From: Bacteroidota bacterium
Lineage (GTDB): Bacteria; Bacteroidota; Bacteroidia; NORP154
Reading direction: 5' to 3'
Assembly (NCBI GenBank): GCA_043811005.1
Contig: JBDRNO010000240.1
Location: 467-64,466, forward strand
Length of the DNA: 64,000 nt
Part shown: positions 1 to 64,000 of the stretch, piece by piece
Layout: each line of letters opens with the position of its first letter
How positions within the stretch are numbered: position 1 is the stretch's first letter
Notes under the pieces: model-generated
Database searches by the model: none
What the model saw: the letters and a program-made list of their open reading frames with translations, nothing else
What the model was told of the DNA's origin: nothing
Translations under genes and position numbers: made by a program

Positions 1-2
1 CT

Positions 3-2042
3 GTTTATTGCATTAGGTTATTAATAACAATGGTGATCTTGCATCCCTACGTCCACTGCTTACAAGCACAGGTTTCTTCTGGTGGCATTCCCTATTCTGC
101 CATAGATAACATATATTGCCCTGATTCTATTCGTAATGCAACTATTCCAGAATTTGTATTACCCTATATGGATAATGATTCCCTTATATCTGCTGAATCC
201 AGAAATGGCAATACCTATAAGTATGGGGTGGGATTGGATGTAAATATAAATTTGAATAATTCCGGACGATGGGATCTATTACCCGATAGCAGCCGCTTAT
301 GGCGCTTACAAATTACTTCGACCTTTGCTTATGGTTTACAGCTTAATTTTAACAATTTTGTAATGCCTGATAATGGAGAATTGTTTATTTACACCCCTGA
401 CAGAAGTTTTATATTAGGAGCATTTACACTGGATAACAATAAAGAAAGTGGTGCATTTGCCATACAGCCGTTGCCCGGTAATTCCATTATTTTGGAGTAT
501 TATGAGGCATTTGATGCCTTACAGGTAGGCATAATGGAAATTTCAAGAGTGGGCCATGTTTACAAAGATATTTTTAATGTATCAGCATCAAAAGCATCAA
601 AAGTATCAAGTAATTCAGGTTATTGTCAAATCAATGTAAACTGCGAAGTTTGTGCCAAGGATGAGAATGTCATACGCTCAGTCGTTTATATTTTTGATCC
701 TATCACTTATAATATTTGCACAGGAGCCATGATCAATAATACCAGCCAGGATGGGAAACAGTATTTACTCACTGCTTTTCATAATCTTGACATAGATCTT
801 AATTGTCAACTAACCAATGATGAAGTGCAGGTACTTAGTCAATGGATATTTATATTTAACTATGAAGCCAGCGACTGCTCAGGTAGTACGGGACCGCAAA
901 ATCAATCAGTCTCTGGCGCTGTATTAGAAGCTTCCAGTAGCATTTCAGATTACGCTTTACTGCGCTTAGATGAGATCATTCCTCCAAACTATGATGTATA
1001 TTTAGCAGGTTGGGATGCTAGCGGTCTTTCCGTAACCTCTGCTTATGCAATTCATCATCCGAATGGCGACATAAAAAAGATAAACTGTTCAACTAATATT
1101 ATACCCGATGATTGGGGGGGATGCGGAACAGATGGACACTGGAATATAATCTGGAATAACGGAGTTAATGAGCCTGGCTCTTCAGGTTCTCCGCTTTTTG
1201 ATATATATGGTCGTATTATTGGTCAGCTTACCGGAGGCTTTTCAGAATGTGAAGATATACCTTCAACCCCCATAACCGAAGGTCCATATGAAGCTGATTT
1301 TTATGGCAGATTGGATGTGAGTTGGAACAACGGACTCAGGTGGATTTTAGATCCTATGTTCGGAAGTAGCTGGTCACAAGATGGTATTGATTTGAATGAT
1401 ACCCCTGTTTTTGGAGGTGGAGGCGATCCTGGTGGAGGCGGCTCAGGCACTGTATGTTGTACTGTTAATCCAAAGAACAAGACTTACAGAAATAGAACTT
1501 GGTCAGATAAATTTAAAATAGAACGTGTTGAAATCTCAATTACAGGAGAAAATATTGTTATCAAAAATGATTCATATGTAAATTTCACTGCTGGCAGCTA
1601 TATAGAATTAACGAATTTTGACGTAGATGAAAGCAGTGCTTTCTATGCCCAAATTGCACCTTGCGATGGGACTGGTGATTGTGGTCCCGCTGGAAAAAAA
1701 GGCAACAACGAAAATTATGGAGGCAATAATGTGACATCTTCTATAAAAGAAATTAAAAATTTAAACAATCAAGAATCATTAGATAATAGTATAGACATTA
1801 CTAATAATATTACTATCCACCCTAACCCCACCCCCGGCAAATTCATCATCACCATCCCACAAGCACAAGAAGGCAGTGCTTCAATTTATATTACAGACAT
1901 TTTGGGAAGAACGGTGTATGAAAAGCAAAATAATACAGAGCCAATACTTACCGTAGACCTATCCACCCAGCGTCAGGGCATCTTCTTTGTTAAAGTAATA
2001 AGCGGGGATGAAGTTTTCATTGAAAAAATTGTACTTCAATAA
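3..2042 (+). CDS. secreted S1-type (lysyl-endopeptidase-like) serine protease with T9SS C-terminal sorting domain; 5' end probably outside window
   Basis: ORF 30..2042, but the frame stays open to the window edge and the first residues (..HCLQAQ) look like the end of a signal peptide. TAFHN and GSSGSP catalytic-type motifs and a Gly-rich linker are present. The last ~75 aa (IHPNPTPGKF...GIFFVKV...KIVLQ) fit the Por/T9SS CTD pattern. Confidence 0.75.
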   Translation, partial: VYCIRLLITMVILHPYVHCLQAQVSSGGIPYSAIDNIYCPDSIRNATIPEFVLPYMDNDSLISAESRNGNTYKYGVGLDVNINLNNSGRWDLLPDSSRLWRLQITSTFAYGLQLNFNNFVMPDNGELFIYTPDRSFILGAFTLDNNKESGAFAIQPLPGNSIILEYYEAFDALQVGIMEISRVGHVYKDIFNVSASKASKVSSNSGYCQINVNCEVCAKDENVIRSVVYIFDPITYNICTGAMINNTSQDGKQYLLTAFHNLDIDLNCQLTNDEVQVLSQWIFIFNYEASDCSGSTGPQNQSVSGAVLEASSSISDYALLRLDEIIPPNYDVYLAGWDASGLSVTSAYAIHHPNGDIKKINCSTNIIPDDWGGCGTDGHWNIIWNNGVNEPGSSGSPLFDIYGRIIGQLTGGFSECEDIPSTPITEGPYEADFYGRLDVSWNNGLRWILDPMFGSSWSQDGIDLNDTPVFGGGGDPGGGGSGTVCCTVNPKNKTYRNRTWSDKFKIERVEISITGENIVIKNDSYVNFTAGSYIELTNFDVDESSAFYAQIAPCDGTGDCGPAGKKGNNENYGGNNVTSSIKEIKNLNNQESLDNSIDITNNITIHPNPTPGKFIITIPQAQEGSASIYITDILGRTVYEKQNNTEPILTVDLSTQRQGIFFVKVISGDEVFIEKIVLQ

Positions 2043-2098
2043 TTTTTTTTCTTCCTGGGATACGCCTCATTTGTGTAAAATATAATGTTAGCAATTGG

Positions 2099-2865
2099 GG
2101 TAATGTATTAAATTAGTTGGTAAAAAATGGAATGTATTTATTGTAAGTCCGAATGTATAAAATATGGTAAGCAAAAAAGTGGTGAACAAAGGTATCAGTG
2201 CAAATTGTGTAAACGAACCCAACAGGAAAAATATAGATATAATGCATATAAACCTTTGGTTAATGAGTTTATAAGAGATCACGTAAAAGAAGGCAGTGGA
2301 ATACGTAGTATAGGTAGATTATTAAAGATTTCCCCAATAACAGTGATGAGGAGAATATTGAGTTTATCAATATCAATTCAACGTCCAATGTTGTCATTAT
2401 ACAAGAATTATGAAGTAGATGAATTATGTACATATATAGGCAAGAAAACCAGAAAGCGTTGGGTGGCTTATGCACTACGAAAAGATACGAAAGAGGTAGC
2501 AGACTTTGTAGTTGGCACCAGAACCTTACTGACATTGAAAAAGATTACTGATCCGTTAATATTATCAGAAGCGAGCGAAATTTATACAGATGGGCTAAAC
2601 ATTTATAAAAATTTGCTATATAAAAAAAACCATATAGTAAAACGGTACAAAATTAACCATATTGAAAGGATGAATTTAACATTAAGAACGCATCTTAAAC
2701 GCCTGAGTAGAAGGACAATATGCTATTCAAAAAGCCTTATCATGTTAAACGCATGTTTGAAGATATATTTTTGGGGATGATACTGTGTTCATTGTAGGAA
2801 AAATTTGTATATTTGGGAAATGAATAAAAAAATTCATAATCACTTCAACCGCCTGAACTCTTACC
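2099..2865. mobile_element. IS1-family insertion sequence (boundaries tentative)
   Basis: Contains a single-ORF IS1-type transposase. Candidate termini GGTAATG (2099) and CTCTTACC (ending 2865) give about the canonical IS1 length. Only the terminal 5 nt form a convincing inverted repeat, and no target-site duplication is visible. Confidence 0.3.
2127..2780 (+). CDS. IS1 family transposase (single ORF)
   Basis: N-terminal Cys4 zinc finger (CIYC...CKLC). C-terminal block YTDGLNIY...HIERMNLTLRTHLKRLSRRTICYSKS is typical of IS1 InsB. Confidence 0.8.
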   Translation: MECIYCKSECIKYGKQKSGEQRYQCKLCKRTQQEKYRYNAYKPLVNEFIRDHVKEGSGIRSIGRLLKISPITVMRRILSLSISIQRPMLSLYKNYEVDELCTYIGKKTRKRWVAYALRKDTKEVADFVVGTRTLLTLKKITDPLILSEASEIYTDGLNIYKNLLYKKNHIVKRYKINHIERMNLTLRTHLKRLSRRTICYSKSLIMLNACLKIYFWG

Positions 2866-2901
2866 ATGTAACGGGAGAATGGTTTCTCCAATTATTTTTC
2901 G

Positions 2902-4653
2902 CTATCTCATACCAGTATTTTCATCAAACAATTTCCCGGGATTTAAGATGCTATTGGGGTCAAAATGCTGTTTTATTGTCTGTAAAATCTTTCTTTCTCC
3001 GGCAGTCAGTTTTTGAAGATACCATTTACGATGGTCTTTACCAATGCCATGATGGTGGCTGATCGCACCCCCATGATCAATGATTGCTTTTGATACAATT
3101 TCCTTAATCTTCAACCATTGGTTCAACTCATTATCTTTTTCCTGTTGTGCCATCAATGTAAAATACAGAGAAGCTCCGGTTTGATAAATATGTGACAAGT
3201 GACAAAAAAGAAGCCCTCCTTTTTCAAAATAATCACTCTCTTTTTTAAGCGAATCTCTAATGTGATGATAAAGGGGTAATAAATCCTTCCAATAGGTTAC
3301 TGTTTCAAACGTATCTATTACAATACGATGTTCTATAAGCGTGTCGCGCAGGTATGGTAATGCAAAACGGTTTTTCTCCCAGTTATCTGAAACAGATGCA
3401 GGAAGCAGCTTTGCCTTGTGAGCTCTTGCGATCTTGGAAGCAACTTTAGATGCAGTTATATCACTCAAATTATTAATGGCAAACCGCATCATCAGAATGC
3501 TGGGATTTTGATATCCTTTTGCTGCTAAATAAGACTTCATCCAGTCTCGGGCAAGTTTTTGAAAACCCTTTTTTTTAGTTTGGCTGAATAGAGACAGCAT
3601 TTTGGTTTCATCAGTATCTGATAACCTGGAGATAGCCGGATGGATACCTGATTGAACAATTTTTTGTAAAGCTGACACTCCGGACTCGAGATCTTTAAAA
3701 AGAGCTACAACCCATTTGTATTTTCCCGGCTTTCGGTGAATACGCATCTTTGCATGGACAATAACACCCAAAGTACCTTCTGAACCGATAAATAACGGAT
3801 GAACATCTATCCCGGAAGCATGCTTTGGAAAATCAGTTTGTTCAATTGTATATCGGGGAGTAACCACTTTTAATCCAAGAACCATATCTTCAATTTTGCC
3901 ATATAGCCCTGATTCCTGCCCTGCCGATCTTGTTGCCAGCCATCCTCCAAGAGTTGAAAATTCGAAGGATTGAGGGAAATGCCCTAAAGTAAATCCCTGC
4001 TCGTAAAGAATTCTCTCGAGTTCCGGGCCATAAATCCCGGCTTCGAAAGTAGCTGTAAGTGAGACAGGGTCAATATCTATCAACCGGTCCATTCTTTTCA
4101 TATTCAAAGAACAAGTCCAATTATCTTCAACTCTACCCATCTGCTCTCTCGATAAAGGGGGGGGAAGTTCCAGCGCGCTGGTGCTCCCTCCCTTCGGGGA
4201 GGGTCGGGGAGGGGCCTCTATTCCTACGGCTCCTGTCACATTGCTGCCTCCACTGAATGTTATTACTGTTATTTGATTCTTCTCAGCTTGCTTAAGGATG
4301 TGAACAACATCATCCACCGATTCGGGGAAAAGAACAAAATCAGGTGCTATTACCTGATCATCAGTAAATATACGGATCGCATCGTGATAGCTCTTTCCAA
4401 AAGCATATCGCAAGCGCTCTTCATTATCAATTGAGAACTGGCTGGGGTTCAATTCAGGAAAAATGGATTTAAAATCCTCTAAAGTGAAGGATGAAACGGT
4501 AAGTGATGAAAGCCGGTCAGGAATTTTAAAATCATCTGCCAATTTTTTTTTCCACTTTTCTTCGAGAAACTGTTTTAATTCAGGAAAATCATTCAAATGA
4601 AAGGACTTTTCAGGGTCACCCCATTTCCACCAGGTTGGCATCATATTACTCAT
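2902..4653 (-). CDS. FAD-linked oxidase, alkyl-dihydroxyacetonephosphate-synthase-like
   Basis: 583 aa with an N-terminal WWKWGDP motif. PCMH-type FAD-binding core (ITFSGGSNVTGAV, GSEGTLGVI) and C-terminal HHHGIG. Carries a GC-rich in-frame insert near 4150-4215. Confidence 0.7.
   Translation of the reverse strand: MSNMMPTWWKWGDPEKSFHLNDFPELKQFLEEKWKKKLADDFKIPDRLSSLTVSSFTLEDFKSIFPELNPSQFSIDNEERLRYAFGKSYHDAIRIFTDDQVIAPDFVLFPESVDDVVHILKQAEKNQITVITFSGGSNVTGAVGIEAPPRPSPKGGSTSALELPPPLSREQMGRVEDNWTCSLNMKRMDRLIDIDPVSLTATFEAGIYGPELERILYEQGFTLGHFPQSFEFSTLGGWLATRSAGQESGLYGKIEDMVLGLKVVTPRYTIEQTDFPKHASGIDVHPLFIGSEGTLGVIVHAKMRIHRKPGKYKWVVALFKDLESGVSALQKIVQSGIHPAISRLSDTDETKMLSLFSQTKKKGFQKLARDWMKSYLAAKGYQNPSILMMRFAINNLSDITASKVASKIARAHKAKLLPASVSDNWEKNRFALPYLRDTLIEHRIVIDTFETVTYWKDLLPLYHHIRDSLKKESDYFEKGGLLFCHLSHIYQTGASLYFTLMAQQEKDNELNQWLKIKEIVSKAIIDHGGAISHHHGIGKDHRKWYLQKLTAGERKILQTIKQHFDPNSILNPGKLFDENTGMR
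4157..4203. repeat. GC-rich hairpin block inside CDS (G8 run, CCAGCGCGCTGG palindrome, CCCTCCC-TTCG-GGGAGGG stem-loop)
   Basis: Read directly: G8 at 4157-4164, 12-nt palindrome at 4170-4181, perfect 7-bp stem with a 4-nt loop at 4186-4203. Translated in frame as PPRPSPKGGSTSALELPPP. Confidence 0.8.
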
Positions 4654-4722
4654 TTTTTTCTGCTATTACGAATGAACTCTGTGTGACTCTGTTTTCTCTG
4701 TGAACCCTGTATTAAAATCAAT

Positions 4723-6324
4723 TTAAATTCCCTTTAGCTGCTCATCCAATGGTCTGTTCGTATTTCCTTCTTTCTCAGGTATTAACGACATTGCATATTC
4801 ACTTAATGAAGTGATAGTAAGGGCGGGATTGACACCAAGGTTGCAGGGCATAATTGAACCGTCCAGGATATACATATTGGAATAGCCGAAAGCTTCAAAT
4901 TTTTCATTCACAACACCTTCCTCTTTCGTCCTTCCCATTGGGCAGCCACCGAGGATATGGGCGGTTGATGACATATTAAATAAAACTTCTGTAAGCGCAT
5001 TTTGGGATATGCCGTTTACTTTATTAGCATACCTGTGCATTACTTGTTGACCAACGTCAATATAAGCAGGCACCCGGTTTTCCTTTTTATTCCATATTGA
5101 AATTCGGGAAAAAGGAAAACGCTTATAAACCATTTTCATTGAACTATCAAGTGATTGCATTACCAGGAAAATTATGGATTTATGCGCCCATTTTTTATCA
5201 AACAACAGTTTCAGGAACCTGAAAGGATTCTTTAAAATATTAAGTAGTAATTTTAAACTACGAATTACCGGATGCCCCGATCCTGTTGCTAATGTTGCAA
5301 ATAATTTCATTGTATTGGAACCATCGGGGTATTTAACGATCTCAATATGTGTATTTTCATCCGGATTAAATACTGAAGATATCGCTATTCCGTGATTAAG
5401 CTTTTCACCGGAGCTCGTCACTCCGCAAAGGGTCTCTGAATTGGTCCTGAGATTTTCACCGAGCTTTTCGGATAATCCTGTTAGGGTTTTATATTTATAT
5501 TTCTGTTTTAGCAACAGGTCCATTGTTCCGAGAACACCTCCTGAAACAACCAGCCCATTACTAACGTATTTTTTCTTATTCCGTTTAAACCATGATGTAC
5601 TGGAATGAGTATGGATGATGTAACGGTCGTCAATGTATTCAACCCGTTCAACCATCCGTTCCGCTTCTATCTGTACTCCGAAATTTTTGGCGAAGAAAAG
5701 ATAATTCTTATCAAGAGTATTCTTGGCATTCTGCCTGCAACCGACCATACAACCGGCACTTTCATCACAACCTTTACGTTTTGGCCCCAACCCTTTGAAG
5801 TAAGGATCAACTTCCTTTTCAGTATCGCCAAAATAAATACCCACATCCACTCCTTCAAAAGAAGATTCACGCCCCATATCTATTGCTACTTCCTTTAGAA
5901 CTTCATCTGCACGGTCAAATGTTTTGTTTTTTGTTGTCCCAAGCATAAATCGGGCTTTTTCATAAAACGGGATTAAAATTTCTTTCCAATCTTTGAAATG
6001 CGACCAGACGGGATTATTGAAAAATTCATCGGGAGGGAACATGTGGGTATTGGCATAACCCAAGCTGCCCCCTCCTACTCCAACTCCGCTTAGGATAAAA
6101 ACTTCCTTAAAAAAAGATAGCTTTAGAAACCCGAACCATTTGAGCGGAGGAGCCCAAAAATATTTACGAAAATTCAGGTTTGTTTTCGGGAAATCTTCAT
6201 TTCTGTATTCTTTACCTTTTTCAAGGACTAAAACACTATACCCTTTTTCTGCAAGCCGTAGTGCGGATACTGAGCCGCCAAATCCCGACCCAATCACAAT
6301 ATAATCATAAATTTTTTCAGTCAT
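4723..6324 (-). CDS. GMC-family FAD oxidoreductase (cholesterol-oxidase-like)
   Basis: YDYIVIGSGFGGSVSALRLAEKGYSVLVLEKG Rossmann motif near the N-terminus and a GMC C-terminal block DGSIMPCNLGVNPALTI. I prefer the ATG at 6324 over the TTG at 6348, which lies inside a palindrome. Confidence 0.75.
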   Translation of the reverse strand: MTEKIYDYIVIGSGFGGSVSALRLAEKGYSVLVLEKGKEYRNEDFPKTNLNFRKYFWAPPLKWFGFLKLSFFKEVFILSGVGVGGGSLGYANTHMFPPDEFFNNPVWSHFKDWKEILIPFYEKARFMLGTTKNKTFDRADEVLKEVAIDMGRESSFEGVDVGIYFGDTEKEVDPYFKGLGPKRKGCDESAGCMVGCRQNAKNTLDKNYLFFAKNFGVQIEAERMVERVEYIDDRYIIHTHSSTSWFKRNKKKYVSNGLVVSGGVLGTMDLLLKQKYKYKTLTGLSEKLGENLRTNSETLCGVTSSGEKLNHGIAISSVFNPDENTHIEIVKYPDGSNTMKLFATLATGSGHPVIRSLKLLLNILKNPFRFLKLLFDKKWAHKSIIFLVMQSLDSSMKMVYKRFPFSRISIWNKKENRVPAYIDVGQQVMHRYANKVNGISQNALTEVLFNMSSTAHILGGCPMGRTKEEGVVNEKFEAFGYSNMYILDGSIMPCNLGVNPALTITSLSEYAMSLIPEKEGNTNRPLDEQLKGI

Positions 6325-6338
6325 TTTATCTTTAATAT

Positions 6339-6371
6339 AACTTTCCAAAAGTTTAAAACTTTTGGAAAGTT
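6339..6371. repeat. perfect palindrome AACTTTCCAAAAGTT-TAA-AACTTTTGGAAAGTT (15-bp arms)
   Basis: Read directly. The same 15-bp arms occur at 36347-36380 inside the iorA-fusion CDS. Confidence 0.9.
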
Positions 6372-6489
6372 GTTATTCACAAAAGTATTAATAAATGTTT
6401 ATTAATAACGCAGCTTCTGGATCCGGTACCTCAACCTAAAAGATCCTTTTGATTTCCTGCATGGTATGGACTTGTTCAGATCACGCATA

Positions 6490-7887
6490 TTATAAATCAA
6501 CTTTTTGTAAGGGAGTAACTCTGTTAACAATCTCAAAAGCTGCGGTACTTTCAGATTCAAAAACTTCTACCTTATTTGTCCTCAAATCGGTTAATTCTAT
6601 TTTTAACGCAGCCAGCTTACTGTTGTAGCACCAGAGCTTAGAGTCATCAGTATCGGTATATTCCACAAGAGCTACCTTCCCGGGTGAAGTGGCGATCCCT
6701 TTAAGAGTTGCTGTTGAAGATTTAGCCATAAATTCCCATTTACCTTCACCAAATTCAGATTGAGCGGTGAATAACTTTATCGTTGATGAGAACTCATATC
6801 TTCGTTCACCAACAATGAGAATAAATGAAGAGAGTGGAGGTGTAACTTTGCCGCCTAATTTGATCCGGGCAGACAGTCCTTCAAAGATCACGTTGTCATG
6901 CCCTTTAAAATTATTGCAATGCGCCCATGCCCATGAGTGTGCGCTTTTTTTGCCGTATATATGACCTATCATGCCGGGTTTGTCTTCAATATTAATTGAT
7001 TCCGATCCATTTATAATAGTCCCTGAAAAACGCAGGTCAAGGAAACAGGCGCTATACGTGCTTTTTGCTACATGCAGGGTTTTTACAAAAGGTGGTACAT
7101 GCTCAAACCGGTGGCCATTATCCTTAAACTTAAGATCCCACGAAATACCATCGGCTTGACCAATTGCATTGGCTCCGTCAAGGTGAGCTTTCCCGATGTG
7201 AAAGACCTGGGACAGATCCTGAAACCGTTGTAAATCTTCATTATCCGGAATGATAACACAGTTGGATGGAGCCAGATCACTTAACTTCCAGGTTTGTTTT
7301 CCCACTGCTACATTATCATTATCAAAAAGTAATGCCCATGTACTTGCTTCTTTTTTTACTCCGTCAAGGATAGTATAGCGGAACCATAAAGCCCTGCCTG
7401 GTGAGAGATCAATTTTCCCAAACCAAACTTCATAATGGGGAAATTTCGCGGGCAGAATACGTGCAAATTCCCTGACAAGCCCTTCAGTCACTACAGATGG
7501 ATAAGTTATGAATAGAGTAAACGCTACAAATCCATCAACAACGGCACAAAGAAGCCAGGCAGGACCGCTTGATATAGCAAGTACTATAAATCCAATAACA
7601 CTTATGGTCTTTGCAATAAGAAGCGTTACATAAGGAGCTTTTCGTTCAGGATACCGGGCACTTGTTCCTGCCAATAGCACTAAAGCGCCCATAAGTGAAA
7701 TGGAAAGAACATACCAGAGATTGCCGGTTGGAACCAGGATATCACCGCTCAGTCCAAGAAAGCCAGAAACTGTAATAAGCCATTTGCCCAATTGTGCAGG
7801 GATAGTTATAAACAAGATGCCAACGAATAAAAAGGCAACACACCAGGTTTTAGCAACTTTTGAATATAATTCAGGGTTTTTCTTCAT
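6490..7887 (-). CDS. hypothetical membrane protein (N-terminal TM helices plus soluble C-terminal domain)
   Basis: 465-aa ORF with a hydrophobic N-terminal ~140 aa. No family recognised with confidence; ..HSWAWAHCNNF.. only weakly resembles tocopherol-cyclase-type motifs. Confidence 0.5.
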   Translation of the reverse strand: MKKNPELYSKVAKTWCVAFLFVGILFITIPAQLGKWLITVSGFLGLSGDILVPTGNLWYVLSISLMGALVLLAGTSARYPERKAPYVTLLIAKTISVIGFIVLAISSGPAWLLCAVVDGFVAFTLFITYPSVVTEGLVREFARILPAKFPHYEVWFGKIDLSPGRALWFRYTILDGVKKEASTWALLFDNDNVAVGKQTWKLSDLAPSNCVIIPDNEDLQRFQDLSQVFHIGKAHLDGANAIGQADGISWDLKFKDNGHRFEHVPPFVKTLHVAKSTYSACFLDLRFSGTIINGSESINIEDKPGMIGHIYGKKSAHSWAWAHCNNFKGHDNVIFEGLSARIKLGGKVTPPLSSFILIVGERRYEFSSTIKLFTAQSEFGEGKWEFMAKSSTATLKGIATSPGKVALVEYTDTDDSKLWCYNSKLAALKIELTDLRTNKVEVFESESTAAFEIVNRVTPLQKVDL

Positions 7888-8000
7888 GATAATAAAATTT
7901 TAAAATATGTTGTAAATATAAAAGATTGTGTATTATGAGCAAAACATAGAAACATTAATACCTAATTAATAATATTTTGCAGTATTATTACCCCCTCTGT

Positions 8001-8064
8001 ATCTCCCCCTAAAAACAGGGGGAAACCCTCCGCAACAGCTCTCCCTCTCCCGTTTTTAGGAGTT
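8001..8064. repeat. intergenic GC-rich hairpin pair (TCCCCCT-AAAAAC-AGGGGGA and inverted partner)
   Basis: 7-bp stem at 8004-8023. CCCGTTTTTAGGAG at 8049-8064 contains the reverse complement of the CTAAAAAC core. Confidence 0.6.
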
Positions 8065-8093
8065 TGCGTCTTATTGTTTTTGCTTTATGCAGG

Positions 8094-9224
8094 TTAGGGT
8101 ATTTCAAATTCAACCAATACCGGCAGATGGTCTGATAATGTCAAGGTGTTTTGATGCCTGACATAATGTTCCCCCAGGTGTATGTTATCAGACATGAAAA
8201 TATAATCAATTGTCTTATCGGGCTTTTCTATGCCGGGATCATTGGGGAAGTGCGTAAACCATTGTTCATAACCGGGGTCATTGACTTCCTGTAAACTTGG
8301 CACTGCCTGATACTTTTCATATAATATCACAATTTCTGTTTCCCTTTTAATAAATCTCCTTCCATACCAATCGCCTGTATGTTCAGAAGGCATGGCAGAT
8401 AAATATTCTTCTTTTAATTTACTGTAAGATCTGCCAGGAGGCACCAAATTATAATCTCCCCCGATGATCCAGGGATTACCATTTTGAGTAATCTCTTCCA
8501 AAATAGAATTTACCTTTTTCACTTGTCCCTCCATTGTGACTGTGTCAGGCACAAAAGCATCAAAATGAGTGTTTAAAACCACAAGGTCTTTGGCGTTTTC
8601 CACAGGTAACCGGACCTCCAGTACAGCACGTTTGAAGTTAAACTGCTGGAATATTGGGTTTGCAGGTATCAATGGCAACTGATAGCGAATTGCCTCATTA
8701 ATTTTATATTTTGATATTGTTGCCAACTTCAAACCCACAGCTCCCATAATATGAGGGTGGGGAATAAAAGATGCTTTCCAGTAAAATGTGGAAGCGTAAC
8801 AGCTATATTCTTTAGAGAGTAAAGATAACAGGTTAGCTAACTGATCCTGGTAATCAGTTCGTTTTGCACCTTCATGAACTTCCTGCAATAAAATAATATC
8901 GGGATTTTCTTCTTGTATTATCCGTGCAACCTCTTTTGTAGTTATAGCGATATCTTCAGCAGAGGGCCTATCATCAGGACCGGAGCCGTCTTTCATATCA
9001 TAGAAAAAAACATAGTTCTTGCCCGCCATATATTGTATGTTCCAGCTCAGCACTTTAAGTTTTTTACCTGGCTTTAATGCCGGAGACTGATCAGAACAAA
9101 CCACTTGTTCGGGTTGTATGTCTCTTGGATGGTAAGTGATGAACCATACCAAGGTTAAGAAAAGTATAAGAATAGCTGCTATAATGGCAAAGGTCCATTT
9201 TATTATTTTTTTGAGTTTGCTCAC
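8094..9224 (-). CDS. endonuclease/exonuclease/phosphatase (EEP) family protein with N-terminal membrane anchor
   Basis: LKVLSWNIQY, LLQEV and C-terminal SDHLPV motifs. GTG start. Confidence 0.7.
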   Translation of the reverse strand: MSKLKKIIKWTFAIIAAILILFLTLVWFITYHPRDIQPEQVVCSDQSPALKPGKKLKVLSWNIQYMAGKNYVFFYDMKDGSGPDDRPSAEDIAITTKEVARIIQEENPDIILLQEVHEGAKRTDYQDQLANLLSLLSKEYSCYASTFYWKASFIPHPHIMGAVGLKLATISKYKINEAIRYQLPLIPANPIFQQFNFKRAVLEVRLPVENAKDLVVLNTHFDAFVPDTVTMEGQVKKVNSILEEITQNGNPWIIGGDYNLVPPGRSYSKLKEEYLSAMPSEHTGDWYGRRFIKRETEIVILYEKYQAVPSLQEVNDPGYEQWFTHFPNDPGIEKPDKTIDYIFMSDNIHLGEHYVRHQNTLTLSDHLPVLVEFEIP

Positions 9225-9335
9225 TTGTTATTATATGTACCGAAATTTCAAAGTTTATAACTATAAATATTATTTACAAAATTAAACATATATACCATTC
9301 TTAATTAAAAAATTAAATTTGAATCATTCTTTTTC

Positions 9336-9499
9336 CCGCCATAGCAGTAAATTTACTTCTTTTTACACTTTTTTTGTTCCAACAATAACTGTAAAAGCAC
9401 TTTTTTACTGCCATAACAGTAAAATATACTATTTTTGCATAAATATATTGTAAATTTACATAAAATTTATTATTTTTGCTGCTTTAACAGTAAAATATC
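9336..9499 (+). promoter_or_regulatory. three spaced operator-like repeats with core A[GA]CAGTAAA upstream of hipB
   Basis: CATAGCAGTAAATTTACT (palindrome AGTAAATTTACT at 9346-9357), TTTTACTG-CCATAA-CAGTAAAA (9403-9424) and TTTAACAGTAAAATA (9484-9498). The repeats are spaced about 70 bp apart. Confidence 0.45.
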
Positions 9500-9736
9500 G
9501 TGATCAATTCAATTTATTTAGGAAGAATTATAAGATATCACCGCAAAGCAGCGGGTCTCACTCAAATCGAGCTTGCTGATTTGGCAGGATTAGGTAAAAC
9601 CGTTATATATGATATTGAAAAAGGAAAGGAAACAGTTCAATGGAGGTCTGTGAAATCCTTATTGAATGCATTAAACATAAAAATAAAACTGGAAAGTCCT
9701 TTAATGGAAAAATTTATTAAGCATGAGAAAAGTTAA
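9500..9736 (+). CDS. hipB: XRE-family HTH protein, HipB-like
   Basis: 78 aa with an HTH_XRE pattern (AGLTQIELADLAGLGKTVIYDIEKGK). Overlaps the next gene by 14 nt. Confidence 0.75.
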   Translation: MINSIYLGRIIRYHRKAAGLTQIELADLAGLGKTVIYDIEKGKETVQWRSVKSLLNALNIKIKLESPLMEKFIKHEKS

Positions 9737-10034
9737 GGTTTTTGTTCACGGAAAAGATGCCGGTATTTTAACTGAGATTGAGCCCGAAAAAAGTTATTCT
9801 TTTGAATATATTGAAGAGTATGATGGTTATCCTGTTTCTTTAACTATGCCGGTTAAAGAAAAACGATTCCATTTTGATAATTTCCCGCCATTTTTTGATG
9901 GTGTACTGCCCGAAGGATTTATGTTGGATGCATTATTAAAACACAGTAAAATTGACCGTAACGATCATTTTTCACAACTAATAACCACCGGAAAGGATTT
10001 GGTAGGAGCCATAACCGTTGAAGAAATAACATGA
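9723..10034 (+). CDS. hipS: HipA N-terminal-domain protein (HipS-like)
   Basis: 103 aa with the pattern VFVHGKDAGILT...FFDGVLPEG...GKDLVGAI, typical of the HipA N-terminal (couple_hipA) domain as a stand-alone protein. Confidence 0.7.
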   Translation: MRKVKVFVHGKDAGILTEIEPEKSYSFEYIEEYDGYPVSLTMPVKEKRFHFDNFPPFFDGVLPEGFMLDALLKHSKIDRNDHFSQLITTGKDLVGAITVEEIT

Positions 10035-10120
10035 GGTTCCTCGCAAAATCGCGTACCTATAATTATAACAATCTACTTTTGAACTTGGGATTTTGATGTT
10101 TGGATTTTTAAGAGCCTAAT

Positions 10121-11050
10121 ATGAACCGTTGCCCTATAACTTATCAGCTTTGTAAACAAAAATATTCCATAGAGGGATTAAAAAAGCTAACGCCTAAACT
10201 TGGAACATTCTGCGATCTCGCTTATACCGCTGAGGAATTACGTTTGGAATCCGCCAGAAGATCAGGAAAAATGTCAATTCAGGGAGTCCAGCCAAAATTG
10301 AGTGCCATATTAAATATCAAGGATAAGCGGTTTGACCTGGTAGACATGATGGGTAAATTTATCCTTAAGCCTCAACATCATATTTATCCACAACTGCCCG
10401 AGAACGAAGACCTAACCATGCATTTAGCTTCAATTGCAGGAATAGAAGTTCCCTTACATGGAATGATCTATTCAAAAGATGACTCATTGACCTATTATAT
10501 CAAACGATTTGACCGTACCGGAAGAAAAGATAAATTAGCAGTGGAAGACTTTGCACAATTAGCCGGTTTAACGCGGGATACAAAATACAATTACACTATT
10601 GAAAAGCTTATAAAACTGATTGAAGTATCTTGTACCTTTCCATTAGTGGAAAAAGTTAAATTATTTAAACGGATCATATTCAATTTCCTTATTGGAAATG
10701 AGGATATGCATTTAAAAAATTATTCGATAATTCACAGAAATTATAAAATAGAGCTCTCACCAGCATATGACTTTCTGAATTCAACGATCGTTTTAAGCGG
10801 AGATATTGAGGAAACAGCACTGCAAATTAAAGGCAAAAAGAAAAATCTTAACAGTAAACTTTTGATCAATTATTTGGGAAGTGAAAGGATGCAATTAAAT
10901 TCCAAAGTCATAAAAAACATTTTAAATGAATTGACTAAGGCAATACCTTTTTGGCAGGATCTTATACAAAATTCTTTTCTTTCAAAAAATTATAAAGAAG
11001 ATTATCTAAAGCTGTTAAACCAAAGACTTCAAAGGCTTGGAATGGTATAA
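10121..11050 (+). CDS. hipT: HipA-family serine/threonine kinase toxin lacking the N-terminal domain (HipT-like)
   Basis: 309 aa. GVQPKL and the catalytic block GNEDMHLKNYSI...LSPAYDF match the HipA_C kinase core. Confidence 0.75.
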   Translation: MNRCPITYQLCKQKYSIEGLKKLTPKLGTFCDLAYTAEELRLESARRSGKMSIQGVQPKLSAILNIKDKRFDLVDMMGKFILKPQHHIYPQLPENEDLTMHLASIAGIEVPLHGMIYSKDDSLTYYIKRFDRTGRKDKLAVEDFAQLAGLTRDTKYNYTIEKLIKLIEVSCTFPLVEKVKLFKRIIFNFLIGNEDMHLKNYSIIHRNYKIELSPAYDFLNSTIVLSGDIEETALQIKGKKKNLNSKLLINYLGSERMQLNSKVIKNILNELTKAIPFWQDLIQNSFLSKNYKEDYLKLLNQRLQRLGMV

Positions 11051-11114
11051 GGACTTATGTCTTTTTTTTTAACTCTGTCTAATAATTGTGGGTTCTATTC
11101 TTTAACTTTGGATC

Positions 11115-11625
11115 ATGAAAGACCAAATAGCAAACAAACCCCGGATTTTTGAAAATATCCGCATCCTGGATTTTTGCCAGGTAATAGCAGGTGGTTATAG
11201 TACTACTATAATGGCTGACCTGGGAGCAGAAGTTGTAAAAGTTGAACCACCTGTAATTGGCGATACCATGCGTATAGTAGGGCCATTGCATAATGGCGAG
11301 AGCGCTTTTTTTCTTTTAAAAAGCCGGAATAAAAAAAGTATCTGTGTTGACTTGAAAAAAGCGGTAAAATACGTTCAATTGATGAAGCATATACCGATCC
11401 ACATAATGACGAAAGAGGTATTTTTGAGGAAATTGAGCATCCTGTTGCAGGGGAAAAAAAATAACCAATATCCCGATAAAATTTTCTGAAACACCTGCAC
11501 AAATCAATAAACCATTACCCTCTCTCTGTGAACATAATTATGAGGTATGTATGAATATTTTAGGATATACAAAAGAACAGGTTGATGGATTGATAAAAAA
11601 CAATATTTTAATGATTCCATCTTGA
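11115..11625 (+). pseudogene. family III CoA-transferase (CaiB/BaiF type) remnant with internal deletion and frame change
   Basis: N-terminal ~82 aa (IRILDFCQVIAGGYSTTIMADLGAEVVKVEPP...KSICVDLKK). A different frame then encodes only the family C-terminus (DPHNDERGIFEEIEHPVAGE..IKFSETP...EHNYEV...GYTKEQVDGL), ending with TGA at 11623-11625. The central ~250 aa are missing. Confidence 0.7.
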
Positions 11626-11768
11626 GTCATGCCTTTATTGTGAGGAAATACACGCAGGCGAGTATCATCATAAATAATTCTTGACAAAAACATATAAATA
11701 ATTATCTTTGTTCCCATTCTTTTACATGTTTTTATGCAAACTTTTTAATATTAAAAAAAGGATGAAAG

Positions 11769-12020
11769 ATGGCAAAAACAGAAATGATGTGTCCCTTTTC
11801 AGAAATGTTATGCATTGAATGTCCTCAATATAGAGGAAGGCATTTTTATTTATGTTTTAACGACAAATACCGGGGATATTTAGGGGATCAAAAAAAAGCT
11901 AAACAGAGAACAGGATTGAGAGGTGTAAAAAATTTTGAAATGCCTTCACACCTTACTCCAAGTCCAACCTGGTTAATACTTAATAAATTAATAGAAAGAA
12001 AGTATTATGGTAACCAGTAA
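11769..12020 (+). CDS. small Cys-rich hypothetical protein
   Basis: 83-aa ORF with C-x6-C-x2-C-x10-C. A TATCTTTG box (11703-11710), which fits the Bacteroidetes -7 consensus TAnnTTTG, lies upstream. Confidence 0.4.
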   Translation: MAKTEMMCPFSEMLCIECPQYRGRHFYLCFNDKYRGYLGDQKKAKQRTGLRGVKNFEMPSHLTPSPTWLILNKLIERKYYGNQ

Positions 12021-12072
12021 TTATACTGATATACCAGGTTAAGATATTGAAATTCCGAAACAATAAATTAAA

Positions 12073-12945
12073 ATGATACGAGATTTTACTTATTCAAGAG
12101 CTACAACAGTTAAGGAAGCTCTAAACTTACTCGAAACCCATAAAGATGATTATAAGATAATCTGCGGCGGACAATCGCTGCTTATCCTGATGCGGCAGGG
12201 ACTTGTGGCTCCTGAAAATCTTATTGACATCAAGAAGGTTAAAGAGTTAAGCTATATAGATTTTGATCCGCCTGCTAGCGGATTAAAGATCGGTGCAACT
12301 ACTACCCACCGGGAAATAGAAAAATCAAAGATTGTCAAGGAGCATTATCCCATATTAGTATATATGGAAGAGAATGTAGCTTCTGATCAGACACGTAACT
12401 ATGGAACCATAGGCGGAAACATATGTCATGGAGACCCTACAGGCGACCCCGGACCAGTGTTTCTTGCTTTAGGTGGGTCAGTGAAAATAGCAAATAAGGA
12501 AAGAGAACGGACATTGCCTCTGGAGGAATTTTTTATAGATTACTTTGAGACAGCCTTGGAAGAAGGAGAACTTCTTCTTGAAGTTCAGATACCTGTTATC
12601 CCTCCAAAAACAGGCATAGCTTATGAAAAGTTCAATATCATTAAAAACGACCAGGGAATCGTATCAGTTGCTGCTTATATAACTATTGACAATGATGGCA
12701 ATACATGTAAAGATGCCAGGATCGTCCTTGGAGGAGCTGCTTCAATTCCATTACGGGTAAAAGAGGTGGAGCAGATGCTAATAGGCGAAAAACTCAATGA
12801 TAGTCTGCTTGATAAAGCCGGTGAAAAAGCTTCAGAGTTAGCTGATCCTGTTTCCGATATACATGCCTCTGAGGAATATAGAAGACATTTGATAAAAGTA
12901 CTTACAAAAAGAATGGTGAAGAAAGCATGGGAAAGTGTGATTTGA
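12073..12945 (+). CDS. molybdopterin-dehydrogenase FAD-binding (medium) subunit, xanthine dehydrogenase / CO dehydrogenase family
   Basis: ICGGQSLL and TIGGNICHGDP motifs, 290 aa, followed by the 2Fe-2S and Mo subunits. Confidence 0.8.
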   Translation: MIRDFTYSRATTVKEALNLLETHKDDYKIICGGQSLLILMRQGLVAPENLIDIKKVKELSYIDFDPPASGLKIGATTTHREIEKSKIVKEHYPILVYMEENVASDQTRNYGTIGGNICHGDPTGDPGPVFLALGGSVKIANKERERTLPLEEFFIDYFETALEEGELLLEVQIPVIPPKTGIAYEKFNIIKNDQGIVSVAAYITIDNDGNTCKDARIVLGGAASIPLRVKEVEQMLIGEKLNDSLLDKAGEKASELADPVSDIHASEEYRRHLIKVLTKRMVKKAWESVI

Positions 12946-12980
12946 AATTAAAATTCTAAAATATAACAATTCAACAATCC

Positions 12981-13451
12981 ATGGAAAAACAACTATTACG
13001 CATAACAGTAAATAATGAACACCATGAGCTTTATGTTAAGCCCAAAAAGCTGCTGGTAGAGATTTTGAGAAATGAGCTGGGGCTTACAGGCACAAAACGA
13101 GGTTGTAATACCGGGGCATGTTGTGCATGTTCAGTTATTTTGAATGGTGTTGCCGTTAAGTCCTGTTCAGTACTGGCAATGCAGGCAGACGAAAGTGAGG
13201 TCTTGACTGTTGAAAGTCTGGCTAATAGCGGGGAACTGACCCCTCTGCAAAAGTCATTCCTGGATCATGGTGCCTATCAATGTGGATTCTGCACTTCAGG
13301 AATGTTGATGACAGCAACCGCATTATTAAATGAGAACCCAAACCCAACAGTAACACAAATAAAAGAAGCCCTGCATGGTAATATTTGCCGGTGTACCGGA
13401 TATAACAGTATTATCAGGGCAGTAAGTGCAGTTGGTGAAGGTAAATATTAA
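12981..13451 (+). CDS. [2Fe-2S]-binding small subunit of Mo hydroxylase
   Basis: GCNTGACCACSV, QCGFCTSGM and CRCTGY motifs. Confidence 0.85.
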   Translation: MEKQLLRITVNNEHHELYVKPKKLLVEILRNELGLTGTKRGCNTGACCACSVILNGVAVKSCSVLAMQADESEVLTVESLANSGELTPLQKSFLDHGAYQCGFCTSGMLMTATALLNENPNPTVTQIKEALHGNICRCTGYNSIIRAVSAVGEGKY

Positions 13452-13510
13452 GGAGGTAGAAAAATGAGTGTATTGATGCTGGGTGCTGGATATTGGATGG
13501 TAAAATTATT

Positions 13511-13583
13511 GAATTGCTAAATTGTTGAATTGTTAAATTGCTAAATTGTTGAATTGTTAAATTGCTAAATTGTTAAATTGTTA
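13511..13583. repeat. tandem repeat, 24-nt unit GAATTGTTAAATTGCTAAATTGTT (about 3 copies)
   Basis: Read directly. Lies in the 340-bp spacer between the small and large subunit genes. Confidence 0.85.
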
Positions 13584-13791
13584 CGAGTTGCTGGTTATAT
13601 GTTGCAGGTTGATGTTTGTAGAGTGCTATATGGTTGTATAAGATACTGGCATAATGAAGTTGCGCGTCATGCAAATAATATTAATATGACAAATCATCAG
13701 AGAAAAGGAGCAATTAGCAATGCACATGTAGGTAAAGAATTTGAAAATATTGCTAAAAAATATATTTCTCAATTATTTTTATTTAAAATAT

Positions 13792-16068
13792 ATGAATAAA
13801 TTTAATGTCATAAATACCCCGGTACACAATATTGATGGGATTGCAAAGATCACCGGGAGGGCGGAATATACCTTTGACGTAAAACTACCAGGTATGCTTT
13901 ACGGTAAGATATTGAGAAGCCCATACCCACATGCAAAGATCCTCAATATAGACACAAGCAAGGCAGAAGCTTTAACCGGTGTAAAAGGAGTGGTTACAGG
14001 CAAAGATACTATTGGGATAAAACAGGGGATATGGAGGCGTTTTAAAGAGCTTTGCGATGAGGGAATTCTTTCTAGAGAAAGAGTCCGCTATATCGGAGAA
14101 CCGGTGGCAGCAGTAGCTGCGGTTGACGAAGATACTGCTGAGGAAGCGCTGGATCTGATCGAAGTTGAGTATGAGCCATTGCCAGGAGTATATGAACCAC
14201 TTGAAGCGATAAAAGAAGGAGCTCCTCAACTTCATGAACTTGCTGAAAGGAATATAAATGTAACACGTCATATTGAATGGGGTGATGTGGATGAGGCATT
14301 TTTAAAAGCAGATCATGTACGTGAGGATTGGTTCCGATGCTCATCACAAGCTCATGTATGCATGGAAACACACTGTGCTGTGGCTAGCTACACTCCTGAG
14401 AAAAAATTAACAGTATATACATCTACTCAAAGCCATTACTATATGCAGGTCTTATTAGCCTGGACTATGGGCTTAAGAGAAAATGATGTCAGAGTGATAT
14501 CGCGGTACACAGGCGGAGGATTCGGAAGTAAGTTTGAACTTGATTCAGCACAATTCTGCAGTTCGCTTTTATCCATGAAGCTATTCAAACCGGTTAAGAT
14601 CGTACTCACACGTGAGGAAGAGTTCATGGCAACAAAGCGCAGGACCCCAATGTTCTATTACCTGAGGACAGGAGTGAAAAAGGATGGTTCTTTTGTTGCA
14701 AAAGAAGCCAGGGTATTTACTGATGGAGGCGCTTACACATCAATGGGAGCGACATGCCTTTATCTGACGGGATTTTTCCAGGCATTTCCTTATGTATGGC
14801 CAAGCTACAGGTATGACGGATACAGGGTATACACTAATTCAGCACCTACTTCAGCAATGCGCGGATTTGGTGCACCACAGGCAACTTTTTGTGCTGAAAC
14901 ACAGATCGATCTGATAGCAAAAGATTTAGGCATTGACCGTATAGATATCAGGCGTAAAAATGCCATGTACCCTGGCTATGAAGTTCCCGGACAGGCAACG
15001 ATCCAAAGCTGTGGTATTACCGAATGCCTTGATAAGATTGAAGACTGGATCAAATCAAGAGGAAAACTTCCTGAAAATCATGGTATAGGTATTGCTGCCT
15101 ATGGTTTCATGTCAGGAGGAATATTTAACTGGTTCGATACACCCTATGCTTTTTCTTCAGCAATAGTAAAAATAAATATTGATGGTAAAGTTGACCTTTA
15201 TATTGGTTCCCAGGATATGGGACAGGGCTCCAATACCACTATGACGATGATATGTGCAGAGGAGTTAGGAGTTAAGGTTGAAGATATTCGTATTCACATG
15301 GGTGATACTGATGATTGCCCTGTTGACATAGGCGCCTGGGGAAGCCGTGAAACGCTTATGCAGGGTAATGCTGTTCAAATGGCTGCTGCCGATGCAAAAC
15401 GGCAGATCATTGAATTTGCAGCAGCGAAGTTATCTCCAAATATTGTTTATGACTTAGATATCAAGGATCAGTGGATACATCTCGTAGCACGTCCCGAAAG
15501 AGGACTTTCCTATTTTGATGTTGTTAAGGAAATTATCCGGGGCAGGGAAGGTCAGACCATTATTGGCAGAGGACATTATACTCCTCATCGCAAGGGCATG
15601 ATATCACCGGCATATAGTTTTGGAGTACAGGCAGTTGAAGCGGATGTTGATCCGGATACCGGTAAAATTACACTTAAAAATTGTGTGACGGCACATGACT
15701 GTGGCCAGGTGATAAATCCAATAGGTGTTGAAGGACAACTTGAAGGAGCAATGGCTATGGCAGCAGGATATGGATTTACAGAAGACCTTCCTATGGAGGA
15801 TGGAAAGATCATGAATCCCAACCTGGTAGACTATAAAGTGCTAAGGACAACCGAGATGCCGGATTCAAAAATTATTGAAGTAGAGACTTATGAACCAGAA
15901 GGACCATTTGGAGCCAAGGAAGCAGGAGAAGGTCTTACAAATCCAACGGCAGGAGCTCTCGGTAATGCTGTATACCACGCAACAGGACTGAGTATTAAGG
16001 AGCTTCCTATTACACCCGAAAAGATACTCGCAGCGTTAAAGGAGAAGAAAAACAAGAATGAAAAATAA
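13792..16068 (+). CDS. molybdopterin-binding large subunit of xanthine dehydrogenase / aldehyde oxidase family enzyme
   Basis: N-terminus MNKFNVINTPVHNIDGIAKITGRAEYTFD, plus YTGGGFGSKF and FGAKEAGEG motifs. I prefer the ATG at 13792 over the TTG at 13741. Confidence 0.85.
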   Translation: MNKFNVINTPVHNIDGIAKITGRAEYTFDVKLPGMLYGKILRSPYPHAKILNIDTSKAEALTGVKGVVTGKDTIGIKQGIWRRFKELCDEGILSRERVRYIGEPVAAVAAVDEDTAEEALDLIEVEYEPLPGVYEPLEAIKEGAPQLHELAERNINVTRHIEWGDVDEAFLKADHVREDWFRCSSQAHVCMETHCAVASYTPEKKLTVYTSTQSHYYMQVLLAWTMGLRENDVRVISRYTGGGFGSKFELDSAQFCSSLLSMKLFKPVKIVLTREEEFMATKRRTPMFYYLRTGVKKDGSFVAKEARVFTDGGAYTSMGATCLYLTGFFQAFPYVWPSYRYDGYRVYTNSAPTSAMRGFGAPQATFCAETQIDLIAKDLGIDRIDIRRKNAMYPGYEVPGQATIQSCGITECLDKIEDWIKSRGKLPENHGIGIAAYGFMSGGIFNWFDTPYAFSSAIVKINIDGKVDLYIGSQDMGQGSNTTMTMICAEELGVKVEDIRIHMGDTDDCPVDIGAWGSRETLMQGNAVQMAAADAKRQIIEFAAAKLSPNIVYDLDIKDQWIHLVARPERGLSYFDVVKEIIRGREGQTIIGRGHYTPHRKGMISPAYSFGVQAVEADVDPDTGKITLKNCVTAHDCGQVINPIGVEGQLEGAMAMAAGYGFTEDLPMEDGKIMNPNLVDYKVLRTTEMPDSKIIEVETYEPEGPFGAKEAGEGLTNPTAGALGNAVYHATGLSIKELPITPEKILAALKEKKNKNEK

Positions 16069-16090
16069 TTTAACTAAGGAGGATATAATT

Positions 16091-16309
16091 ATGGGTTATA
16101 AATGTCCATCATGCGAAAAAATTTGGCCGGATACTTTGAACCTGGCGAGGCACATATTCGGAACCGGAGACCAAGCCCATAAAGATTGGGTGAATTCAAA
16201 AGGTCTCAATTTTATTGAGCTATTGCTTCTTCAAACCATGGAACCAGGGAACAAGGGTTATAAGACTTTAGCTGATTTGCTTGAAAAAGAAGCGGAGAAA
16301 GTAGATTAG
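16091..16309 (+). CDS. small hypothetical protein with C-x2-C...H...H zinc-finger-like motif
   Basis: YKCPSCEKIWPDTLNLARHIFGTGDQAH. The ATG at 16091 lies 8 nt after AAGGAGG (16076-16082). Confidence 0.45.
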   Translation: MGYKCPSCEKIWPDTLNLARHIFGTGDQAHKDWVNSKGLNFIELLLLQTMEPGNKGYKTLADLLEKEAEKVD

Positions 16310-16404
16310 GCTCTTAGGATATAGTTATTACTACCATATTAACGATAATAATAGCTTTTGTAAAGGTTATTGTAAAATAAAAACATTAAAATAACAAAAC
16401 AATC

Positions 16405-16956
16405 ATGTTATTAGAAGGTAAATTCACAGTAAAAGCACCTATTGATAAGTTATTTAACTCGCTTTTAGAAGCGGAGGCACTGCAAGCCTGTGTGCCGGGC
16501 GCAGAGAAGATCGTACGTTTGGATGATAAAACTTATGATTGTATAGTCAAACAAAAAGTTGGTCCAATTGGCGTTCGGTTTAAGTTTAAGATCATACTAA
16601 CAAAATTAGCCCCCCCGAATCACATAGAGATGGAAGGTGAAGGTGAAGATATTGGAAAGGCAGGGCGTTTCACGAAAAAAACATCCATAGATTTTAAGGA
16701 ATTAGAGGACGGAGAAGTCGAGGTTTCTTACAAGTGTAATGCCAACATAGTAGGCAAACTGGCAATGTTCGGAGACAGGATTATGAAGGCAAAGGCAAAA
16801 AAAGTAGAAAACGAGTTTACCGAGAACCTCAGAAATAGACTCGGAGGTGACTCTGTAAAAAAGGAACAGCCCCCACCAAAACAGATTTGCATAAAACGCT
16901 GGTTGTGTTATCCGTTGAATGTTATACGTAATATGTTCAGAAAAGCTCAACACTGA
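16405..16956 (+). CDS. CoxG-like SRPBCC protein (CO dehydrogenase subunit G family)
   Basis: N-terminal MLLEGKFTVKAPIDKLFNSLLEAEALQACVPGAEKI pattern and its position next to the Mo-hydroxylase genes. Confidence 0.6.
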   Translation: MLLEGKFTVKAPIDKLFNSLLEAEALQACVPGAEKIVRLDDKTYDCIVKQKVGPIGVRFKFKIILTKLAPPNHIEMEGEGEDIGKAGRFTKKTSIDFKELEDGEVEVSYKCNANIVGKLAMFGDRIMKAKAKKVENEFTENLRNRLGGDSVKKEQPPPKQICIKRWLCYPLNVIRNMFRKAQH

Positions 16957-17058
16957 CGGACTTTCTTTTATATAACAATAACATAAATTCAAACAAAAAA
17001 TCAAAATATATAAGTTGATTATATTTCTCGCAAAAATTATAAATAACAGTTTTTTAAA

Positions 17059-17092
17059 TTACTAACAAATTTGTTAGTAACAATTTTGTTAC
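17059..17092. promoter_or_regulatory. array of overlapping palindromes (TTACTAACAAATTTGTTAGTAA and GTAACAATTTTGTTAC), operator-like
   Basis: 22-nt perfect palindrome at 17059-17080 overlapping a 16-nt near-palindrome at 17077-17092. About 195 nt upstream of the thiolase-like gene. Confidence 0.4.
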
Positions 17093-17285
17093 TTAAAGAA
17101 GCTTTAGTAAAAAAGAAATTATTGACACCTTTAGCTCTGAGATAAAATTTGTTGATCCTTCATTTGAATTATGGTTTAAAATAAAATATTATTAAGCTGT
17201 ATTCGGTTTTTGATAATAAAGAATTCAATATAACTATATTTGTACTCCAAAATTTTTAAAAACAAAATACAAAAAGGAGATAAAC

Positions 17286-18482
17286 ATGAAAGAAGTAGAA
17301 TCAATGTTTCCAAAGGCAAGGATCCCTTATGGCACATGGGGCAGCAGCTTTTTCCCGGCATGGCAGACTTCTGCATTAGCAGAAGTAAACATCGGTCAGT
17401 TTGCCGGAGAAGCTATGGCAACCATACTTGGAAAAAGAAAAGTTCCCAGGACAGAACTGGAATACCTGGTTATCGGCTCAACAATTCCATATCACTGGAA
17501 ATTCTGGAACGCTCCGCTTTTAGCCAGTTGTTTGGGGCACCGGATCCCAGGGTTTCATATGGAGCAGGCATGTGCTACCGGACTAACTTCAGTAGTGCTG
17601 GCAGGTTCTGAAGTAAATGCAGGGACTTATGATGCTGTTGGAGTATTAACATTTGACAGGACAAGCGATTCTCCTGCAAGCGTATTCCCTGAACGCAGGG
17701 CTCACAGAAGGACTGAAGTGATGTCTGATGTATGGGATAATTTCGGTTTTGACCCTGCAACAGGCGGTTCGATGATCGCTACGGGAGGAGTGGCTGCCCG
17801 GAAATACAAGATCAACCGATCTGAAGTGGATGAGTTGACATACCTGCGATATAAACAATATTTTGATGCTAAGAATTCCGGCTTTCTTGATCGCATCCTG
17901 TTCCCCTTCAATATATTAAATGTACAGGGACGGCTTCTTGGCAAAGTGGATGACGACTATGGCATACGTCCGGTAACACTGCAAGGGTTAAAAGCAATGC
18001 CTGAGCTTGATACATGCGTAACAGGCGGGGGGCAGACACATGCTTCAGACGGAATGGCTACGATGCTTGTAACTACACAGGAAAAAGCCAGGGAATTAAG
18101 CCCTAAACCTGAGATTGATATCCGGTTTATTGCAAAAGTAGAAGTACGTGCACTTCCGGATCTCATGCCTGAAGCACCGGGACTTGCTGTCAAAAAGCTG
18201 TTGCAACGGACCGGTTTAACCATGGACGACATGGCTGTAGTGAAAAACCACAATCCATTCGCTGTTAACGATGCTATATTTTCAAAAATGCTGGATTACG
18301 ACTGGCGCAACATGAACAAAACCGGATGTTCGCTTGTCTGGGGACATCCGCAGGGACCAACACTTACAAGGATCATTATTGAATCGCTTGAAGAAGCTGT
18401 TGACCTGGGAGGCGGTTATGTACTGGTTTTCGGATGTGCAGCAGGGGATGTGGGGATAGCGGCAATATTTAAAATTTCGTAA
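17286..18482 (+). CDS. thiolase-like protein (divergent acetyl-CoA acetyltransferase family)
   Basis: 398 aa. MEQACATGL (active-site Cys region), HNPFAVND, GHPQGPT and GCAAGD. AAGGAG sits 6 nt upstream of the ATG. Confidence 0.65.
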   Translation: MKEVESMFPKARIPYGTWGSSFFPAWQTSALAEVNIGQFAGEAMATILGKRKVPRTELEYLVIGSTIPYHWKFWNAPLLASCLGHRIPGFHMEQACATGLTSVVLAGSEVNAGTYDAVGVLTFDRTSDSPASVFPERRAHRRTEVMSDVWDNFGFDPATGGSMIATGGVAARKYKINRSEVDELTYLRYKQYFDAKNSGFLDRILFPFNILNVQGRLLGKVDDDYGIRPVTLQGLKAMPELDTCVTGGGQTHASDGMATMLVTTQEKARELSPKPEIDIRFIAKVEVRALPDLMPEAPGLAVKKLLQRTGLTMDDMAVVKNHNPFAVNDAIFSKMLDYDWRNMNKTGCSLVWGHPQGPTLTRIIIESLEEAVDLGGGYVLVFGCAAGDVGIAAIFKIS

Positions 18483-18519
18483 CTAATCAGCAGTTATAAT
18501 ATAGCTGTTATATTGCTAT

Positions 18520-18743
18520 TTGAATATTGAATGATGAACATTTGAATGATGAATTATGAATAGAAACAGAAAAATTGGTAAAATCTCATGAGAAACTTGA
18601 TCCTGCATTAACCGAATGTAACGAGTTAATTTCAATTTTCGTTTCAAACATAAAGACCGCTGAAAAATAATAGTTTTATTTAGAATAAACGAACATAAAA
18701 ATTCATCATTCATCATTCGATTGTTCAAATGTTCATCATTCAG
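18520..18743. repeat. long inverted repeat (19-nt perfect core TGAATGATGAACATTTGAA) flanking about 140 bp
   Basis: Core at 18528-18546 and its reverse complement at 18724-18742. The arms extend imperfectly to about 40 nt. Confidence 0.85.
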
Positions 18744-18887
18744 TAAAAGAGAACTTTATCAATAGAACTGATTGGTTACAAAATTTCGCAATTAATCAGC
18801 TTGATTAATTTCCAAAAAAAATGGAATTTAGTTTTCGTTAACATGCTTAGTAATAATGAAGATATAAGAACTTAAGGAGGTAAAATT

Positions 18888-20975
18888 ATGACAAATCAAA
18901 TGAGACAATCAACTCTCCACACACTGGGTTTAGGTTCAGTTATGGAAATATTTCAAAATGGTAAATTACCGGTTACCGCTGATGAGCTTGTTGACCAGGT
19001 TTTCGGTAAAGCGGGCAACAGAGGAGCTCTCGTTATTTCAGGAGCCAACGGTATTGTAGGTGCCGGAAAAACAATGCAGCTCGGATCAAGACTTGAACGC
19101 TATGGAGTGCCGATAATAGCGCTTGATTTCCCTGGAGTACCTGACGGTATAGCGAACCAGTACCCTGGGCTTGTAAGATCATTCGGGAAAGAGAATGCCA
19201 ATAAGGTCATGGGTAATATTATCAAATTTTCTTATGATGGGACTACCCTTCCTGAAGGTTTGTCTGCCTATCAACCCCGGTTCCTGTTGGAAGCTATTCC
19301 TGAAATTCTTGATATCAAGATAAAACATTACGAAACTTTCAAGGCAAAGTTCCCGGAGATAGATATCTGGTCAGTCACATCAGGGTTCCCTCGCTCTTCT
19401 CTCGGTGTTGGTATTGCCCATCCGGCATTCCCGCACGAGATCAACAAGATATGGGAGATAGTAGAACCTGAACCATCCAACAGCACAAAACTTCTCTGGG
19501 CATTGGGACTGATACCAATGCCGGTGAGTGACAACTGGTCTTTCGTTCTCGATGTGCTGTTCTGCGGATTAACCCTTGCAGGATCGAGATTCTGTGAGGC
19601 AACCAACATGCCATTCTGGAAAGCTGATAAGTATATCCGTAAATTCCTGGGACCGAACCCATTCAGAGCACATGACGCTATCGGTGCCGGTGGAGCTAAC
19701 TTCCTGACATGGTCATGCCTGCATCATTTAAGTAAACACTATGGAGATCTGTTCACTCCATCTCCAATACTCGATGAAAGAAAAGACAGCGGACAGAACT
19801 GGTATCCATTGGATCATTTCCGTCCATTAGTTGACTGGTCCATGACAGAGGAAGATACTGATGAATTTCACGCATGGGTACTCGGTGCCTTAATACAGAT
19901 GACAAGTCTCATGCTCCACGAAAACAGGTCTCATCTCTCACAAATGAATCTCATTGGTGAACTCTGCGCCCAGTTCAAAAGTGGAATAATAGCAACTATC
20001 CGCAGCCATGGTCCAGATGGTGCCCGGAAATTAGTTGAAGATTATCATAAATTGCATCCTGCTGCAGCTAAAAAAGCATGGCATCCGGAGGTTTTTGATA
20101 ATATTGAAACTCCTGAATGGCAGCAACTATATGTTAATGCAGAACATGATGGTGAGGTTGGGGTTATTTCAATAAACCGTGAAAGCTATAACTATGATGT
20201 GAACACTGAATTGAACAGGGCTATTGATTGGCTCAAATCAGCAGGTATTGAAAATGTTATTATTACAGGTGATTTCCATCTTGCAACGCAGATGACAGGC
20301 GCTGATACAACTGATTTCTTCCCTGCCGTTGAAGATGTGGCAAAAGGTGTGGAACTCTGCAACTCATGGTCAGCAACTGCCAGACGGCTGAATAGCGATT
20401 TCAAAACATCTGTAGGATTTATTAATGGAAAACGTTGTATGGGTGGATTCCTTGAGCTGATGATGCATTGCCAATATCTTGTTGCAGAAGGTAATGCTGT
20501 TCTTAGTATGCCCGAGGTTACATTACCGGTTGTGCCTGGTATGGAGGGGTGTCACTGGCCTTTCAGGAAAGTTAAACCGGAAGATTATCAAAACCTGCTC
20601 AGGTTACTACTGACGGGGAAGCCGGTTAGAGCGAAAGAAGCTGTTGGTTGGTTAACAGATTATGCCGGTACAATGGAAGAGTCCATAAAAATGTCATGGA
20701 AGATAGCTACAGGTGCTGATCATGGATTAAAGAAACGTGAAGTTGTTGAAGAAAAGATTGAAAATGTACTGAAGGAAGTACCAGGGCTGGAAAATGGCGA
20801 TGCCTCAATGGAAGATACACGAAAAGCTATAATAGAATCCATACAAAATACCTGTAATGTATCATTGTCAGAAGCTATCTCAATTCAATCAAAACATGCA
20901 GGCAATTTCATGGGCACGTCACAATTCAAAAAAGGTGTTATTGGAACAACCTACACAAAAACGTGGTTGGTCTGA
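18888..20975 (+). CDS. FadN-like fusion: 3-hydroxyacyl-CoA-dehydrogenase-like N-terminal part plus enoyl-CoA hydratase/isomerase (crotonase) C-terminal part
   Basis: 695 aa. Rossmann-like ISGANGIVGAG, GPNPFRAHDAIGAGG, and a C-terminal crotonase pattern (GVISINRES...ITGDFH...GFINGKRCMGGFLELMMHC). AAGGAGG sits 7 nt upstream of the ATG. Confidence 0.55.
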   Translation: MTNQMRQSTLHTLGLGSVMEIFQNGKLPVTADELVDQVFGKAGNRGALVISGANGIVGAGKTMQLGSRLERYGVPIIALDFPGVPDGIANQYPGLVRSFGKENANKVMGNIIKFSYDGTTLPEGLSAYQPRFLLEAIPEILDIKIKHYETFKAKFPEIDIWSVTSGFPRSSLGVGIAHPAFPHEINKIWEIVEPEPSNSTKLLWALGLIPMPVSDNWSFVLDVLFCGLTLAGSRFCEATNMPFWKADKYIRKFLGPNPFRAHDAIGAGGANFLTWSCLHHLSKHYGDLFTPSPILDERKDSGQNWYPLDHFRPLVDWSMTEEDTDEFHAWVLGALIQMTSLMLHENRSHLSQMNLIGELCAQFKSGIIATIRSHGPDGARKLVEDYHKLHPAAAKKAWHPEVFDNIETPEWQQLYVNAEHDGEVGVISINRESYNYDVNTELNRAIDWLKSAGIENVIITGDFHLATQMTGADTTDFFPAVEDVAKGVELCNSWSATARRLNSDFKTSVGFINGKRCMGGFLELMMHCQYLVAEGNAVLSMPEVTLPVVPGMEGCHWPFRKVKPEDYQNLLRLLLTGKPVRAKEAVGWLTDYAGTMEESIKMSWKIATGADHGLKKREVVEEKIENVLKEVPGLENGDASMEDTRKAIIESIQNTCNVSLSEAISIQSKHAGNFMGTSQFKKGVIGTTYTKTWLV

Positions 20976-21037
20976 CAGGCATGAAATATAAAAACCTTTA
21001 CGAACTTTAAAAAGTCTCGTAAAGGTTATCTGAAAGT

Positions 21038-21066
21038 AAAGCCCTTCCATTTGGAAGGGCTTTTTT
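21038..21066 (+). terminator. rho-independent terminator
   Basis: AAAGCCCTTCCA-TT-TGGAAGGGCTTTTTT hairpin plus T-run, 60 nt after the stop of the 695-aa gene. It is preceded by a second hairpin at 20994-21026. Confidence 0.75.
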
Positions 21067-21118
21067 GTATTTTAAATTAATACGTATCGAAATTTAAAAA
21101 TTTTCCTTTACTGATAGG

Positions 21119-21303
21119 TGTTCCCGCTACTTGCTAATATTGTTTACTCCTGGCTTCTCGCTTCTGGCCTCTCGCTAAATCACGTTCAATTCTATCAATA
21201 AAATTATTTAATTTCCTGCCAAATTTCCAGATTTCGGTAACTCATATTATATCATTTTTGCCAGTTGCCAGTAGCGAGCAGCAAGGAGCGAACAACTCGC
21301 AAC
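21119..21303. repeat. imperfect long inverted repeat between convergent genes
   Basis: Left arm GTTCCCGCTACTTGCT...TCTCGCTTCTGGC, right arm GCCAGTAGCGAGC...AGCAAGGAGCGAAC. Confidence 0.55.
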
Positions 21304-21362
21304 ATTTCTAATTTCCTAAGCACGTAATATTAATTGCTTTTATAATCAATTTACAAAGTTCT

Positions 21363-22373
21363 TTATTTCCTCAAGCACTCAATTATTCTTCTGTTTACCT
21401 CGCTTCTACCAATAGTTATACGCAACGATTTCTCCTGTCCGAAAATATCCATATTGCATATTAATATTCCTTCATCTGATAGTTGTTTAAAAACTCTCTC
21501 TTTGCTCTCATGCTGATCAAAATACATGTAAATAAAGTTCCCCTGTGAAGGAACAACATTATAGCCTAAATTCGCAAGTTCATGATAAAGGAAGTTTCTC
21601 TCTTCATTATTAAAAATAGCACACTTTTCAATAAATTCATGATCATCTAATGCGGCACAAGCTGCAGCGGAGGCAAGAGAGTTTATTCTATATGGCATGC
21701 TTCTTTCTTCCACCTCTTGAACAATACCTTCATGAGCAATTGCATAGCCAATACGCAAACCAGCCAAACCATAGATCTTTGAAAAACTGTGAAGAATGAT
21801 CAGGTTTGGAAATTCCTTCTGAAGCTTTAATGAATCGGGATAGGTAACATCAGTAACATATTCATAATATGCTTCATCAATTATTACGAGTATTTCGGAT
21901 GAAATTGCTTTCAACAACCGGTATAATGAATCATGTGATATTATTGTTCCGGTAGGATTATTGGGATTGGCAATAAAAATCACCTTTGTTTTTTCTCCAG
22001 GTAAGGGAAAAAGGTTATTTACATCACATGTGAAGTCAGTTAGTTTCGCAAAACTGCATTTTTTCTTATTTGCTTTGGCTAACAAACCGTAGGCAACAAA
22101 ACTGTTCTCAAAGGTCAATACTTCTTCATCGTAATTCACAAAATTCTTTATAATCATATCAATCATACCAACCGAACCTGCTGAAAGTGCAATATTTTGA
22201 GACAGCACATTATGTTTCCCCGCTAATATATCCTTTAATGTAAAGGGATGATACTCAGGATAACGATGGACATTGTGATAATTGTCCTTTATCGCTTCCA
22301 ACGCCAACGGGGAAGTTCCCAACGCATTTTCGTTGGAAGCAAGTTTGATAATATCCAGGGTTTTTTCTATCAA
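21363..22373 (-). CDS. class I/II PLP aminotransferase, histidinol-phosphate/aromatic aminotransferase-like
   Basis: 336 aa. ANPNNPTG and SFSKIYGLAGLRIGY (PLP-Lys) motifs. Confidence 0.75.
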   Translation of the reverse strand: MIEKTLDIIKLASNENALGTSPLALEAIKDNYHNVHRYPEYHPFTLKDILAGKHNVLSQNIALSAGSVGMIDMIIKNFVNYDEEVLTFENSFVAYGLLAKANKKKCSFAKLTDFTCDVNNLFPLPGEKTKVIFIANPNNPTGTIISHDSLYRLLKAISSEILVIIDEAYYEYVTDVTYPDSLKLQKEFPNLIILHSFSKIYGLAGLRIGYAIAHEGIVQEVEERSMPYRINSLASAAACAALDDHEFIEKCAIFNNEERNFLYHELANLGYNVVPSQGNFIYMYFDQHESKERVFKQLSDEGILICNMDIFGQEKSLRITIGRSEVNRRIIECLRK

Positions 22374-22546
22374 GAAATCGCTATTTAGAATATAACATAG
22401 TAATTATTAAAAAGATTTAAATATCTCCCGCTAAGCTCGCTAAGCCCGCAAAGAACGCGATGATTAATTAACATAAAACTTTGTCCGCCAGCTGGCGGAA
22501 GCTTTGCGGAAAATATAAACTTTATTAAATTTTTAATACAATAATT

Positions 22547-23429
22547 TTACCCCAAAAATATACTTTTACTTACATTAAACAAAACTTCTTTTCGATACCA
22601 TGCTGAAGCCCGGATATCGGAAATGGGTGATGCATATTCCAGTACTTTTCCGGCAAATTCTTCTTTTTCTTCTTCGGAAAGTTTGGAAAAATCTTTACCA
22701 ATCAAAAAATTGCAGGCAGAATTAATGAACTTAATAGTTGGTGCAGCCGAACCAATGGCAATCCCTGCACTTAGAACAATATTGTTCTTATCTGCCTGAA
22801 CGTGATATGCCAAAGAGACCACAGAACATTCCATTGAACGTCTTGTTCCTATTTTAATAAAATCAGAGTATATCCCACCCACCTGCTCATTCTGCTTCTG
22901 GAATGAGGGAACCAAAACACTTCTTAAAACTTCGTTTTTTTGTAGAACGGTTTCCCGTACATCAACAAAAAAATTTTGAATAGGGATAACCCTGATTGAC
23001 CCATCAGTTGATAATATTTCGCATTTAGCTTCCAAAGCCACTAATGCGCAGGCGATGTCGCCTGCGGGTGAAGCAGTACAGAGGTTTCCTCCAACAGTTG
23101 CTACCTGCCGGATCTGCCTGGAGGCAAGACTATTGGCTGCTTTAAACAGAACGGGATATTGTTTTTGTAATTTCTTATCGGAAATGATCTTCACAGCTGT
23201 CACCATTGCTCCAATCCTGATACCTTCATCACCGTGTGATATAAAAATAAACTGCTCATCTTGTAGTTTAGCCAGGTTTATTATTGTTAGCTCCTCATCC
23301 GGTTGTTTCTTAAGCTCCAATAACAAATCAGTATAACCCGCACCAAACCGGAAATTATTACCCCTGATTATTGGTCATTGCTTCCAATAATTCTTTGGTG
23401 GTTACAGGGTTGATAATATTAAAGTTCAT
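22547..23429 (-). pseudogene. FAD-binding medium subunit of second Mo hydroxylase, interrupted by a 1-nt frameshift
   Basis: The ATG at 23429 gives MNFNIINPVTTKELLEAMTNNQG, then TAA at 23358-23360. The family continues one frame over (NNFRFGAGYTDLLLELKK...TVGGNLCTASPAGD). Removing one base around GGGGT (23360-23364) restores a single ORF. Confidence 0.7.
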
Positions 23430-23486
23430 ACTTGTAATTTGTGATTTTTAATATTCTTGAATAATCTTCTACTTTAAAAACAGACT

Positions 23487-24467
23487 CTAATCAGGATGAA
23501 TAATAACCTTAATCGTTTCACCCCCTTTCTCAGCTAACTTAAATCCTTGCTGAATATCTTCCAATTTAAGGTTATGAGTTATTAATTCCTTTACATTTAT
23601 TTTTCCGTTGCTGATCAGCTCCATGGATTCTTCAAGATCATCAGGACCTGCGCCATAACTGGATACAATGGATATTTCATTTCTCCAGAAATCAACAACA
23701 GGGATTGGAACGTCCTTGTTTGGAATGGAAAAAAACAGGATTATTCCTTTCCGGTCAATGTACCTGAAAGCTTGTTCAAATGCCTGCATCGCACCTGTAC
23801 ATATAATTATCCTGTCTGGCTTTACTTTCAGCACATCATCTGCATAAATCACTTCATCAGCGCCAAATTCCCTTGCTTTATTCATCCTGTAAGAGTCAAT
23901 ATCAATTACAATGACCTTTGCCTTTTTATATTTAGCAACCTGTATATTCAACAACCCTGAAAATCCAGCGCCCATAACCAGGACTATTTGATTTCCCTTA
24001 ACAGCGGTAATCCTCTGCGCCCGCACAGCACATGCCAGGGGTTCGATCAAAGTACCTTCCTCATAAGAAACATTATCCGGTAAAACATAGACACCATACC
24101 TGACATTTATTTCGGGAACCCTGATGTATTCGCTAAAGCCGCCCGGTTCATAATTGCCGTTATGCAATGTCTCGCACGCAGTGTGATTGCCATCATCACA
24201 ATATTTGCAACTATTGCACGGAACATGATGACTAACAAAAACCCTTTGTCCTGTTGTGTATTTATCTGAACGTGATTGGACAATATCACCTGTAATTTCA
24301 TGACCTAAGATCCGTGGAGCTTTTTTTATCCTGTACCACTCCATTATATCTGTTCCGCAAATGCCTGAAGCTCTTACTTTTACAAGGATCTCACCGGCAT
24401 TTATTTCAGGCACAGCTCTTTCTTCAATCCTTATGTCATTATTGTTATGATATACTGCTACTTTCAA
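23487..24467 (-). CDS. zinc-dependent alcohol dehydrogenase (threonine/sorbitol dehydrogenase-like, MDR family)
   Basis: GHEITGDIV, a structural-zinc Cys cluster CNSCKYCDDGNHTAC, and a GAGFSG nucleotide loop. Confidence 0.8.
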   Translation of the reverse strand: MKVAVYHNNNDIRIEERAVPEINAGEILVKVRASGICGTDIMEWYRIKKAPRILGHEITGDIVQSRSDKYTTGQRVFVSHHVPCNSCKYCDDGNHTACETLHNGNYEPGGFSEYIRVPEINVRYGVYVLPDNVSYEEGTLIEPLACAVRAQRITAVKGNQIVLVMGAGFSGLLNIQVAKYKKAKVIVIDIDSYRMNKAREFGADEVIYADDVLKVKPDRIIICTGAMQAFEQAFRYIDRKGIILFFSIPNKDVPIPVVDFWRNEISIVSSYGAGPDDLEESMELISNGKINVKELITHNLKLEDIQQGFKLAEKGGETIKVIIHPD

Positions 24468-24528
24468 GATATTTGGTTGGATCGGGATTTAATATTCAAA
24501 CTTGATATATTGGTAATTAATTATTTAA

Positions 24529-24711
24529 ATTTAATAATCAGATTCTGGGTTCCAGGCACTGGGTTCTGGGTTGTTGTTTTTTACTCTAACCCAAAATCAG
24601 CACATACCACCCAGTGCCCAGCAACCAGTACCCAGCAACATTATCTTATTTATACTTAACTCAATTCAATATAATTTCTATTCTTAATTAAATTACGTAA
24701 TTATGTTCTTA
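24529..24711. repeat. intergenic repeat family 1, copy A (CTGGGT/ACCCAG hairpin plus TTATTTATACTTAACTCAATTC plus TTACG.A.TTATGTTCTTA)
   Basis: Alignable end to end with 61222-61384. Shares exact blocks ACATACCACCCAGT and the 22-mer TTATTTATACTTAACTCAATTC (24646-24667 and 61319-61340). Confidence 0.85.
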
Positions 24712-25491
24712 TTTCTTCTCATCCTGATAAATTCCATAAGCTTCTTCAACGGATTTTCCATCATGAACAATTGCCCTCACTGCCTTTATCATGCCTACCG
24801 GGCAATCGCTTTGGAAAATATTCCTTCCCATATCCACTCCAACCGCTCCTTTTGAAATAGCATTAAATGCCATTTGGAGAGCATCTTTTTCCGGCTGTTT
24901 CTTGCCTCCCGCAATAACAACCGGTACGTTTCCACATGCCTCGACAATCTTTTCAAAATCCTCACAATAATATGTTTTAACCATATGTGTTCCTGTTTCC
25001 ACACATATTCTGCTGGCTAGAGCTAAATACCGTGCATCCCTTGCCATTTCTTTCCCAACAGCCGTTACCGCTAAGACGGGAATACCATATTCTTCGCCAT
25101 CATTTATGAGCTCTGATAAGTTTTCTATGGATTGGCTTTCATATTCCCCGCCAATAAATACGGAACATGTTATGGCAGATGCGTTTATCCTTATTGCATC
25201 CTCTATTGAAGTGGTAATTATCTCATCAGACAATTCTTTAAGAATACTCGAACCACCGGAAACGCGTAATATTACAGGTGCTTGCAAGGCAGGGTTTATC
25301 CAGTTTCTTAATGCTCCCCTGGTTATCATTAATGCATCAGCGTAAGGCAGTAACGGATCTGTTGTAACACTCAGGTTGCTTAAACCCGTTGTTGGCCCCT
25401 GGAAATACCCATGGTCAACTGCCAGCATAACACAATGACCCGTTTCAGGGTTAATTATCCTTGATAATCTGTTTTTCATTCCCCATTCCAT
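24709..25491 (-). CDS. DhnA/LsrF-type class I aldolase family protein
   Basis: MLAVDHGYFQGPTTGL, VKTYY and IAGGKK patterns, 260 aa. Confidence 0.7.
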   Translation of the reverse strand: MEWGMKNRLSRIINPETGHCVMLAVDHGYFQGPTTGLSNLSVTTDPLLPYADALMITRGALRNWINPALQAPVILRVSGGSSILKELSDEIITTSIEDAIRINASAITCSVFIGGEYESQSIENLSELINDGEEYGIPVLAVTAVGKEMARDARYLALASRICVETGTHMVKTYYCEDFEKIVEACGNVPVVIAGGKKQPEKDALQMAFNAISKGAVGVDMGRNIFQSDCPVGMIKAVRAIVHDGKSVEEAYGIYQDEKK

Positions 25492-25592
25492 TTTATTTTC
25501 CTCCTTTATTGTATTATTTTTTTATTAATTTTTTTGTAAGATTTTGAGTTTTAGTGATTTTGTGGCATTTTTATTTTAATAAATTTACGAAG

Positions 25593-27866
25593 TTATATTC
25601 TTAATTTTTTCAAAACCTTCTCCGGTGTAATCGGCAAAGAATCTATTTCAATCCCCAAAGCATCTGAAACGGCATTTGCTATTGCTGCTGCTGTAGGGAT
25701 CAGAGGCGCCTCCCCTACTCCTTTTGCTCCATAGGGACCTTCTTCGTCAAATGTTTCAATAGGATAGAAATGGATTTCCGGTATATCGCTAAAAGTCGGT
25801 AGTTTATAGTCGTGAAAACTCGGGTTAAGGACCATCCCGTTTTCAACGATCAATTCTTCAGTCAGTGCATATCCCATTCCCATAACTACACCGCCTTCTA
25901 TCTGTCCGGACAATCCCAGCGGATTCAACACCCGGCCAACATCCTGTGCAACGTGCACATCCAAAACCATGACATTTCCAGTTAGTGTATCCACTTCAAC
26001 TTCTATTGCTTGAGAAGCAAATGCATATGCTCCCGATACATCACCTTTAAACTCCTTATCCTGAAATTTGCTATTAGGCTCATAAAAATTTGTCACTACT
26101 GACAACTCGTTAGGCGTACTAAAATGAAGCTCCCTGACCACCTTGTCCAGGTTAATTGCCTTACCGGTTTTTTCACATATTATCTGTCCGTTTAAATATT
26201 CAAAACTCTTTGCATCACTTCCCAGGAGCCCGGCAGCCTTGGGGGAGAGTTTCTCCTTTAGCTTCTCAATTGCTCCAAGCAACGAATTGCCTGCGACAAA
26301 ACTCGTACGAGAGGCATGGACACCGACATCCCATGGCTTGACATCCGTATCAGTGTTGATCACCCTGATCTTTTCCATGTCGATACCCAGTTCTTCTGCT
26401 GCAATCATTGTCAGCACGGTCTCCGATCCTTGCCCTATTTCATTTGATCCGGTAATAATTGTAAGATAGCCAAAAGGATCAATTTTCAGGGTTGTACCAC
26501 ACCCATCCGAGCGATAGATCTTCGCTCCTCCTCCAACATGAAGCATTGATGCATAACCTAGCCCCCTTTTATATCTTTTTGATACACTTTTTTTATTTGA
26601 TTTTCCACTTTCTGCTATAACTTTTTCCAACGCCTCCTTATGCCCACAGGTTTTAAATTCAAGTCTTTGTCCGGTAATCTCACCTTTATAATTGGCATTT
26701 ATCAACCTGATCTCCGCTTTATCCATACCCAGTTCTTCTGCCATCAGGTCAATGTTTCGCTCCAGTGAAAATGTTGCCTGCGGATTTCCGTACCCCCGGA
26801 AAGAACCGGCATTAGGATTATTGGTATATACTGCACGCGCATCAAAAACACAAGCCGGCACCTGGTATAATGATGAGTATGCTTGCATCATCACAAAGGG
26901 TGTAGTGGCTCCCCAGGAAGTATAGGCACCGTTATCCATGGTGATCTGCACTTCCCTGAATGTAAATTTTCCGTCCTGATCGGCTCCGGTTGTCAACTCT
27001 ATTACCATCTGTTGTCTTGTAGGTGATGCAAGAAACTCCTCTTCCCTATCATAAATTAATTGCACCGGTTGTCCTGTTTTTATTGACAGCAAGGCACAGA
27101 TCGGTTCAAAGGGATACATATCAAGCTTACTGCCAAAACCTCCGCCAATTACAGGTTGAATGATCCTGATGTTTGACGGTTCCATCTTCAGTGAGTGAGC
27201 AATATCTCTCTGATAGAGGAACGGAACCTGAGTGGAACTGTACAGGGTCAGACGTTTTTCGATTTTTGAATAATCTGCGGTCATATTGCTCGTAGCCAAA
27301 CAACAATGAGTGACTCTAGGCAAAGTATAGCGCCTCTTCACAATACAAGCGCTTTTATTTTTTTGCTCTTGCAGGTCTCCATGTTCGTAATGATACGAGT
27401 CTGCTATATTCTTCTCCTGGTCAGCCGGAGCAAAGCGGTTTATCGGAAGGCTTTCCATTTTTAATGCTTCGAAAGGATCATAAATCCCCTCTTTGACCTT
27501 ATATTCAACTTTTATAAGTCCTAACGCTTTTTTAGCTATTTCCCTTGTTGTTGCTGCAACCGCTGCGATCTCATCACGTATACAGTTCACCTCGTCTTTT
27601 TTCAATACGGGATGATCTCTTTTGTAACTGATGTTATTGACATCAACATCATCTGCCGTAATTACACATGCTACTCCGGGAAGTTGTTTTGCTTCCGAAA
27701 CATCAACGGAAACGATCTCAGCGACAGGATGGACGGTACGCAAAATTGCACCGTAAAGCATATTTGGTAATACAATATCATGACCATATACCGCTTTCCC
27801 GGTGACCCTAAGAGCAGCATCAACCTTAGGTGTGGGTTTGCCGATTACATTGAGGTTATTTCTCAT
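25593..27866 (-). CDS. molybdopterin-binding large subunit, second xanthine dehydrogenase-family enzyme
   Basis: MRNNLNVIGKPTPKVDAALRVTGKAVYGHD N-terminus, plus IGGGFGSKL and YGAKGVGEAP. I prefer the start at 27866 over 27929. Confidence 0.85.
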   Translation of the reverse strand: MRNNLNVIGKPTPKVDAALRVTGKAVYGHDIVLPNMLYGAILRTVHPVAEIVSVDVSEAKQLPGVACVITADDVDVNNISYKRDHPVLKKDEVNCIRDEIAAVAATTREIAKKALGLIKVEYKVKEGIYDPFEALKMESLPINRFAPADQEKNIADSYHYEHGDLQEQKNKSACIVKRRYTLPRVTHCCLATSNMTADYSKIEKRLTLYSSTQVPFLYQRDIAHSLKMEPSNIRIIQPVIGGGFGSKLDMYPFEPICALLSIKTGQPVQLIYDREEEFLASPTRQQMVIELTTGADQDGKFTFREVQITMDNGAYTSWGATTPFVMMQAYSSLYQVPACVFDARAVYTNNPNAGSFRGYGNPQATFSLERNIDLMAEELGMDKAEIRLINANYKGEITGQRLEFKTCGHKEALEKVIAESGKSNKKSVSKRYKRGLGYASMLHVGGGAKIYRSDGCGTTLKIDPFGYLTIITGSNEIGQGSETVLTMIAAEELGIDMEKIRVINTDTDVKPWDVGVHASRTSFVAGNSLLGAIEKLKEKLSPKAAGLLGSDAKSFEYLNGQIICEKTGKAINLDKVVRELHFSTPNELSVVTNFYEPNSKFQDKEFKGDVSGAYAFASQAIEVEVDTLTGNVMVLDVHVAQDVGRVLNPLGLSGQIEGGVVMGMGYALTEELIVENGMVLNPSFHDYKLPTFSDIPEIHFYPIETFDEEGPYGAKGVGEAPLIPTAAAIANAVSDALGIEIDSLPITPEKVLKKLRI

Positions 27867-27894
27867 TTGGTTATGTTTCAGACATATTATAAGT

Positions 27895-28371
27895 TTAATT
27901 TTCTTTAAACAATGCTTCAACAGCATCAATAATCTTCACATAACCGGTACAGCGGCACAGGTTGCCTTCAAGTTCTTTCCTGATCTCTTCCCTGCCGGGA
28001 ACAACACCGTTAGCTTCATATTGTTTATGAAACGATTTTATTAACATCGCCATACCTGGTGAGCAAAAACCACATTGAACCGCACCTTTAGCGATCATTG
28101 CTTCCTGTACAGCATCAAGAGATTCTCCGTTTGCAGATAAACCTTCAATGGTCGTAACTTCTTTTCCATCAATATTAACAGCCGGATATAAGCATGAATT
28201 GACTGCATTACCATCCACCAGCACAGTACAGGCGCCACATTCACCTTCAAGACATCCGGGTTTGGTTCCTTTCAGGGACAATTCTTCTCTTATAAGATCT
28301 ATCAATAATAATGACGGCTTAATGTTCTTTTTGATCTTTTTGCCGTTTATGATGAATTCGATTTCTAACAT
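27895..28371 (-). CDS. [2Fe-2S]-binding small subunit, second Mo hydroxylase
   Basis: GCLEGECGACTV, QCGFCSPGM and CRCTGY. Confidence 0.85.
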   Translation of the reverse strand: MLEIEFIINGKKIKKNIKPSLLLIDLIREELSLKGTKPGCLEGECGACTVLVDGNAVNSCLYPAVNIDGKEVTTIEGLSANGESLDAVQEAMIAKGAVQCGFCSPGMAMLIKSFHKQYEANGVVPGREEIRKELEGNLCRCTGYVKIIDAVEALFKEN

Positions 28372-28432
28372 AATTTATCTGTATCGGAATTTCTCAGCCA
28401 AAGGATAATCACCAGTTAGTGTGAAATGATTT

Positions 28433-28535
28433 GCCACGAATTACACTAATTTTCACTAATTATCACAAAATATATTTTTGTAAATTTTAAGTTGTTATAC
28501 AATAATTAACATTGTTAATTCGTGTAATTAGTGGC
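28433..28535. repeat. inverted repeat GCCACGAATTACACTAATT / AATTCGTGTAATTAGTGGC (repeat family 4)
   Basis: 17 of 19 positions are complementary. A related word occurs at 47333-47394. Confidence 0.7.
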
Positions 28536-28574
28536 TATCTTAATTTAATTTGTGAAACTTTGTTTAATAATTGT

Positions 28575-29183
28575 TTAGGATTTTATCCGATAATGAATCG
28601 GGCTTTCTTTAAATTTTCTACCTGATCGAAATGCTTTGATGCTTTTTTCTTTAATCTCCGGTTTTGCTATTGCTGCGATTGCCTGTTTAATATGCTTTGC
28701 TTGTATAGGAAAAGCATTGAGCAATGATGCCCTTCCCAGGACAAAGATGTTGCGTAGTAGCGGATCTATTTCTTCTTTTATTTCAGATATATATATGAGT
28801 TGTTCAATATTCTTTTTTAAATGATCAATAAATGAGTTTGTATCAGGATAAGTAGTTTTTTGAGCAATGACGGAATAGGGAAGTATCTTGTTATCATCAA
28901 TCACAGCTTTACTGTTCTTATTCAAAAAGGGGAGACAACGCTGGGCTTCGAGGGGTTCCAATCCGATCAGGAAATCCGCACCGCCTTTTTCAACAAATCC
29001 GTAAGTATGCTTTCCGAAGGTTAAACCAGCAACGACAGAGCCGCCTCTTTGAGCAAGGCCGTGTATTTCGCTGGTCGCAACAGGTATATCAGCAAGAAGT
29101 GCTGCCTCTACCAAAAGGTTTGTTAAATAAACAATCCCCTGCCCGCCAACACCGGCTATTAGGAGTTTTTTTGAGTTATTCAT
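28575..29183 (-). CDS. iorB: indolepyruvate/2-oxoacid:ferredoxin oxidoreductase beta(gamma-type) subunit
   Basis: LIAGVGGQGIV...SEIHGLAQRGGSV pattern, 202 aa. Confidence 0.7.
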   Translation of the reverse strand: MNNSKKLLIAGVGGQGIVYLTNLLVEAALLADIPVATSEIHGLAQRGGSVVAGLTFGKHTYGFVEKGGADFLIGLEPLEAQRCLPFLNKNSKAVIDDNKILPYSVIAQKTTYPDTNSFIDHLKKNIEQLIYISEIKEEIDPLLRNIFVLGRASLLNAFPIQAKHIKQAIAAIAKPEIKEKSIKAFRSGRKFKESPIHYRIKS

Positions 29184-29227
29184 AACATTTTATTAACCAT
29201 CTATTTAGTGTTGTAACCAGCGCCTTT

Positions 29228-29362
29228 TTATCTTCTATATATTAAGTTTATTTCCGATAATTCTTGTCCAATCAGATGAATACCCATTAGTATTTTCTCT
29301 GTTTGTATTTCTGATGGCTTTTTATGACCTTGTATATATTGAGATAATAAGGTCGGATTCAT
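29228..29362 (-). pseudogene. 44-codon remnant resembling the C-terminal part of an XRE/HigA-type HTH protein
   Basis: MNPTLLSQYIQGHKKPSEIQTEKILMGIHLIGQELSEINLIYRR. It lacks the first helices of the HTH. Not in the ORF track (under 60 aa). Confidence 0.3.
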
Positions 29363-29390
29363 TCCTAAAAGGTAAATAAAAATTTACCTT

Positions 29391-30872
29391 TTATTCAAAC
29401 CAACCGCTAACCATTTGCTTTTCCTTATTGTTGCCATTTACATGGAAGAATGTATTGGTTTTAGGATCATAGATATAATCTTTTTCCCATTCATTAAAAT
29501 TATTTACCAATTCCTTAATTGCATTGATTATATAATAAATCTCATCATTAGTCATAATAGGGTGAATTGCGAGTCGTATCCAACCCGGCTTTGAGGAAAA
29601 ATCCCCCTCATTAATCCTGTCAGTAATTTTTTTAGAAATACTTTCGGAAATTTCCAATAAAAAATGGCCATAAGTCCCTGCACAGGAACAGCCACCTCTG
29701 AATTGAATTCCAAAATGATCGTTTAACAGTTTCGCCCCCAGATCATAATGTAAACCATCAATATAAAATGAAATAACACCCAATCTGCTTTCAATATTTT
29801 CCGCAAGAATATGAAGACCTTTGATGTTTTTTAAATCCCTGAATAAGATCTTCAACATTTCTTCTTCTCTTTTTAACATATTGTTCACTCCCATTTTTTC
29901 TTTGAGCTTTATACAAAGGGCTGCTTTGATGGTTTGCAAAAAAGCAGGTGTCCCACCATCTTCACGGATTTCAATATCGTCAAAGTATTTATGTTCTTTC
30001 CAGGGATTGGTCCAGGAAACAGTTCCGCCTCCGGGGTTATCAGGAACTTGACATGTATATAGATTCGAGTCGAAGATCAACACCCCGGGAGTTCCGGGTC
30101 CTCCGAGGAATTTATGTGGGGAAAAGTAAATCGCATCTAATTTTTCAAGAGGATCCTGAGGATGCATATTAATTTCAACGTAAGGGGCAGAACAGGCAAA
30201 GTCAACGAAACACATACCGCCATTCTTATGCATCAACTTTGCAATTTTGTGGTAACAGGTTTGAATTCCGGACACATTGGAACAAGCGGTAACAGAAGCT
30301 ATTTTGGTTTTTTTATGCTTGTATTTTTCGAGAAGGTCTTTAAGGTTCTCTAAACTGATCAACCCCTTCTCGTCAGGAAGTATGCACTCAACATCTGCGA
30401 TGGTTTCCAACCATGAAGTATGATTGGAATGATGCTCCATGTGAGTGACAAAGACCACAGGTTTTAATTCATCCGGTATTGTTACAAAAGTGGATAATAT
30501 ATCAGGTATCTTTAAACCCAATATACGCTGAAATTTATTGACAACCTTGGTCATACCGGAACCTGAGGTAATAATTACATCTTCAGAGCTTGCATTTACA
30601 TGTTTTTTTATTATTTCATGGGCAAATTTATAGGCATTTGTCATTGAGGTGCCTGTAACGGTAGTATCCGTGTGAGTGTTACCGACAAAAGGGCCGAAAT
30701 CATTTATCAATTTATTTTCGATGGGAGCATATAATCTTCCGCTTGCAGTCCAATCAGCATAAACTATTCGCTTTGTGCCATAAGGGGTTTCAAAAGTCTG
30801 ATTATAACCGATAATATTATTTCTAAAAAACTCGAAGTAATCCTCTAAAGATTTATGTTTTTCACAAGACAT
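29391..30872 (-). CDS. class V aminotransferase-fold PLP enzyme (cysteine-desulfurase-like)
   Basis: 493 aa. SPHKFLGGPGTPGVL (PLP-Lys) motif. A hairpin at 29367-29392 overlaps the stop codon. Confidence 0.7.
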   Translation of the reverse strand: MSCEKHKSLEDYFEFFRNNIIGYNQTFETPYGTKRIVYADWTASGRLYAPIENKLINDFGPFVGNTHTDTTVTGTSMTNAYKFAHEIIKKHVNASSEDVIITSGSGMTKVVNKFQRILGLKIPDILSTFVTIPDELKPVVFVTHMEHHSNHTSWLETIADVECILPDEKGLISLENLKDLLEKYKHKKTKIASVTACSNVSGIQTCYHKIAKLMHKNGGMCFVDFACSAPYVEINMHPQDPLEKLDAIYFSPHKFLGGPGTPGVLIFDSNLYTCQVPDNPGGGTVSWTNPWKEHKYFDDIEIREDGGTPAFLQTIKAALCIKLKEKMGVNNMLKREEEMLKILFRDLKNIKGLHILAENIESRLGVISFYIDGLHYDLGAKLLNDHFGIQFRGGCSCAGTYGHFLLEISESISKKITDRINEGDFSSKPGWIRLAIHPIMTNDEIYYIINAIKELVNNFNEWEKDYIYDPKTNTFFHVNGNNKEKQMVSGWFE

Positions 30873-31020
30873 TGCTTATAAAAATTTATGCAGATAAGGG
30901 ATTTATCTTTTCTTGTATCTTTACAAAATGTCTTTCTATTCTTACGGTTAGAAACTTATCTCTTAAATCTTTGCCACTTTTGACAACAAATTTTATTAAA
31001 GTTTCGAAAACCATAATTGT

Positions 31021-31093
31021 TGCTGGTTACTGGCAGTAATTACTCATCAAAAATGTTATCAAGATAAACCAGATACCAGTTACCAGTAACCAG
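31021..31093. repeat. inverted repeat CTGGTTACTGG / CCAGTAACCAG with CCAG-word arms
   Basis: 11-nt perfect complementarity between 31023-31033 and 31083-31093. Confidence 0.7.
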
Positions 31094-31165
31094 AAACTGT
31101 AACATAAGTAGCAATATTTTTTTGTAATCTTTATCCTATTTGGTTGTAGCTCGTCCACGTTATGA

Positions 31166-33295
31166 TTACGCTTCCTCTAATTCTTTTTGCTGTTCCTCAA
31201 TAAGCTTCTGCTGAATATCAAATGGAACTGGAGCATATTCGATATATTTTTCTTTATGCTTAGCCCTGCCCTGGGAAATGGAGCGTAACGTGGAAGAATA
31301 ACTATGCAGTTCAGCCAAAGGTACTTTTGCTTTGATTATCTGATACTGACCCCCCGAGTCCATGCCAAGAATGACTGCCCGCCTGGTTTGCAAGTCACTC
31401 ATTACATCCCCTCCCATTTCATCAGGGACCATAACTTCTACTTCATAAATAGGTTCTAATATAATAGGGCCGGCTTCCCTGAAAGCATCTTTGAAAGCCC
31501 TCATACCGGCAATTTTAAATGCCATGTCGTTAGAGTCAACAGGGTGCATTTTCCCATCATAAATACTCACTCTAACATCTCGTACACAAGAGTTGGTCAT
31601 AGGTCCATCAACCATCTTTTCCATTACTCCCTTTAAGATAGAGGGCAAAAATCTCACATCAATTGCACCCCCGACTATACAGTTATAAAACACCAATTTA
31701 CCTCCCCATTTTAAGTCAACAGTTTCCCTGCCTCTTACATTTAATCCTTCCGGGTCAGGCATATCTTCTTTAAATGGTTCAATTAACATATACACTTCTG
31801 CAAACTGACCTGCTCCACCAGATTGCTTTTTATGGCGATATGAACTTTTTGCAGATTTACTTATTGTTTCACGGTAAGGAATTCTTGGTTTAATATAATC
31901 AATTGACAATTTGAAAATATTTTCCAACCTCCATTTCAATATATTTAATTGTAACTCACCCTGTGCATGAATAATGGTTTGTTTCAGCTCCTGGGATTGC
32001 TCAACATTAATGGAGAGGTCTTCTTCAATAATCTGATGCAAGGCAATTGACAATCTTTCTTCTTCTCCTTTCTTTTGAGAAACCACCGCAGTTCTGATGG
32101 TTGGTTTGGGAAATTTCACAGGTGGAATTTCTATTTTTTTACCTTTTAAATGCAAGGTGTTATTTGTATTGGAATTTTTCAATTTAACAGTAGCCCCAAT
32201 ATCTCCGGAAGTTATAATTTTAGTATTTGTCCTTTCTTTTCCGTTGATAAAATACAATTGGTTGAAACGTTCCGTACTTTTTGTATTTTCATTCACTAAA
32301 TCCATTCCCACTTTAATTTCACCAGAATAAACTTTAAAAAATAACATTTCTCCTAGGTTTTGCTCTGTACTGGTTTTATAAATAAAAAGGCAAGGGTCGC
32401 CTTTCGCATCACAAGCCAACGATTGTTCGTCATTCAACTGCAGTGGCGGCAAATCAACAGGAGACGGGACAATATTATTAATAAATCCCATTAATCTGCC
32501 ACTACCCATATTTTGCTTAGCTGATAGGCAGAACACAGGGAAGATATCACGTTGTATCAATGCTTTTTGCAAACCATTTTTCATCTCGTCTTCTTCAAGT
32601 GTACCTTTTTCGAAATAAAGTTCCATCAAGCTGTCTTGAACTTCGGCAACATTCTCAATCAACTCGGTATGCAATTGCTCTGCTTTCTGTTTTTCCTCAT
32701 CCGGGATAGGCAATTTTTCCGGTTTTCCTCCTCCTTTAGGAAACTTGTACATTATCATCTTTAATACATCAATGATTGAGTCAAAACCAGGACCGCTATC
32801 TAACGGATATTGAAATGTTGTAACCTTTCTTCCAAAATTGTTTTTCAATTGCTCTATCGTATTTTCTATATCAGCATTGTCTTGATCCACTTGATTAATA
32901 GTGAATATTACAGGTTTATTTAACTGTTTAGTATATTCCCAAAGAATGTCTGTTTGTACTTCTACGCCATGCTGTGCATTTAATAACATGATAGCCGTAT
33001 CCGCCACTGATAAGGCAGTAAGCGCTTCGCCACTAAAATCATCAAACCCGGGAGTGTCAATGATATTGATCTTTGAATCTTTCCAATCCAGATACATTAA
33101 TGTATTATGTATTGAATTTACTCTTTCATGTTCGATCTCATGATAATCAGAGACTGTATTACCATCTTCTACATTACCCATCCTGCTAATGACACCTGCC
33201 TCAAACAACATTGTTTCAGCCAGGGTTGTCTTTCCGCAACCCGCATGACCGATGATAGCAATATTCCTTATATGTTGTGACTCGTAGTTTTTCAT
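31166..33295 (-). CDS. elongation factor G paralog
   Basis: 709 aa. G1 AIIGHAGCGKTTL, G3 DTPGFDDF, NQVD G4-like box, and EF-G domain IV/V-like C-terminus. Confidence 0.75.
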   Translation of the reverse strand: MKNYESQHIRNIAIIGHAGCGKTTLAETMLFEAGVISRMGNVEDGNTVSDYHEIEHERVNSIHNTLMYLDWKDSKINIIDTPGFDDFSGEALTALSVADTAIMLLNAQHGVEVQTDILWEYTKQLNKPVIFTINQVDQDNADIENTIEQLKNNFGRKVTTFQYPLDSGPGFDSIIDVLKMIMYKFPKGGGKPEKLPIPDEEKQKAEQLHTELIENVAEVQDSLMELYFEKGTLEEDEMKNGLQKALIQRDIFPVFCLSAKQNMGSGRLMGFINNIVPSPVDLPPLQLNDEQSLACDAKGDPCLFIYKTSTEQNLGEMLFFKVYSGEIKVGMDLVNENTKSTERFNQLYFINGKERTNTKIITSGDIGATVKLKNSNTNNTLHLKGKKIEIPPVKFPKPTIRTAVVSQKKGEEERLSIALHQIIEEDLSINVEQSQELKQTIIHAQGELQLNILKWRLENIFKLSIDYIKPRIPYRETISKSAKSSYRHKKQSGGAGQFAEVYMLIEPFKEDMPDPEGLNVRGRETVDLKWGGKLVFYNCIVGGAIDVRFLPSILKGVMEKMVDGPMTNSCVRDVRVSIYDGKMHPVDSNDMAFKIAGMRAFKDAFREAGPIILEPIYEVEVMVPDEMGGDVMSDLQTRRAVILGMDSGGQYQIIKAKVPLAELHSYSSTLRSISQGRAKHKEKYIEYAPVPFDIQQKLIEEQQKELEEA

Positions 33296-33492
33296 TTGTT
33301 TATCCTCCCTGTTTTATGTTGCAAATATAATAAATTTTATCTTTTGTTTTGAACTTCTCTTTTTCACATTTTCACAATTCAACAATTTACCATCAAACAT
33401 CCAATATCCAGCACCGATTACCCAATGCCCAGCACCAGAGACTATATTATATTATTGCTTCACTTAATTTCAAGTAATTTTTTTTTTAAAAT

Positions 33493-36400
33493 TCACGAAG
33501 TTAAGTTCTTCTTCTCCACCCACTGAATTGACCTGTTCGGGCAAACGTCAATACACAATCCGCATAGGTTACATATAGTTTCATCTATCACGACCTTTGC
33601 ATCTACTTTTGTCATAGCGGGACAGCCGAAGTTATCAATACAATGATTGCACCAGTAACATGCCTGGTAAAGGTCGAATTGCTGTAATTGTTGTGAAATA
33701 TTTTGGGTTATCTCATTAATCCGAATATCATTCGGATCTACATTTATCCGAATATTATTCGGGTTTACTTTTGATCGAATATTATTCGGACTTACATTTA
33801 GCTTATCTAAGGCATCCTGTCCTTCATAAGCAATTGAATAATCCTCCAGCAATTGCCTAATACCTATTGCTGCTCTTTTGCCGCTTGCAATAGCCCCAAT
33901 GACGCTTATATGGTTTCCTGAACAAGCATCACCTGCTACGAACACCACTGGTTCCGACTGTATCTGCCCCTCTCTCTTCGGTACGACCTGGCTCAGGGTG
34001 GGCTTTTTATATTTTACAAGTCCGTTTTTCTTCTCAATTTTTATTCTTATGTCTTTATCAAATTGCAAAGAATTGATGCCGCTAAAAAGTGTCTTATCCC
34101 CTCTTTGCCCTATTGCCACTATCACATAATCGCATACGATTTTTTGCAAATGTTTTTTGGTTTTAAAAGAACTTAATTTAAAACTAATCTTACCATCAGC
34201 TTTTACCGGGCAGTGTTCAACAAAGCTGTCAGGAACTAATTCGATACCTTCCTCCACAGCATGTTCAATTTCTTCGGCAAAAGCGGGCATTTCTTCAGTG
34301 GTTTCAATGCATGAAACGATAACTCTATTTTTGCTATCCAGCCGTTTTGCCGTTCTCGCAGCATCAATGGCGCTGTTGCCGCCACCTATCAATAAAATTG
34401 AGGAAGCGGGATTCAACTCAAGGGTTTTAAAATAATATTCCCTCAAAAAAGAGAGTGCATCAAACCGTTTCTCACGGGGAATATTCTCTTCAATAATATC
34501 AAGCGTTAATGATTTCGGCATACCTGTTGCCAGTATCACACCGTCATATTTCCCGGTTAATTTGTCAAGAGAGATATCTTTCCCCAGGGAGATGTTATAT
34601 TTAAACTTCACACCTAATTCGCCGAGCTGGGATACTTCAAAGTCAAACCCTTTCTTATCCATACGAAAATCAGGAATAGCATACCTGATAAGCCCCCCTC
34701 CTTGTTTTTCCTTTTCAAAAACTGTTACCTTATAGCCGGCTTGGATAAGGTCATAAGCAGCGCTTAGCCCAGCAGGTCCTGCACCGACTATGGCGATATC
34801 TTTATTTTTCTTTTCAGATGACTTAACGCGTTCTTTGAGAGCGGAAAAATCATAAAAATTCTCATCAATTGAAGATACAAATTTCTTCAATTGCTTAACA
34901 GGTACGACCGGGCCGGTCTCTTTCCCTGTATACAATTCACAGGGACGGTGGCAAATGTCACCACATGTTCGGGCAAACAATATCTTATCCTTAACGATCT
35001 CGAGAGCAGATTTGTAATTTCGATCCATAATGGAATAAAAGAAACTGTGATTACAGATGTTTGCAGGGCATGGCTGCATTTCGCCGGGGATCGAGTACTC
35101 AGCGCTTATTTTTGCTTTTGCCCTTCTCAAATTGCTCCCGGGAGAGTATGTTCTTGAGCATGGCAATGTGTGGTCAAGGTGATTGCCACAATTGGTACAG
35201 AGGTTATGGTCAACAGTGATAATAGCATTTTTCGGGATCTTAGTTTTATGATCAGGATGAAAAATGCAAGGTGATGTGGATACGATCACAGAGACGCCTT
35301 TTACCAAACTGGCATCCCTGATCTTTTCATAGCTGTTTTTCACATCAAACGGATCAATTGTTTCCACATATTGAATCCCCATTCCTTTTAAGAGAGGGGG
35401 AATGTCAATTTCCCGGTATTTGTCAGAGCGGGAAGCTCCGGGATGGTCCTGTCCTCCTGTCATTCCGATTGTACGGTTGTCAAAAATGACGACCATGATA
35501 TTTGCATTAGTATATACGGCATTCATCATGGATGCGATACCTGAGTGGAAGAATGTGCCGTCACCGATAAGGGCTATGGTTTTAGCCCCCCCCCACTTAC
35601 CCGATGTGGAGGAGGAACATAGGGCTTCGGAAAGACCCTGTGCCATGGAGATGCTCATTCCCATGTGGTGAATGGTATCTATCATCTGAATTGGTGGCAG
35701 GGCGCCTAAGCCGAAACAGCCAATGTCACCGCATAGTACTACATTATTGTTATCACGTGGGATGGATAATTTCAAAGCATAGAATGTTGCTCTGTGCGGA
35801 CAACCAGGACAAAGTGAAGGTGGGCGGGGTGGCAGGATAACCTCTCCCACTCCAGACAGGGCAGGGACAAGCGACACCTTCTCCGGGGGAGGGTGGGAGA
35901 GAGAAACAACCGGTGGAAGTTCTTTCTTCCGTTTTAACGGTTGCCCGACAAACTCCTCAACAGCTTGTTTCACAATGTCAATGGAAAATTCGCCAGTGGT
36001 TGCAAGGGAAGAAAATCCTTTACCGAAAATATTGCAATCAATATTATGTTTTTGTGCAATAACGCGCACCTGATCCTCAACTATTGGATCTAATTCCTCA
36101 AGAACTAATATGCGTGGCACGGCTTGAAGCCGTGTCATGCTTTTTTCGGTTTCTAATATGCGTGCCACGGTTTGGAACCGTGTCACGCTTTTGAGAAAAG
36201 GAATGACATTATTTTCAGGAAATGGATGGATCAATCCCAATTTTAAAACTTTAATCTTCCCTGTGAGCTTGTTATCGTACAAAATCTCAGAAAGATAAAC
36301 AGATGAAACACCGCTGCTTATAATACACAGAGAAGGTAAAAATTTCAACTTTCCAAAAGTTTTAGAACTTTTGGAAAGTTCTATATTATGTTTTTCAAAA

Positions 36401-37143
36401 AAAGGAGTAATTATATTGCTGTATAGCTTTTCCAATAACTTTTGATGTGCTGTGGCAGTGCGGGCAGGGATGTTTATATGTCCGGGCATTTTTTCAAATT
36501 TGCCTGGCTGGTTATTAAAAGAAAACTCATTGTAAAAAACCATTCCCCTGCTATGTGACACCCGTGTGGTCATCCTGACTATTACCGGGAGCTTAAGTTT
36601 CCCGGAAAGCACAAAGGCATCCTTTGTCATTGAATAGGCATCCTCGGGAAATGCAGGATTAAAGACAGGTACTGATGCCATCTTTCCCCAGTAGCGGCTG
36701 TCCTGTTCGTTTGAACTGGAATGGCAGCCAGGATCATCGCAGACAACAATGACCAAAGGAGCACAAATCGTCTGGTAGGTAATGGACATCAATGGGTCGG
36801 AAGCGACATTCATCCCCACATTTTTCATACAGCACATTGCACTTTTGTTACCTATGGTATAAGCAATGGCTTTCTCCAAAGCAACTTTTTCGTTTACACT
36901 GTACTCAAAATAAATTGGATTTGATGTCAGTTCAGGAAATTTCTTTTTGTGTCCGGGGTCATTTTGAAATTCACTGACATGATTAAATACCTCAGAAATT
37001 TCAGTAGAAGGGGTGCCTGGATAAGCAAAAACGCCCTGAACCCCGGCTTCAATTGCCCCCCTGGCAATCGCTTCGTTACCGATCGGACAAGTCTTTTGGG
37101 GTTTTTTATAGGAGGTTAGTATTTTGATTATTTTGTCGAACAT
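33493..37143 (-). CDS. iorA: indolepyruvate:ferredoxin oxidoreductase alpha subunit with an inserted GltD/NfnB-like FAD/NAD(P) oxidoreductase module and C-terminal 2x[4Fe-4S] domain
   Basis: N-terminal IorA TPP domains (GVFAYPGTPSTEI; GDIGCFGLG...IGDGTFFHSG...GMTGGQ). The middle is GltD-like (CGDICHRPCE; IAIVGAGPAGLSAAYDL; LLIGGGNSAIDAAR; VFVAGDA). The C-terminus carries CNLCGLCIDVCP. There are four in-frame hairpin/repeat inserts. Confidence 0.75.
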   Translation of the reverse strand: MFDKIIKILTSYKKPQKTCPIGNEAIARGAIEAGVQGVFAYPGTPSTEISEVFNHVSEFQNDPGHKKKFPELTSNPIYFEYSVNEKVALEKAIAYTIGNKSAMCCMKNVGMNVASDPLMSITYQTICAPLVIVVCDDPGCHSSSNEQDSRYWGKMASVPVFNPAFPEDAYSMTKDAFVLSGKLKLPVIVRMTTRVSHSRGMVFYNEFSFNNQPGKFEKMPGHINIPARTATAHQKLLEKLYSNIITPFFEKHNIELSKSSKTFGKLKFLPSLCIISSGVSSVYLSEILYDNKLTGKIKVLKLGLIHPFPENNVIPFLKSVTRFQTVARILETEKSMTRLQAVPRILVLEELDPIVEDQVRVIAQKHNIDCNIFGKGFSSLATTGEFSIDIVKQAVEEFVGQPLKRKKELPPVVSLSHPPPEKVSLVPALSGVGEVILPPRPPSLCPGCPHRATFYALKLSIPRDNNNVVLCGDIGCFGLGALPPIQMIDTIHHMGMSISMAQGLSEALCSSSTSGKWGGAKTIALIGDGTFFHSGIASMMNAVYTNANIMVVIFDNRTIGMTGGQDHPGASRSDKYREIDIPPLLKGMGIQYVETIDPFDVKNSYEKIRDASLVKGVSVIVSTSPCIFHPDHKTKIPKNAIITVDHNLCTNCGNHLDHTLPCSRTYSPGSNLRRAKAKISAEYSIPGEMQPCPANICNHSFFYSIMDRNYKSALEIVKDKILFARTCGDICHRPCELYTGKETGPVVPVKQLKKFVSSIDENFYDFSALKERVKSSEKKNKDIAIVGAGPAGLSAAYDLIQAGYKVTVFEKEKQGGGLIRYAIPDFRMDKKGFDFEVSQLGELGVKFKYNISLGKDISLDKLTGKYDGVILATGMPKSLTLDIIEENIPREKRFDALSFLREYYFKTLELNPASSILLIGGGNSAIDAARTAKRLDSKNRVIVSCIETTEEMPAFAEEIEHAVEEGIELVPDSFVEHCPVKADGKISFKLSSFKTKKHLQKIVCDYVIVAIGQRGDKTLFSGINSLQFDKDIRIKIEKKNGLVKYKKPTLSQVVPKREGQIQSEPVVFVAGDACSGNHISVIGAIASGKRAAIGIRQLLEDYSIAYEGQDALDKLNVSPNNIRSKVNPNNIRINVDPNDIRINEITQNISQQLQQFDLYQACYWCNHCIDNFGCPAMTKVDAKVVIDETICNLCGLCIDVCPNRSIQWVEKKNLTS
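33721..33789. repeat. 3 x 27-bp tandem repeat, each unit carrying the palindrome CCGAATAT[CT]ATTCGG, in frame in CDS
   Basis: Palindromes at 33721-33735, 33748-33762 and 33775-33789. Period is 27 nt, or 9 codons. Translated as SPNNIRSKVNPNNIRINVDPNDIRIN. Confidence 0.9.
35842..35901. repeat. GC-rich inverted repeat CTCTCCCAC...GTGGGAGAG in frame in CDS
   Basis: 9-bp perfect arms plus TCC/GGA, with a ~34-nt spacer. Translated as LSHPPPEKVSLVPALSGVGEV. Confidence 0.8.
36105..36200. repeat. 2 x 48-bp tandem repeat, each with hairpin CACGG[CT]TT[GT]GAA[GA]CCGTG, in frame in CDS
   Basis: Units start at 36105 and 36153 with the same CTAATATGCGTG. Hairpins at 36118-36134 and 36166-36182. 48 nt equals 16 codons. 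Confidence 0.9.
36347..36380. repeat. perfect palindrome AACTTTCCAAAAGTT-TTAG-AACTTTTGGAAAGTT in frame in CDS
   Basis: 15-bp arms identical to the intergenic copy at 6339-6371. Translated as ELSKSSKTFGKLKF. Confidence 0.9.
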
Positions 37144-37489
37144 AAATACAATTTTTCAGCAGAAAAATCCAGCGGGGTAAAAATACGAATAATCTCAGAG
37201 TAAAAATCAATAGTGTCAATGATACATTTACGAGTGAAAATTTATCTGCTGTTCCTACCCCTAAATCCCCTATTTAAAGGTGTTATATTCTATGCTCATA
37301 AATATACGGAAAATTATAATAATTTTGAATTGAAAAACTTACCAGCCTGGACGAATACTTGTCTACGTTCAGGCGTAGGTAAATACCTTGTAGATGTATG
37401 ATTATTGTAGAATAAATGGATTACATATAATCATAATTCCCAGTAGGGGATAAATAAAAAAAGGGAGGGAATTAGAAATTATTTTTTAT

Positions 37490-37879
37490 TTAATCGCTAT
37501 TCTTCTTCGCAAAAGCAACAATATGTCCATCAATATCTGCTCCATAAGCAACATATTCTCCCCAGGACCGCAATGAAGTCTTACTTATTCCTTTTCCGCC
37601 TGCTTTTACAAGCCGGTTGTAGTAATTACCGGGATCATCAACAGACAGATACAGCTCACATCTTGGTATTCCATTTCCGGTTTCAGGGTGTGGTACTTTA
37701 TTTTTTAAAATTTTCGCAATTCCATTTTCAGGCATTATTCCAAGTTTGCAATTATCGGTAAGTTGAAATTCGGTCATTCCCGGAACATCCAGAACAGGTT
37801 CGATTTCAAGTATTTCTTTATAAAAATCCCTGCTCTTTTCCTGGTTGGAAACGTATATGATAAATATTGTTTCTCTCAT
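37490..37879 (-). CDS. VOC (glyoxalase/bleomycin-resistance) family protein
   Basis: 129 aa with an N-terminal IFIIYVSNQEKSRDFYKEILEIEP pattern. Confidence 0.6.
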   Translation of the reverse strand: MRETIFIIYVSNQEKSRDFYKEILEIEPVLDVPGMTEFQLTDNCKLGIMPENGIAKILKNKVPHPETGNGIPRCELYLSVDDPGNYYNRLVKAGGKGISKTSLRSWGEYVAYGADIDGHIVAFAKKNSD

Positions 37880-37929
37880 TTCATTAAACTTACTAAGAGC
37901 TTATGATTAAAATCGAAATTATTTCCATT

Positions 37930-38709
37930 TTATATTTCTATAGAACCAATGAGATAAGTTGTTGCTTTTCCTGAGATAGATACCCTATCTCCTAAATTTT
38001 CACAAAATAATTCTCCTTTTCTTTTTGATACCTGGTAAGCGTGTAATTTGCTTTTATTTAACTTTTCTGCCCAATATGGTATTAAAGTGCAATGTGCAGA
38101 ACCTGTTACCGGGTCTTCGGGTATTCCTGCCCGGGGAGCGAAAAATCTTGAAACAAAATCGGAATCATTCCCTTCTGCAGTTATAATGATCCCGACACAA
38201 TCGAGTTTTTCAAGAATTTCAAATTTTGGTTTTATTGATAAAACTTCTTCTTCACTTTTGAGTAAAGCTAAAAAACTACTTGATTTATACACTTCTATTG
38301 GTTCAACACCAAGTCCATCAATCATTGCTGATGTGGTTTCGACTAAAACCGGCTTATCCACAGGAAAATCAAGAGAGATCAAGTCATTGGATCTTGTCAC
38401 TATCAACTTTCCACTATTTGAATAAAATATGATCTTTTCCTTGTTATAAGCCAAATAATTGAAGATAACATGGGCTGTTGCCAATGTTGCGTGTCCGCAT
38501 AAATCCACTTCAATAGTTGGAGTAAACCATTTTATTTCAAAATCATCTCCTTTTTTAACGAAGAAAGCTGTTTCGGAAAGATTATTTTCAGCTGCGATAT
38601 TCTGTAACAATTCAGTATCTATCCATTTTTCCAATGGACAAACTGCAGCCGGATTACCACCAAATAATCTGTTGGTAAAAGCATCTACTTGATATATGGG
38701 TATTTTCAT
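37930..38709 (-). CDS. PhzF-family isomerase
   Basis: MKIPIYQVDAFTNRLFGGNPAAVCPL N-terminus, 259 aa. Confidence 0.8.
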   Translation of the reverse strand: MKIPIYQVDAFTNRLFGGNPAAVCPLEKWIDTELLQNIAAENNLSETAFFVKKGDDFEIKWFTPTIEVDLCGHATLATAHVIFNYLAYNKEKIIFYSNSGKLIVTRSNDLISLDFPVDKPVLVETTSAMIDGLGVEPIEVYKSSSFLALLKSEEEVLSIKPKFEILEKLDCVGIIITAEGNDSDFVSRFFAPRAGIPEDPVTGSAHCTLIPYWAEKLNKSKLHAYQVSKRKGELFCENLGDRVSISGKATTYLIGSIEI

Positions 38710-38752
38710 ATGATCTATTAATCCTTATGTTAATATTTTGTCACTATATTCT

Positions 38753-39562
38753 TTATTCCCTTTCAACAGGCATAACAAGGCAACTTGGTCCGCCTGTACC
38801 CTTTATAAATTCTGATAAATCACTAGTATGAACGATAATGCCACTTAGTTTTAATTCTTTAATTGTCTCAACATTTGCTATGTCTGCAATAACTTCATTA
38901 TTTCCAAGGCATATTACATTCCCACTTGCAAAATTATCATTAGAAATTTCAATTTTCTCAAATCCCTCAAAAAAATTATCCGGAAAAATTCCCTTACAGT
39001 ATAATACTTTTTTTTGACCAATAATACTCATAGCGCCACCGATATGTAAAAATGAAGATGGGACTTTTACTGATCTCACTTCGTAATCCATAGCGCTCAG
39101 TATGCTTGAAATTTGCTTTAAGCCATTCTCATTTGTCCTCTGCGATTGCCCAATAAAAGCAACAGAACCCGCTAATATAACATCTCCCCCTTCCACTGTG
39201 CCCGGGGCTTCTATACTCCCTGCATGTGTCTCTCCAATAGAATCCAGAACCTGTGCCATCCAGTCTTCTTCGCCCCTTCTTGTATTCAATCCCATTCTTA
39301 ATTTAATATATCCTTTAGGGGTACATAAAGCAGTATCTCGTGTAAAAACCGAATTTGGATGGTTGTAAAGCTCCGGAATATCAATCACTTCACATTCAGG
39401 ACTTTCAAGTATTGATTTCAAATTATCATGCTGCTGTAATGCCTTTTTCTTTTCTGCAAGTTGTGTTATATTGTGTAAATCACAATCACTAATACGAAAG
39501 TATTCTTGCAGGGGTGAGCAGACTACGACACGAGTTAATATATCTCCTTCATTGTTTAACAT
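38753..39562 (-). CDS. amidinotransferase-fold protein (dimethylarginine dimethylaminohydrolase / arginine deiminase-related)
   Basis: SVFTRDTA, a HIGGAMS-type block and C-terminal GGPSCLVMPV (active-site Cys). Confidence 0.65.
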   Translation of the reverse strand: MLNNEGDILTRVVVCSPLQEYFRISDCDLHNITQLAEKKKALQQHDNLKSILESPECEVIDIPELYNHPNSVFTRDTALCTPKGYIKLRMGLNTRRGEEDWMAQVLDSIGETHAGSIEAPGTVEGGDVILAGSVAFIGQSQRTNENGLKQISSILSAMDYEVRSVKVPSSFLHIGGAMSIIGQKKVLYCKGIFPDNFFEGFEKIEISNDNFASGNVICLGNNEVIADIANVETIKELKLSGIIVHTSDLSEFIKGTGGPSCLVMPVERE

Positions 39563-40041
39563 AATAATTCAAAGAATTTAGCCCCTTCTTCGGGATTAAA
39601 TCTATATGCTTCAATCTCTTTAAATTCTAAAGAAGTATATAGCCCTATTGCTTCTTTCATTGAAGATAATGTATCTAAACGTAAATATTTATATTTCACT
39701 TGTTTTGCTTTCCTTATAATATCCTTCATTAAAATCCTGCTCAATCCCTTACCTCTATGATCTTTAACAATATAAAGCCGTTTTATCTCGCCATAATTTT
39801 TTTTGAGTTTTCGCAGACCGCAACAGCCGATATAATCTTTCTCATGTTTTAAAAGCAAGATCAAACCACCGGGAGGGCCATATTGATCATGAAGATTATT
39901 GATTTCATTCTCAAAATCCTGAAAACATAGATCAATGTTTATTTCTTTCTCATATTGGAGGAATAACGAGCGGGCAATATTAAAATCTTCTTCTGATCTT
40001 GCAACAATGATCTTATAGTTATTTGAATTTCCCGGAATCAT
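39556..40041 (-). CDS. GNAT family N-acetyltransferase
   Basis: VKDHRGKGLSRILM acetyl-CoA loop. Overlaps both neighbouring genes. Confidence 0.75.
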   Translation of the reverse strand: MIPGNSNNYKIIVARSEEDFNIARSLFLQYEKEINIDLCFQDFENEINNLHDQYGPPGGLILLLKHEKDYIGCCGLRKLKKNYGEIKRLYIVKDHRGKGLSRILMKDIIRKAKQVKYKYLRLDTLSSMKEAIGLYTSLEFKEIEAYRFNPEEGAKFFELLC

Positions 40042-40361
40042 AATTTATAATCTTCTCTTACAGGATGAAAAGAGTCAATGATCTTGCAATCACTAATTGC
40101 TTTGCCTGAATGTTTTACATTGGAGGGGATAACAGCAACTATACCGGGAGTTAAAATCTGTATTTTCCCTTGTAAGTTCAACTCAAAATTCCCTTCAATT
40201 ATGTTTGCTATTTGCTCATGAGGATGGGCGTGTTCGGGGATATTGCTACCTGCCTTTATGTTCCAATATGCGATTGTCATTTTTTCTGAGTGAACAAATC
40301 TTGTTGTACATCCCGGCAATAATTCTTTTTCTTCAATGCTTTTTAGATCAATGAATGGCAT
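40038..40361 (-). CDS. cupin domain protein
   Basis: 107 aa with the EHAHPHEQ cupin motif. Confidence 0.7.
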   Translation of the reverse strand: MPFIDLKSIEEKELLPGCTTRFVHSEKMTIAYWNIKAGSNIPEHAHPHEQIANIIEGNFELNLQGKIQILTPGIVAVIPSNVKHSGKAISDCKIIDSFHPVREDYKL

Positions 40362-40545
40362 TTTAAATTAAAATTGATTAATTTACTTAATTATTTCAAC
40401 GGTTACGTATATGAAACGTTTGGCATTTCGAAGCACATTCCTGTCAAGTTACAAGTACTTTTGATACGAGCTAAAACGCTCGACAAACCACTGACTGCCA
40501 AATGTTTTATATACGATGTTGTGCCTTCGTGCTTTTTTATCATCA

Positions 40546-42312
40546 TCAAAATATTGTTAATTGTTTTTCTCGCATTGGTGTCATTTCGCTGATAAAACTT
40601 TCCCATTGAGAAAGGCTTATGCTTAAATCATATTTGTTGTTTAAATATATTATTTGTTCTTCAATCTCTTGTTTTGTAATAATTTTAGCGATACTTAATA
40701 AATCCAAACGCATCAAAAGGTCTTTTGTAAAAACTCTTTTTGCAACTGAAAATGTTATTGATTTCAAAAATTCTTCTGTCTTGTTATAATTTAGAAGAAT
40801 AATTGCATAAATAGCGAACTCAATTTTATTAAATCCTATAAAATAACAAGTATCATCAAGCATTACAGGCTTGTCTTCTTGAGGTAAAACTAATGTAAAA
40901 TGATATGTTTTATACAATCCTGAGATTGCAACTTTGTATGGTTTGAAAGAATAATCTCCGATGCCAAAAATTGAAAACAAGGGTTTCCCATTATAAATAC
41001 TGGATTTTCTCGCTTGAAAAGATGAAACATTTGCAATAAGATATTTATATGTTTCAGGATATAGATGTTGAATATAAGATGTTTCTTGTCCTACTCTTGT
41101 TTGAGTTACAATAACTTGTTTTCTTGTGGTTTTAATCACAGTATTTTTTAAATCAGAACTTTTTAAAAATCCATATATTAAATCTTCTTCAAGTGTAATT
41201 TCTTCCGAAAGTTTATTTATAAAATGACCGCTTATTCTTTCCAGTTCCATCACATTTGAACAATCATGTTTTATTCCTTGTCTCCATTCAAAAGGACATA
41301 CACCGTCTATGTTTTTTGTTTTAGTATAATCTTGAATATTTGAAACGAATTTAGAATTAAGCCATCCAAAACTTAATCTTTTCTCTAAACTATAAAAATC
41401 AAATTCATCACATACAACACTTGGGTTTGAATTGAGATGACAATAAAGCAAAGCCGCTTCAACTGAAACATTAAATTCCTTTTTACTATCAATGCAATAT
41501 TTTTCTATTTTACCAACTCTATACTTTTTAACTTTTTGGTCGAAAACGATGTTTTTTACCACTGAGTTTTTTACCAATAATGCCAAATAGCCGTTATGAG
41601 ATTGAAAGGCATCAAAAAGCATTAAAGTAATATATTCGGCAATATCAAAATTACCTTTGCCTGTCATTGCATCTAACCCGTTTTGATTTTTAAAATTTGA
41701 TTTTTTTGGAAGGTTAGAGGAATTAAGGCTACCTAATTTTGAGTTTGTTACCCAAGGCGGATTTCCAATTATTAATAATTTTTCAGTTGGAAACTGTTTA
41801 GAAATATTTTTAAAATCAAAATCGAAAATACTGCAATGTGTGATTGTAATTTCTGGTTTGTTACTGTCGGGATTTGAAAGAAAAAAATCAAGAATACTAA
41901 ATTTCGTTTCCCAAACGTAAGGCTTGTAAATTTCGATTCCAAATACTTTGTTAACTGCTTTAAAATTCGATAACGAAGCAATTATAAAATTACCTTTTCC
42001 GCAAGTTGGCTCAATAACAATTTCTGGTGATATATTCCTTATTTCCAAATGCTTTGCAACCTTATTTGCTAAATCTTTATTAGTTTGGAAATCTCCATAT
42101 TCTGCACGGTCTGGCTCTTCAACTGTACTAATGGCAACAATAGAAACAGATTCTTTCAGCCCTTGAAAATCATCATCATTCTCAAAAAAAGTATTGATGC
42201 CGAAGGCATCAAACACTTTTTGATTGGCATTTTCAAAAGACGAAGTATTATTTAAAAAGCCTTTTAAAAACTTGCAAACTTGCAATGAAATATTTGCTTC
42301 AAATATTCTCAT
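40546..42312 (-). CDS. N6-adenine DNA methyltransferase (Eco57I/TaqI-like gamma class) with C-terminal specificity region
   Basis: Motif I EPTCGKGNF and motif IV IIGNPPW, 588 aa. Confidence 0.8.
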   Translation of the reverse strand: MRIFEANISLQVCKFLKGFLNNTSSFENANQKVFDAFGINTFFENDDDFQGLKESVSIVAISTVEEPDRAEYGDFQTNKDLANKVAKHLEIRNISPEIVIEPTCGKGNFIIASLSNFKAVNKVFGIEIYKPYVWETKFSILDFFLSNPDSNKPEITITHCSIFDFDFKNISKQFPTEKLLIIGNPPWVTNSKLGSLNSSNLPKKSNFKNQNGLDAMTGKGNFDIAEYITLMLFDAFQSHNGYLALLVKNSVVKNIVFDQKVKKYRVGKIEKYCIDSKKEFNVSVEAALLYCHLNSNPSVVCDEFDFYSLEKRLSFGWLNSKFVSNIQDYTKTKNIDGVCPFEWRQGIKHDCSNVMELERISGHFINKLSEEITLEEDLIYGFLKSSDLKNTVIKTTRKQVIVTQTRVGQETSYIQHLYPETYKYLIANVSSFQARKSSIYNGKPLFSIFGIGDYSFKPYKVAISGLYKTYHFTLVLPQEDKPVMLDDTCYFIGFNKIEFAIYAIILLNYNKTEEFLKSITFSVAKRVFTKDLLMRLDLLSIAKIITKQEIEEQIIYLNNKYDLSISLSQWESFISEMTPMREKQLTIF

Positions 42313-42986
42313 TACTTGGCTACTTTATCAATTACTTTACTAATTCCTTGTACTGCCTTGTCAAGCGTAACAACTCTTTGGTATTGAAGTCGCCATTGTA
42401 AAGCGTTTGAAATAGTCAAATATCCTTGAACAGGAGGTGTTTTTAGAATTTGTTTTGCTAACTGATTTAGAGTTATTTCATCGGCAGGAATATTTTTATC
42501 GTTCAGATATGCAACAATATCTTCTACATTAGCCTTATCCTTAACCATTTCACGTAAACGATAAGTTGTTGTATAATCGGCTGTCCGTTCTTTTGAAATA
42601 AATGAGCAACTAACAAAATCAAGTATAGCGGTTTTGGTTTTTGGGTCATCTATTTTGTCGTAAACAAAAACAAGTAGGTTGTACCCAAGTCCAAAAATCT
42701 TTTGTTTAGCATCTTTAAACGGACAAGATGATTGCGGTTGCTTTATTGATGTAACCTTAATGTCTGTTAGTATGTCGTCAGATGGTAAATCAATTCCATT
42801 TGCAGATGAACCAATTGTTGTTTTGTATTTTGAGTTTAATTGCTCTTGAAACTTATGTTCGATATGTGTCCCAACTGCTTTGCCGTCAGTTACGCCAAAA
42901 AGTGATTTATTTTGAATCTTTGATTCTGCGATGCAAAAGGCTTTGGCTTCTGCTTTTAATTTATCTATTGTTAGTTTTTCTTTCAT
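42312..42986 (-). CDS. putative type II restriction endonuclease (PD-(D/E)XK-like)
   Basis: Its stop shares one nucleotide (42312) with the MTase start. GIDLP...TDIKVTS fits a D...(D/E)xK motif. The family itself was not recognised. Confidence 0.5.
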   Translation of the reverse strand: MKEKLTIDKLKAEAKAFCIAESKIQNKSLFGVTDGKAVGTHIEHKFQEQLNSKYKTTIGSSANGIDLPSDDILTDIKVTSIKQPQSSCPFKDAKQKIFGLGYNLLVFVYDKIDDPKTKTAILDFVSCSFISKERTADYTTTYRLREMVKDKANVEDIVAYLNDKNIPADEITLNQLAKQILKTPPVQGYLTISNALQWRLQYQRVVTLDKAVQGISKVIDKVAK

Positions 42987-43201
42987 TCTAATTCCTTGTA
43001 TTTTAGTCTACAAATTTAATCATTTTTTCTGTCATTTGGTATGCTGTCGGTTTTCTTAGCATGAGGCACAACGGTTCGCGCATATGTTTTGTTGCGGTTC
43101 TTCACTCTGATTTAGATTGGTTTGTACTACTTTCAAATTTACAATTCTTTGTCTTGATAACCACTACACGGCTATGTGATATACTTGCTGTTAGCGGTAG
43201 T

Positions 43202-44422
43202 TTATCTTTGTTTTAAAGTTCTTATTTGCTTTAAAATTTCAGGTATTTCATAATAGTCTTCCACCCAAAGTGTTTTGACACCAAATGATGATGAATCATT
43301 TTCTTCAAATGTTTCAATTGTCTTTATCAGAAAATTAACCGTTTCATCAAAATTCAATTGTGCTTTAACTTTTTCATCAAAAAGAATTTTATTATCCTCT
43401 AAAATGATTTTCAGCTTGTTTCCTATTTCAGTTGATTTATACTTTTTCTTGAAGATGTAATGAAACTCTTCTTTATCTCCTTTTTGAATTCTTGCAATAT
43501 CTAGTAATCTTCTAATATTTGGATCCGTTAAAGAAGATCCGATAAATAGACAAGTGAAGTCTCTAAATTTGTTAATTTGGACGATATTATTCCAACTGTA
43601 AATGTCGGTATATTGTTTATGATATACATTCTCCCCAAATGTTATTTGATTACTATCATTAAGCTTACTTTTTTCTGGAAGAAAACCATGCACGTGATAT
43701 ATTGGTAATTCGCCTGGTTCAGGATTCATACCAACACCATATATTGGTCTAAACGGAATTTCAACATTGGTTTTCAATAAATGCTGTTCAACAATATCAT
43801 CGAAATTGTAAGTAATAATTGAATCGATGTTTGGACTTTTTCCTGCAGCTACACAAAATTTAACGATTTCATCCATAATTGATGAAGTCTTTGAAATATT
43901 TAAGTTTTCATATAGAACCTTTCTAACTGCTTCTTCAAATGAACTGTTTTTCTTTTCATAATATTTTTGAAGGTAACGTCCTGCTATTAAAGGGCTCGGA
44001 GAGAACAATTCTGTGAAAAGCTTTGATAATGCATTTGAAGCACTTTGTTCTTTTTCAATTGTAGTTACCATAATTTTTTGCAAGAGAACATCCCAACTAG
44101 GCAGACCGTAATTCATAGAGATACCTGCCCCCATTACGAAAACAAGCTTTTCGTTTCGGTACGCTTTATTGATTTTATTAATTATTTCTTGTCGACTGAC
44201 CTTTACTTGAAATTCCTTGAACTTATCTAACTCAAGTTCTGTTTTCTTTAAAATATTTGAAGTAAAAATTTGTTCAAGTTGTCGTTTTAATTCCTCCTGT
44301 TTTTTCCTTAATTCATCTTCTAATTGATGTTGAATCTTATTCCTGGCTTCTAACTCTTTTTTTGAAATTCTAGTCACTTCAACTTCGCTTGGTGTTTTTT
44401 CAACCATTTTTTTCTTTGTCAT
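43202..44422 (-). CDS. SIR2-like (SIR2_2) domain protein with N-terminal coiled coil, defence-type NADase candidate
   Basis: LVFVMGAGISMNYGLPSWDVLL, PIYHVHGF and FIGSSLTDPNIRRLL motifs. The N-terminal ~80 aa are E/K/L/Q-rich. Confidence 0.7.
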   Translation of the reverse strand: MTKKKMVEKTPSEVEVTRISKKELEARNKIQHQLEDELRKKQEELKRQLEQIFTSNILKKTELELDKFKEFQVKVSRQEIINKINKAYRNEKLVFVMGAGISMNYGLPSWDVLLQKIMVTTIEKEQSASNALSKLFTELFSPSPLIAGRYLQKYYEKKNSSFEEAVRKVLYENLNISKTSSIMDEIVKFCVAAGKSPNIDSIITYNFDDIVEQHLLKTNVEIPFRPIYGVGMNPEPGELPIYHVHGFLPEKSKLNDSNQITFGENVYHKQYTDIYSWNNIVQINKFRDFTCLFIGSSLTDPNIRRLLDIARIQKGDKEEFHYIFKKKYKSTEIGNKLKIILEDNKILFDEKVKAQLNFDETVNFLIKTIETFEENDSSSFGVKTLWVEDYYEIPEILKQIRTLKQR

Positions 44423-44495
44423 AGTTGTTTGATTAAATTACCGCTAACATATGGCTAAAGGACATAATGTCCTTTATTTCTCTTATATATGTTTA

Positions 44496-44957
44496 TCACC
44501 CCAAAGATAGTGAATCTAATGGATTTTCAATTTTATTTATCACATTTATTGCTACATGTGTATAAATTTCTGTGGTTTTACTGGATTTATGACCCATTAG
44601 GGTCTGAATATACCTAAGATCCACGCCACTTTCAAGCAAATGAGTTGCAAAGCTGTGCCTGAGTACATGCGGGGTAACATCATGTTTAATACGAGCTCTT
44701 TTTGCAGTTTTTTTTACAATATTTCCAACACTTTTGCCGGAGTATTTACCACCAAATTGACCCTCTATCAGATATTCCTTTGGCTGATAAATTTGATAGT
44801 ACTTTCTGAGGTCAAGCAGCAAGTTCTCACTAAGTAAAGTAAATCTATCTTTACTAAAATTAAACAGGCGCTTATTGAAAAATTTCAATAAAGCCGGTAA
44901 AACAACTATCAGGAAAGAAAACTTACTAAAAGCAGGATTTAATCCGAGGTATTTCAC
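44496..44957 (-). pseudogene. tyrosine recombinase (XerC/D-like integrase), C-terminal fragment only
   Basis: Homology starts near [12 protein letters not shown] and contains [39 protein letters not shown]. The N-terminal ~170 aa of the family are absent. The upstream part of the ORF is non-homologous read-through. Confidence 0.7.
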
Positions 44958-45087
44958 TCATTACTGGAAAGCACAAAACGGTAATTTGTACCTGTTTTGC
45001 TATGAATATGGATTTATGGATATAATAGAAAATGATCGCGCCAAATACAGGCTGGTTCACTGGCAGGAATATATGAATAGAAAATGA
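44875..45087 (+). CDS. hypothetical small protein
   Basis: 70-aa ORF with non-repetitive composition ([27 protein letters not shown]). Overlaps the non-homologous part of the integrase ORF. No family recognised. Confidence 0.3.
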
Positions 45088-45133
45088 AAAACATGAAGTG
45101 AAATAATTACCTGCGTGAGGGATGGGAGCGACA

Positions 45134-45275
45134 TCCTTTTGTCTGGCTGGCTTAGTTTTGTTGATTTACTCACTCTATTGTTTGTTTTTAAAGGTGTTCG
45201 TGAATGCTTCGCATTTTGAGGGGCGACAGGGGAGCCACGAAAAATCTTTACAAAACTTGCCAGCCAGACAAAAGA
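45134..45275. other. GC-elevated structured element: 16-17-bp perfect inverted repeat enclosing about 108 nt with internal hairpins (possible ncRNA or MITE)
   Basis: CCTTTTGTCTGGCTGGC (45134-45150) pairs with GCCAGCCAGACAAAAG (45259-45274). Inner stems are TTCGTG/CACGAA and AATGC-TTC-GCATT. Confidence 0.5.
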
Positions 45276-45368
45276 TATAGCGGACAGCCCGGCCCCGCAC
45301 ATAATTTTGGTGCTTAAAATTTCATCTGCCAACTGATATGTTACAGATAATTATGATAATGTTAATTG

Positions 45369-45440
45369 ACAAGTTGACAGTTGGCAGTAAGCAGTTGGCA
45401 AGAAAAACAAATTGCCTACTCGTATCAAGTTTAGTAAGAT
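45369..45440. repeat. intergenic repeat family 3, short copy
   Basis: ACAAGTTGACAGTTG..GCAGTTGGCAA..AAACAAATTGC.TACT..GTATCAA..TT is shared with 56073-56180. This copy lacks an internal 37 nt. Confidence 0.8.
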
Positions 45441-45565
45441 TACTAATAATACAATACCTAAATTCGTAATCTTAAAACAAAATTATGAGCGGGGGCACGC
45501 CCAAAAGAAAATATAAAAAGAGCTGAAAGAAAAATCGGAAGCGCCGGCAATTACAAACATTTGAG

Positions 45566-46054
45566 TCAAGCTGTAAGAATCATCTCAAATTCGAGTTCAT
45601 GTTTTATTGATATTTTATCTTTTCCAAAAAGAGGGATTCCGGGTTTTAACTTTCTTGAGCTTTCAATAGCATTTCTATAAAAGTTCACCCATTCAAAACC
45701 TCTTTTCTGAAAGAATTTTATTGCAGGTGTGTTGTCATTTGTTGAGATCAACCAAACCCGTTTGCATTTTTCATGCTTTGCCCTCTTAATTACCAGGTCT
45801 ATAAATTTTGTGCCTATCCCTGTGTTTTTAATTTGGCTGTAAATAATAACAATCTCACAATCATGATTTATAATATTGTAGGATATCAAACCTTTTATTT
45901 CATTTTCTACAAAAACTACCCACCCGGGTAATTTATTAACATGGTGGAGATTACCTCTTGTAACCATTTTTGAAGATCCCCAATAGGTTTCAAGAAAGCC
46001 CTTGACTTTATTTCTTATTTCATCTTTTACTTCTATGATTTTAAACTTTGGCAT
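45566..46054 (-). CDS. GNAT family acetyltransferase
   Basis: 162 aa with an IKNTGIGTKFIDLV acetyl-CoA loop region. Confidence 0.65.
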   Translation of the reverse strand: MPKFKIIEVKDEIRNKVKGFLETYWGSSKMVTRGNLHHVNKLPGWVVFVENEIKGLISYNIINHDCEIVIIYSQIKNTGIGTKFIDLVIKRAKHEKCKRVWLISTNDNTPAIKFFQKRGFEWVNFYRNAIESSRKLKPGIPLFGKDKISIKHELEFEMILTA

Positions 46055-46193
46055 TGAACAAAAAATTTTGTTTCAATAATTAAGTCTTTTTTTGCCACAC
46101 AAAATCACTAAGATTCACTAAGTATTTCTTTGTGTTGCTTTGTGTCTTCGACTTAGTGGCAAATTTTATATATTATTCTTCTTTAATATTACT

Positions 46194-46982
46194 TTACCCG
46201 AAAATAATTGCAGTAGTTCCCATAATTATGCAATAGATGGCGAAATATATCAGATTACCTTTTCTGACAATGCCAATCATCCACTTACAGGCAAAAAGGC
46301 CTGAAATAAAGGCGGTTATAAATCCAACCGATAAAGCTATTACTCCGATATTACTATTAAAACCATCGTTGGTGCCGGAGGCAAATAAATCCATTGCATT
46401 TGCACCTATTATTGGGATCAGTACCATAAGAAAAGAAAATTTGGCAATTGTTTCTTTTTTATTTCCTAATAATAAGCCGGCAGCTATTGTAACGCCTGAG
46501 CGGGAAATTCCCGGCAAGACAGCAATGGCTTGAGAGATACCTATTACAAATGCGTCAATAAACGAAATGTTCCTGTTACCTTTTCTGATAAAGTTGGCAA
46601 GGGTGAGCAATGAAGCGGTAAATAACAGCATGACGCCAACAAATACAATATTTCCACCGAACAGTGTTTCTACTTCTTCCTTAAAAAAAGCACCGACAAT
46701 CCCAACAGGAATCATTGAAAGGACGATCTTTGAAATATATTGGACAGACTCATTCCATTGGAATTTCAAGGAGTCAGCAACGAGTTTCAGGATATCCCTG
46801 TAAAAAATCACGATAGTGCTTAAAACTGTTGCTCCATGTACAACGATCGTAAATGTAATGTCTTCACTGAATTTACTTCCGAGAACCACCTTTCCTATTT
46901 CAATATGTCCGCTGCTGCTGACAGGCAAAAATTCAGTTAAACCTTGTATTAATCCTAAGATGATTGCTTCTAAAACTGACAT
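46194..46982 (-). CDS. uppP: undecaprenyl-diphosphate phosphatase
   Basis: MSVLEAIILGLIQGLTEFLPVSSSGH N-terminus and a polytopic membrane protein of 262 aa. Confidence 0.9.
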   Translation of the reverse strand: MSVLEAIILGLIQGLTEFLPVSSSGHIEIGKVVLGSKFSEDITFTIVVHGATVLSTIVIFYRDILKLVADSLKFQWNESVQYISKIVLSMIPVGIVGAFFKEEVETLFGGNIVFVGVMLLFTASLLTLANFIRKGNRNISFIDAFVIGISQAIAVLPGISRSGVTIAAGLLLGNKKETIAKFSFLMVLIPIIGANAMDLFASGTNDGFNSNIGVIALSVGFITAFISGLFACKWMIGIVRKGNLIYFAIYCIIMGTTAIIFG

Positions 46983-46986
46983 GCAA

Positions 46987-47232
46987 TTACTTTTTGGGTT
47001 TCTTCATAATAGCAAAAATCCCTATTGCAAAACCTGTCATTACGATAATTGGCGCCAATGTTATCCTGCGGAAGCTGAAAATTTCGGGATTAAAGACATC
47101 CGGATCATCTGAACCGCCTCCTATCATTAATATAAAACCTATAATGATAAATACAACCCCAACGAGCAATATTTTGTAATTCTCTCTTTCAAAGACAAAT
47201 CCTGATTTTCCTGTCTCGTTCTTTTTTTTCAT
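46987..47232 (-). CDS. DUF3098-type small membrane protein
   Basis: 81 aa with two TM helices. Sits in the conserved Bacteroidota position between ftsX and uppP. Confidence 0.65.
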   Translation of the reverse strand: MKKKNETGKSGFVFERENYKILLVGVVFIIIGFILMIGGGSDDPDVFNPEIFSFRRITLAPIIVMTGFAIGIFAIMKKPKK

Positions 47233-47332
47233 GTGTTAAGTATTTTAGTTTCGGAATTTCCCGCCAATGGCGAATCAGCCTTGGCTGATAAAAAAAATTA
47301 ATTAAACAATTAAAAATTACAAATTAAAATAA

Positions 47333-47394
47333 GCCACGAATTTACACTAATTAATTTTTTGGGATAATTAGTGATAATTAGTGTAATTAGTGGT
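47333..47394. repeat. inverted repeat GCCACGAATTTACACTAATTA / TAATTAGTGTAATTAGTGG (repeat family 4)
   Basis: Read directly. Related to 28433-28535. Confidence 0.7.
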
Positions 47395-47453
47395 TAAAGA
47401 AATTCCAATAATAATTCTTAGCCAAAATTGGCAAAGATTTAAATTGCAATGAA

Positions 47454-48338
47454 TTAATAATACAATTCGTCTGATTTAAGTCTAAGGTATTTTCTAACAG
47501 CCAGCATAGTAGAAATCCAGGAAATAAGTATTCCCAGGATAATAACAATAATGAAGAGAGTTCCAATTATTTCTATATCCTGAAGTTCTATTAATTCGGG
47601 GATTTCTTTTTGGGCAATGTACAGTACACCGGTCAATAAAATGATAGCTATGAGTGCACCATAAATACCGTGGGAAATTCCTTTTATAATAAAAGGTTTC
47701 CTTATAAATCTTTTAGTAGCCCCTACCAATTGCATGGTTTTAATTAAGAATCTTTTTGAATAAATAGACAATCTTATTGTGTTATTTATCAAAGCAATAG
47801 CAATAATGAATAACAATCCGCTAAATATCAAGATAAAGAAACTGATTTTTCTAACATTTTCATTAACCAAATGAACAAGTGATTTTGAATAAACAACTTC
47901 TTTTACAATTTCACTCTTTATCAGTTCTTTCTCTATCCAAGCTATGCTGTCAGGAGTAGCATATTGAGAATTGAGCACAATGTCAATTGAGGCAGGCAGG
48001 GGATTATATCCATCCAGAAAACTGAGAAAATCTTCCTCGTTGCCAAGTTCTTCACGAAGAATTTTCACTGCTTCTTCTTTGGAAATGAACTCTGTTGTTT
48101 TTACATAAACCGCGGCATCAAGATACTTCTGTATTTGATCAATATCCACTTCTTTTGAATTATCTTTCAAATATACCGAGAAACCGATGTTTTCTTTTAC
48201 AATTACAGATAGCTTTTCGGAAGTCAATACTATCAATCCCACAAGCCCCAGCATAAACAAAACTAAAGAGATGCTTACAACCGTTGATACGGAGGATGCC
48301 TTTAATCTCCTTTTAACGTATTTTTCTTGTTGGGACAT
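47454..48338 (-). CDS. ftsX: cell division permease FtsX-like protein
   Basis: 294 aa with one N-terminal TM, a periplasmic domain and three C-terminal TMs. Synteny with DUF3098 and uppP. Confidence 0.75.
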   Translation of the reverse strand: MSQQEKYVKRRLKASSVSTVVSISLVLFMLGLVGLIVLTSEKLSVIVKENIGFSVYLKDNSKEVDIDQIQKYLDAAVYVKTTEFISKEEAVKILREELGNEEDFLSFLDGYNPLPASIDIVLNSQYATPDSIAWIEKELIKSEIVKEVVYSKSLVHLVNENVRKISFFILIFSGLLFIIAIALINNTIRLSIYSKRFLIKTMQLVGATKRFIRKPFIIKGISHGIYGALIAIILLTGVLYIAQKEIPELIELQDIEIIGTLFIIVIILGILISWISTMLAVRKYLRLKSDELYY

Positions 48339-48511
48339 GGGACAAAATTAAGAAAATTAAGTTAAGGAATTATGGGAATTTCCTAAATTTGCAAGTTATT
48401 TCATCTATTTTTACTTGAAACTATAAACCAGAAAAGGACATAGCTTCGCAAATTGATTAAAAAGGAAAAAAAATGATTGCACGATAAATTTAGGTAAAAA
48501 AACTTTGAACT

Positions 48512-51500
48512 TTGGACTACAATTTTACAGAAATAGAAAAAAAGTGGCAGAAATACTGGAGTGAGAACAAGACCTTTAAAGCGGATAATCCCGGTAGCAA
48601 AGGGGCTGATAAGCCCAAATTTTATGTTTTGGATATGTTTCCCTATCCTTCCGGAGAAGGGCTGCATGTTGGGCATCCTTTAGGGTACATTGCATCTGAT
48701 GTATATGCCCGATATAAGCGGCTTAAAGGATTTAATGTACTGCATCCCATGGGGTATGATGCTTTTGGCTTGCCTGCAGAGCAATATGCCATTGAAACAG
48801 GTCAGCATCCTGCAATTACTACCCAAAATAATATTAAGCGGTACCGGGAACAAATGGATAAGCTCGGCTTTTCATTTGACTGGGACAGGGAGGTTAGAAC
48901 GTGCGATCCGAAGTATTATAAATGGACGCAGTGGATATTTGTTCAATTATTCAATTCCTGGTATAACAATAAAACAGATAAAGCTGACCCCATTGAGACA
49001 TTGATCTCTGAATTTAAAAAAAATGGAGATCAAAATATTGATGCAGCTAATACTCCTCCCCGAAACGTCTCTAATGGAACAGAGTTACGATCCTTTACCG
49101 CTAAACAGTGGAAGGGGTTTAGTGAAAAACACCAACAAGAAATTCTGTTGCACTATCGCCTGGCATATTTGTCGAAAACGATGGTAAACTGGTGTCCCAG
49201 GTTAGGAACAGTTCTTTCAAATGAGGAAGTACAGAACGGTCTTTCCGAGAGAGGCGGCTATCCGGTTGAAAGAAAACTGATGAAACAATGGACTTTAAGA
49301 ATGACCGCTTATATTGAAAGGTTATTAAAAAGTTTGGAAGAAATTGACTGGACCGATGCTCTTAAAGACATGCAGCGTAACTGGATAGGCCGTTCTGAAG
49401 GAGCTATGATGAAATTCCACCTCTCCCCCGGCCCCTCTCCGAAGGAGAGGGGTGAAATAAGGCCCGGGTACTATACAACTGATGGACAAATGTGGAACCT
49501 TCTGCAAGATAAAGCCAAAGAAATGCGTAGTAACCCTACCCAGGCAGAAAATGCTCTGTGGCAGATGTTGAGAAGAAAGAACACCGGCTATAAAATTCGC
49601 AGGCAACAAATCATTGACCGTTTTATTGTGGATTTCGTTTGTTTGGAAAAAAAGCTGGTAGTTGAAGTTGATGGAGACATTCATGATCTACAAAAAGAAA
49701 AGGATGAAGAAAGAACCTCATTTTTAAATGAAAGAGGATTCAAAGTAATACGCTTCCTGAATAAGGAGATAATCGCAAATACAGATGAGATTCTTGCAAT
49801 AATCGAGGATGAATTAAAAAAAAGACCTTCCTTTAAGAAACAAGAAGTCCTCCCCGCCAGCTGGCGGGAGGATTTAGGAGGGGTGATAGAAGTTTTTACC
49901 ACGCGTCCCGACACTATTTTCGGAGCAACATTTATGGTCTTAGCTCCCGAACACGAATTGGTTGAGAAGATAACTACTGATGAACGCAGGCAGGCAGTGG
50001 AAAAATATGTAAAAGCAGCTTTAAATCGCTCTGAGAGAGACCGGTTGGCTGATGTAAAAATCGTTTCCGGGGAGTTTACCGGTGCATTTGCCATCCATCC
50101 TTTTACTGGCGATAAAATTCCAATTTGGGTAGCGGATTATGTGCTGGCTGGTTACGGGACTGGTGCTATCATGGCTGTTCCGTCAGGTGACCAAAGAGAC
50201 TGGAATTTCGCCAAACATTTTGACCTGCAGATAATCCCGGTTATTTCCGATAGTGACATTACGGAAGGTGCAAATGAGAATGAGGACGGGGTGATGATCA
50301 ATTCAGACTTTATGAATGGCATGAAAATTCCTGATGCTATTAAAGCAGTTATTGAGAAAATCAAAAAAAAAAGGAATAGGAAAGCATAAAGTGAATTACA
50401 AGATAAGGGATGCTGTTTTCAGCCGGCAACGCTATTGGGGTGAGCCGTTTCCCGTTTATTATAAAAATGGTATGCCTTATATATTGGATGAGAGTGAACT
50501 GCCTCTTGTATTACCCATTGTAGATAAATATTTACCAACAGAAACAGGTGAACCGCCATTGGCAAGAGCCGAAAACTGGAAAACAAAAGACGGCTATGAT
50601 CTGGATTGCCATACAATGCCAGGTTGGGCGGGCTCTTCATGGTATTATCTCAGGTATATGGATCCCCACAATGAAAATGAATTTCTGACCAAAAAGGCAG
50701 TTGATTATTGGCAAAATGTTGATCTGTACATCGGTGGAGCCGAGCATGCAACTGGACACCTTATGTACGTGCGTTTCTGGACTAAGTTCCTATATGACCT
50801 TGGTGTCATTCCTTTTGACGAACCGGCTAAAAAGTTGATCAATCAAGGGATGATTCAGGGAATGTCTGCTATCATATATAAGTGCAAAGAAAAAGATACA
50901 TTCGTATCAAGCGATCTGATAAAAGATGCTGATAAAAGTGACTATTTGCCGGTTAGGGTGCACATTGATCTTATTGCAGGAGATAACATAGTAAATGATC
51001 ATGGATTTAAAAATTGGAAACCCGAATATAAAGATGCAAAATTTATTCATAATGAGAATGGAGAATTTCGTTGTGACAGGGAAGTAGAAAAAATGTCTAA
51101 ATCAAAGCATAATGTTGTAAATCCCGACAACATTATTTTACAATACGGAGCGGATACCTTAAGGTTATACGAGATGTTCCTTGGTCCTATTGAGCAGGCA
51201 AAACCCTGGGATACACACGGCATTGAAGGAGTTTCTCGCTTCATGAGAAAATTATGGAGATTATACTACGATAGAGAGGATAAATTCATAGTCTCTGATG
51301 ATAAACCTACCAATAAAGAATTAAAAATATTGCACAGAACTATTAAGAAAGTACAGGAAGACATTAAGCGCTATTCCTTTAATACGGGTGTAAGTGCATT
51401 GATGATCTGTGTTAATGAACTAACTGAATTAAAATGTAACAAAAAAGCTATTTTAGAGGATCTGGCAGTTATTATCTCTCCTTACGCCCCTCATATTACA

Positions 51501-51794
51501 GAGGAATTATGGTCATCATTCAGAGGGATTTCGGATGATAAACAATTCAAAGAAAGTATAAGTAAGGCGGCTTTCCCGCAGTATAAAGAAGAATATATTG
51601 CTGAAGAAACGTGTACATATCCTGTTTCTTTCAATGGTAAAAAGCGATTCACTATAGACCTTCCGGTAGACATGCCCCCTGAAGAAATTGAAAAGGAGGT
51701 GCTGACATACGAAAAGAGCAAAAAATGGCTGAACGGAAAAAAACCTAAAAAGGTGATTATTGTTAAAAAAAGGATTGTTAATATTGTGATTTAA
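48512..51794 (+). CDS. leuS: leucine--tRNA ligase, split into two ORFs by a frameshift in an A10 run and carrying an in-frame DUF559 insert
   Basis: [21 protein letters not shown] (HIGH), [41 protein letters not shown] and KMSKSK are all present. ORFs 48512..50389 and 50334..51794 join if one A of 50363-50372 is removed. TTG start. Confidence 0.9.
49421..49882 (+). other. 462-nt in-frame insert in leuS encoding a complete DUF559 (Vsr-like PD-(D/E)XK endonuclease) domain, bounded by GC-rich hairpins
   Basis: Insert peptide [11 protein letters not shown]...[58 protein letters not shown]...[20 protein letters not shown]...[10 protein letters not shown]. Left hairpin CCCCTCTCC-GAA-GGAGAGGGG (49432-49452). 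Right 16-nt palindrome CCCGCCAGCTGGCGGG (49853-49868). Confidence 0.8.
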
Positions 51795-51938
51795 TTAATT
51801 TTTGTCTCAAAAATTTATTAATTTTACAGAATCTAATATTAGAAAACTCTTTTGTTAACAACATAGTCATGCCATAGACAGATCCTTGCCTCCCGGCAGG
51901 CGAGGTGCCTCTGGCGGAATACTCGGATACCTTAAATT

Positions 51939-52328
51939 ATGAAAAATTTATTTATTAAAGAAGAATATAAAAGTCCGGAAGTTACATTTGATGCTGAAAA
52001 GGGAATTTTAGAACTAAAAGGCAAAGCAGTTCCCGAAAGAACCGAAGATTTCTTTAACCCTTTATTGGAGTGGATAGACAATTATATCCAGTCACCATCC
52101 AGTGAAACCACTTTCAATCTTAAATTGGAATACTGCAATAGTTCATCCACAAGGTATATATTAGACATGCTCGAAAAGTTACAATCGCTTTATCAAAGCG
52201 GACATAAAGTTACAGCAAACTGGTATTATGAAGAAGATGATGAAAGCATGCTAGACCTTGGTGAATCCTATAAAGAACCTCTTGACCTTCCTCTCAATTT
52301 AATCTCCGTGCCTGTTGATGACTTATGA
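51939..52328 (+). CDS. DUF1987 / SiaC-family protein
   Basis: PEVTFDAEKGILELKGKAVPE...FFNPLLEWIDNY pattern, 129 aa. Confidence 0.65.
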   Translation: MKNLFIKEEYKSPEVTFDAEKGILELKGKAVPERTEDFFNPLLEWIDNYIQSPSSETTFNLKLEYCNSSSTRYILDMLEKLQSLYQSGHKVTANWYYEEDDESMLDLGESYKEPLDLPLNLISVPVDDL

Positions 52329-52504
52329 TGGAAGATTATATAGTGTCCGTCTATAAAGTCCGAATGTTTAAATGAATAATTAAAACCACAAATAACAAGC
52401 ACCAAATAACAAAGAAATCACAATTACCGAAAATTCAATGACCAATCCGCAAGCTGGCGGACGGACATTTGATAAGTTGTCTAAAAAACAGTTTGTCAGT
52501 TAGA

Positions 52505-53074
52505 ATGATAAAAGACTTAATAACAAAGACCAGGAGCTACAGGCGGTTTTATCAGGAAACCGACATAGAGCTTGAGACATTGAGAGAATTAGTTGACCTT
52601 GCGCGACTCTCTGCATCAGCGGCTAATTTGCAACCTTTAAAGTATATTCTTTCATGTACTCCTCAAAAGAATGCTATAATATTTCAACATCTTGGCTGGG
52701 CTGGTTATCTTAAAGACTGGACTGGTCCTTGTGAGGGTGAAAGACCATCTGCCTATATCATCATACTCGGGGATACAGGGATAAAACAATCTTTTGACTG
52801 TGACCATGGGATAGCTTCTCAAAGCATTCTTCTGGGTGCGGTAGAGAGGGATTTAGGTGGATGTATTATTGGTTCAGTAAAAAGAGAGGAACTCCGTAAA
52901 GTTCTTGATATTCCATCCCGTTTTGAGATACTCCTTGTTATTGCCCTTGGCAAACCCAGGGAAAAAGTGGTGATAGAGACAGTTGAACCAGCAAGAGATA
53001 TAAAGTACTGGCGCGACAGTGATGGTGTTCACCATGTGCCAAAGCGACCTTTGGATGATATAATTATTGGGTAG
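52505..53074 (+). CDS. nitroreductase family protein
   Basis: TRSYRRF..., SASAANLQP and GGCIIG patterns. I prefer the ATG at 52505 over the upstream ORF start at 52469. Confidence 0.7.
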   Translation: MIKDLITKTRSYRRFYQETDIELETLRELVDLARLSASAANLQPLKYILSCTPQKNAIIFQHLGWAGYLKDWTGPCEGERPSAYIIILGDTGIKQSFDCDHGIASQSILLGAVERDLGGCIIGSVKREELRKVLDIPSRFEILLVIALGKPREKVVIETVEPARDIKYWRDSDGVHHVPKRPLDDIIIG

Positions 53075-53085
53075 ATTTTGTGTGT

Positions 53086-53107
53086 CGTCAGGTGTTTCCA
53101 CCTGACG
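53086..53107. terminator. 9-bp stem hairpin between convergent genes (CGTCAGGTG-TTTC-CACCTGACG)
   Basis: Read directly. No clear T-run, so terminator function is inferred from position only. Confidence 0.4.
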
Positions 53108-53181
53108 GGAGGTGTACTTCTGTAGGGTAAAAACACTAGACAGTATACGAACATTAAAATTCGTGATATTATATTATTATC

Positions 53182-54666
53182 TCAATTCAATTTCCAAAAA
53201 TATGGTGTGAACAAGATCAGAACGGTAAACAATTCCAACCTCCCCAACAACATAAGGAATGATAAAAACCATTTACCAATAGCAGAAACATGATAATAGT
53301 TATCAATTGGCCCGACAGTACCTATACCCGGACCAACATTTCCTAATGTAGAAGCTACAGCTCCAATAGATGATTTTATATCCAGTCCGCATAAAGATAT
53401 AAATGCTGAACTTACTACAAAAATAATTACATAAATAAGAATAAAGACAAGAATATTGGTCATTATATTTGGAGCTACAACCATGCTGTTAAGTTTTACG
53501 GGTATTACTGCCCGAGGATGAAGCAAACGCTTGAATTCCAGCATACAGTTCTTTGCCAGTGTAAGATGCCTCACAATTTTAATGCTCCCACTGGTTGAAC
53601 CCGCACAACCACCAATAAACATCATTATCAAAAATATTATCGTAATAAAAGGTGTCCAACTTGTATAATCAGCGGTAACAAAACCTGTTGTTGTAACTAT
53701 TGACACAACCTGGAATAAAGCAACCCTGAAACTCTTTTCGATACCTTCAAAACTCACAATATATAAAACAGATGTAATCACGATAGTCAGAATAACAAGG
53801 GTCATGACATAAATTTTAAACTCCTCATTTTGCCTTAACTTCCTAAACTTGCCATTAAAAATAAAATATATCAGTGTATAATTCGCTCCCGTAATGAACA
53901 TAAATACGATTATAATATAGTGAATAAAAGGTGACTGGAAGTAAGCAATGCTGGCTTGTTTTGTTGAAAACCCGCCTGTAGGCATAGTAGTAAAGGCATG
54001 ATTAATTGCATCGTAAAAAGACATTCCTCCAATCATCAGAAAACCTATCAAGAGCAGGGTAAGTAAAAGATAAATTGCCCACAATCTTTTAGCCGTTTCT
54101 TTAATTCTGGGGTGTATCTTATCAGAAGTCGGGCCGGGGACCTCAGCTACAAAGAGTTGCATGCCACCTATGCCTAAAATAGGTAGTATAGCAATAGTCA
54201 TCACGATAATTCCCATTCCCCCTATCCATTGTGTCATGCTTCGCCAAAAAAGTATGCCTTTTGGCATTGCTTCTATATCATTCAGAATGGACGCTCCTGT
54301 TGTGGTAAAACCTGAGATCGTTTCAAAAAAAGCATTAGTCATGTTAGGTATGGCTCCGCTGAAAATGTAAGGCAATGAACCGAATAAAGCCATTACTATC
54401 CATCCTAATGCCACAATAATATAACCTTCTCTTTTCCCGAGAGAATTATTGCAGTTTTTACTTTTCCCCTTATATTTCCATAATAAAAATCCTGCAAGAA
54501 AAGTAATTGCACCTGAGCCCAGCATTGCAATAACATCATTACTTTGGTAGTAAATAGAAAAAGGAATTACCGTAAACATCAGTAAGCTGATAATGATCAG
54601 CAGTAGACCAAGCAGGTTGGCTATGATCTTTGTATTTATCATCTTACTTAAAGAACTTAGCAACAT
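53182..54666 (-). CDS. trkH: Trk/Ktr-type potassium uptake protein TrkH
   Basis: Polytopic, about 490 aa, with repeated TTGF/TTGG selectivity-type motifs. The true start may be the ATG at 54642 (MINTKII), which removes the overlap with trkA. Confidence 0.85.
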   Translation of the reverse strand: MLLSSLSKMINTKIIANLLGLLLIIISLLMFTVIPFSIYYQSNDVIAMLGSGAITFLAGFLLWKYKGKSKNCNNSLGKREGYIIVALGWIVMALFGSLPYIFSGAIPNMTNAFFETISGFTTTGASILNDIEAMPKGILFWRSMTQWIGGMGIIVMTIAILPILGIGGMQLFVAEVPGPTSDKIHPRIKETAKRLWAIYLLLTLLLIGFLMIGGMSFYDAINHAFTTMPTGGFSTKQASIAYFQSPFIHYIIIVFMFITGANYTLIYFIFNGKFRKLRQNEEFKIYVMTLVILTIVITSVLYIVSFEGIEKSFRVALFQVVSIVTTTGFVTADYTSWTPFITIIFLIMMFIGGCAGSTSGSIKIVRHLTLAKNCMLEFKRLLHPRAVIPVKLNSMVVAPNIMTNILVFILIYVIIFVVSSAFISLCGLDIKSSIGAVASTLGNVGPGIGTVGPIDNYYHVSAIGKWFLSFLMLLGRLELFTVLILFTPYFWKLN

Positions 54667-55984
54667 TTTTTAATTCTTCAGGTAGTGTAAACACAACTAC
54701 TTTATCACCTGCCAGTATATGAAAATCACCGAATGGAATATAACTTTTTTCACCCCTTATAACCCCGCCTATCACTGCGCCTTTAGGGAAATTACTGTTC
54801 TTTATCTGATACCGTGTTATTCTCGCCCTGTCGCTTACTTCATATTCTATTATCTCGGCATTTACTCCGTGTAAGCTGGTTACTGCCTTTACCCGTCCTT
54901 TTCTGACGTACCTGAATATTTCGTTGGCAGCTATGAGTTTCCTGTTAATCAAGGTATCAACACCTATTGTCTGGGAAAGAGGTATATAATCAATATTATC
55001 AACTAATGCTATGGTTTTATATACATTGTGCCTTTTTGCTACCAGGCAGGAGATGATATTCTTACCTGAATCTTCTGTTAATGCAACAAAGGCATCCATA
55101 TTTGATAATCCTTCTTCTTCCAGTAACTCAACGTTGCTTCCATCACCGTTTATAACCAAAGTTTTATTCAATCTTTCAGCAAGCTCAAGGCATTTATCTT
55201 TATTGATCTCAATTAACTTTACCTGATATTCTTTTTCCAGTTGCTGAGCCGATAAAATCCCAATGGAACTTCCGCCAAATATCATTATTTTTTTCATTTC
55301 TCTTTTTTCTTTACCCATTATTTTCTCTATACTGTCAATCCCACTGTTTTGCGTAATGAAGTAAATATGGTCATTTATCCTTAGATGTGTTGAACCCCTC
55401 GGTATAATGGTCTCACTCCCCCTTTGTATCGCAATTGGTTTAAAGGTAAAGTCTGGATTAAGGTGTATTGTGTTAATAATTGTCTGGTCAATAACCGGTG
55501 AATTTTCCTCCAAAGTCATACCTATTAAAAAAAGTTTACCGTTCTCAAACTCGTAAATATCAGTTAAGGCAGCTTCATGGATCAACCTGTATATCTCCTT
55601 CGCAGCCAGCAGTTTAGGAGAAATCAGAGAATCTATTCCTATCTTTTCAAAATCAGCCCTTATCCCTTCAGCTAAATATTCATTCTTATTAATTCGGGCT
55701 ATTGTTTTAGCAACACCTAATCGTTTACCAATAACAGCAGTGACAATATTTGCATTTCCTGAAGAAGTAACCGCAATCAAAAGGTCGGCTTTTTTAACAT
55801 TTGCCTCTAACAATGTTCTTATTGATGTAGAATCCCCTTTCAGCGTAAGTACATCAATATGTGACTGGGCATAGTCCAGCACATCCTGGTTTGTGTCTAT
55901 TAACACGATATTCTGTGCTTCACTTGATAATAATTGGGCAATGTGAAATCCAACTTCACCCGCACCGGCTATAACTATTTTCAT
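54644..55984 (-). CDS. trkA: Trk system NAD-binding protein TrkA
   Basis: MKIVIAGAGEVGFHIAQLL and a second Rossmann repeat MIFGGSSIG, 446 aa. Confidence 0.85.
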   Translation of the reverse strand: MKIVIAGAGEVGFHIAQLLSSEAQNIVLIDTNQDVLDYAQSHIDVLTLKGDSTSIRTLLEANVKKADLLIAVTSSGNANIVTAVIGKRLGVAKTIARINKNEYLAEGIRADFEKIGIDSLISPKLLAAKEIYRLIHEAALTDIYEFENGKLFLIGMTLEENSPVIDQTIINTIHLNPDFTFKPIAIQRGSETIIPRGSTHLRINDHIYFITQNSGIDSIEKIMGKEKREMKKIMIFGGSSIGILSAQQLEKEYQVKLIEINKDKCLELAERLNKTLVINGDGSNVELLEEEGLSNMDAFVALTEDSGKNIISCLVAKRHNVYKTIALVDNIDYIPLSQTIGVDTLINRKLIAANEIFRYVRKGRVKAVTSLHGVNAEIIEYEVSDRARITRYQIKNSNFPKGAVIGGVIRGEKSYIPFGDFHILAGDKVVVFTLPEELKNVAKFFK

Positions 55985-56072
55985 AAAATAAAGATTAGCA
56001 GGAAGTTATATTTTTTTTTAATCCAGAACAAATTTTTCCAGTTCAATAAATTCCATATAGGCGCTTAAAAAA

Positions 56073-56180
56073 ACAAGTTGACAGTTGACAGTATGCAGTT
56101 GGCAAAAAACAAATTGCTTACTGCCTACAGTCAATCAGATAGCTGTCGGATGCCTACTTGTATCAAATTTCAGCAAGATT
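56073..56180. repeat. intergenic repeat family 3, long copy
   Basis: See 45369-45440. Contains the internal hairpin GTTGACAGT...ACTGCCTACAGTCAA. Confidence 0.8.
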
Positions 56181-56236
56181 TAATTCCTGCTAAAAGCTGG
56201 TTTTATTTAAAACTCGATTTTAAATAAACGTAGGTA

Positions 56237-56731
56237 CTAATCTCTTTTTTTAATGGGAGTAGCATCCTTGGTCACTTTTTTTAGCGGAACAGTTTCTTCT
56301 TTTACGGGAACTGTCTCTTCTTTTGGCTGAACAGGTTTAGGTTCTACTGTTCCTTTGATTGTTAATTTTTTGCTTGGTGTTATAGCATTTGATGTGATAG
56401 TTATTGGTTTGGTGAATTGTCCAACCCGAGTAGTTGTGTATTTTACTTTAATTATGCCTGAATCACCTGGCATAATGGGTTCTCGTGGCCAACTGGGCAC
56501 GGTGCACCCTCATGTCCCCTTTGCATTCGAAATAATTAACGGCTCTCTTCCTGTGTTAGTGAATTTGAATTCACGCTCACCATTACTGTTATATTCAATA
56601 GTGCCGTAATCAATTACTTCTGTTTCAAAAACAATTTCAGGGGCATTGATATTTTCCTTTGTCGCTTCCTGTGCAGAAACTCCATAAAACACACACAGGA
56701 ACAACACTGAAATTAACAGTACTTTTTTCAT
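56237..56731 (-). CDS. DUF1573 domain lipoprotein/secreted protein with in-frame TGA (candidate selenocysteine) at 56510-56512
   Basis: ORFs 56510..56731 and 56237..56500 are in the same frame, separated only by TGA GGG TGC ACC. The joined sequence reads ..PLIISNAKGT-[TGA]-GCTVPSWPREPIMPGDSG.. against the family pattern SCGCTVP.WP..PI.PG. Confidence 0.6.
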
Positions 56732-57128
56732 CTTTTTTGGTTTTTAACGCCTGCTTGCTTTCGCGTAGTTTCAGCGAAGCAAAGTCGGCAGAAATGGTTA
56801 ATAAAATTGGTTAACTAATTTAGTAAAAAAAAACAGCAATTAAATCCCTTTATGCTTTAAATAATTATCAAAACATAAGTTGCAGGGGGAAAGAAAATTA
56901 TGAAAGCATTTCATATACCCGGCAAAATTACAAATTTTGTTTTTCTTTAGAATAAAACAATAAAAAAAATTGACAAAATCAAATTTTGCAATTTGCATTA
57001 TGTTTTTATTTAATCAACCTAATAAAGCAAGAATCAACAACACCCCACCTATAATAAGGATAATTATTATATCTCATATATTATCAGGCACTTTCCCCTT
57101 CCAGTTCATAATGTATTTTTATGATTAG

Positions 57129-57602
57129 TTACTCTTTTTTAATAGGAGTAGCACCCTCAGTTACTTTTTTCACCGGAACCGTCTCTTCTTTTGGCTGCAC
57201 GGGTTTAGGTTTTACTGTTCCTTTGATTGTCAACCTTTTATTAGATGTTTTGGCATTTGATGTGATAGTTATTGGTTTGGTGAATTGTCCAACCCGCGTA
57301 GTCGCATATTTTACTTTAATTATACCTGAATCACCTGGCATAATGGAATCTCGTGGCCAACTGGGCACGGTGCACCCTCATGTCCCCTTTGCATTCGAAA
57401 TAATTAACGGCTCTTTACCTGTGTTGGTGAACTTGAATTCACGCTCACCATTACTGTTATATTCAATAGTGCCGTAATCAATTACTTCTGTTTCAAAAAC
57501 AATTTCAGGAGCATTTACATTATTTTCCTTTGTCGCTTCCTGTGCAGAAGCTCCATATAACATACACAGGAACAACCATGAAGTTAACATTACTTTTTTC
57601 AT
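57129..57602 (-). CDS. DUF1573 domain paralog with in-frame TGA (candidate selenocysteine) at 57378-57380
   Basis: Same architecture as 56237..56731. ORFs 57378..57602 and 57129..57368 are in frame, 9 nt plus the TGA apart. Confidence 0.6.
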
Positions 57603-57930
57603 CTTTATTGGTTTTTAAAACCTGCTTGTTTGCTTTCGCGTAACTTCTGCGAAGCAAAGTAAACAGATATGGTTAATAAATTGGTTAGTTAATTTAGTAA
57701 AATTCGTCACAATTCTTCTATCTCTTCAATCATATGAACTTATGCATCATATACAACGTAATCGCTATCAGTACAACGAAAATTTTTATTAAAGTTTTAA
57801 TTTGCTCCTTTTTCATAATTCAATATAAGTCCAATTAAAGAATTGCTGTTATCATAATAAACAGCAATAAAATTCCCCCTATAATTTGAACAGCTATCAA
57901 ACCACAGGAAAAAAGGTAGAAATAAAATGG

Positions 57931-58299
57931 TTAAAGAATAAAAACGCTATTAAGAAGGTATAGCTGGATAGAAGAAAAACAGCCCCAGGAATTTACTGAA
58001 GAAATATACTTTTTAGCAGAAGTATCGTAAATGGAAAAGATTGCAGTAAAATGACAGAAGACTTTAATATTGTCTTTTACACTCTCTTTAATTTCTTTCT
58101 CATCTTCAAAAAGCAGATTGCTATAATTGGGAAATTTTTCGGGATTCCTTTTACTTCCTTTGTCCTTAGTTATTTGCATTTTCTCTGAAAAGGAAAGCAA
58201 AGTTTTGCCTGTAAAGTATACCTGGTTGTACGAAAAGGCATAACTACCTGAAAGTAGAATAAATAAACAGAGGTTAATATGGATTAAAGTCCGGATCAT
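57931..58299 (-). CDS. hypothetical protein with N-terminal signal-like segment
   Basis: 122-aa ORF. A TAATTTTG box lies about 25 nt upstream. No family recognised. Confidence 0.35.
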   Translation of the reverse strand: MIRTLIHINLCLFILLSGSYAFSYNQVYFTGKTLLSFSEKMQITKDKGSKRNPEKFPNYSNLLFEDEKEIKESVKDNIKVFCHFTAIFSIYDTSAKKYISSVNSWGCFSSIQLYLLNSVFIL

Positions 58300-58382
58300 T
58301 ATAAAGGCATTTCATATACACTACAAAATTACAAATTTAAATGAATATTTATAATCACAAATTACAAGCACCAAATAACAAA

Positions 58383-60167
58383 TCAATCTTCAGAAAATTC
58401 AATGAGCATCTGCCTGTATACTGAAAATAATCTCGTTTTCAGAATGAACCCGATGTATTCTCCTTCATCAATAACCGGGAGACTCCAGGCATTAGCTTCT
58501 TCAAATTTTTTCATTACCTCATCCATTGGATCGGTTGACGAAACATAAGTTGTAGGCAGTATCATTAAACTGCTTACTAATGTATTATCATACATTTCCC
58601 GGTTAAACATTATATCCCTTATGCTATCCATCGGAACAATACCTAATAGCATATTGTTTTCATCTACAACCGGAAATATATTTCTTTGGGAGCGGGAAAT
58701 AATTTTCACCAATTCTCCGAGGGTAGCATCAGGTTGAACTTTTTGAATGTCTTTCTCTATCAGGTCTTCTAATTTCATAAGTGATAATACGGCTTTGTCT
58801 TTATGGTGGGTGATCAGCTCCCCTCTCTTTGCCAAGCTCTTGGTATAAATCGAATGTGGTTCATAATACATTATCGTGAAATAAGATATGGCAGAAGTAA
58901 CCATTAGCGGTATAAATAATTCATACCCGTCTGTGAGTTCAGCTATCAGGAATATTGCGGTCAGGGGTGCATGTATAACACCTGCGATCAAGCCAGCCAT
59001 TCCAACGAGGGCAAAATTACTTTCGGATAATTGTGTAAGATTAAGCAGGTTAAATATTTTCGCATATACGTATCCCATAATTCCGCCCATAAAGAATATC
59101 GGGGCAAAATAACCGCCAATTCCTCCACTGCAGAGTGTAATTGATGTAGCTAATACTTTAAATGCAAAAATAAAGAACAGGAATATCAAAAAGAACCAAA
59201 TATTATCTTTAAAAGAATAGAACAAACTGTTATTTAGTAAATCTCCTGAGTTCCCGCTTAAAATAGCTTTTAATGTCAGGTAACCCTCACCATAAAGTGG
59301 AGGAAAGATAAAAATGAGAATTCCCAATGCCAAACCACCAATAAGTAACCGCCGGTAAGAATTTTGAATTAATTCAAATTTCCCTTCGATCAATGCGTTC
59401 ATCCTTGTGAAATATACCGAGACCAAACCAGCGATTATTCCCAAGACAATATAAAAAGGGAGATGATTAATATTGAAGTTATCTTTTAGGGAAAAATAAA
59501 ATAATATCTGCTTACCCAAAAGCAAATTTGCCATTAATGCACCTGAAACCGAAGCCATCAGCAGTGGAATGATGGAAGCAATGGTCAGGTCGAGCATCAG
59601 CACTTCCAACGAGAAGATAAGTGCAGCGATCGGAGCTTTGAAAATTGCTGCCATAGCGCCTGTAGCGCCACATGCAACCATGAGGGTTGTGGTCTTATAA
59701 TTTAAACGAAACAATTGTCCAATGTTGGAGCCGATAGCTCCTCCAGTACCAACGATAGGCGCTTCCATACCTACAGAACCGCCAAACCCACCTGTGAATG
59801 TACAAGCTATTATTGATGAATACACATTATGAAGCTTAATTATACTGCTTTTTCGTGAAATAGCTTGTAGAATATTTGTTATACCATGTCCTAAACGTTG
59901 TTGCCCGGTAAAAAATCTGATGTAAACAACAGTAATAAATATCCCGATCAAAGGATAAGCAAGTAAAAGATAGTTTTCCTCACGAATATCAAAAAACCCG
60001 CTTTTTGTAAAAAGAATTTCAATATAATGTACGGTGGTTTTGAGTGTAACAGCTGCTAACCCTGATATGATCCCGATAATAATGCTTAATATCAGGATAA
60101 AATACCTGTGCTTAATGTTTTTTACCTTCCAGATCAAAAACCTGCCGTAAATGGATGGATTTTTCAT
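58383..60167 (-). CDS. ClC-family chloride channel with C-terminal CBS pair
   Basis: 594 aa. GGFGGSVGMEAP and GYFAP-type ClC motifs. The C-terminal ~140 aa are CBS-like. Confidence 0.8.
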   Translation of the reverse strand: MKNPSIYGRFLIWKVKNIKHRYFILILSIIIGIISGLAAVTLKTTVHYIEILFTKSGFFDIREENYLLLAYPLIGIFITVVYIRFFTGQQRLGHGITNILQAISRKSSIIKLHNVYSSIIACTFTGGFGGSVGMEAPIVGTGGAIGSNIGQLFRLNYKTTTLMVACGATGAMAAIFKAPIAALIFSLEVLMLDLTIASIIPLLMASVSGALMANLLLGKQILFYFSLKDNFNINHLPFYIVLGIIAGLVSVYFTRMNALIEGKFELIQNSYRRLLIGGLALGILIFIFPPLYGEGYLTLKAILSGNSGDLLNNSLFYSFKDNIWFFLIFLFFIFAFKVLATSITLCSGGIGGYFAPIFFMGGIMGYVYAKIFNLLNLTQLSESNFALVGMAGLIAGVIHAPLTAIFLIAELTDGYELFIPLMVTSAISYFTIMYYEPHSIYTKSLAKRGELITHHKDKAVLSLMKLEDLIEKDIQKVQPDATLGELVKIISRSQRNIFPVVDENNMLLGIVPMDSIRDIMFNREMYDNTLVSSLMILPTTYVSSTDPMDEVMKKFEEANAWSLPVIDEGEYIGFILKTRLFSVYRQMLIEFSED

Positions 60168-60288
60168 AACGGCAAAACTAATTTATAGAATAGGAATTTC
60201 AATGTTTTAAATACAATTTATTTTTTAAATTAATTTACGAAGTTATATCCTTAATATTGGAACACTTTTTGTATTATATCTCTCTGTT

Positions 60289-61098
60289 ATGAAGAAGTTT
60301 CTATTTTATTGTATCGAAATTCCAATTTTCATCCTTTTCCAATCTTTTTCTTGGGGACAAACCTCCCTTTATACAGGAGATGGACTTCGCAATCACACTA
60401 ATGAGGCATTTCAGAGGGGCGAAGCATTAAAATACAGGGTGCATTACGGTTGGATAGATGCCGGTGAAGCTATTTTAAAAGTAACGTATGAGAACAAAAA
60501 GATCAAGAACAGAAATACCTATCACATAGTTGGGACAGGGCGCACATTGAATGTTTTCAACTGGTTCTTTAAAGTAAAAGACAGGTACGAGACCTATATT
60601 GACGAGGAAGCGCTTGTACCGTGGATATTTATCAGGAGAGTTGATGAAGGCGGTTATATCATTAACCAGGATCAGATCTATGATCATTATAACAATACTG
60701 TAAACAGTAACGGTAAGATATTAGAAGTTCCTGACGGAATCCAGGATATGCTTTCGGTTTATTATTTTGGCCGCTGTGTTGATTTATCCGGTTCAAAGCC
60801 GGGTGATGTTTTTACTTTTTTAACTTTTGTTGATAATGAGATATTCACTTTGAAAGTAAAATACATGGGAAAAGAGAAGGTTGAAAATAATCTCGGCACA
60901 TTCAATTGCGTTAAATTCCATCCGGTTATCCAGGAGGGGCGGGTTTTTAATGCAGAGAAAGACCTCAGCATCTGGTTGTCAGATGATAAGAACCATATAC
61001 CTATCCGCCTGGAAGCAAAACTTTTTGTCGGCTCAGTCAGGATGGACCTCAAATCCTATTCAGGACTTGTTAATCCAATAGCTATTGTTGAGGAGTAG
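60289..61098 (+). CDS. DUF3108 domain protein
   Basis: Signal peptide followed by GEALKYRVHYGWIDAGEAILKV and a C-terminal ..LEAKLFVGSVRMDL pattern. Confidence 0.65.
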   Translation: MKKFLFYCIEIPIFILFQSFSWGQTSLYTGDGLRNHTNEAFQRGEALKYRVHYGWIDAGEAILKVTYENKKIKNRNTYHIVGTGRTLNVFNWFFKVKDRYETYIDEEALVPWIFIRRVDEGGYIINQDQIYDHYNNTVNSNGKILEVPDGIQDMLSVYYFGRCVDLSGSKPGDVFTFLTFVDNEIFTLKVKYMGKEKVENNLGTFNCVKFHPVIQEGRVFNAEKDLSIWLSDDKNHIPIRLEAKLFVGSVRMDLKSYSGLVNPIAIVEE

Positions 61099-61221
61099 TA
61101 TACTAGGCTCACAAAAAATATTAATAAAAAACCACAGATTACACAGATTTCACTGATATATTTAATTATATCGGAATTTCAATTTTTCAACCTGATATAC
61201 CGGCATTATATGTTTTTTATA

Positions 61222-61384
61222 TTTAATAATCTGTTTCTGGGTTCTGGGTTTTATACTCAGACTCCGTAACCAGTACATACCACCCAGTACCCAGTTACCA
61301 GTACCCAGTAACATTACTTTATTTATACTTAACTCAATTCTAAATAATTTCTTTTTTAAATCACTTTACGAAGTTATGTTCTTA
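61222..61384. repeat. intergenic repeat family 1, copy B
   Basis: See 24529-24711. Confidence 0.85.
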
Positions 61385-61416
61385 TACTTGCAATTATTTA
61401 AGTAAACAAGAACAAT

Positions 61417-62709
61417 TTGAAACTTAAAACTTCAAACCTGAAACTATACATAGGTGTAGGAATTGGAATATTATTTCTTCTCCTTATTATTGATTATATA
61501 GTCAAGAATAAAAGTCCGGTTTTCCTTGACTCATTACACAGCGAAGTTGATAGCCCTTCAACAGAAGTTATTGCCACCCCTCAAAACTATTATGTGGAAA
61601 AAGGGATCGTTAGCGATTCACTATTGATCTATGAAGGTACTGTAAAACGCGATCAGAACCTTTCCGAAATATTGCTGAAGTATGATGTTTCCTATGCTGT
61701 TATTGATAAGCTGGCAAAAAGGTCAAAAGAAATCTTTGATGTGAGAAAGATCAATACCGGTAAAAAGTACCTTGTCTATTATTCGGAAGATTCATTGCAA
61801 AAAGCACAATGCTTTATTTACGAGGTGGATGCGGTAAATTATGTTGTATTCAATTTGGGAGATTCCCTGCATATCTATAAAGATGAAAAAGAGGTTGAAA
61901 CCAGTATACGAACAGCTTCTGGTGTTATTAACTCTTCTTTATGGCAAACAATGGATGATAATAAACTCAATCTGAACCTTCCTTTGGAATTGGCTGAAAT
62001 TTATGCCTGGGCAGTGGATTTTTACAGGATACAAAAGGGAGATGCCTTTAGTGTGATCTATGAAGAAAAATTTGTCGAGAACAAATCAATTGGTATTGGC
62101 AAAATACACGCATCATGCTTTACACATAGCAATGAAGATTTTTATGCGATTTATTTCAAGCAGGGTAAGGAAGATGATTATTTTGATGAGAATGCCCAGA
62201 GTTTAAGAAAAGCTTTTCTCAAGTCGCCTTTAAAATATTCACGGATAAGTTCGGGATACAGCTTAAAGAGGTTTCATCCTGTTCAAAAGAGATACAAGGC
62301 ACATTTAGGTGTTGATTATGCAGCACCCAAAGGTACGCCAATCATGGCCACAGGAGATGGAGTTGTTACTGAAGCACGATACAAAGGAGGTAATGGAAAT
62401 TACGTTAAAATAAGGCATAATAGCGTGCATTCCACACAATATCTGCACATGTCAAAAATTAAAAAAGGCATAAGACCGGGAGTAATGGTTAAACAGAAAG
62501 ATATAATCGGATATGTGGGCAGCACAGGTCTGTCAACCGGCCCGCATGTCTGTTACAGGTTCTGGAAAAACGGTAAGCAGGTAAATCCATTAAGGATCAA
62601 GATGCCACCATCTAATCCTGTTAAGCAGGAGTATATGGAAGAGTACAACAAAGTAAAAGAGAAGATGATAAAGGCATTGGAGAAAATAGATCAAAATGTT
62701 GAAGCATGA
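61417..62709 (+). CDS. M23 family metallopeptidase with N-terminal membrane anchor
   Basis: HLGVDYAAPKGTPIMATGDG and GYVGSTGLSTGPHVCY motifs. TTG start. Confidence 0.8.
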   Translation: MKLKTSNLKLYIGVGIGILFLLLIIDYIVKNKSPVFLDSLHSEVDSPSTEVIATPQNYYVEKGIVSDSLLIYEGTVKRDQNLSEILLKYDVSYAVIDKLAKRSKEIFDVRKINTGKKYLVYYSEDSLQKAQCFIYEVDAVNYVVFNLGDSLHIYKDEKEVETSIRTASGVINSSLWQTMDDNKLNLNLPLELAEIYAWAVDFYRIQKGDAFSVIYEEKFVENKSIGIGKIHASCFTHSNEDFYAIYFKQGKEDDYFDENAQSLRKAFLKSPLKYSRISSGYSLKRFHPVQKRYKAHLGVDYAAPKGTPIMATGDGVVTEARYKGGNGNYVKIRHNSVHSTQYLHMSKIKKGIRPGVMVKQKDIIGYVGSTGLSTGPHVCYRFWKNGKQVNPLRIKMPPSNPVKQEYMEEYNKVKEKMIKALEKIDQNVEA

Positions 62710-62939
62710 GTTAGTTGAATTAGTAAATCGGTGTAACTGGGAAGTAAGGACATAATTACGTAACTTGTTGCTAAAGATATGAGATATTATTTTTTAATCA
62801 TATTGATTAAAAAGGAATTAATCGGAAATTTCAATGCTTATTTTAAAATTTAACGGCTCTGTCCTTGTTATTTGTTATTAGTTATTGGTAATTTGTTAAA
62901 AAAGATGTATCTATGTGCCATTAATCAAAAAAATATTTT

Positions 62940-64000
62940 ATGAGTAAAATCCAAACAATCAACCCTGCAACAAACCAAGTCATAAAAACTTTTGAAGAGG
63001 ATAGCGATACAACTATTCTTAAAAGCATTGAAGGTGCTAACAAGTTTTTTGAAAAATACAAAAAAACATCTTTTGCACAAAGGAGTAAACTAATGCATAA
63101 AGCGTCAGATATTCTGCTGGATGAGAAAGAGCGCTTTGCAAAACTGATGACCATTGAAATGGGAAAACCCATTAAAGAGGCGATTGCCGAAATCGAAAAA
63201 TGCGCCTGGGTATGCAGGTATTATGCAGATAATGCAGAGCGGTTCTTAATGGATGAGAAAATAAAGACAGAAGCCGCATCAAGCTTCATAAGCTATGAGC
63301 CATTGGGGATAATTTTGGCTGTAATGCCCTGGAATTTCCCTTTCTGGCAGGTTTTCAGGTTTGCCGCACCTGCATTGATGGCAGGTAATGTCTGTTTGTT
63401 GAAACATGCTTCTAACGTACCCCAGTGCGCATTAGCAATCGAAGAGGTCTTCAGGAAGGCGAAGTTTGGGAATGCAGCATTTAAAACATTGCTCATCGGT
63501 TCAGCTTGTGTGAGCAAGATCATTGAGGATGACAGGGTACAGGCAGTGACCTTAACCGGAAGTGATATTGCAGGTGCCAGTGTTGGCGAAGTGGCAGGAA
63601 GAAATATAAAAAAGGTGGTCTTGGAACTTGGTGGTAGTGATCCATTTATTGTTCTGGAAGATGCCGATATTGAGACTGCTGCTCAAACTGCCGTTACTTC
63701 AAGGATGATCAGCACCGGACAGAGCTGCATTGCCGCCAAACGGTTTATTGTAATGGAAATAATAGCCAATGATTTTGTAAAATTAATGAAACAAAAGATG
63801 TCTTCGCTTATTATAGGTGATCCCATGGATGAAGCAACAGAGGTTGGTCCTTTAGCGAGAATGGACATGGTGGATGAGCTCTCAAGGCAGGTGGAAGAAT
63901 CAATAAGAAAAGGAGCAAAAGTTGTTCTTGGTGCAGATATTACTGAAAGAAAAGGGGCGTATTACTCTCCTACCATATTAAAAAATGTTAAGCCGGGAAT
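62940..64000 (+). CDS. NAD(P)-dependent succinate-semialdehyde/aldehyde dehydrogenase, 3' end outside window
   Basis: Absent from the ORF track because no stop lies within the window. My translation from the ATG at 62940 gives [20 protein letters not shown]...PWNFPFWQ...[10 protein letters not shown]...[10 protein letters not shown]. Confidence 0.85.

What the first reader, a model, noticed from the sequence alone, without database searches (positions are those of the whole stretch)
36347..36380. The same perfect 15-bp-arm palindrome occurs once in intergenic DNA and once translated inside the iorA fusion gene
AACTTTCCAAAAGTT-(TTAG)-AACTTTTGGAAAGTT at 36347-36380 lies inside the 1216-aa ORF and is read as ..ELSKSSKTFGKLKF... 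An identical pair of arms with loop TAA lies at 6339-6371, just upstream of the likely GMC oxidoreductase start. Two identical 15-bp inverted arms at unrelated loci imply a mobile or copy-pasted hairpin element that can sit in coding sequence without breaking the frame. This resembles the Rickettsia palindromic elements (RPEs), which are known to insert in frame in protein genes.
Basis: partly seen in the sequence, partly recalled or inferred. Interest (0 to 1): 0.65.

Follow-up and report, generated by a model that had tools for sequence, protein, structure and literature searches.

The report
REP-type mobile hairpin inside a gene
The two identical palindromes are copies of a 33-base selfish hairpin repeat (a REP-type element, apparently copied by a dedicated tyrosine transposase) found across Bacteroidota, and one copy sits in frame in a flexible loop of an enzyme gene; this behaviour is already known for such repeats.

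Summary
The arms AACTTTCCAAAAGTT / AACTTTTGGAAAGTT lie at 6339-6371 and 36347-36380.

The first copy is intergenic, 14 nt upstream of the GMC oxidoreductase ATG. The second is in frame in the 1216-aa IorA/GltD-like gene.

The palindrome belongs to a dispersed repeat family. The unit has a sharply bounded 15-bp stem and a free loop (3 nt in 88% of copies), so it is usually 33 nt, or 11 codons. Flanks are unrelated.

Copies sit mostly just downstream of genes. About 6-9% lie inside real genes, in frame.

In related loci the hairpin directly flanks a ~200-aa HUH/Y1 protein. Its best match is "REP-associated tyrosine transposase" (RAYT), and its only PDB match is E. coli TnpA_REP. Of 80 further homologues, 52 are flanked by hairpins with the same architecture but lineage-specific sequence.

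It is therefore a REP/REPIN-type element. Membership of the Rickettsia RPE families is not.

REP-RAYT systems and in-frame REPs are published, so this is a new member of a known kind. It is atypical in having no GTAG/CGTC foot and self-palindromic arms.

Side observation: this RAYT is often embedded in type II CRISPR-cas operons.

The parts
6339..6371 (.). REP-type hairpin, copy 1. It has 15-nt arms and a TAA loop (effectively a 16-bp stem with a 1-nt loop). It is intergenic, between two minus-strand genes.
   Evidence: As single-stranded DNA it folds at -14 kcal/mol, z = -7.3. It lies 14 nt from the downstream ATG and 118 nt from the upstream stop codon.
36347..36380 (.). REP-type hairpin, copy 2. 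It has 15-nt arms and a 4-nt loop (TTAG on the plus strand, CTAA on the coding strand). It is translated in frame as (E)LSKSSKTFGK(L), residues about 255-266 of the host protein.
   Evidence: As single-stranded DNA it folds at -14.5 kcal/mol, z = -6.9. The peptide is absent from 119 homologues. The encoded segment is a low-confidence coil in the AF2 model.
33493..37143 (-). Host gene of copy 2: an intact 1216-aa fusion of an IorA-like TPP enzyme with a GltD-like FAD/NAD(P) oxidoreductase and 4Fe-4S domains.
   Evidence: ORF, translation, Pfam. Homologues are 1107-1288 aa and 51-57% identical.
4723..6324 (-). GMC-family oxidoreductase gene. Its start codon lies 14 nt downstream of copy 1 on the minus strand.
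   Evidence: Pfam GMC_oxred_C scores E = 5e-15.
6490..7887 (-). Upstream same-strand ORF (465 aa, no NCBIfam match). Its stop codon lies 118 nt before copy 1, so copy 1 sits in a tandem-gene spacer.

Best explanation
The palindrome is a member of a dispersed REP/REPIN-type repeat family of Bacteroidota.

**The unit.** It is a 33-nt hairpin: a 15-bp stem plus a loop that is usually 3 nt. It is built from two inverted copies of a 15-nt self-palindromic module, AACTTT-CCA-AAAGTT.

**Inferred mechanism.** The family is the cognate DNA of a roughly 200-aa HUH/Y1 'REP-associated tyrosine transposase' (RAYT) encoded elsewhere in such genomes. By analogy with E. coli TnpA_REP and IS200/IS605 TnpA, the enzyme would recognise the folded hairpin in single-stranded DNA, cut and rejoin next to it, and so copy it to new sites.

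**The two window copies.** Most copies land just downstream of genes. Because the unit is 11 codons long and its arms contain no stop codon in any frame, some copies survive inside genes when they land in a loop that tolerates extra residues.
- Copy 1 is an ordinary intergenic copy.
- Copy 2 is such an in-frame survivor. It lies in the variable linker between the first two domains of the IorA-like enzyme and adds a net 8 residues.

**Shown and inferred.**
- Shown: family membership, sharp element boundaries, genomic distribution, the physical REP-RAYT linkage in related genomes, and the insertion-like length difference.
- Inferred: catalysis by the RAYT, and that the window's own genome encodes one.
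For: - **Dispersal.** The exact core occurs 125 times in 118 loci from 53 species-level assemblies with unrelated flanks.
- **Boundaries.** Positions -1/+1 outside the 13-nt core are complementary in 112 of 124 copies, including 15 compensatory C:G or G:C pairs. Positions -2/+2 are complementary in 115 of 124. Positions -3/+3 are complementary in 22 of 124, which is chance level. The loop is free in sequence and is 3 nt in 109 of 124 copies.
- **Unit of repetition.** There are 133 doublets against 19 single arms.
- **REP-like placement.** Counts are 25 convergent, 53 tandem and 8 divergent. Among all neighbouring gene pairs in these loci the background is 82, 398 and 84. The median distance is 37 nt to a facing 3' end and 99 nt to a facing 5' end.
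- **RAYT linkage.** ORF clustering of the loci found a roughly 200-aa family bracketed by the hairpin within 12-160 nt: both sides in L039, L041 and L101, one side in L026. It matches NCBIfam NF047646 'REP-associated tyrosine transposase' at E = 1e-16 to 1e-21. Its only PDB match is 4ER8, E. coli TnpA_REP, at E = 2.4e-7. The HUH motif (NHxH) and the YIHxNP motif are conserved.
- **Reciprocal test.** Of 80 further homologues from metagenomes, 52 have a flanking hairpin of the same X6-N3-X6' doubled architecture, 20 of them on both sides. The sequence is lineage-specific, for example AAACCTCCAAGGTTT, AAACCTGACAGGTTT and AACTTTGACAAAGTT. The window's exact sequence occurs only next to some of the closer RAYTs. 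In the 64-kb window only the two copies fit this architecture, and none fit in 20 shuffles.
- **In-frame copies elsewhere.** These lie in an alpha-2-macroglobulin, a histidine kinase (HATPase_c), an IcmF-like MeaB-mutase, an FGGY kinase and a PMT_2 glycosyltransferase. In 27 of the 80 homologue loci a copy lies inside the RAYT ORF itself.
- **The window gene.** All 20 aligned homologues lack 8 residues here, and none of 119 homologues has the peptide. In the AF2 model residues 256-271 are coil, with pLDDT below 50 at 259-264, between confidently predicted strands.
Against: - No RAYT gene lies in the 64-kb window (tblastn), and the rest of the genome was not available.
- Only two copies are present in the window.
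- The RAYT-like proteins score below NCBIfam's curated cut-off (60-76 bits against 80) and only weakly on Pfam Y1_Tnp.
- The hairpin lacks the GTAG/CGTC foot of classical REPs.
- Copy 2 is 34 nt, not a multiple of three, and the net length gain is 8 rather than 11 residues. A simple one-step insertion needs an originally shorter linker or an accompanying indel.
- In the FGGY-kinase example, orthologues 88-92% identical carry unrelated low-complexity sequence of the same length at the site. That is not a clean filled-versus-empty pair.
- Transposition was not demonstrated.
Confidence: 0.8

Rival explanations
1. It is a host-selected functional hairpin acting in RNA or DNA, for example as a transcript 3'-end stabiliser, a terminator or a translational modulator. 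On this view it is kept for its function and not because it is mobile.
For: Copies cluster 2-30 nt downstream of stop codons and are enriched between convergent genes. The RNA hairpin is stable, at -17 to -19 kcal/mol. Classical REPs are reported to have such roles (PMC3733652).
Against: - There is no T-run after the stem at copy 1.
- A function in RNA does not need an identical stem sequence at hundreds of unrelated loci in 53 assemblies.
- It does not explain copies inside ORFs.
- It does not explain the self-palindromic arms or the bracketing of RAYT genes.
- This reading is compatible with the main explanation as a secondary effect.
Confidence: 0.1
2. It is an operator: two adjacent 15-bp palindromic binding sites (AACTTT-N3-AAAGTT) for a dimeric transcription factor that regulates the neighbouring genes.
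For: Each arm is a perfect 6-N3-6 palindrome. Copy 1 lies just upstream of a start codon.
Against: - The spacing between the two half-elements varies from 1 to 10 nt.
- Most copies face 3' ends of genes, and only 8 of 86 lie between divergent genes.
- Neighbouring genes are functionally unrelated.
- Copies occur inside ORFs.
- The two central triplets are always mutually complementary (CCA/TGG). Independent operators would not require that.
Confidence: 0.03
3. It is a member of the Rickettsia palindromic element (RPE) families, or a MITE derived from a transposon with terminal inverted repeats.
For: Like RPEs, it occurs in frame in protein genes.
Against: - It is 33 nt, whereas the best-known in-frame RPE, RPE-1, is a longer palindromic insertion (PMC3733652).
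- 51 of the 53 assemblies are labelled Bacteroidota, one Ignavibacteriaceae and one unclassified; none is Rickettsia.
- The flanking bases are complementary rather than directly repeated, so there is no target-site duplication.
- There is no internal sequence beyond a 1-5 nt loop.
- The short intragenic RPE-4 and RPE-6 are classed as tetranucleotide-tagged REPs (PMC3733652). This element has no such tag.
Confidence: 0.02

Closest known systems
REP/REPIN elements with their REP-associated tyrosine transposases (RAYT, TnpA_REP). Examples are E. coli REP with YafM (PDB 4ER8) and Pseudomonas REPINs. The closest described RAYTs are subclasses 2.4 and 2.6 of Quentin et al. 2018 (PMC6006769), which occur in Bacteroidetes.
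   Same: - It is a short palindromic repeat dispersed mainly downstream of genes.
- It brackets a single HUH/Y1 transposase-like gene.
- Hairpin sequence changes with the RAYT lineage.
- The unit is a doublet of two inverted modules that forms a long hairpin, which is the REPIN logic.
[quoted passage not shown]
- In-frame copies occur in unrelated genes, as in PMC3733652.
   Different: - There is no GTAG or CGTC foot.
- The stem is A+T-rich and perfectly paired.
- Each arm is itself a 6-N3-6 palindrome.
- The spacer between modules is only 1-5 nt.
- The RAYT has F-[IS]..N where E. coli TnpA_REP has the W-Q..R residues reported to contact the GTAG guide (PMC6006769).
- The identical stem sequence is found in many families of one phylum.
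- None of the searched 9-10-nt cores of these hairpins occurs in the REP tables of PMC6006769.
Rickettsia palindromic elements (RPE)
   Same: Both are palindromic repeats found in frame inside genes that still appear functional.
   Different: Size, sequence and host phylum all differ. RPEs have no known dedicated transposase, whereas this family is physically linked to a RAYT gene.
IS200/IS605 subterminal hairpins and their non-autonomous derivatives (PATEs)
   Same: In both, hairpin DNA is recognised by a Y1 HUH enzyme, and there is no target-site duplication.
   Different: This element has no left and right ends enclosing a transposase or TnpB gene. The repeated unit is the hairpin alone. 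The associated gene is RAYT-like and is not a close match to IS200 TnpA: Pfam Y1_Tnp scores are marginal.

Membership tests
REP/REPIN-RAYT system | A short (about 20-40 nt) palindromic unit repeated at many unrelated, mostly extragenic sites. | tested here: met
   The unit is 33 nt. There are 2 copies in the window and 125 in 118 loci from 53 assemblies. About 91% are extragenic.
REP/REPIN-RAYT system | A cognate RAYT (HUH/Y1) gene flanked by copies of the repeat. | tested here: met
   This is met in related genomes. L039, L041, L101, L138 and L142 have the hairpin (in L138 the G/C compensatory variant) on both sides of the gene, and L026 and L119 on one side. Of 80 homologue loci, 52 have a hairpin of the same architecture. 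It could not be tested for the window's own genome, because no RAYT lies in the 64 kb.
REP/REPIN-RAYT system | RAYT catalytic motifs: HUH, and a catalytic Tyr within Y-x-x-x-N-P. | tested here: met
   Alignment A3 shows LMPNH[LF]H and YIH[SAF]NPV invariant. The profile matches 4ER8. Scores are below NCBIfam's cut-off.
REP/REPIN-RAYT system | A conserved GTAG or CGTC tetranucleotide at the foot of the hairpin. | tested here: not met
   The foot is AA/TT, with AG/CT or AC/GT variants. Sequence beyond the 15-bp stem is random. Published Bacteroidetes subclass 2.6 REPs are also described as 'atypical' (PMC6006769).
REP/REPIN-RAYT system | A placement bias towards 3' ends of genes and towards convergent or tandem spacers. 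| tested here: met
   convergent spacers make up 29% of the copies that have a gene on each side, against 15% of all neighbouring gene pairs. The median distance is 37 nt to 3' ends and 99 nt to 5' ends. Gene calls were heuristic.
REP/REPIN-RAYT system | Mobility: presence or absence differs between close relatives, and the RAYT cleaves the hairpin. | tested here: inconclusive
   FGGY orthologues 88-92% identical lack the hairpin but carry other sequence of equal length. Biochemistry cannot be tested with these tools.
Rickettsia palindromic elements (RPE) | Membership of a defined RPE sequence family in Rickettsia genomes. | tested here: not met
   All hosts are Bacteroidota apart from one Ignavibacteriaceae and one unclassified assembly. 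The unit is 33 nt. No sequence comparison with RPE consensus sequences was run.
MITE (TIR transposon derivative) | Terminal inverted repeats enclosing internal sequence, flanked by a target-site duplication. | tested here: not met
   The loop is only 1-5 nt. The flanking bases are complementary, not direct repeats.
Rfam RNA families | A match at or above a family's gathering score. | tested here: not met
   Nothing matched at the two sites or in 7 related loci. Only chance miRNA-hairpin matches appeared, far below cut-off.

The most novel reading that the evidence does not exclude
The hairpin could mark an undescribed RAYT clade with four unusual properties.
- It has no GTAG foot, and the RAYT lacks the W-Q guide-contact residues.
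- Its REPIN is a minimal 11-codon module whose arms are stop-free in every frame, so it colonises ORFs, including the RAYT's own gene.
- The hairpin keeps an identical sequence across many families of Bacteroidota.
- The transposase gene is recurrently embedded in type II CRISPR-cas operons: between cas9 and cas1 where cas9 is visible (L039, L101, L161), or between cas1 and cas2 (L148).

The last point could mean a functional link with CRISPR adaptation, not just a tolerated landing site.
Probability: 0.15. Interest if true: 0.7.

Novelty: new member of a known kind. Interest (0 to 1): 0.4.

Why it matters
- **Annotation.** The 11-12 odd residues in the IorA-like enzyme, and similar LSKS.KLLES, TFQKF.TFGK or TFGKF.TFQKF peptides in other Bacteroidota proteins, are repeat-encoded loop decorations. 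They are not functional motifs or sequencing errors.
- **Assembly.** Contigs often end at these hairpins, as in L054, L065 and L070.
- **A system to study.** This is a clear, sequence-defined REP-RAYT pair in Bacteroidota, where published descriptions speak only of 'atypical secondary structures'. It offers a simple test of how a Y1 enzyme recognises a hairpin without the GTAG guide.
- **The CRISPR link.** The RAYT is repeatedly found beside type II cas1 and cas2. If that is more than a tolerated landing site, it would be the more interesting lead.

Tried and rejected
- **Source contig.** Looking up the contig through the exact protein found nothing on record, so the rest of the genome could not be searched.
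- **Rfam.** Gathering-threshold searches on the window and 7 loci, and a permissive search around copy 1, gave no family for the hairpin.
- **Literature.** A full-text search for the arm sequences gave only chance primer and gene matches. A search of the REP tables of PMC6006769 for six 9-10-nt cores of these hairpins gave none.
- **Viruses.** The exact core is absent from 2.9 million viral contigs, so there is no sign of phage carriage.
- **RAYT in the window.** tblastn found none.
- **Target-site duplication.** Rejected, because the flanking bases are complementary and belong to the stem.
- **Clean insertion of 11 residues.** This was not found in the FGGY-kinase test case. Close orthologues have equal-length, non-palindromic low-complexity sequence there.
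- **Link to the CRISPR repeat.** Rejected. The arrays in L010 and L148 have period-76 units (repeat plus spacer) whose repeat is unrelated to the hairpin.
- **Stop-free arms as an adaptation.** For this variant the property would arise by chance about 14% of the time (my own rough estimate). Other variants such as AAACCTGACAGGTTT do contain stop codons.
Full report
**1. Observation**

AACTTTCCAAAAGTT-TTAG-AACTTTTGGAAAGTT lies at 36347-36380. The same arms with loop TAA lie at 6339-6371.

Allowing 2 mismatches, the 15-mer occurs only at these four arm positions in 64 kb. The shuffle expectation is 0.67, and 0 of 100 shuffles reached 4 matches.

Copy 1 really pairs over 16 bp with a 1-nt loop. 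Each arm is also a palindrome in itself, AACTTT-NNN-AAAGTT.

As single-stranded DNA the two copies fold at -14 and -14.5 kcal/mol, with z-scores of about -7.

**2. Local context**

Copy 2 lies in the intact minus-strand ORF 33493-37143. This ORF encodes 1216 aa: an IorA-like TPP enzyme fused to a GltD-like flavoprotein and ferredoxin domains. The copy is read as (E)LSKSSKTFGK(L). Because the loop is 4 nt, the two arms are read in different frames.

Copy 1 lies in a tandem-gene spacer on the minus strand. It is 118 nt after the stop codon of ORF 6490-7887 and 14 nt before the ATG (6324) of a GMC oxidoreductase. No T-run follows it.

A Flavo-1 RNA and the protein homologues place the window in Bacteroidota.

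**3. Is copy 2 an insertion?**

Homologues of the fusion protein are 51-57% identical and mostly 1110-1170 aa.

In an alignment with 20 of them, the window protein has 8 extra residues exactly at the palindrome. The site is a length-variable linker between conserved blocks. None of the 119 homologues contains the encoded peptide.

Removing 33 nt leaves an open frame (..HNIVKFLPSLCIISSGV..) whose linker is 3 residues shorter than usual. An 11-codon gain is therefore compatible with the net gain of 8. This step is my inference from the sequence.

An AF2 model of residues 1-480 has a mean pLDDT of 77. In it, residues 256-271 are coil, with pLDDT below 50 at 259-264, between confidently predicted strands. 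That is a place where extra residues should be tolerated.

**4. The family**

I scanned one genome per species (GTDB) for CTTTCCAAAAGTT-N0-10-AACTTTTGGAAAG. These hold 125 copies from 53 assemblies: 51 labelled as Bacteroidota lineages, one Ignavibacteriaceae and one unclassified 'bacterium'.

The Bacteroidota lineages are Saprospiraceae, Raineyaceae, Cytophagales, Bacteroidales, Sphingobacteriales, Chitinophagales, Flavobacteriales and others. Up to 15 loci come from one MAG.

Flanks are unrelated between loci. The element boundary is sharp:
- The two positions outside the searched core are complementary in 112 and 115 of 124 copies, including 15 compensatory C:G or G:C pairs.
- The third position outside is complementary in 22 of 124 copies, which is chance level.
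- The loop is free in sequence and is 3 nt in 109 of 124 copies.

The unit is therefore 15+3+15 = 33 nt, or 11 codons.

Doublets outnumber single arms 133 to 19. Some MAGs nest the core in longer, genome-specific palindromes. Several contigs end at the hairpin, as expected for a repeat.

The core is absent from 2.9 million viral contigs and from Rfam.

**5. Placement**

I used heuristic gene calls. Of 127 copies:

| Context | Copies |
|---|---|
| Between tandem genes | 53 |
| Between convergent genes | 25 |
| Between divergent genes | 8 |
| Intragenic | 12 |
| At locus edges | 29 |

Among all neighbouring gene pairs in these loci, the counts are 398 tandem, 82 convergent and 84 divergent.

The median distance is 37 nt to a facing 3' end, with many copies at 2-28 nt, and 99 nt to a facing 5' end. 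This is the pattern published for REPs (PMC3733652). Copy 1 of the window is unusual in lying closer to a start codon than to a stop codon.

**6. Other in-frame copies**

Eight copies, including the window's, lie in stop-free stretches with at least 60 codons on each side. Pfam places domains on both sides of the copy, or shows it interrupting a domain, in five proteins:
- an alpha-2-macroglobulin
- a histidine kinase (HATPase_c)
- an IcmF-like MeaB-mutase
- an FGGY kinase
- a PMT_2 glycosyltransferase

The usual peptide is LSKS[SL]KLLES.

I followed the FGGY case further. Two orthologues carry the hairpin. Orthologues 88-92% identical instead carry unrelated, non-palindromic low-complexity sequence of the same length. 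More distant orthologues are 1-3 residues shorter at that site. That site is a hypervariable loop and does not give a clean filled-versus-empty pair.

**7. The associated gene**

Clustering all ORFs of the 118 loci gave a roughly 200-aa family directly bracketed by the hairpin:

| Locus | Gene | Hairpins |
|---|---|---|
| L039 | 496-1074 | 440-470 and 1086-1115 |
| L041 | 4543-5175 | 4466-4494 and 5265-5293 |
| L101 | 2399-2980 | 2240-2268 and 3012-3040 |
| L026 | 3880-4479 | 4501-4529 |

The family matches NCBIfam NF047646 'REP-associated tyrosine transposase' at E = 1e-16 to 1e-21 and 60-76 bits, below the 80-bit cut-off. It matches Pfam Y1_Tnp only weakly.

A profile of the four proteins finds a single PDB entry, E. 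coli TnpA_REP (4ER8), at E = 2.4e-7. The HUH motif (LMPNHxH) and YIHxNPV are invariant.

Where E. coli has I-W-Q-P-R-F, these proteins have L-F-[IS]-x-N-F. Residues W94, Q95 and R104 are reported to contact the GTAG guide (PMC6006769). Their replacement fits a hairpin that has no GTAG foot. This link is an inference.

**8. Reciprocal test**

A metagenome scan with that alignment gave 568 relatives, of which the best 80 were fetched.

Of these, 52 have a hairpin of the same doubled architecture within 260 nt of the gene: X6-N3-X6', a short loop, then the complement. In 20 loci it is on both sides, and in 27 one lies inside the RAYT ORF. The same search finds only the two copies in the 64-kb window and nothing in 20 shuffles.

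The sequences are lineage-specific. Examples are AAACCTCCAAGGTTT, AACCCTCCAAGGGTT, AAACCTGACAGGTTT, AACTTTGACAAAGTT and AAACTTACGAAGTTT.

The window's exact sequence flanks only a few of these RAYTs (L119 and L142). An arm-swapped form flanks L120 and L121, and a G/C compensatory form flanks L123 and L138.

Co-variation of hairpin sequence with transposase lineage is the published hallmark of REP-RAYT pairs (PMC6006769).

**9. Mechanism**

Shown here:
- a sharply bounded, dispersed hairpin family
- its physical linkage to a RAYT-type gene
- REP-like placement
- in-frame survival in loops

Inferred from E. coli TnpA_REP and IS200/IS605 biochemistry: the Y1 enzyme binds the folded hairpin in single-stranded DNA and cuts and joins beside it, which spreads the unit.

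The conserved self-palindromy of each arm suggests that the true module is the 15-mer and that the 33-mer is a minimal REPIN, that is, an inverted dimer with a 1-5 nt spacer. Quentin et al. note that such forms can arise by central deletion in an inverted REP dimer.

The window itself has no RAYT. I could not determine whether its genome has one.

**10. Comparison with what is known, and novelty**

- REP-RAYT systems are established, including Bacteroidetes subclasses with 'atypical secondary structures' and subclass 2.4 with in-frame REPs inside the tnpA_REP gene (PMC6006769).
- Intragenic in-frame REPs in many proteins are also published, and the short intragenic Rickettsia RPE-4 and RPE-6 are counted among tagged REPs (PMC3733652).
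- I found no description of this particular sequence family. It is atypical in having no GTAG/CGTC foot, an A+T-rich perfect stem, self-palindromic arms, and an identical sequence across many families.

I file it as a new member of a known kind.

**11. Side observations**

The same gene carries two more in-frame palindromic repeat insertions that its homologues lack:
- Two 48-nt units at 36105-36192, each with a GC-rich 13-bp hairpin.
- About 3.3 palindromic units of 27 nt at 33710-33798.

The RAYT of this family lies within 1.5 kb of type II cas1 and/or cas2, mostly directly upstream, in 13 of the 80 metagenome loci. The same is seen in L039 and L101, and in L010 the hairpin lies directly upstream of cas1. 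Bona fide CRISPR arrays lie nearby in L010 and L148. I found no paper reporting this.

**12. Verdict**

The element is a REP-type repeat, and one copy has survived in frame in a tolerant linker. Interest is moderate to low for the window finding itself. The CRISPR-adjacent RAYT is the lead most worth following.

Noticed in passing
window 36105-36192: There are two tandem 48-nt units inside the same IorA-like gene, in frame. Each contains a GC-rich 13-bp hairpin, GCGTG[GC]CACGG[CT]TT..AA[GA]CCGTGTCA[TC]GC, with an RNA mfe of -23 and -18 kcal/mol. They encode SVTRFQTVARILETE/KSMTRLQAVPRIL, a 21-residue segment absent from 20 homologues. This looks like a second, different palindromic insert. No copy was found in the fetched loci.
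   Followed up: partly
window 33710-33798: There are 3.3 tandem 27-nt units near the 3' end of the same gene. Each is a palindrome, TCCGAATAT[TC]ATTCGGA. They are translated as ..NPNNIRINVDPNDIRIN.. in a region that varies in length among homologues.
   Followed up: partly
L039 1-2720; L101 77-3922; L010 6592-7997; L122, L123, L137, L139, L148, L154, L155, L158, L161, L164, L166, L171, L172: The RAYT-like gene of this hairpin family sits inside or beside type II CRISPR-cas operons. Usually it lies directly upstream of cas1-cas2, with cas9 seen upstream in L039, L101 and L161. In L148 the order is cas9-cas1-RAYT-cas2. This holds for 13 of 80 RAYT loci from metagenomes, plus L039 and L101. In L010 the hairpin is seen beside cas1 but the locus ends there. 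CRISPR arrays with period-76 units (repeat plus spacer) lie nearby in L010 and L148. I found no report of this association in the searchable literature.
   Followed up: partly
L039 696-728; also L101, L119, L123, L142 and 27 of 80 RAYT loci overall: The RAYT genes themselves carry an in-frame copy of the hairpin between the HUH and Tyr motifs. In the L039-type genes it is the arm-swapped form, AACTTTTGGAAAGTT-N3-AACTTTCCAAAAGTT, with peptide TFGKFETFQKF. The same feature is described for TnpA_REP subclass 2.4 in PMC6006769.
   Followed up: partly
L199 and L200 (FGGY kinase orthologues), loop after DFYK: At the site where L074 carries the hairpin, orthologues 88-92% identical carry equal-length simple-sequence tracts: CTCAAAACTCAAAACTTAAAACTCAAAACT or CCCAATCCTCAATCCCCAACCCTCAATCCT. 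The site is a hypervariable coding loop whose origin is unexplained.
   Followed up: partly
window 45105-45298: A Flavo-1 RNA (Rfam RF01705) matches at 43.8 bits against a gathering score of 42, on the plus strand.
   Followed up: no
window 13503-13583: There are ten tandem copies of the octamer AAATTGTT. The tract is also seen as 3.3 copies of a 24-nt unit.
   Followed up: no
window 56290-57680: A segment is duplicated in tandem with a spacing of about 870 nt. The aligned blocks are 84-91% identical: 300 nt, 111 nt and 57 nt.
   Followed up: no
window 24595-24712 and 61268-61385: A 118-nt direct repeat, 85% identical, occurs 36.7 kb apart. It contains CCAGT-rich heptamer runs, and related 59-nt copies lie at 25565 and 60215.
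   Followed up: no

What the first reader, a model, noticed from the sequence alone, without database searches (positions are those of the whole stretch)
33721..33789. Three tandem 27-bp units, each a CCGAATATYATTCGG palindrome, translated as a 9-residue peptide repeat
The palindromes are at 33721-33735, 33748-33762 and 33775-33789, with an exact 27-nt period of 9 codons. They encode SPNNIRSKV / NPNNIRINV / DPNDIRINE in the linker between the GltD-like module and the C-terminal ferredoxin domain. A DNA or RNA hairpin array that keeps a multiple-of-three period inside a CDS is unusual. It suggests an expanding hairpin element constrained only by frame.
Basis: seen in the sequence. Interest (0 to 1): 0.6.

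Follow-up and report, generated by a model that had tools for sequence, protein, structure and literature searches.

The report
REP hairpin triplet translated inside gene
The three 27-base hairpin units are copies of a small selfish palindromic repeat (a REP-type element) sitting in frame in a flexible linker of an oxidoreductase gene, adding 27 amino acids; this is a known kind of event seen here in a new gene and repeat variant.

Summary
Three head-to-tail 27-bp units lie at window 33715-33795. Each has a CGAAT-N3-ATTCG hairpin and is read in frame as VSPNNIRSK/VNPNNIRIN/VDPNDIRIN in the linker of a 1216-aa IorA/GltD-like/ferredoxin fusion. None of about 117 homologues has the repeat.

On the coding strand each unit reads GTAG or GTAA, then an 8-bp stem, a 3-nt loop and the return stem. 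That is the layout of GTAG-tagged REP elements. A second locus in the same genome (contig C40) holds two inverted copies, the better one 24/27 identical. A Saprospiraceae genome has 33 copies of GTAG-GTCCGAAT-N3-ATTCGGAC. CGAAT-core units with the same 27-bp period form in-frame arrays inside subclass-2.4 RAYT transposase genes in many Bacteroidota.

A covariance model trained only on foreign units finds the three window units (28.3, 18.2 and 12.6 bits; background at most 8.7). The same gene carries three more in-frame palindromes from two other dispersed families.

Best reading: an old, diverged, probably neutral intragenic REP cluster. Intragenic REP groups that encode 20-30 residues are already published. 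No cognate transposase was found in this 83%-complete genome.

The parts
33715..33741 (-). REP-type unit 3 in reading order: GTAG-ATCCGAAT-GAT-ATTCGGAT-TAAT. It has a perfect 8-bp stem (9 with a G-U pair) and a 3-nt loop, and encodes VDPNDIRIN.
   Evidence: Sequence. The covariance model trained on foreign units scores it 28.3 bits, E 3.2e-6, full length 1-27. The unit folds at -9.5 kcal/mol.
33742..33768 (-). REP-type unit 2: GTAA-ACCCGAAT-AAT-ATTCGGAT-AAAT. One mismatched stem pair. Encodes VNPNNIRIN.
   Evidence: Covariance model 18.2 bits, E 0.004. Folds at -5.7 kcal/mol.
33769..33795 (-). REP-type unit 1: GTAA-GTCCGAAT-AAT-ATTCGATC-AAAA. The 3' arm has decayed (two mismatched pairs). Encodes VSPNNIRSK. 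Its first 12 nt, GTAAGTCCGAAT, equal those of a Saprospiraceae REP copy (L062).
   Evidence: Covariance model 12.6 bits, E 0.2. Comparison with L062. Folds at -2.4 kcal/mol.
33493..37143 (-). Host CDS, 1216 aa: IorA-like TPP enzyme, GltD-like FAD/NAD(P) module and a C-terminal 4Fe-4S ferredoxin domain. It is intact and about 70-90 aa longer than its homologues because of lineage-specific insertions.
   Evidence: ORF and translation. Pfam. Homologues are typically about 1120-1150 aa. Insertion map.
36347..36380 (.). Another in-frame palindrome in the same CDS (family A): AACTTTCCAAAAGTT-CTAA-AACTTTTGGAAAGTT. About 23 dispersed copies in the genome.
   Evidence: blastn and copy table.
36106..36192 (-). 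Two in-frame copies of palindrome family B (GCGTGnCACGGTT-N3-AACCGTGnCACGC) exactly 48 bp apart, encoding KSVTRFQTVARILETE / KSMTRLQAVPRILVLE. About 22 copies in the genome.
   Evidence: The two copies differ by a compensatory T-A to C-G change in the stem.
35860..35913 (-). GC-rich lineage-specific insertion (residues 411-428). It resembles the dispersed CACCTCTCCCCCGG / CCCCTCTCC..GGAGAGGGG element family.
   Evidence: Insertion map, sequence, family listing. The resemblance was judged by eye and not scored.

Best explanation
The array is an intragenic cluster of three REP-type units: repetitive palindromes of the GTAG-tagged class, whose relatives elsewhere go with subclass-2.4 REP-associated tyrosine transposases (RAYT).

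**Shown**
- Each unit has a GTAG or GTAA tag directly at the foot of an 8-bp stem with inner core CGAAT, a 3-nt loop and a 27-bp period.
- Units of the same type sit at a second, unlinked locus of this genome as an inverted doublet, and as a 33-copy family in another Bacteroidota genome.
- Homologues of the host protein lack the array.
- The same gene carries three more in-frame palindromes from two other dispersed families.

**Inferred**
- A REP unit, or a short array, entered the linker-coding DNA by the single-strand, hairpin-guided transposition that RAYTs are thought to carry out.
- It was then amplified locally in 27-bp steps. Slipped-strand replication stabilised by the hairpins is the likeliest route.
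- It survived because 27 bp is 9 codons, this frame has no stop, and the site is a length-variable linker between the flavoprotein module and the ferredoxin domain.
- The event is old, since units are 70-85% identical and one 3' arm has decayed.
- The array is most likely a neutral passenger, translated as a 27-residue extension of the tether.
For: **Architecture**
- On the coding strand the units read GTAGATCCGAATGATATTCGGATTAAT, GTAAACCCGAATAATATTCGGATAAAT and GTAAGTCCGAATAATATTCGATCAAAA.

**Related arrays in other genomes**
- The pattern CGAAT-N3-ATTCG-N14-CGAAT-N3-ATTCG should occur about 0.5 times by chance in 596 Gb (my calculation).
- It hits 35 genome loci and 32 metagenome loci.
- Most are GTAG-GGGCGAAT-N3-ATTCGCCC arrays of 3-9 units with the same 27-bp period.
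- Many lie in frame inside RAYT-like ORFs, which carry the HUH motif MPNHIHGII plus WQRNYYEHIIR and YIxNNP. There they are read as GELHSPxxx repeats.
- One such RAYT array (L066) holds a TCCGAAT...ATTCGGA unit next to a GGGCGAAT unit.

**Tag**
- Among 82 foreign units chosen for having GT[AG][AG] at that offset, 63 have GTAG and 13 have GTAA.

**Covariance model**
- A model built from 55 foreign units finds exactly the three window units at full length on the coding strand: 28.3, 18.2 and 12.6 bits.
- The best unrelated window hit scores 8.7 bits.

**Second locus in this genome**
- C40:13606-13632 is GTAAATCCGAATTGTATTCGGATTAAT, 24/27 identical to unit 3.
- An inverted partner lies at C40:13658-13684. 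Model scores are 30 and 23.1 bits.
- The pair folds as one long hairpin at -31 kcal/mol. It straddles the stop of a 320-aa ORF and the gap before the next gene.

**Family in another genome**
- Genome G041 (Saprospiraceae) has 33 copies of TCCGAAT-N3-ATTCGGA against 0 for the control. The consensus is GTAG-GTCCGAAT-GGC-ATTCGGAC.

**Genome setting**
- At least 6-8 RAYT homologues are present, each with its own GTAG..CTAC hairpin inside its ORF.
- There are 1207 hairpins with stems of 8 bp or more, against 537 in a shuffle.
- Family B palindromes sit inside at least 14 different ORFs in several frames.

**Host protein**
- None of about 117 homologues has the repeat. The YEG-to-QxC linker is 51 aa here against a median of 36.

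**Literature**
- Intragenic GTAG REPs are often grouped, encode 20-30 aa and are thought neutral in linkers (PMC3733652).
- Subclass 2.4 REPs are inserted in frame in tnpA_REP genes (PMC6006769).
Against: - **Low copy number.** This genome has only two loci and five units. None of its seven order-level relatives has the motif.
- **No cognate transposase.** No RAYT carrying a CGAAT-core hairpin was found in this genome. The genome is a metagenome-assembled genome (MAG) only 83% complete. None was found next to the three Y1_Tnp genes examined in G041 either.
- **Imperfect tag and foot.** Only one of the three units has the canonical GTAG; two have GTAA. The stem foot is ATC/GTC rather than the three G-C pairs of canonical subclass-2.4 REPs.
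- **Partial circularity.** The foreign units were retrieved with a pattern derived from the finding, so the 10-nt core match is not independent. Only the tag, the outer stem pairs and the 3' tail are.
- **Conditional period.** The shared 27-bp period depends on that pattern. An unbiased spacing scan of 400 genomes of the class found only four other genomes with pairs, spaced 20, 29, 43, 45 and 47 bp.
- **Length accounting.** Removing all 27 residues would leave a 24-aa linker, below the minimum of 31 in homologues. The first unit also aligns loosely with a native LN..P...R/K motif. Part of the array may therefore have replaced native sequence, or may be native.
Confidence: 0.7

Rival explanations
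1. Plain tandem duplication of native linker DNA. A 27-bp stretch of the host's own linker, which happened to contain a short palindrome (CCG AAT AAT ATT CGG = PNNIR), was duplicated twice by replication slippage. The resemblance to REP families is coincidental.
For: - The first peptide unit (LNVSPNNIRSK) lines up with an LN..P...R/K motif in several homologues.
- The linker is only about 15 aa longer than the median, not 27.
- The unit has very few copies in the genome.
- Pro and Arg codons, and Asn and Ile codons, are natural reverse complements. From this genome's codon usage, a PNxIR peptide has roughly a 4% chance of being encoded as a perfect 6-bp palindrome (my calculation).
- Another homologue (P0053) expanded a different repeat in the same linker.
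Against: - A second, unlinked locus carries two inverted copies, the better one matching 24/27 including the GTAA tag and the TAAT tail.
- The stem is identical to a 33-copy GTAG-tagged family in another genome.
- The tag sits at exactly the foot of the stem in all three units.
- The same gene holds three undoubted dispersed-palindrome insertions.
Confidence: 0.17
2. A selected functional element. The hairpins might act in the mRNA (ribosome pausing before the ferredoxin domain, protection from RNases) or in the DNA (a protein-binding array). Alternatively the 9-residue repeat might be a useful longer tether for the ferredoxin domain.
For: - Stems are better kept than spacers. By my count on the alignment, 1 of the 12 columns of the 6-bp stem varies, against 8 of 15 other columns.
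- The fold is strong (z about -4.9).
- The one loop change is non-synonymous, while the one change in the 6-bp stem is synonymous.
Against: - No homologue has the array.
- Rfam gives no match and Pfam gives none over residues 1118-1144.
- One unit's stem is already decayed.
- AlphaFold2 gives only pLDDT 52-68, mostly coil, over the repeat.
- The better-kept stems are equally expected if the units derive from a transposase-recognised family.
- The ascertainment is post hoc: the array was noticed because the stems survive.
Confidence: 0.08
3. Assembly artefact: a mis-assembled repeat in a metagenome-assembled genome, so the copy number or even the in-frame state is not real.
For: The genome is a MAG of 310 contigs. 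Reads could not be inspected.
Against: - The three units differ at many positions (70-85% identity), which assemblers resolve without ambiguity.
- The ORF is intact across 3.6 kb with all domains present.
Confidence: 0.03

Closest known systems
Intragenic GTAG-tagged REPs (Di Nocera et al. 2013, PMC3733652)
   Same: - Short palindrome with a 5' GT[AG]G-type tag.
- Found inside known protein genes without breaking the frame.
- More than half of such inserts are dimers or groups encoding 20-30 residues; here 3 units encode 27 residues.
- Proposed to be neutral because they sit in linkers or loops.
   Different: - Here the units form a strict head-to-tail direct array with a 27-bp period. REPs more often occur as inverted dimers.
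- Two of three tags are GTAA.
- The host gene (an IorA/GltD/ferredoxin fusion) and this stem variant (ATCCGAAT) were not found in what I read of that paper.
Subclass 2.4 TnpA_REP (RAYT group 4) and its REPs (Quentin et al. 2018, PMC6006769)
   Same: - CGAAT-core hairpins with GTAG at the foot.
- In-frame REP insertions, with short repeats making a variable insertion domain.
- Found in Bacteroidetes and Cyanobacteria.
- The 27-bp arrays I retrieved sit between the HUH and Tyr motifs of such transposases.
   Different: - The window's array is in a metabolic enzyme, not in a transposase gene.
- Its stem foot is A-T/T-A/C-G instead of three G-C pairs.
- It is translated in another frame: PNNIR rather than GELHSP.
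- No cognate RAYT was identified in this genome.
REPINs (Bertels and Rainey 2011, PMC3116915)
   Same: The sister locus on contig C40 is an inverted doublet of the same unit with a short spacer. It folds into one long hairpin, which is the REPIN layout.
   Different: The array in the CDS is three direct repeats, not an inverted pair.
Rickettsia palindromic elements (RPE; Ogata et al. 2000, as cited in PMC3733652)
   Same: Selfish palindromic repeats inserted in frame into protein genes and translated.
   Different: RPE-1 elements are much longer (about 100-150 bp, from my own knowledge) and belong to unrelated sequence families in Alphaproteobacteria. No sequence comparison was made here.

Membership tests
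GTAG-tagged REP elements | Short (20-40 bp) palindrome able to form a stem-loop | tested here: met
   8-bp stem plus 3-nt loop. Unit 3 is perfect, unit 2 has 1 mismatched pair and unit 1 has 2. The region folds with z = -4.9.
GTAG-tagged REP elements | Conserved GT[AG]G tetranucleotide directly at the 5' foot of the stem | tested here: inconclusive
   GTAG in unit 3; GTAA in units 1 and 2 and in both C40 copies. Among 82 foreign CGAAT-core units chosen for GT[AG][AG] at that offset, 63 have GTAG and 13 have GTAA. The position is right, but the fourth base is canonical in only one unit.
GTAG-tagged REP elements | Belongs to a sequence family with copies at unlinked loci | tested here: met
   - A second locus in the same genome (C40, two inverted units, the better one 24/27 identical).
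- 33 copies of the same stem with a GTAG tag in genome G041.
- The copy number in this genome itself is low: 5 units at 2 loci.
GTAG-tagged REP elements | A cognate RAYT (TnpA_REP) gene flanked by, or containing, the same REP | tested here: inconclusive
   - This genome has at least 6-8 RAYT homologues, but none has a CGAAT-core hairpin. The genome is 83% complete.
- In other genomes, CGAAT-core units at a 27-bp period lie inside RAYT ORFs, including one TCCGAAT unit.
- No CGAAT hairpin lies next to the three Y1_Tnp genes of G041.
GTAG-tagged REP elements | Extragenic location | tested here: not met
   The array is inside an intact CDS. Intragenic members are documented exceptions (PMC3733652, PMC6006769), so this does not exclude membership.
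REPIN | Two REPs in inverted orientation separated by a short spacer | tested here: not met
   The window array is three direct repeats. The C40 locus does meet this feature.
CRISPR array | Identical repeats of 23-50 bp separated by unique spacers of similar length | tested here: not met
   The period is only 27 bp, and the 8-12-nt 'spacers' are homologous between units. The array lies inside a CDS. Adjacent cas genes were not looked for.
Known peptide-repeat domain | Match to a curated repeat or domain profile over the repeat | tested here: not met
   No Pfam family covers residues 1118-1144. The repeat is absent from all homologues.
Known structured RNA (Rfam) | Covariance-model match | tested here: not met
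   Only a chance-level hit outside the repeat, E 0.57.

The most novel reading that the evidence does not exclude
CGAAT-core REPs may have a coding-compatible way of spreading. They would amplify as direct tandem units of exactly 27 bp (9 codons). That would let them colonise open reading frames, both their own transposase's insertion domain and host genes such as this one, without frameshifts. Changes in array length could then tune linker length or transposase activity. On this reading the window's array is a rare capture of that process in a metabolic enzyme.
Probability: 0.12. Interest if true: 0.6.

Novelty: new member of a known kind. Interest (0 to 1): 0.33.

Why it matters
- **Annotation.** The odd 9-residue repeat in this enzyme is translated selfish DNA, not a functional motif. 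The extra length of the protein should not be read as a new domain.
- **A heavily colonised gene.** One 1216-aa enzyme gene carries six in-frame palindrome copies: three units of this repeat, one family-A copy and two family-B copies. It also has one probable GC-rich insert. That makes it a good natural test of how much insertion flexible linkers and loops tolerate.
- **A link across host genes.** The 27-bp (9-codon) period recurs in many in-frame arrays inside subclass-2.4 RAYT genes. This is a small but concrete lead on how these REPs amplify locally.
- **Overall.** The phenomenon itself is already described, so the result mostly explains the finding rather than opening a new question.

Tried and rejected
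- **Close relatives for an empty site.** The best homologue is only 46-52% identical in this region and the protein is a singleton cluster. Same-family genomes lack the gene.
- **Dispersed family in this genome.** The exact 13-mer and 15-mer, a position-weight-matrix scan and a covariance-model scan find only C240 and C40. Other CGAAT hairpins belong to a different nested palindrome family of about 65 bp and to a duplicated ATAG-CCCCGAAT unit.
- **Cognate RAYT.** None was found in this genome or at the three Y1_Tnp loci of G041.
- **Unbiased test of the 27-bp period.** Across 400 genomes of the class there were too few hits to decide.
- **Genome-wide test that tandem-repeat units are hairpin-rich.** There is only a slight excess (mean stem 3.25 against 3.89 is not the case; the values are 3.25 observed against 2.89 shuffled), driven by the palindrome families themselves.
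- **Rfam.** Nothing.
- **AlphaFold2 of the C-terminal 335 residues.** The flavoprotein core is confident. The whole last 100 residues, including the ferredoxin domain, are low confidence, so the low pLDDT of the repeat (52-68) is only weakly informative.
- **CRISPR, operator array and peptide-repeat domain.** Considered and rejected; see the membership table.
Full report
**1. Observation**

The sequence is as described.
- CCGAATATCATTCGG lies at 33721-33735 and CCGAATATTATTCGG at 33748-33762.
- The third site, 33775-33789, reads TCGAATATTATTCGG, so its first base departs from the stated consensus.
- TRF reports one array at 33710-33798: period 27, 3.3 copies, 80% matches.
- The repeat finder gives three 27-nt copies, 85% and 70% identical to the first.
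- The 15-mer with up to 2 mismatches occurs only at these three sites in the window. That is 6 strand-hits against 0.07 expected.
- The array lies in the minus-strand ORF 33493..37143 (1216 aa). Pfam shows a TPP-enzyme part (473-620), a Pyr_redox_2/GltD-like part (781-1038) and a Fer4 domain (1184-1206).
- The repeat occupies residues 1118-1144, in the linker before the ferredoxin domain.
- The region folds much better than shuffles, both as RNA (-30.8 against -15.9 +/- 3.0 kcal/mol, z -4.9) and as DNA (z -4.9).

**2. The repeat is lineage-specific**

- Four orthologues from the same class (43-59% identical over the matched stretches) have no repeat.
- Of 143 homologues found among 5.8 billion proteins, the 120 listed are at most about 52% identical in this region. 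The window protein is a singleton cluster.
- In about 117 homologues the stretch from YEG to QxCxxCxxC has a median of 36 residues and a minimum of 31. Here it is 51.
- Caveat: removing all 27 residues would leave only 24, below the observed minimum.
- The first unit also aligns loosely with a native LN..P...R/K motif. The array may therefore have replaced some native residues, or one unit's worth may be native.

**3. The gene and the genome are full of palindromic repeats**

- Against 18 homologues, the protein has five lineage-specific insertions.
- Two insertion sites are dispersed palindromes.
  - Family A is AACTTTCCAAAAGTT-N3-4-AACTTTTGGAAAGTT, at window 36347-36380, with about 23 copies in the genome.
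  - Family B is GCGTGnCACGGTT-N3-AACCGTGnCACGC, present as two copies 48 bp apart at window 36106-36192, with about 22 copies in the genome.
- Family B sits inside at least 14 different ORFs in several frames and orientations.
- The genome has 1207 hairpins with stems of at least 8 bp, against 537 in a shuffle. They fall into many families, which are mostly intergenic: 59 of 264 family members lie in long ORFs, against 77% of random positions.
- It encodes at least 6-8 RAYT homologues, each with its own GTAG...CTAC hairpin inside its ORF.

**4. What the 27-bp unit is**

Read on the coding strand, the units are:
- GTAGATCCGAATGATATTCGGATTAAT
- GTAAACCCGAATAATATTCGGATAAAT
- GTAAGTCCGAATAATATTCGATCAAAA

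Each is a GTAG or GTAA tag directly at the foot of an 8-bp stem, then a 3-nt loop, the return stem and a short A/T tail.

*Related arrays elsewhere.*
- I scanned for CGAAT-N3-ATTCG-N14-CGAAT-N3-ATTCG. It has 20 specified bases, and I estimate about 0.5 chance hits in 596 Gb.
- It hit 35 loci in the genome collection and 32 in the metagenome collection.
- Most are GTAG-GGGCGAAT-N3-ATTCGCCC units in head-to-tail arrays of 3-9 copies with the same 27-bp period. An example unit is GTAGGGGCGAATAACATTCGCCATGAG (L058).
- They come from Chitinophagales, Arcicella, Spirosomataceae, Lentimicrobium, Kiritimatiellia, Okeania and others.
- Many of these arrays lie in frame inside ORFs with the hallmarks of REP-associated tyrosine transposases: MPNHIHGII, WQRNYYEHIIRNE and YIxNNP, with weak Pfam Y1_Tnp matches on both halves. 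There they encode GELHSPxxx repeats.
- This is what Quentin et al. 2018 describe for TnpA_REP subclass 2.4. Their account covers REPs with GTAG and three G-C pairs at the foot. These are inserted in frame between the HuH and Tyr motifs, with short repeats making a variable insertion domain (PMC6006769).

*Variants with the window's own stem.*
- In L066, a TCCGAATTGCATTCGGAT unit sits 27 bp from a GGGCGAAT unit inside a RAYT array.
- L062 has GTAAGTCCGAATGGCATTCGGAC. Its first 12 nt equal those of window unit 1.
- The genome holding L062 (G041, a Saprospiraceae MAG) has 33 copies of TCCGAAT-N3-ATTCGGA against 0 for the control. The consensus is GTAG-GTCCGAAT-GGC-ATTCGGAC.

*A second locus in the window's own genome.*
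- A second locus exists at C40:13606-13632, reading GTAAATCCGAATTGTATTCGGATTAAT (24/27 identical to unit 3).
- An inverted partner lies at C40:13658-13684, reading GTAACTCCGAATTGTATTTGGATTAAA.
- Together they fold into one long hairpin at -31 kcal/mol.
- The first copy supplies the last codons and the stop of a 320-aa ORF. The second lies in the gap before the next gene.
- This REPIN-like layout at a gene's 3' end is typical of REPs (PMC3733652).

*Covariance-model test.*
- I built a model from 55 foreign units, with none from this genome.
- It finds the three window units at full length on the coding strand: 28.3 bits (E 3.2e-6), 18.2 bits (E 0.004) and 12.6 bits (E 0.2). The next unrelated hit scores 8.7 bits.
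- Genome-wide it also finds the two C40 copies, at 30 and 23.1 bits.
- Caveat: the training units were retrieved with a pattern taken from the finding, so the 10-nt core is shared by construction. The independent agreement is the tag, its exact position, the outer stem pairs (kept by compensatory changes, ATC/GAT or GTC/GAC against GGG/CCC) and the tail.

**5. How it most likely arose and works**

*Shown.* The architecture, the family relatives, the second locus, the absence from homologues, and an intact host frame.

*Inferred from published REP/RAYT biology.*
- A unit or short array was inserted through single-stranded, hairpin-recognising Y1 transposition.
- It was then amplified locally in 27-bp steps. 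Hairpins that stabilise slipped strands make replication slippage the simplest route.
- The array is open in only 2 of 6 frames, so this orientation and frame is a survivor.
- Because 27 bp is 9 codons, any copy number keeps the frame.
- The units are 70-85% identical and unit 1 has lost its 3' arm (unit hairpins fold at -2.4, -5.7 and -9.5 kcal/mol). The array is therefore not recent.

*Protein side.*
- AlphaFold2, run with a 41-sequence alignment, gives pLDDT above 90 for the flavoprotein core.
- Over the repeat it gives 52-68, mostly coil with one-turn helices. This fits a flexible tether.
- The ferredoxin domain is also poorly modelled, so this is weak evidence.
- The same linker in another homologue (P0053, locus L116) carries a different hairpin-repeat expansion. 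It has three direct TTTRCGAAATACGRAT copies and an 18-bp inverted partner, with fold z -3.8. This linker therefore tolerates such inserts repeatedly.

**6. Rivals**

- *Plain slippage duplication of native sequence with a coincidental palindrome.* It is not excluded, given the linker-length accounting, the low copy number, and the roughly 4% chance that PNxIR is encoded as a 6-bp palindrome under this genome's codon usage. It does not explain the C40 doublet, the tag or the cross-genome family.
- *A selected RNA, DNA or peptide function.* It has no positive support beyond stems being better kept than spacers. Descent from a transposase-recognised family predicts the same pattern.
- *Assembly error.* It is unlikely, because the units are clearly distinguishable.

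**7. Limits**

- No relative is close enough for an empty-site comparison.
- No cognate RAYT was found for this stem variant.
- The preference for a 27-bp period is conditional on my search pattern. A spacing-free scan of 400 genomes of the class gave too few cases (spacings 20, 29, 43, 45 and 47 bp in four genomes).

**8. Verdict**

- This is a real, non-chance feature.
The element can be named: an intragenic cluster of GTAG-type REP units.
- The kind of event is already published (PMC3733652, PMC6006769), so this is a new member of a known kind.
- Interest is modest. It is raised slightly by the strict 9-codon direct array, which is shared with RAYT-internal arrays, and by the number of independent palindrome inserts in one enzyme gene.

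Noticed in passing
window 36106-36192 (minus strand): Two family-B palindromes lie exactly 48 bp apart in frame (KSVTRFQTVARILETE / KSMTRLQAVPRILVLE). Their 6-bp inner stems differ by a compensatory T-A to C-G change made of two non-synonymous substitutions. Contig C215 has another 48-bp doublet of the same family inside a different ORF.
   Followed up: partly
window 36347-36380: A family-A 34-bp perfect palindrome is translated in the same CDS. About 23 copies exist in the genome, mostly intergenic.
   Followed up: partly
window 35860-35913 and 33946-34002: Two further lineage-specific, GC-rich (about 60%) insertions sit in the same CDS. The first resembles the CACCTCTCCCCCGG / CCCCTCTCC..GGAGAGGGG element family, which also has a copy near window 49432. 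The origin of the second is unknown.
   Followed up: partly
genome contigs C224, C261, C308, C96, C298, C216 (outside the window): At least six RAYT-like transposase genes each carry their own GTAG...CTAC 'double foot' hairpin inside the ORF, between the HUH and Tyr motifs. This matches the published subclass 2.4 description.
   Followed up: partly
genome contigs C22, C53, C108, C149, C175, C218, C266, C271, C273, C296, C309: An intergenic nested palindrome family of about 65 bp is built from three GCGAAT arms and three ATTCGC arms: AATCGCGAAT..GCGAAT..GCGAAT-AGT-ATTCGC..ATTCGC..ATTCGCGATT. There are 11 copies.
   Followed up: no
L116:3410-3580 (homologue P0053, ENA metagenome contig): The homologous linker of another IorA-fusion gene carries an independent repeat expansion (STNQTDLRNTN-type). 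It has three direct TTTRCGAAATACGRAT copies and an 18-bp perfect inverted partner; fold z is -3.8.
   Followed up: partly
L056 and L058 (Kiritimatiellia MAG), also L083 and L100: Arrays of 8 or more near-identical 27-bp units (GTAGGGGCGAATAACATTCGCCATGAG) run to the contig ends. In one frame they read ANVIRPYLM repeats, the same codon register as the window's PNNIR. Whether they are coding is unknown.
   Followed up: no
window 33702-33722 and 33797-33817: An imperfect 21-nt direct repeat (15/21) flanks the array: TTTGGGTTATCTCATTAATCC / TTTAGCTTATCTAAGGCATCC. The spacing is 95 nt, not a multiple of 27. It may be chance or a trace of the insertion event.
   Followed up: no
genome contigs C29:21061-21087 and C116:16640-16666: Two copies of ATAG-CCCCGAAT-GAA-ATTCGGGG-TATA lie inside a longer duplicated sequence. 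This is another CGAAT-core hairpin with a near-GTAG tag; the covariance model scores it 18.4 bits.
   Followed up: no

Follow-up and report, generated by a model that had tools for sequence, protein, structure and literature searches.

An in-frame nuclease cassette in leuS

The window, by which we mean the whole 64,000-nucleotide stretch of Bacteroidota DNA analysed here, carries a leucyl-tRNA synthetase (LeuRS) gene, leuS, whose reading frame runs through an inserted segment of 468 nt. This segment, the cassette, is 156 codons long, in frame and stop-free, lacks both a start and a stop codon of its own, and consists of three parts: a GC-rich end module, a start- and stop-less gene for a Vsr-like (EDxHD-type) nuclease, and an inverted end module. 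The features of the locus, and one related element elsewhere in the window, are as follows.

48512–50389, forward strand: leuS reading frame 1, which covers LeuRS from its N-terminal catalytic half to the CP1 editing domain, with the cassette in between (open reading frame list; Pfam tRNA-synt_1, DUF559 and LeuRS editing domain; NCBIfam leuS_bact; alignment to 1H3N)
49418–49885, forward strand: whole inserted cassette (gap relative to solved LeuRS structures and to insert-free LeuRS genes)
49418–49452, forward strand: 5′ end module, a C-rich outer box CACCTCTCC (49418–49426) and a hairpin (49432–49452)
49469–49822, forward strand: nuclease core of 118 codons (Pfam PF04480; family profile against PDB; AlphaFold model)
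49849–49885, forward strand: 3′ end module, a hairpin, GATTTA and then a G-rich outer box
50363–50372, forward strand: A10 homopolymer at which the leuS frame breaks
50373–51794, forward strand: leuS reading frame 2, encoding the C-terminal catalytic part and the anticodon-binding domain (open reading frame 50334–51794; Pfam Anticodon_1 and tRNA-synt_1)
4150–4215, reverse strand: solo end-module without a nuclease, in frame in an alkyl-DHAP-synthase-like FAD oxidase gene

The insertion point is a loop just ahead of the CP1 editing domain. Thermus thermophilus LeuRS (1H3N) aligns with the window's protein up to chain residue 235 and again from residue 243, and 155 residues of the latter stand where 1H3N has a loop of 7; LeuRS is thus colinear with its family on either side of the insert at the entry to CP1, as the first-pass annotation had described. 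That annotation placed the insert at 49421–49882, an interval that the open reading frame 48512–50389 does read across without a stop. The insertion is real, and its limits, if placed by analogy with related cassettes and their inverted-repeat ends, are better drawn at 49418 and 49885 (CAC CTC ... GGG GTG). The junctions are then ...KF/HLSP and ...LGGV/IEVF, and segments of 17 and 21 residues connect the host to the nuclease core on the N and C sides, respectively. A search of the window with the insert by tblastn and blastn gave no further cassette copies.

Beyond the insert, leuS is split by a +1 frameshift at the A10 run (50363–50372), a point absent from the first-pass annotation, after which frame 1 stops prematurely. 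Frame 2 resumes LeuRS once the shift is corrected; the corrected translation contains zero internal stops, and either A9 or A12 at this position would restore a LeuRS of 1093 residues. When the whole window was scanned for homopolymers (A/T of at least 8, G/C of at least 7), only this run was found where one long open frame passes into another that overlaps it. Owing to the frameshift, the window's own LeuRS may not be produced as one chain. The protein of frame 1 is identical to the NCBI protein MFH1321373.1 from the metagenome-assembled genome, and the source record labels this N-terminal leuS fragment by its DUF559 domain only.

The nuclease core

DUF559 is the sole protein domain recognised by Pfam in the 156-residue insert. 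The match to PF04480 (E = 2.6e-35; 121 bits against a cut-off of 20.6) spans profile positions 4–108 of 109, in agreement with the earlier description of a complete domain. The core opens with a family-specific N-terminal helix followed by the DUF559/Vsr-like PD-(D/E)XK domain, and only about 22 residues are additional to the DUF559 core, all N-terminal to it. A profile built from the family matches PDB entry 3HRL (E = 1.2e-30) and the homing endonuclease I-Bth0305I (3R3P; E = 6.9e-6, profile positions 45–115). The catalytic sets of Vsr (E25, D51, H64, H69, D97) and of I-Bth0305I (PMC3239194) served as the basis for mapping active-site residues, and E27, D55, E66/D68, H72 and D79 (core numbering) map onto the Vsr-type set. 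All six residues are present in the window copy and kept in 92 of 92 relatives.

The dN/dS ratio lies between 0.06 and 0.12 in 11 of the 12 cassette pairs for which it was computable, with dS reaching about 2, which indicates that the nuclease is under strong purifying selection. Selection sustained over such divergence fits equally with co-option by the host and with selection at the level of the element. Degenerate nuclease cores are rare among the relatives, although the search was seeded with an intact core and decayed copies are therefore under-sampled.

In an AlphaFold model the nuclease domain has pLDDT values of 90–97 and the linkers encoded by the ends values of 50 or below; the cassette is thus predicted to be a folded nuclease domain held in LeuRS on flexible tethers, consistent with the earlier proposal of a translated domain in a surface loop. 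A fold search with this model returned LeuRS structures only, as expected, and carries no information on the nuclease. No known transposase (DDE, HUH, serine or tyrosine) is recognised by Pfam in the cassette. The possibility of an enzyme hidden in another frame or strand was also considered and rejected, as the antisense open reading frames 49325–49684 and 49681–50094 have no Pfam match.

Structure of the ends

The hairpin and palindrome reported at first pass at 49432–49452 and 49853–49868 are both present and fold better than shuffled sequences. The 5′ hairpin, CCCCTCTCC-GAA-GGAGAGGGG, has no match in 100 shuffles and a single-strand DNA fold of −13.3 kcal/mol (z −2.3 against shuffles); the module that contains it is translated as a Pro/Ser/Gly linker, and its layout of box plus hairpin recurs in related cassettes. 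The 3′ hairpin, CCTCC(C)CGCC-AGCT-GGCGGGAGG at 49849–49871, encloses the 16-nt palindrome CCCGCCAGCTGGCGGG and likewise folds better than shuffles as a single strand (z −2.8). It is followed by GATTTA and the G-rich outer box GGAGGGGTG at 49877–49885, and the tail GGAGGATTTAGGAGGGGT is common to the window cassette and the LeuRS cassettes L009 and L100. The two outer boxes can pair over 9 bp, including one G-U, and the predicted RNA fold of the window element has a closing stem between them.

Across the family, the ends are inverted repeats of about 33 bp, each a C-rich box and a hairpin, that are translated as Pro/Ser/Gly linkers. In this respect the family resembles insertion sequences and transposons with their terminal inverted repeats: in end-to-end alignment, 68 of the 92 elements score above every one of 20 shuffles (median 30, as against 20), and some elements have perfect inverted ends, such as L096 with 32 of 32. 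The hairpin stems vary by lineage, yet always pair, and end types follow nuclease lineages across different host genes. The window copy scores 16 end to end against 19 for shuffles, with just the 9-bp boxes and the hairpin layout matching; with ends this degenerate it may have lost mobility.

Solo end-modules

End modules also occur without a nuclease. The example at 4150–4215 comprises a C-rich box, the hairpin CCCTCCC-CGAA-GGGAGGG and then the palindrome CCAGCGCGCTGG, and is translated as ...EAPPRPSPKGGSTSALELPPPL...; at this point the FAD oxidase has 33 residues as compared with 5 in structure 2UUU. Loci amounting to 1.37 Mb contain 46 such modules, of which 39 fall within open reading frames of at least 150 codons; the modules occur in frame, in both orientations and in many genes. 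The statement at first pass that the same hairpin types occur in intergenic DNA of the window holds in part for the palindrome, of which two looser relatives, TCCGCCAGCTGGCGGA at 22484 and TCCGCAAGCTGGCGGA at 52446, are intergenic, but not for the 5′ hairpin, which is unique in the window and whose closest relative (4186–4203) is in frame inside another gene. Being short and lacking an enzyme gene, the solo modules fit the description of MITEs and Rickettsia palindromic elements; the leuS cassette, which encodes a nuclease, does not.

Distribution of the family

Cassettes occupy the same site in at least 117 full-length LeuRS clusters. An exhaustive search and a search with the repaired 1093-aa LeuRS as query recovered many full-length cassette-bearing proteins, and 117 of the 120 best matches to the repaired LeuRS are proteins of 1060–1256 aa with PF04480. 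A first protein search had given matches of 409 aa or less only, from which it could have been supposed that all cassette-bearing LeuRS genes are broken; this is rejected, and the 409-aa ceiling appears to stem from a limit that the search set on protein length in relation to its 234-aa query. Intact single leuS open reading frames of 937–1189 codons with a cassette at the same site are present in seven genomes, including that of the isolate Dysgonomonas sp. 521, in keeping with the earlier claim that the insert is translated as part of the protein.

Cassettes are also found in frame in about a dozen proteins other than LeuRS. Recurrent sites occur in MetH, RecG, MetRS, acetyl-CoA synthetase, a cupin enzyme, TsaB and Val/IleRS, each adjoining a conserved motif, and further hosts are RecJ, SpoIIE phosphatases, trehalase and adenine deaminase. 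Together with the LeuRS clusters and the end structure common to the family, this bears out the view of a mobile, hairpin-bounded cassette. Among the 92 closest cassettes, 79 are internal to open frames, defined as at least 60 open codons on either side; because this sample was seeded with the LeuRS cassette of the window, the share of LeuRS sites in it is inflated. The distribution as a whole is sporadic and patchy, and most LeuRS genes have no cassette. We found no description of this arrangement in the literature covered, on DUF559, Vsr-like homing, in-frame palindromic elements, endonuclease insertions in LeuRS and nuclease elements with inverted repeats, most subscription journals lying outside that coverage.

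Gain, loss and movement

There are several indications of mobility. First, the loop at the cassette site has 6–7 residues in most LeuRS genes, and the LeuRS proteins of L007, with a cassette, and L023, without one, are 95% identical, with about 90% DNA identity around the site (the cassette-free site of the L023 type reads around ...TTCAAGGTT / GTGTTTACTACAAGGCC...). The segment is accordingly an insertion rather than ancestral, as had been argued from the window alone, and the cassette is shown to be gained or lost between close relatives. Second, remnants exist: L014 is a cassette copy with an internal deletion, and solo end-modules stand at cassette sites in L069, L073 and L003. Third, the nearest relatives of the window cassette are not in LeuRS but in an acetyl-CoA synthetase gene (66%) and a TsaB gene (63%); the cassettes of L009 and L085 compare with it at 0.63 and 0.62, as against 0.51 and 0.50 for the host LeuRS proteins.

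Other observations weigh on how this movement is to be read. In 59 of 73 cases a nuclease shares its host site with its nearest relative, so that much of the distribution could be due to vertical descent with loss. At well-defined junctions there is no consistent target-site duplication and no evident common target motif, the flanks being merely AT-rich. Phage-borne spread was also considered and found no support: a scan of viral contigs gave distant relatives only (48% identity or less), with one full-length match.

Interpretation and alternative explanations

Taken together, these data make it very probable that the cassette is a mobile, selfish element translated in frame. More specifically, we regard the segment 49418–49885 as probably a selfish in-frame nuclease cassette, non-splicing and homing-endonuclease-like, that is expressed by translation through its host protein. 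Four other readings have to be weighed against this. The +1 frameshift in the A10 run, and the origin of the sequence in a metagenome-assembled genome, could be taken to mean that leuS is a pseudogene here, or that the insertion arose by mis-assembly. Both leuS halves are intact and conserved apart from the one homopolymer base, the run is the only scanned homopolymer at a junction of two overlapping long frames, and the intact-ORF arrangement occurs independently in many assemblies, among them an isolate and megabase contigs, all of which makes an artefact or dead gene very unlikely. The first-pass annotation had named a dead pseudogene as the outcome that would undo its reading; the window copy does carry a frameshift, but intact copies in other genomes indicate that the arrangement is viable. 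Removal of the cassette before the enzyme matures, which would make it an intervening sequence of a novel kind, cut out of the mRNA by way of its paired inverted ends or else out of the protein, would suit the intein-like niche in frame beside conserved motifs of essential genes, and the predicted RNA fold does close by a stem between the outer boxes. At the protein level, no Hint or intein Pfam family is detected at E ≤ 1 in the insert, the intein pattern of a nucleophile and terminal His-Asn is missing, and junction residues vary freely, with no Cys, Ser or Thr nucleophile conserved across hosts; an intein is rejected, and because both the Hint domain and the junction nucleophiles are lacking, the cassette most likely stays in the mature protein. 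At the RNA level, an Rfam scan of the whole window at gathering thresholds and a permissive scan of 49200–50100 gave no intron match and only chance-level sRNA matches in the region, so that a group I or II intron is rejected as well. In 79 of 92 elements, moreover, the frame continues into both flanks without a stop, which argues that ribosomes must read through the element, whereas an excised RNA would not need an open frame; we consider removal of either kind highly improbable. Elsewhere in the window, the only Rfam match is to Flavo-1.

The two remaining readings accept a translated insert but assign it another nature. Domestication of the nuclease for DNA repair, defence or RNA processing, with housekeeping proteins as carriers, would account for a dN/dS of about 0.06–0.12, for catalytic residues retained in 92 of 92 relatives over large divergence, for more than 100 full-length LeuRS fusions and for the scarcity of degenerate cores, although this last reflects in part the under-sampling noted above. 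The same cassette is nevertheless found in functionally unrelated enzymes, its distribution is patchy, with presence and absence at 95% LeuRS identity and most LeuRS genes without it, remnants and footprints exist, and, for defence in particular, no defence-system model of PADLOC matches; we regard co-option as quite unlikely. The choice left at first pass between a tolerated and a co-opted domain is thus tilted towards a tolerated selfish element, with purifying selection leaving some room for the other. A passenger of the MITE type, in which inverted-repeat modules are moved by an enzyme encoded elsewhere and the DUF559 gene lies between them incidentally, has in its favour the 46 solo modules, in frame and in both orientations (e.g. 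4150–4215), and the precedent of Rickettsia palindromic elements, which insert in frame without an enzyme (PMC10969869). Set against it are a bracketed gene that is the DUF559 nuclease (in loci selected by nuclease similarity), the strong selection on that nuclease, the agreement of end types with nuclease lineages across hosts, and the lack of any other transposase noticed beside the cassettes in 3–10 kb of flanks that were inspected without a systematic scan. This too we hold to be unlikely, and a selfish, translated nuclease cassette is the reading that we prefer.

Relation to known systems

The closest parallel in lifestyle is with inteins that carry a homing endonuclease. Like these, the cassette is in frame, has no start or stop of its own, is expressed via the host protein, adjoins highly conserved motifs in genes that are essential or have housekeeping roles and is distributed sporadically, and the fold of its nuclease is shared by proven homing enzymes; unlike them, it has no Hint domain or junction nucleophiles, and its inverted-repeat hairpin ends are absent from inteins. 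A second parallel is with the REP/REPIN system, in which hairpin units are dispersed, some alone and some in inverted pairs, and a RAYT gene is flanked by two inverted units. The RAYT enzymes belong to the HUH tyrosine transposases, and REPs are located outside genes. The cassette system shares the solo and inverted-pair hairpin units with an enzyme gene between units, whereas its enzyme is a hydrolytic PD-(D/E)XK nuclease and its units are in coding sequence and in frame.

At the level of the enzyme, EDxHD/Vsr-like homing endonucleases have been described (Dassa 2009, PMC2677866; Taylor 2011, PMC3239194), and the catalytic domain of one of them, I-Bth0305I, is homologous to that of the cassette, with the same conserved E, D, H and D. 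I-Bth0305I is, however, multidomain with a long N-terminal DNA-binding part, which the cassette domain of about 118 residues lacks, and this absence may count against recognition of a long, specific target. Enzymes of that type also reside in group I introns or inteins, or stand free between split inteins, with their own start and stop, in contrast to a nuclease fused into its host protein. The insertion of the ShiLan type in a phage DNA methylase (Arsenault et al. 2025, PMC11855218) is likewise stop-free, in frame, homing-like, without detectable RNA or protein splicing and predicted to loop out, but there the HNH nuclease is read in a different frame, from a GTG start to a TAA stop of its own, and the phage gene is non-essential; in the cassette, the nuclease is in the host frame and of another fold, the hosts are cellular housekeeping genes and the ends are inverted repeats. 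Finally, the palindromic elements of Rickettsia and other MITEs, which are in frame in unrelated metabolic genes and read as an extra peptide (PMC10969869), resemble the solo end-modules in being palindromic, in frame and translated. Those elements are about 150 bp and enzyme-less, as opposed to the cassette with its conserved nuclease between repeats of different sequence in Bacteroidota.

Proposed mechanism and implications

We propose that the cassette is expressed solely through translation as part of LeuRS, its ends being read as flexible Pro/Ser/Gly linkers that would let the nuclease fold separately and leave LeuRS functional. The nuclease would then cut cassette-free copies of the target gene beside the conserved motif, and repair from a cassette-bearing copy would insert the cassette, as in the homing of inteins but with no later splicing. 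By analogy, homing may be the main route of spread, a suggestion we offer tentatively and at slightly less than even confidence; homing alone leaves the inverted-repeat nature of the ends unexplained. Rare moves into new genes, which probably involve these palindromic ends, would have founded the other host sites. The ends could be binding or cutting sites of a dimeric nuclease, although action of the nuclease on the ends of its own cassette is rather doubtful. The boldest reading is that of a previously unrecognised class of mobile element, a start- and stop-less nuclease gene bounded by palindromic inverted repeats that spreads into coding sequence and relies wholly on transcription and translation of the host gene, its nuclease acting both on its own ends and on target genes. 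Such an element would be driven by the PD-(D/E)XK nuclease alone, with the solo modules as non-autonomous derivatives, and would constitute a non-splicing counterpart of inteins that reshapes essential proteins across Bacteroidota; we consider this conceivable, though on balance somewhat unlikely.

Inteins and self-splicing introns are thought to owe their access to essential genes solely to their ability to splice themselves out. The cassette family suggests another route, in which a nuclease gene resides permanently in LeuRS, MetRS, MetH or RecG as an extra domain on linkers while still active and mobile. If confirmed, this would be a new entry among selfish elements, would explain many of the 'DUF559 domain-containing' or over-long housekeeping proteins in Bacteroidota annotations, and could be a source of compact nucleases whose natural target sites lie in conserved genes. 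The cassettes also bear on annotation and on the quality checks applied to metagenome-assembled genomes, and confirmation would provide DUF559, a very large family whose function is unknown, with a role that can be tested.

A nuclease cassette inserted in frame in leuS

The leuS reading frame (ORF 48512..50389) is open across 49421–49882, in agreement with the stop-free insert described in the first-pass annotation, and the insert lies at the entry to the CP1 editing domain, as had been claimed. The window protein matches Thermus thermophilus LeuRS (PDB 1H3N) to chain residue 235 and again from 243, such that 155 residues replace a 7-residue loop of the solved structure. The proposed full DUF559 domain is borne out by a match to PF04480 (E=2.6e-35, positions 4–108 of 109), and the hairpin (CCCCTCTCC-GAA-GGAGAGGGG, 49432–49452) and palindrome (CCCGCCAGCTGGCGGG, 49853–49868) reported near its ends are both present, are absent from shuffled sequence, and give more stable single-strand folds than shuffles do. 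From comparison with related elements we place the probable insertion limits at 49418–49885 (468 nt, 156 codons), the ends being set from the inverted repeats and accurate to within a few bases only. A separate segment of about 68 residues (LeuRS residues 148–216; window 48953–49156) is missing in Thermus LeuRS and is without GC-rich ends; because the inspected Bacteroidota LeuRS relatives (e.g. P0015 and P0036) have it, it is a lineage-specific insertion of older date that has become fixed.

The first leuS ORF stops at 50389 and the remainder continues to 51794 in another frame, opened by an ATG at 50334:

50363–50372, + strand: A10 run at the leuS frame break; two ORFs of 625 and 486 codons

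Removal of one A from this run restores an uninterrupted LeuRS of 1093 residues, and either nine or twelve A residues give a single 1093-residue frame. The first ORF is identical to NCBI protein MFH1321373.1, titled 'MAG: DUF559 domain-containing protein [Bacteroidota bacterium]'. An assembly error, a slippage site or a LeuRS truly made in two pieces could each account for the break; the closest full-length match to the repaired protein is 63% identical, too distant to settle the point. A Flavo-1 RNA at 45105–45298 (+ strand; Rfam RF01705; 43.8 bits, barely over the gathering score of 42) agrees with a Bacteroidota/Flavobacteriia-type source.

The nuclease core

A profile of 30 cassette cores matches the DUF559 structure 3HRL (E=1.2e-30) and the catalytic domain of I-Bth0305I (3R3P, E=6.9e-6), a group I intron homing endonuclease. 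Within this profile set E27, D55, E66, D68 and H72 (numbering of the 118-codon core) are invariant and D79 nearly so, and all six are intact in 92/92 of the cassettes nearest to that of the window, a sample drawn from genome and metagenome scans. The nuclease is intact, and it is under selection: dN/dS among related cassettes is 0.06–0.12 for 11 of the 12 pairs that could be computed, while one very close pair gives 0.36. The six residues correspond to the Vsr/I-Bth0305I catalytic set of Taylor et al. (PMC3239194). In an AlphaFold model of LeuRS residues 215–625 (71-sequence alignment, mean pLDDT 85.8) the nuclease is predicted at pLDDT 90–97 on end-encoded linkers of 50 or less (model residues 95–104 and 230–233), and its LeuRS portions can be superposed on the solved LeuRS structures.

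Cassettes in other genomes and other genes

Scanning one genome per species reveals the cassette at the same leuS loop in seven assemblies, labelled Bacteroidota, Bacteroidales UBA1309, Prevotella sp., Dysgonomonas sp. 521 (an isolate), Flavobacteriaceae, Flavobacteriales and a Paceibacterota MAG, though MAG taxonomy labels may be wrong. Each of these leuS genes is one single open frame of 937–1189 codons. Insert-free orthologs are provided by about 70 other LeuRS loci with a 6–7 residue loop only; the loop is variable. When protein clusters are searched with the repaired LeuRS, 117 of the top 120 contain PF04480 (lengths 1060–1256 residues); sources mostly name these proteins plain 'leucine--tRNA ligase', and some are encoded on contigs of 3.4 and 4.8 Mb. 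Two relatives (P0143 and P0144) have, besides the DUF559 cassette, a NUDIX hydrolase domain within the editing domain (approximately residues 520–643), which is a second, unrelated domain insertion.

Hosts from the initial protein search include TsaB, an RluA-type pseudouridine synthase, an RsmI-like methylase, TsaE, guanylate kinase, chorismate synthase and MetRS. An exhaustive protein search with the insert finds internal DUF559 in many long proteins, with hosts identified by Pfam as RecJ (its DHH domain split by the cassette), several TPR/PAS-SpoIIE phosphatases, trehalase, adenine deaminase and a second LeuRS site; Type ISP/Eco57I restriction enzymes are also among them, and these may be ordinary fusions. 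In the 92-cassette sample, 79 are embedded in an open frame that continues for 60 codons or more on each side, eight are stand-alone and five one-sided. The hosts group into recurrent sites, every one adjoining a strongly conserved motif. The LeuRS share is an overestimate, as loci were ranked in the scan by how closely they resembled the window's LeuRS cassette.

Host sites of cassettes in the 92-cassette sample
LeuRS site 1 (the window's site): 6–21 nt upstream of FTTRPDT codons; 43 cassettes
LeuRS site 2: before an 11-residue motif; 3 cassettes
MetH: before GDVHDIGKNIV; 7 cassettes
RecG: after DEQHRFGV; 6 cassettes
MetRS: before FDAPIGY; 3 cassettes
Cupin-type enzyme: HWH...K motif; 3 cassettes
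Acetyl-CoA synthetase: after TSGSTGKPKG; 2 cassettes
Other hosts (L133/L145 common host, TsaB, MetRS site B, MetH site B, Val/IleRS, one-offs): 17 cassettes

One MetRS gene of a Ferruginibacter MAG (L011) has two cassettes at separate sites (6001–6357 and 7225–7581), which differ in end type and are each most similar to cassettes in other genes.

Inverted-repeat ends

Inverted-repeat ends are present family-wide. Each end module is about 33 bp, the 3′ end being the reverse complement of the 5′ end, with a C-rich outer box that differs by lineage (CCTCACCCC, CACCTCCCCC, AACCCCACCCC, GCCCCCCC or TCCTATCCCC), followed inward by 2–4 nt and a hairpin (7–9 bp pyrimidine-only stem, 3–5 nt loop). Locus L005, for example, has ends CACCTCCCCCTGGCCCCCTCCAAAAGAGGGGG ... 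CCCCCTCTTTTGGAGGGGGACAGGGGGAGGTG, and the repeat of L096 is perfect across 32 nt. End-to-end alignment scores exceed all 20 shuffles in 68 of the 92 elements (median 30 versus 20), and hairpin stems vary by lineage, yet pair in every case. Since selection on the encoded peptide cannot yield near-perfect end complementarity, this is a DNA- or RNA-level feature. The GC-rich modules are stop-free in every frame and encode Pro/Ser/Gly-rich peptides (e.g. LTPNPSPKERG, PLSFGEGxGGE).

The ends of the window cassette are diverged (5′ CACCTCTCC-CCCGG-hairpin; 3′ hairpin-GATTTA-GGAGGGGTG), with an extra palindrome GCCAGCTGGC within the 3′ hairpin loop, and score 16 against 19 for shuffles; its two 9-bp boxes can still pair. 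It looks like an older insertion. Intergenic palindromes TCCGCCAGCTGGCGGA (22484–22499) and TCCGCAAGCTGGCGGA (52446–52461) have a core in common with the 3′-hairpin palindrome CCGCCAGCTGGCGG and contain a PvuII-type CAGCTG; they may belong to a small palindrome family of their own within this genome.

Signs of movement, remnants and solo modules

Cassettes are gained or lost between close relatives. The LeuRS proteins of L007 (with cassette) and L023 (without) are 95% identical and the DNA around the site about 90%, and the difference at the site is a clean insertion. In 59/73 cases the closest relative of a nuclease core occupies the same host site, which fits site-specific lineages. Host-site switches are also clear: the closest relatives of the window cassette are in acetyl-CoA synthetase (66%) and TsaB (63%), and in Ferruginibacter-like genomes one end type, GCCCCCCC(A/G)CCCCCC, recurs across the cassettes of MetH, MetRS and further genes. 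Cassette similarity exceeds that of the host LeuRS in 82 of 741 pairs from a sample seeded by the window's own cassette (for the window versus L009 and L085, 0.63 and 0.62 against 0.51 and 0.50), which suggests horizontal transfer.

Remnants are also found. A Bacteroidales LeuRS gene (L014) keeps the 5′ module and 16 nuclease codons, with LeuRS resuming directly after, and two Fluviicola LeuRS genes (L069, L073) have one end module each at site 1. The leuS of L003 has a full cassette at site 1, a solo module at site 2, and two further modules elsewhere (locus 6898–7380). Outside the analysed cassette intervals, 1.37 Mb of loci contain 46 pyrimidine-stem GC hairpins (two being the ends of the L003 cassette, dropped earlier by the core filter), 39 of them within open frames of at least 150 codons. 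By a rough hand count, about 10 of 14 solo modules in LeuRS-centred loci are in leuS, which is about one quarter of the DNA scanned. In L092 a hairpin-encoded 13-residue unit, EVPSRGEGSNLNP, is present in at least five tandem copies, in frame in leuS about 300 nt upstream of the cassette; apparently end-module hairpins can amplify in tandem. Two candidates are located in the window:

4150–4215, minus strand: solo end module, in frame within the gene for an alkyl-DHAP-synthase-like FAD oxidase (ORF 2902..4653)
35791–35934, minus strand: weaker candidate, GC-rich in-frame stretch ...LSHPPPEKVSLVPALSGVGEV... within ORF 33496..37155

The first is a GC-rich insert of about 84 nt with a C-rich box, a CCCTCCC-CGAA-GGGAGGG hairpin and a CCAGCGCGCTGG palindrome; at this point the protein has 33 residues against 5 in structure 2UUU. 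The insert resembles one isolated end module of the cassette, without nuclease. The second is bounded by 9-bp inverted repeats (CTCTCCCAC...GTGGGAGAG) and could represent two end modules that have decayed, in a large gene that, from motifs such as PPRPPSLCPGCPHR, we take to be indolepyruvate-oxidoreductase-like.

Mechanism and relation to known elements

Closest in way of working is the intein-borne homing endonuclease; the cassette is not an intein, having no Hint domain in a comparison of the insert with Pfam and no nucleophiles at the junctions inspected. Its layout recalls REP/RAYT systems, in which an enzyme gene lies between inverted hairpin units. The catalytic domain groups with DUF559/Vsr and shares homology with the EDxHD homing enzymes, although these have a DNA-binding region and an intron or intein setting, and the cassette has neither (PMC2677866, PMC3239194). 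Of the precedents found, the ShiLan insertion in a phage methylase comes closest in concept; this homing insertion is stop-free and apparently non-splicing, and its HNH nuclease is hidden in another frame (PMC11855218). Solo modules resemble Rickettsia palindromic elements (PMC10969869). The literature searched, coverage of which was incomplete, yielded no account of DUF559 cassettes residing in housekeeping genes, so that an earlier description is possible; the proteins themselves are already public under ordinary names.

We propose that the cassette would be expressed only via its host protein and then retained in it, a proposal to which a new kind of splicing is the rival. The nuclease would cut cassette-free target genes and repair would copy the cassette in, i.e. 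homing; co-option of the nuclease by the host is a less probable rival, against which stand the gain, loss and remnants of the element among LeuRS genes. Rare moves to new genes might occur, perhaps with the palindromic ends as sites for a dimeric nuclease. Homing accounts for the recurrence of sites and for targets chosen much as inteins choose theirs, but not for the inverted repeats. An end-directed model accounts for the repeats as well as for solo modules and for end types common across genes, but we know of no precedent for it with a purely hydrolytic PD-(D/E)XK enzyme. Another rival is that some other enzyme moves a MITE in which the cassette is only a passenger. A pseudogene or artefact is the remaining rival; the frame break in the window's leuS speaks for it, and the single open frames of the other carriers speak against it. 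Judged from sequence comparison, we rate the cassette as probably belonging with the homing-type in-frame elements, and there is a fair chance that it represents a new class of mobile element.
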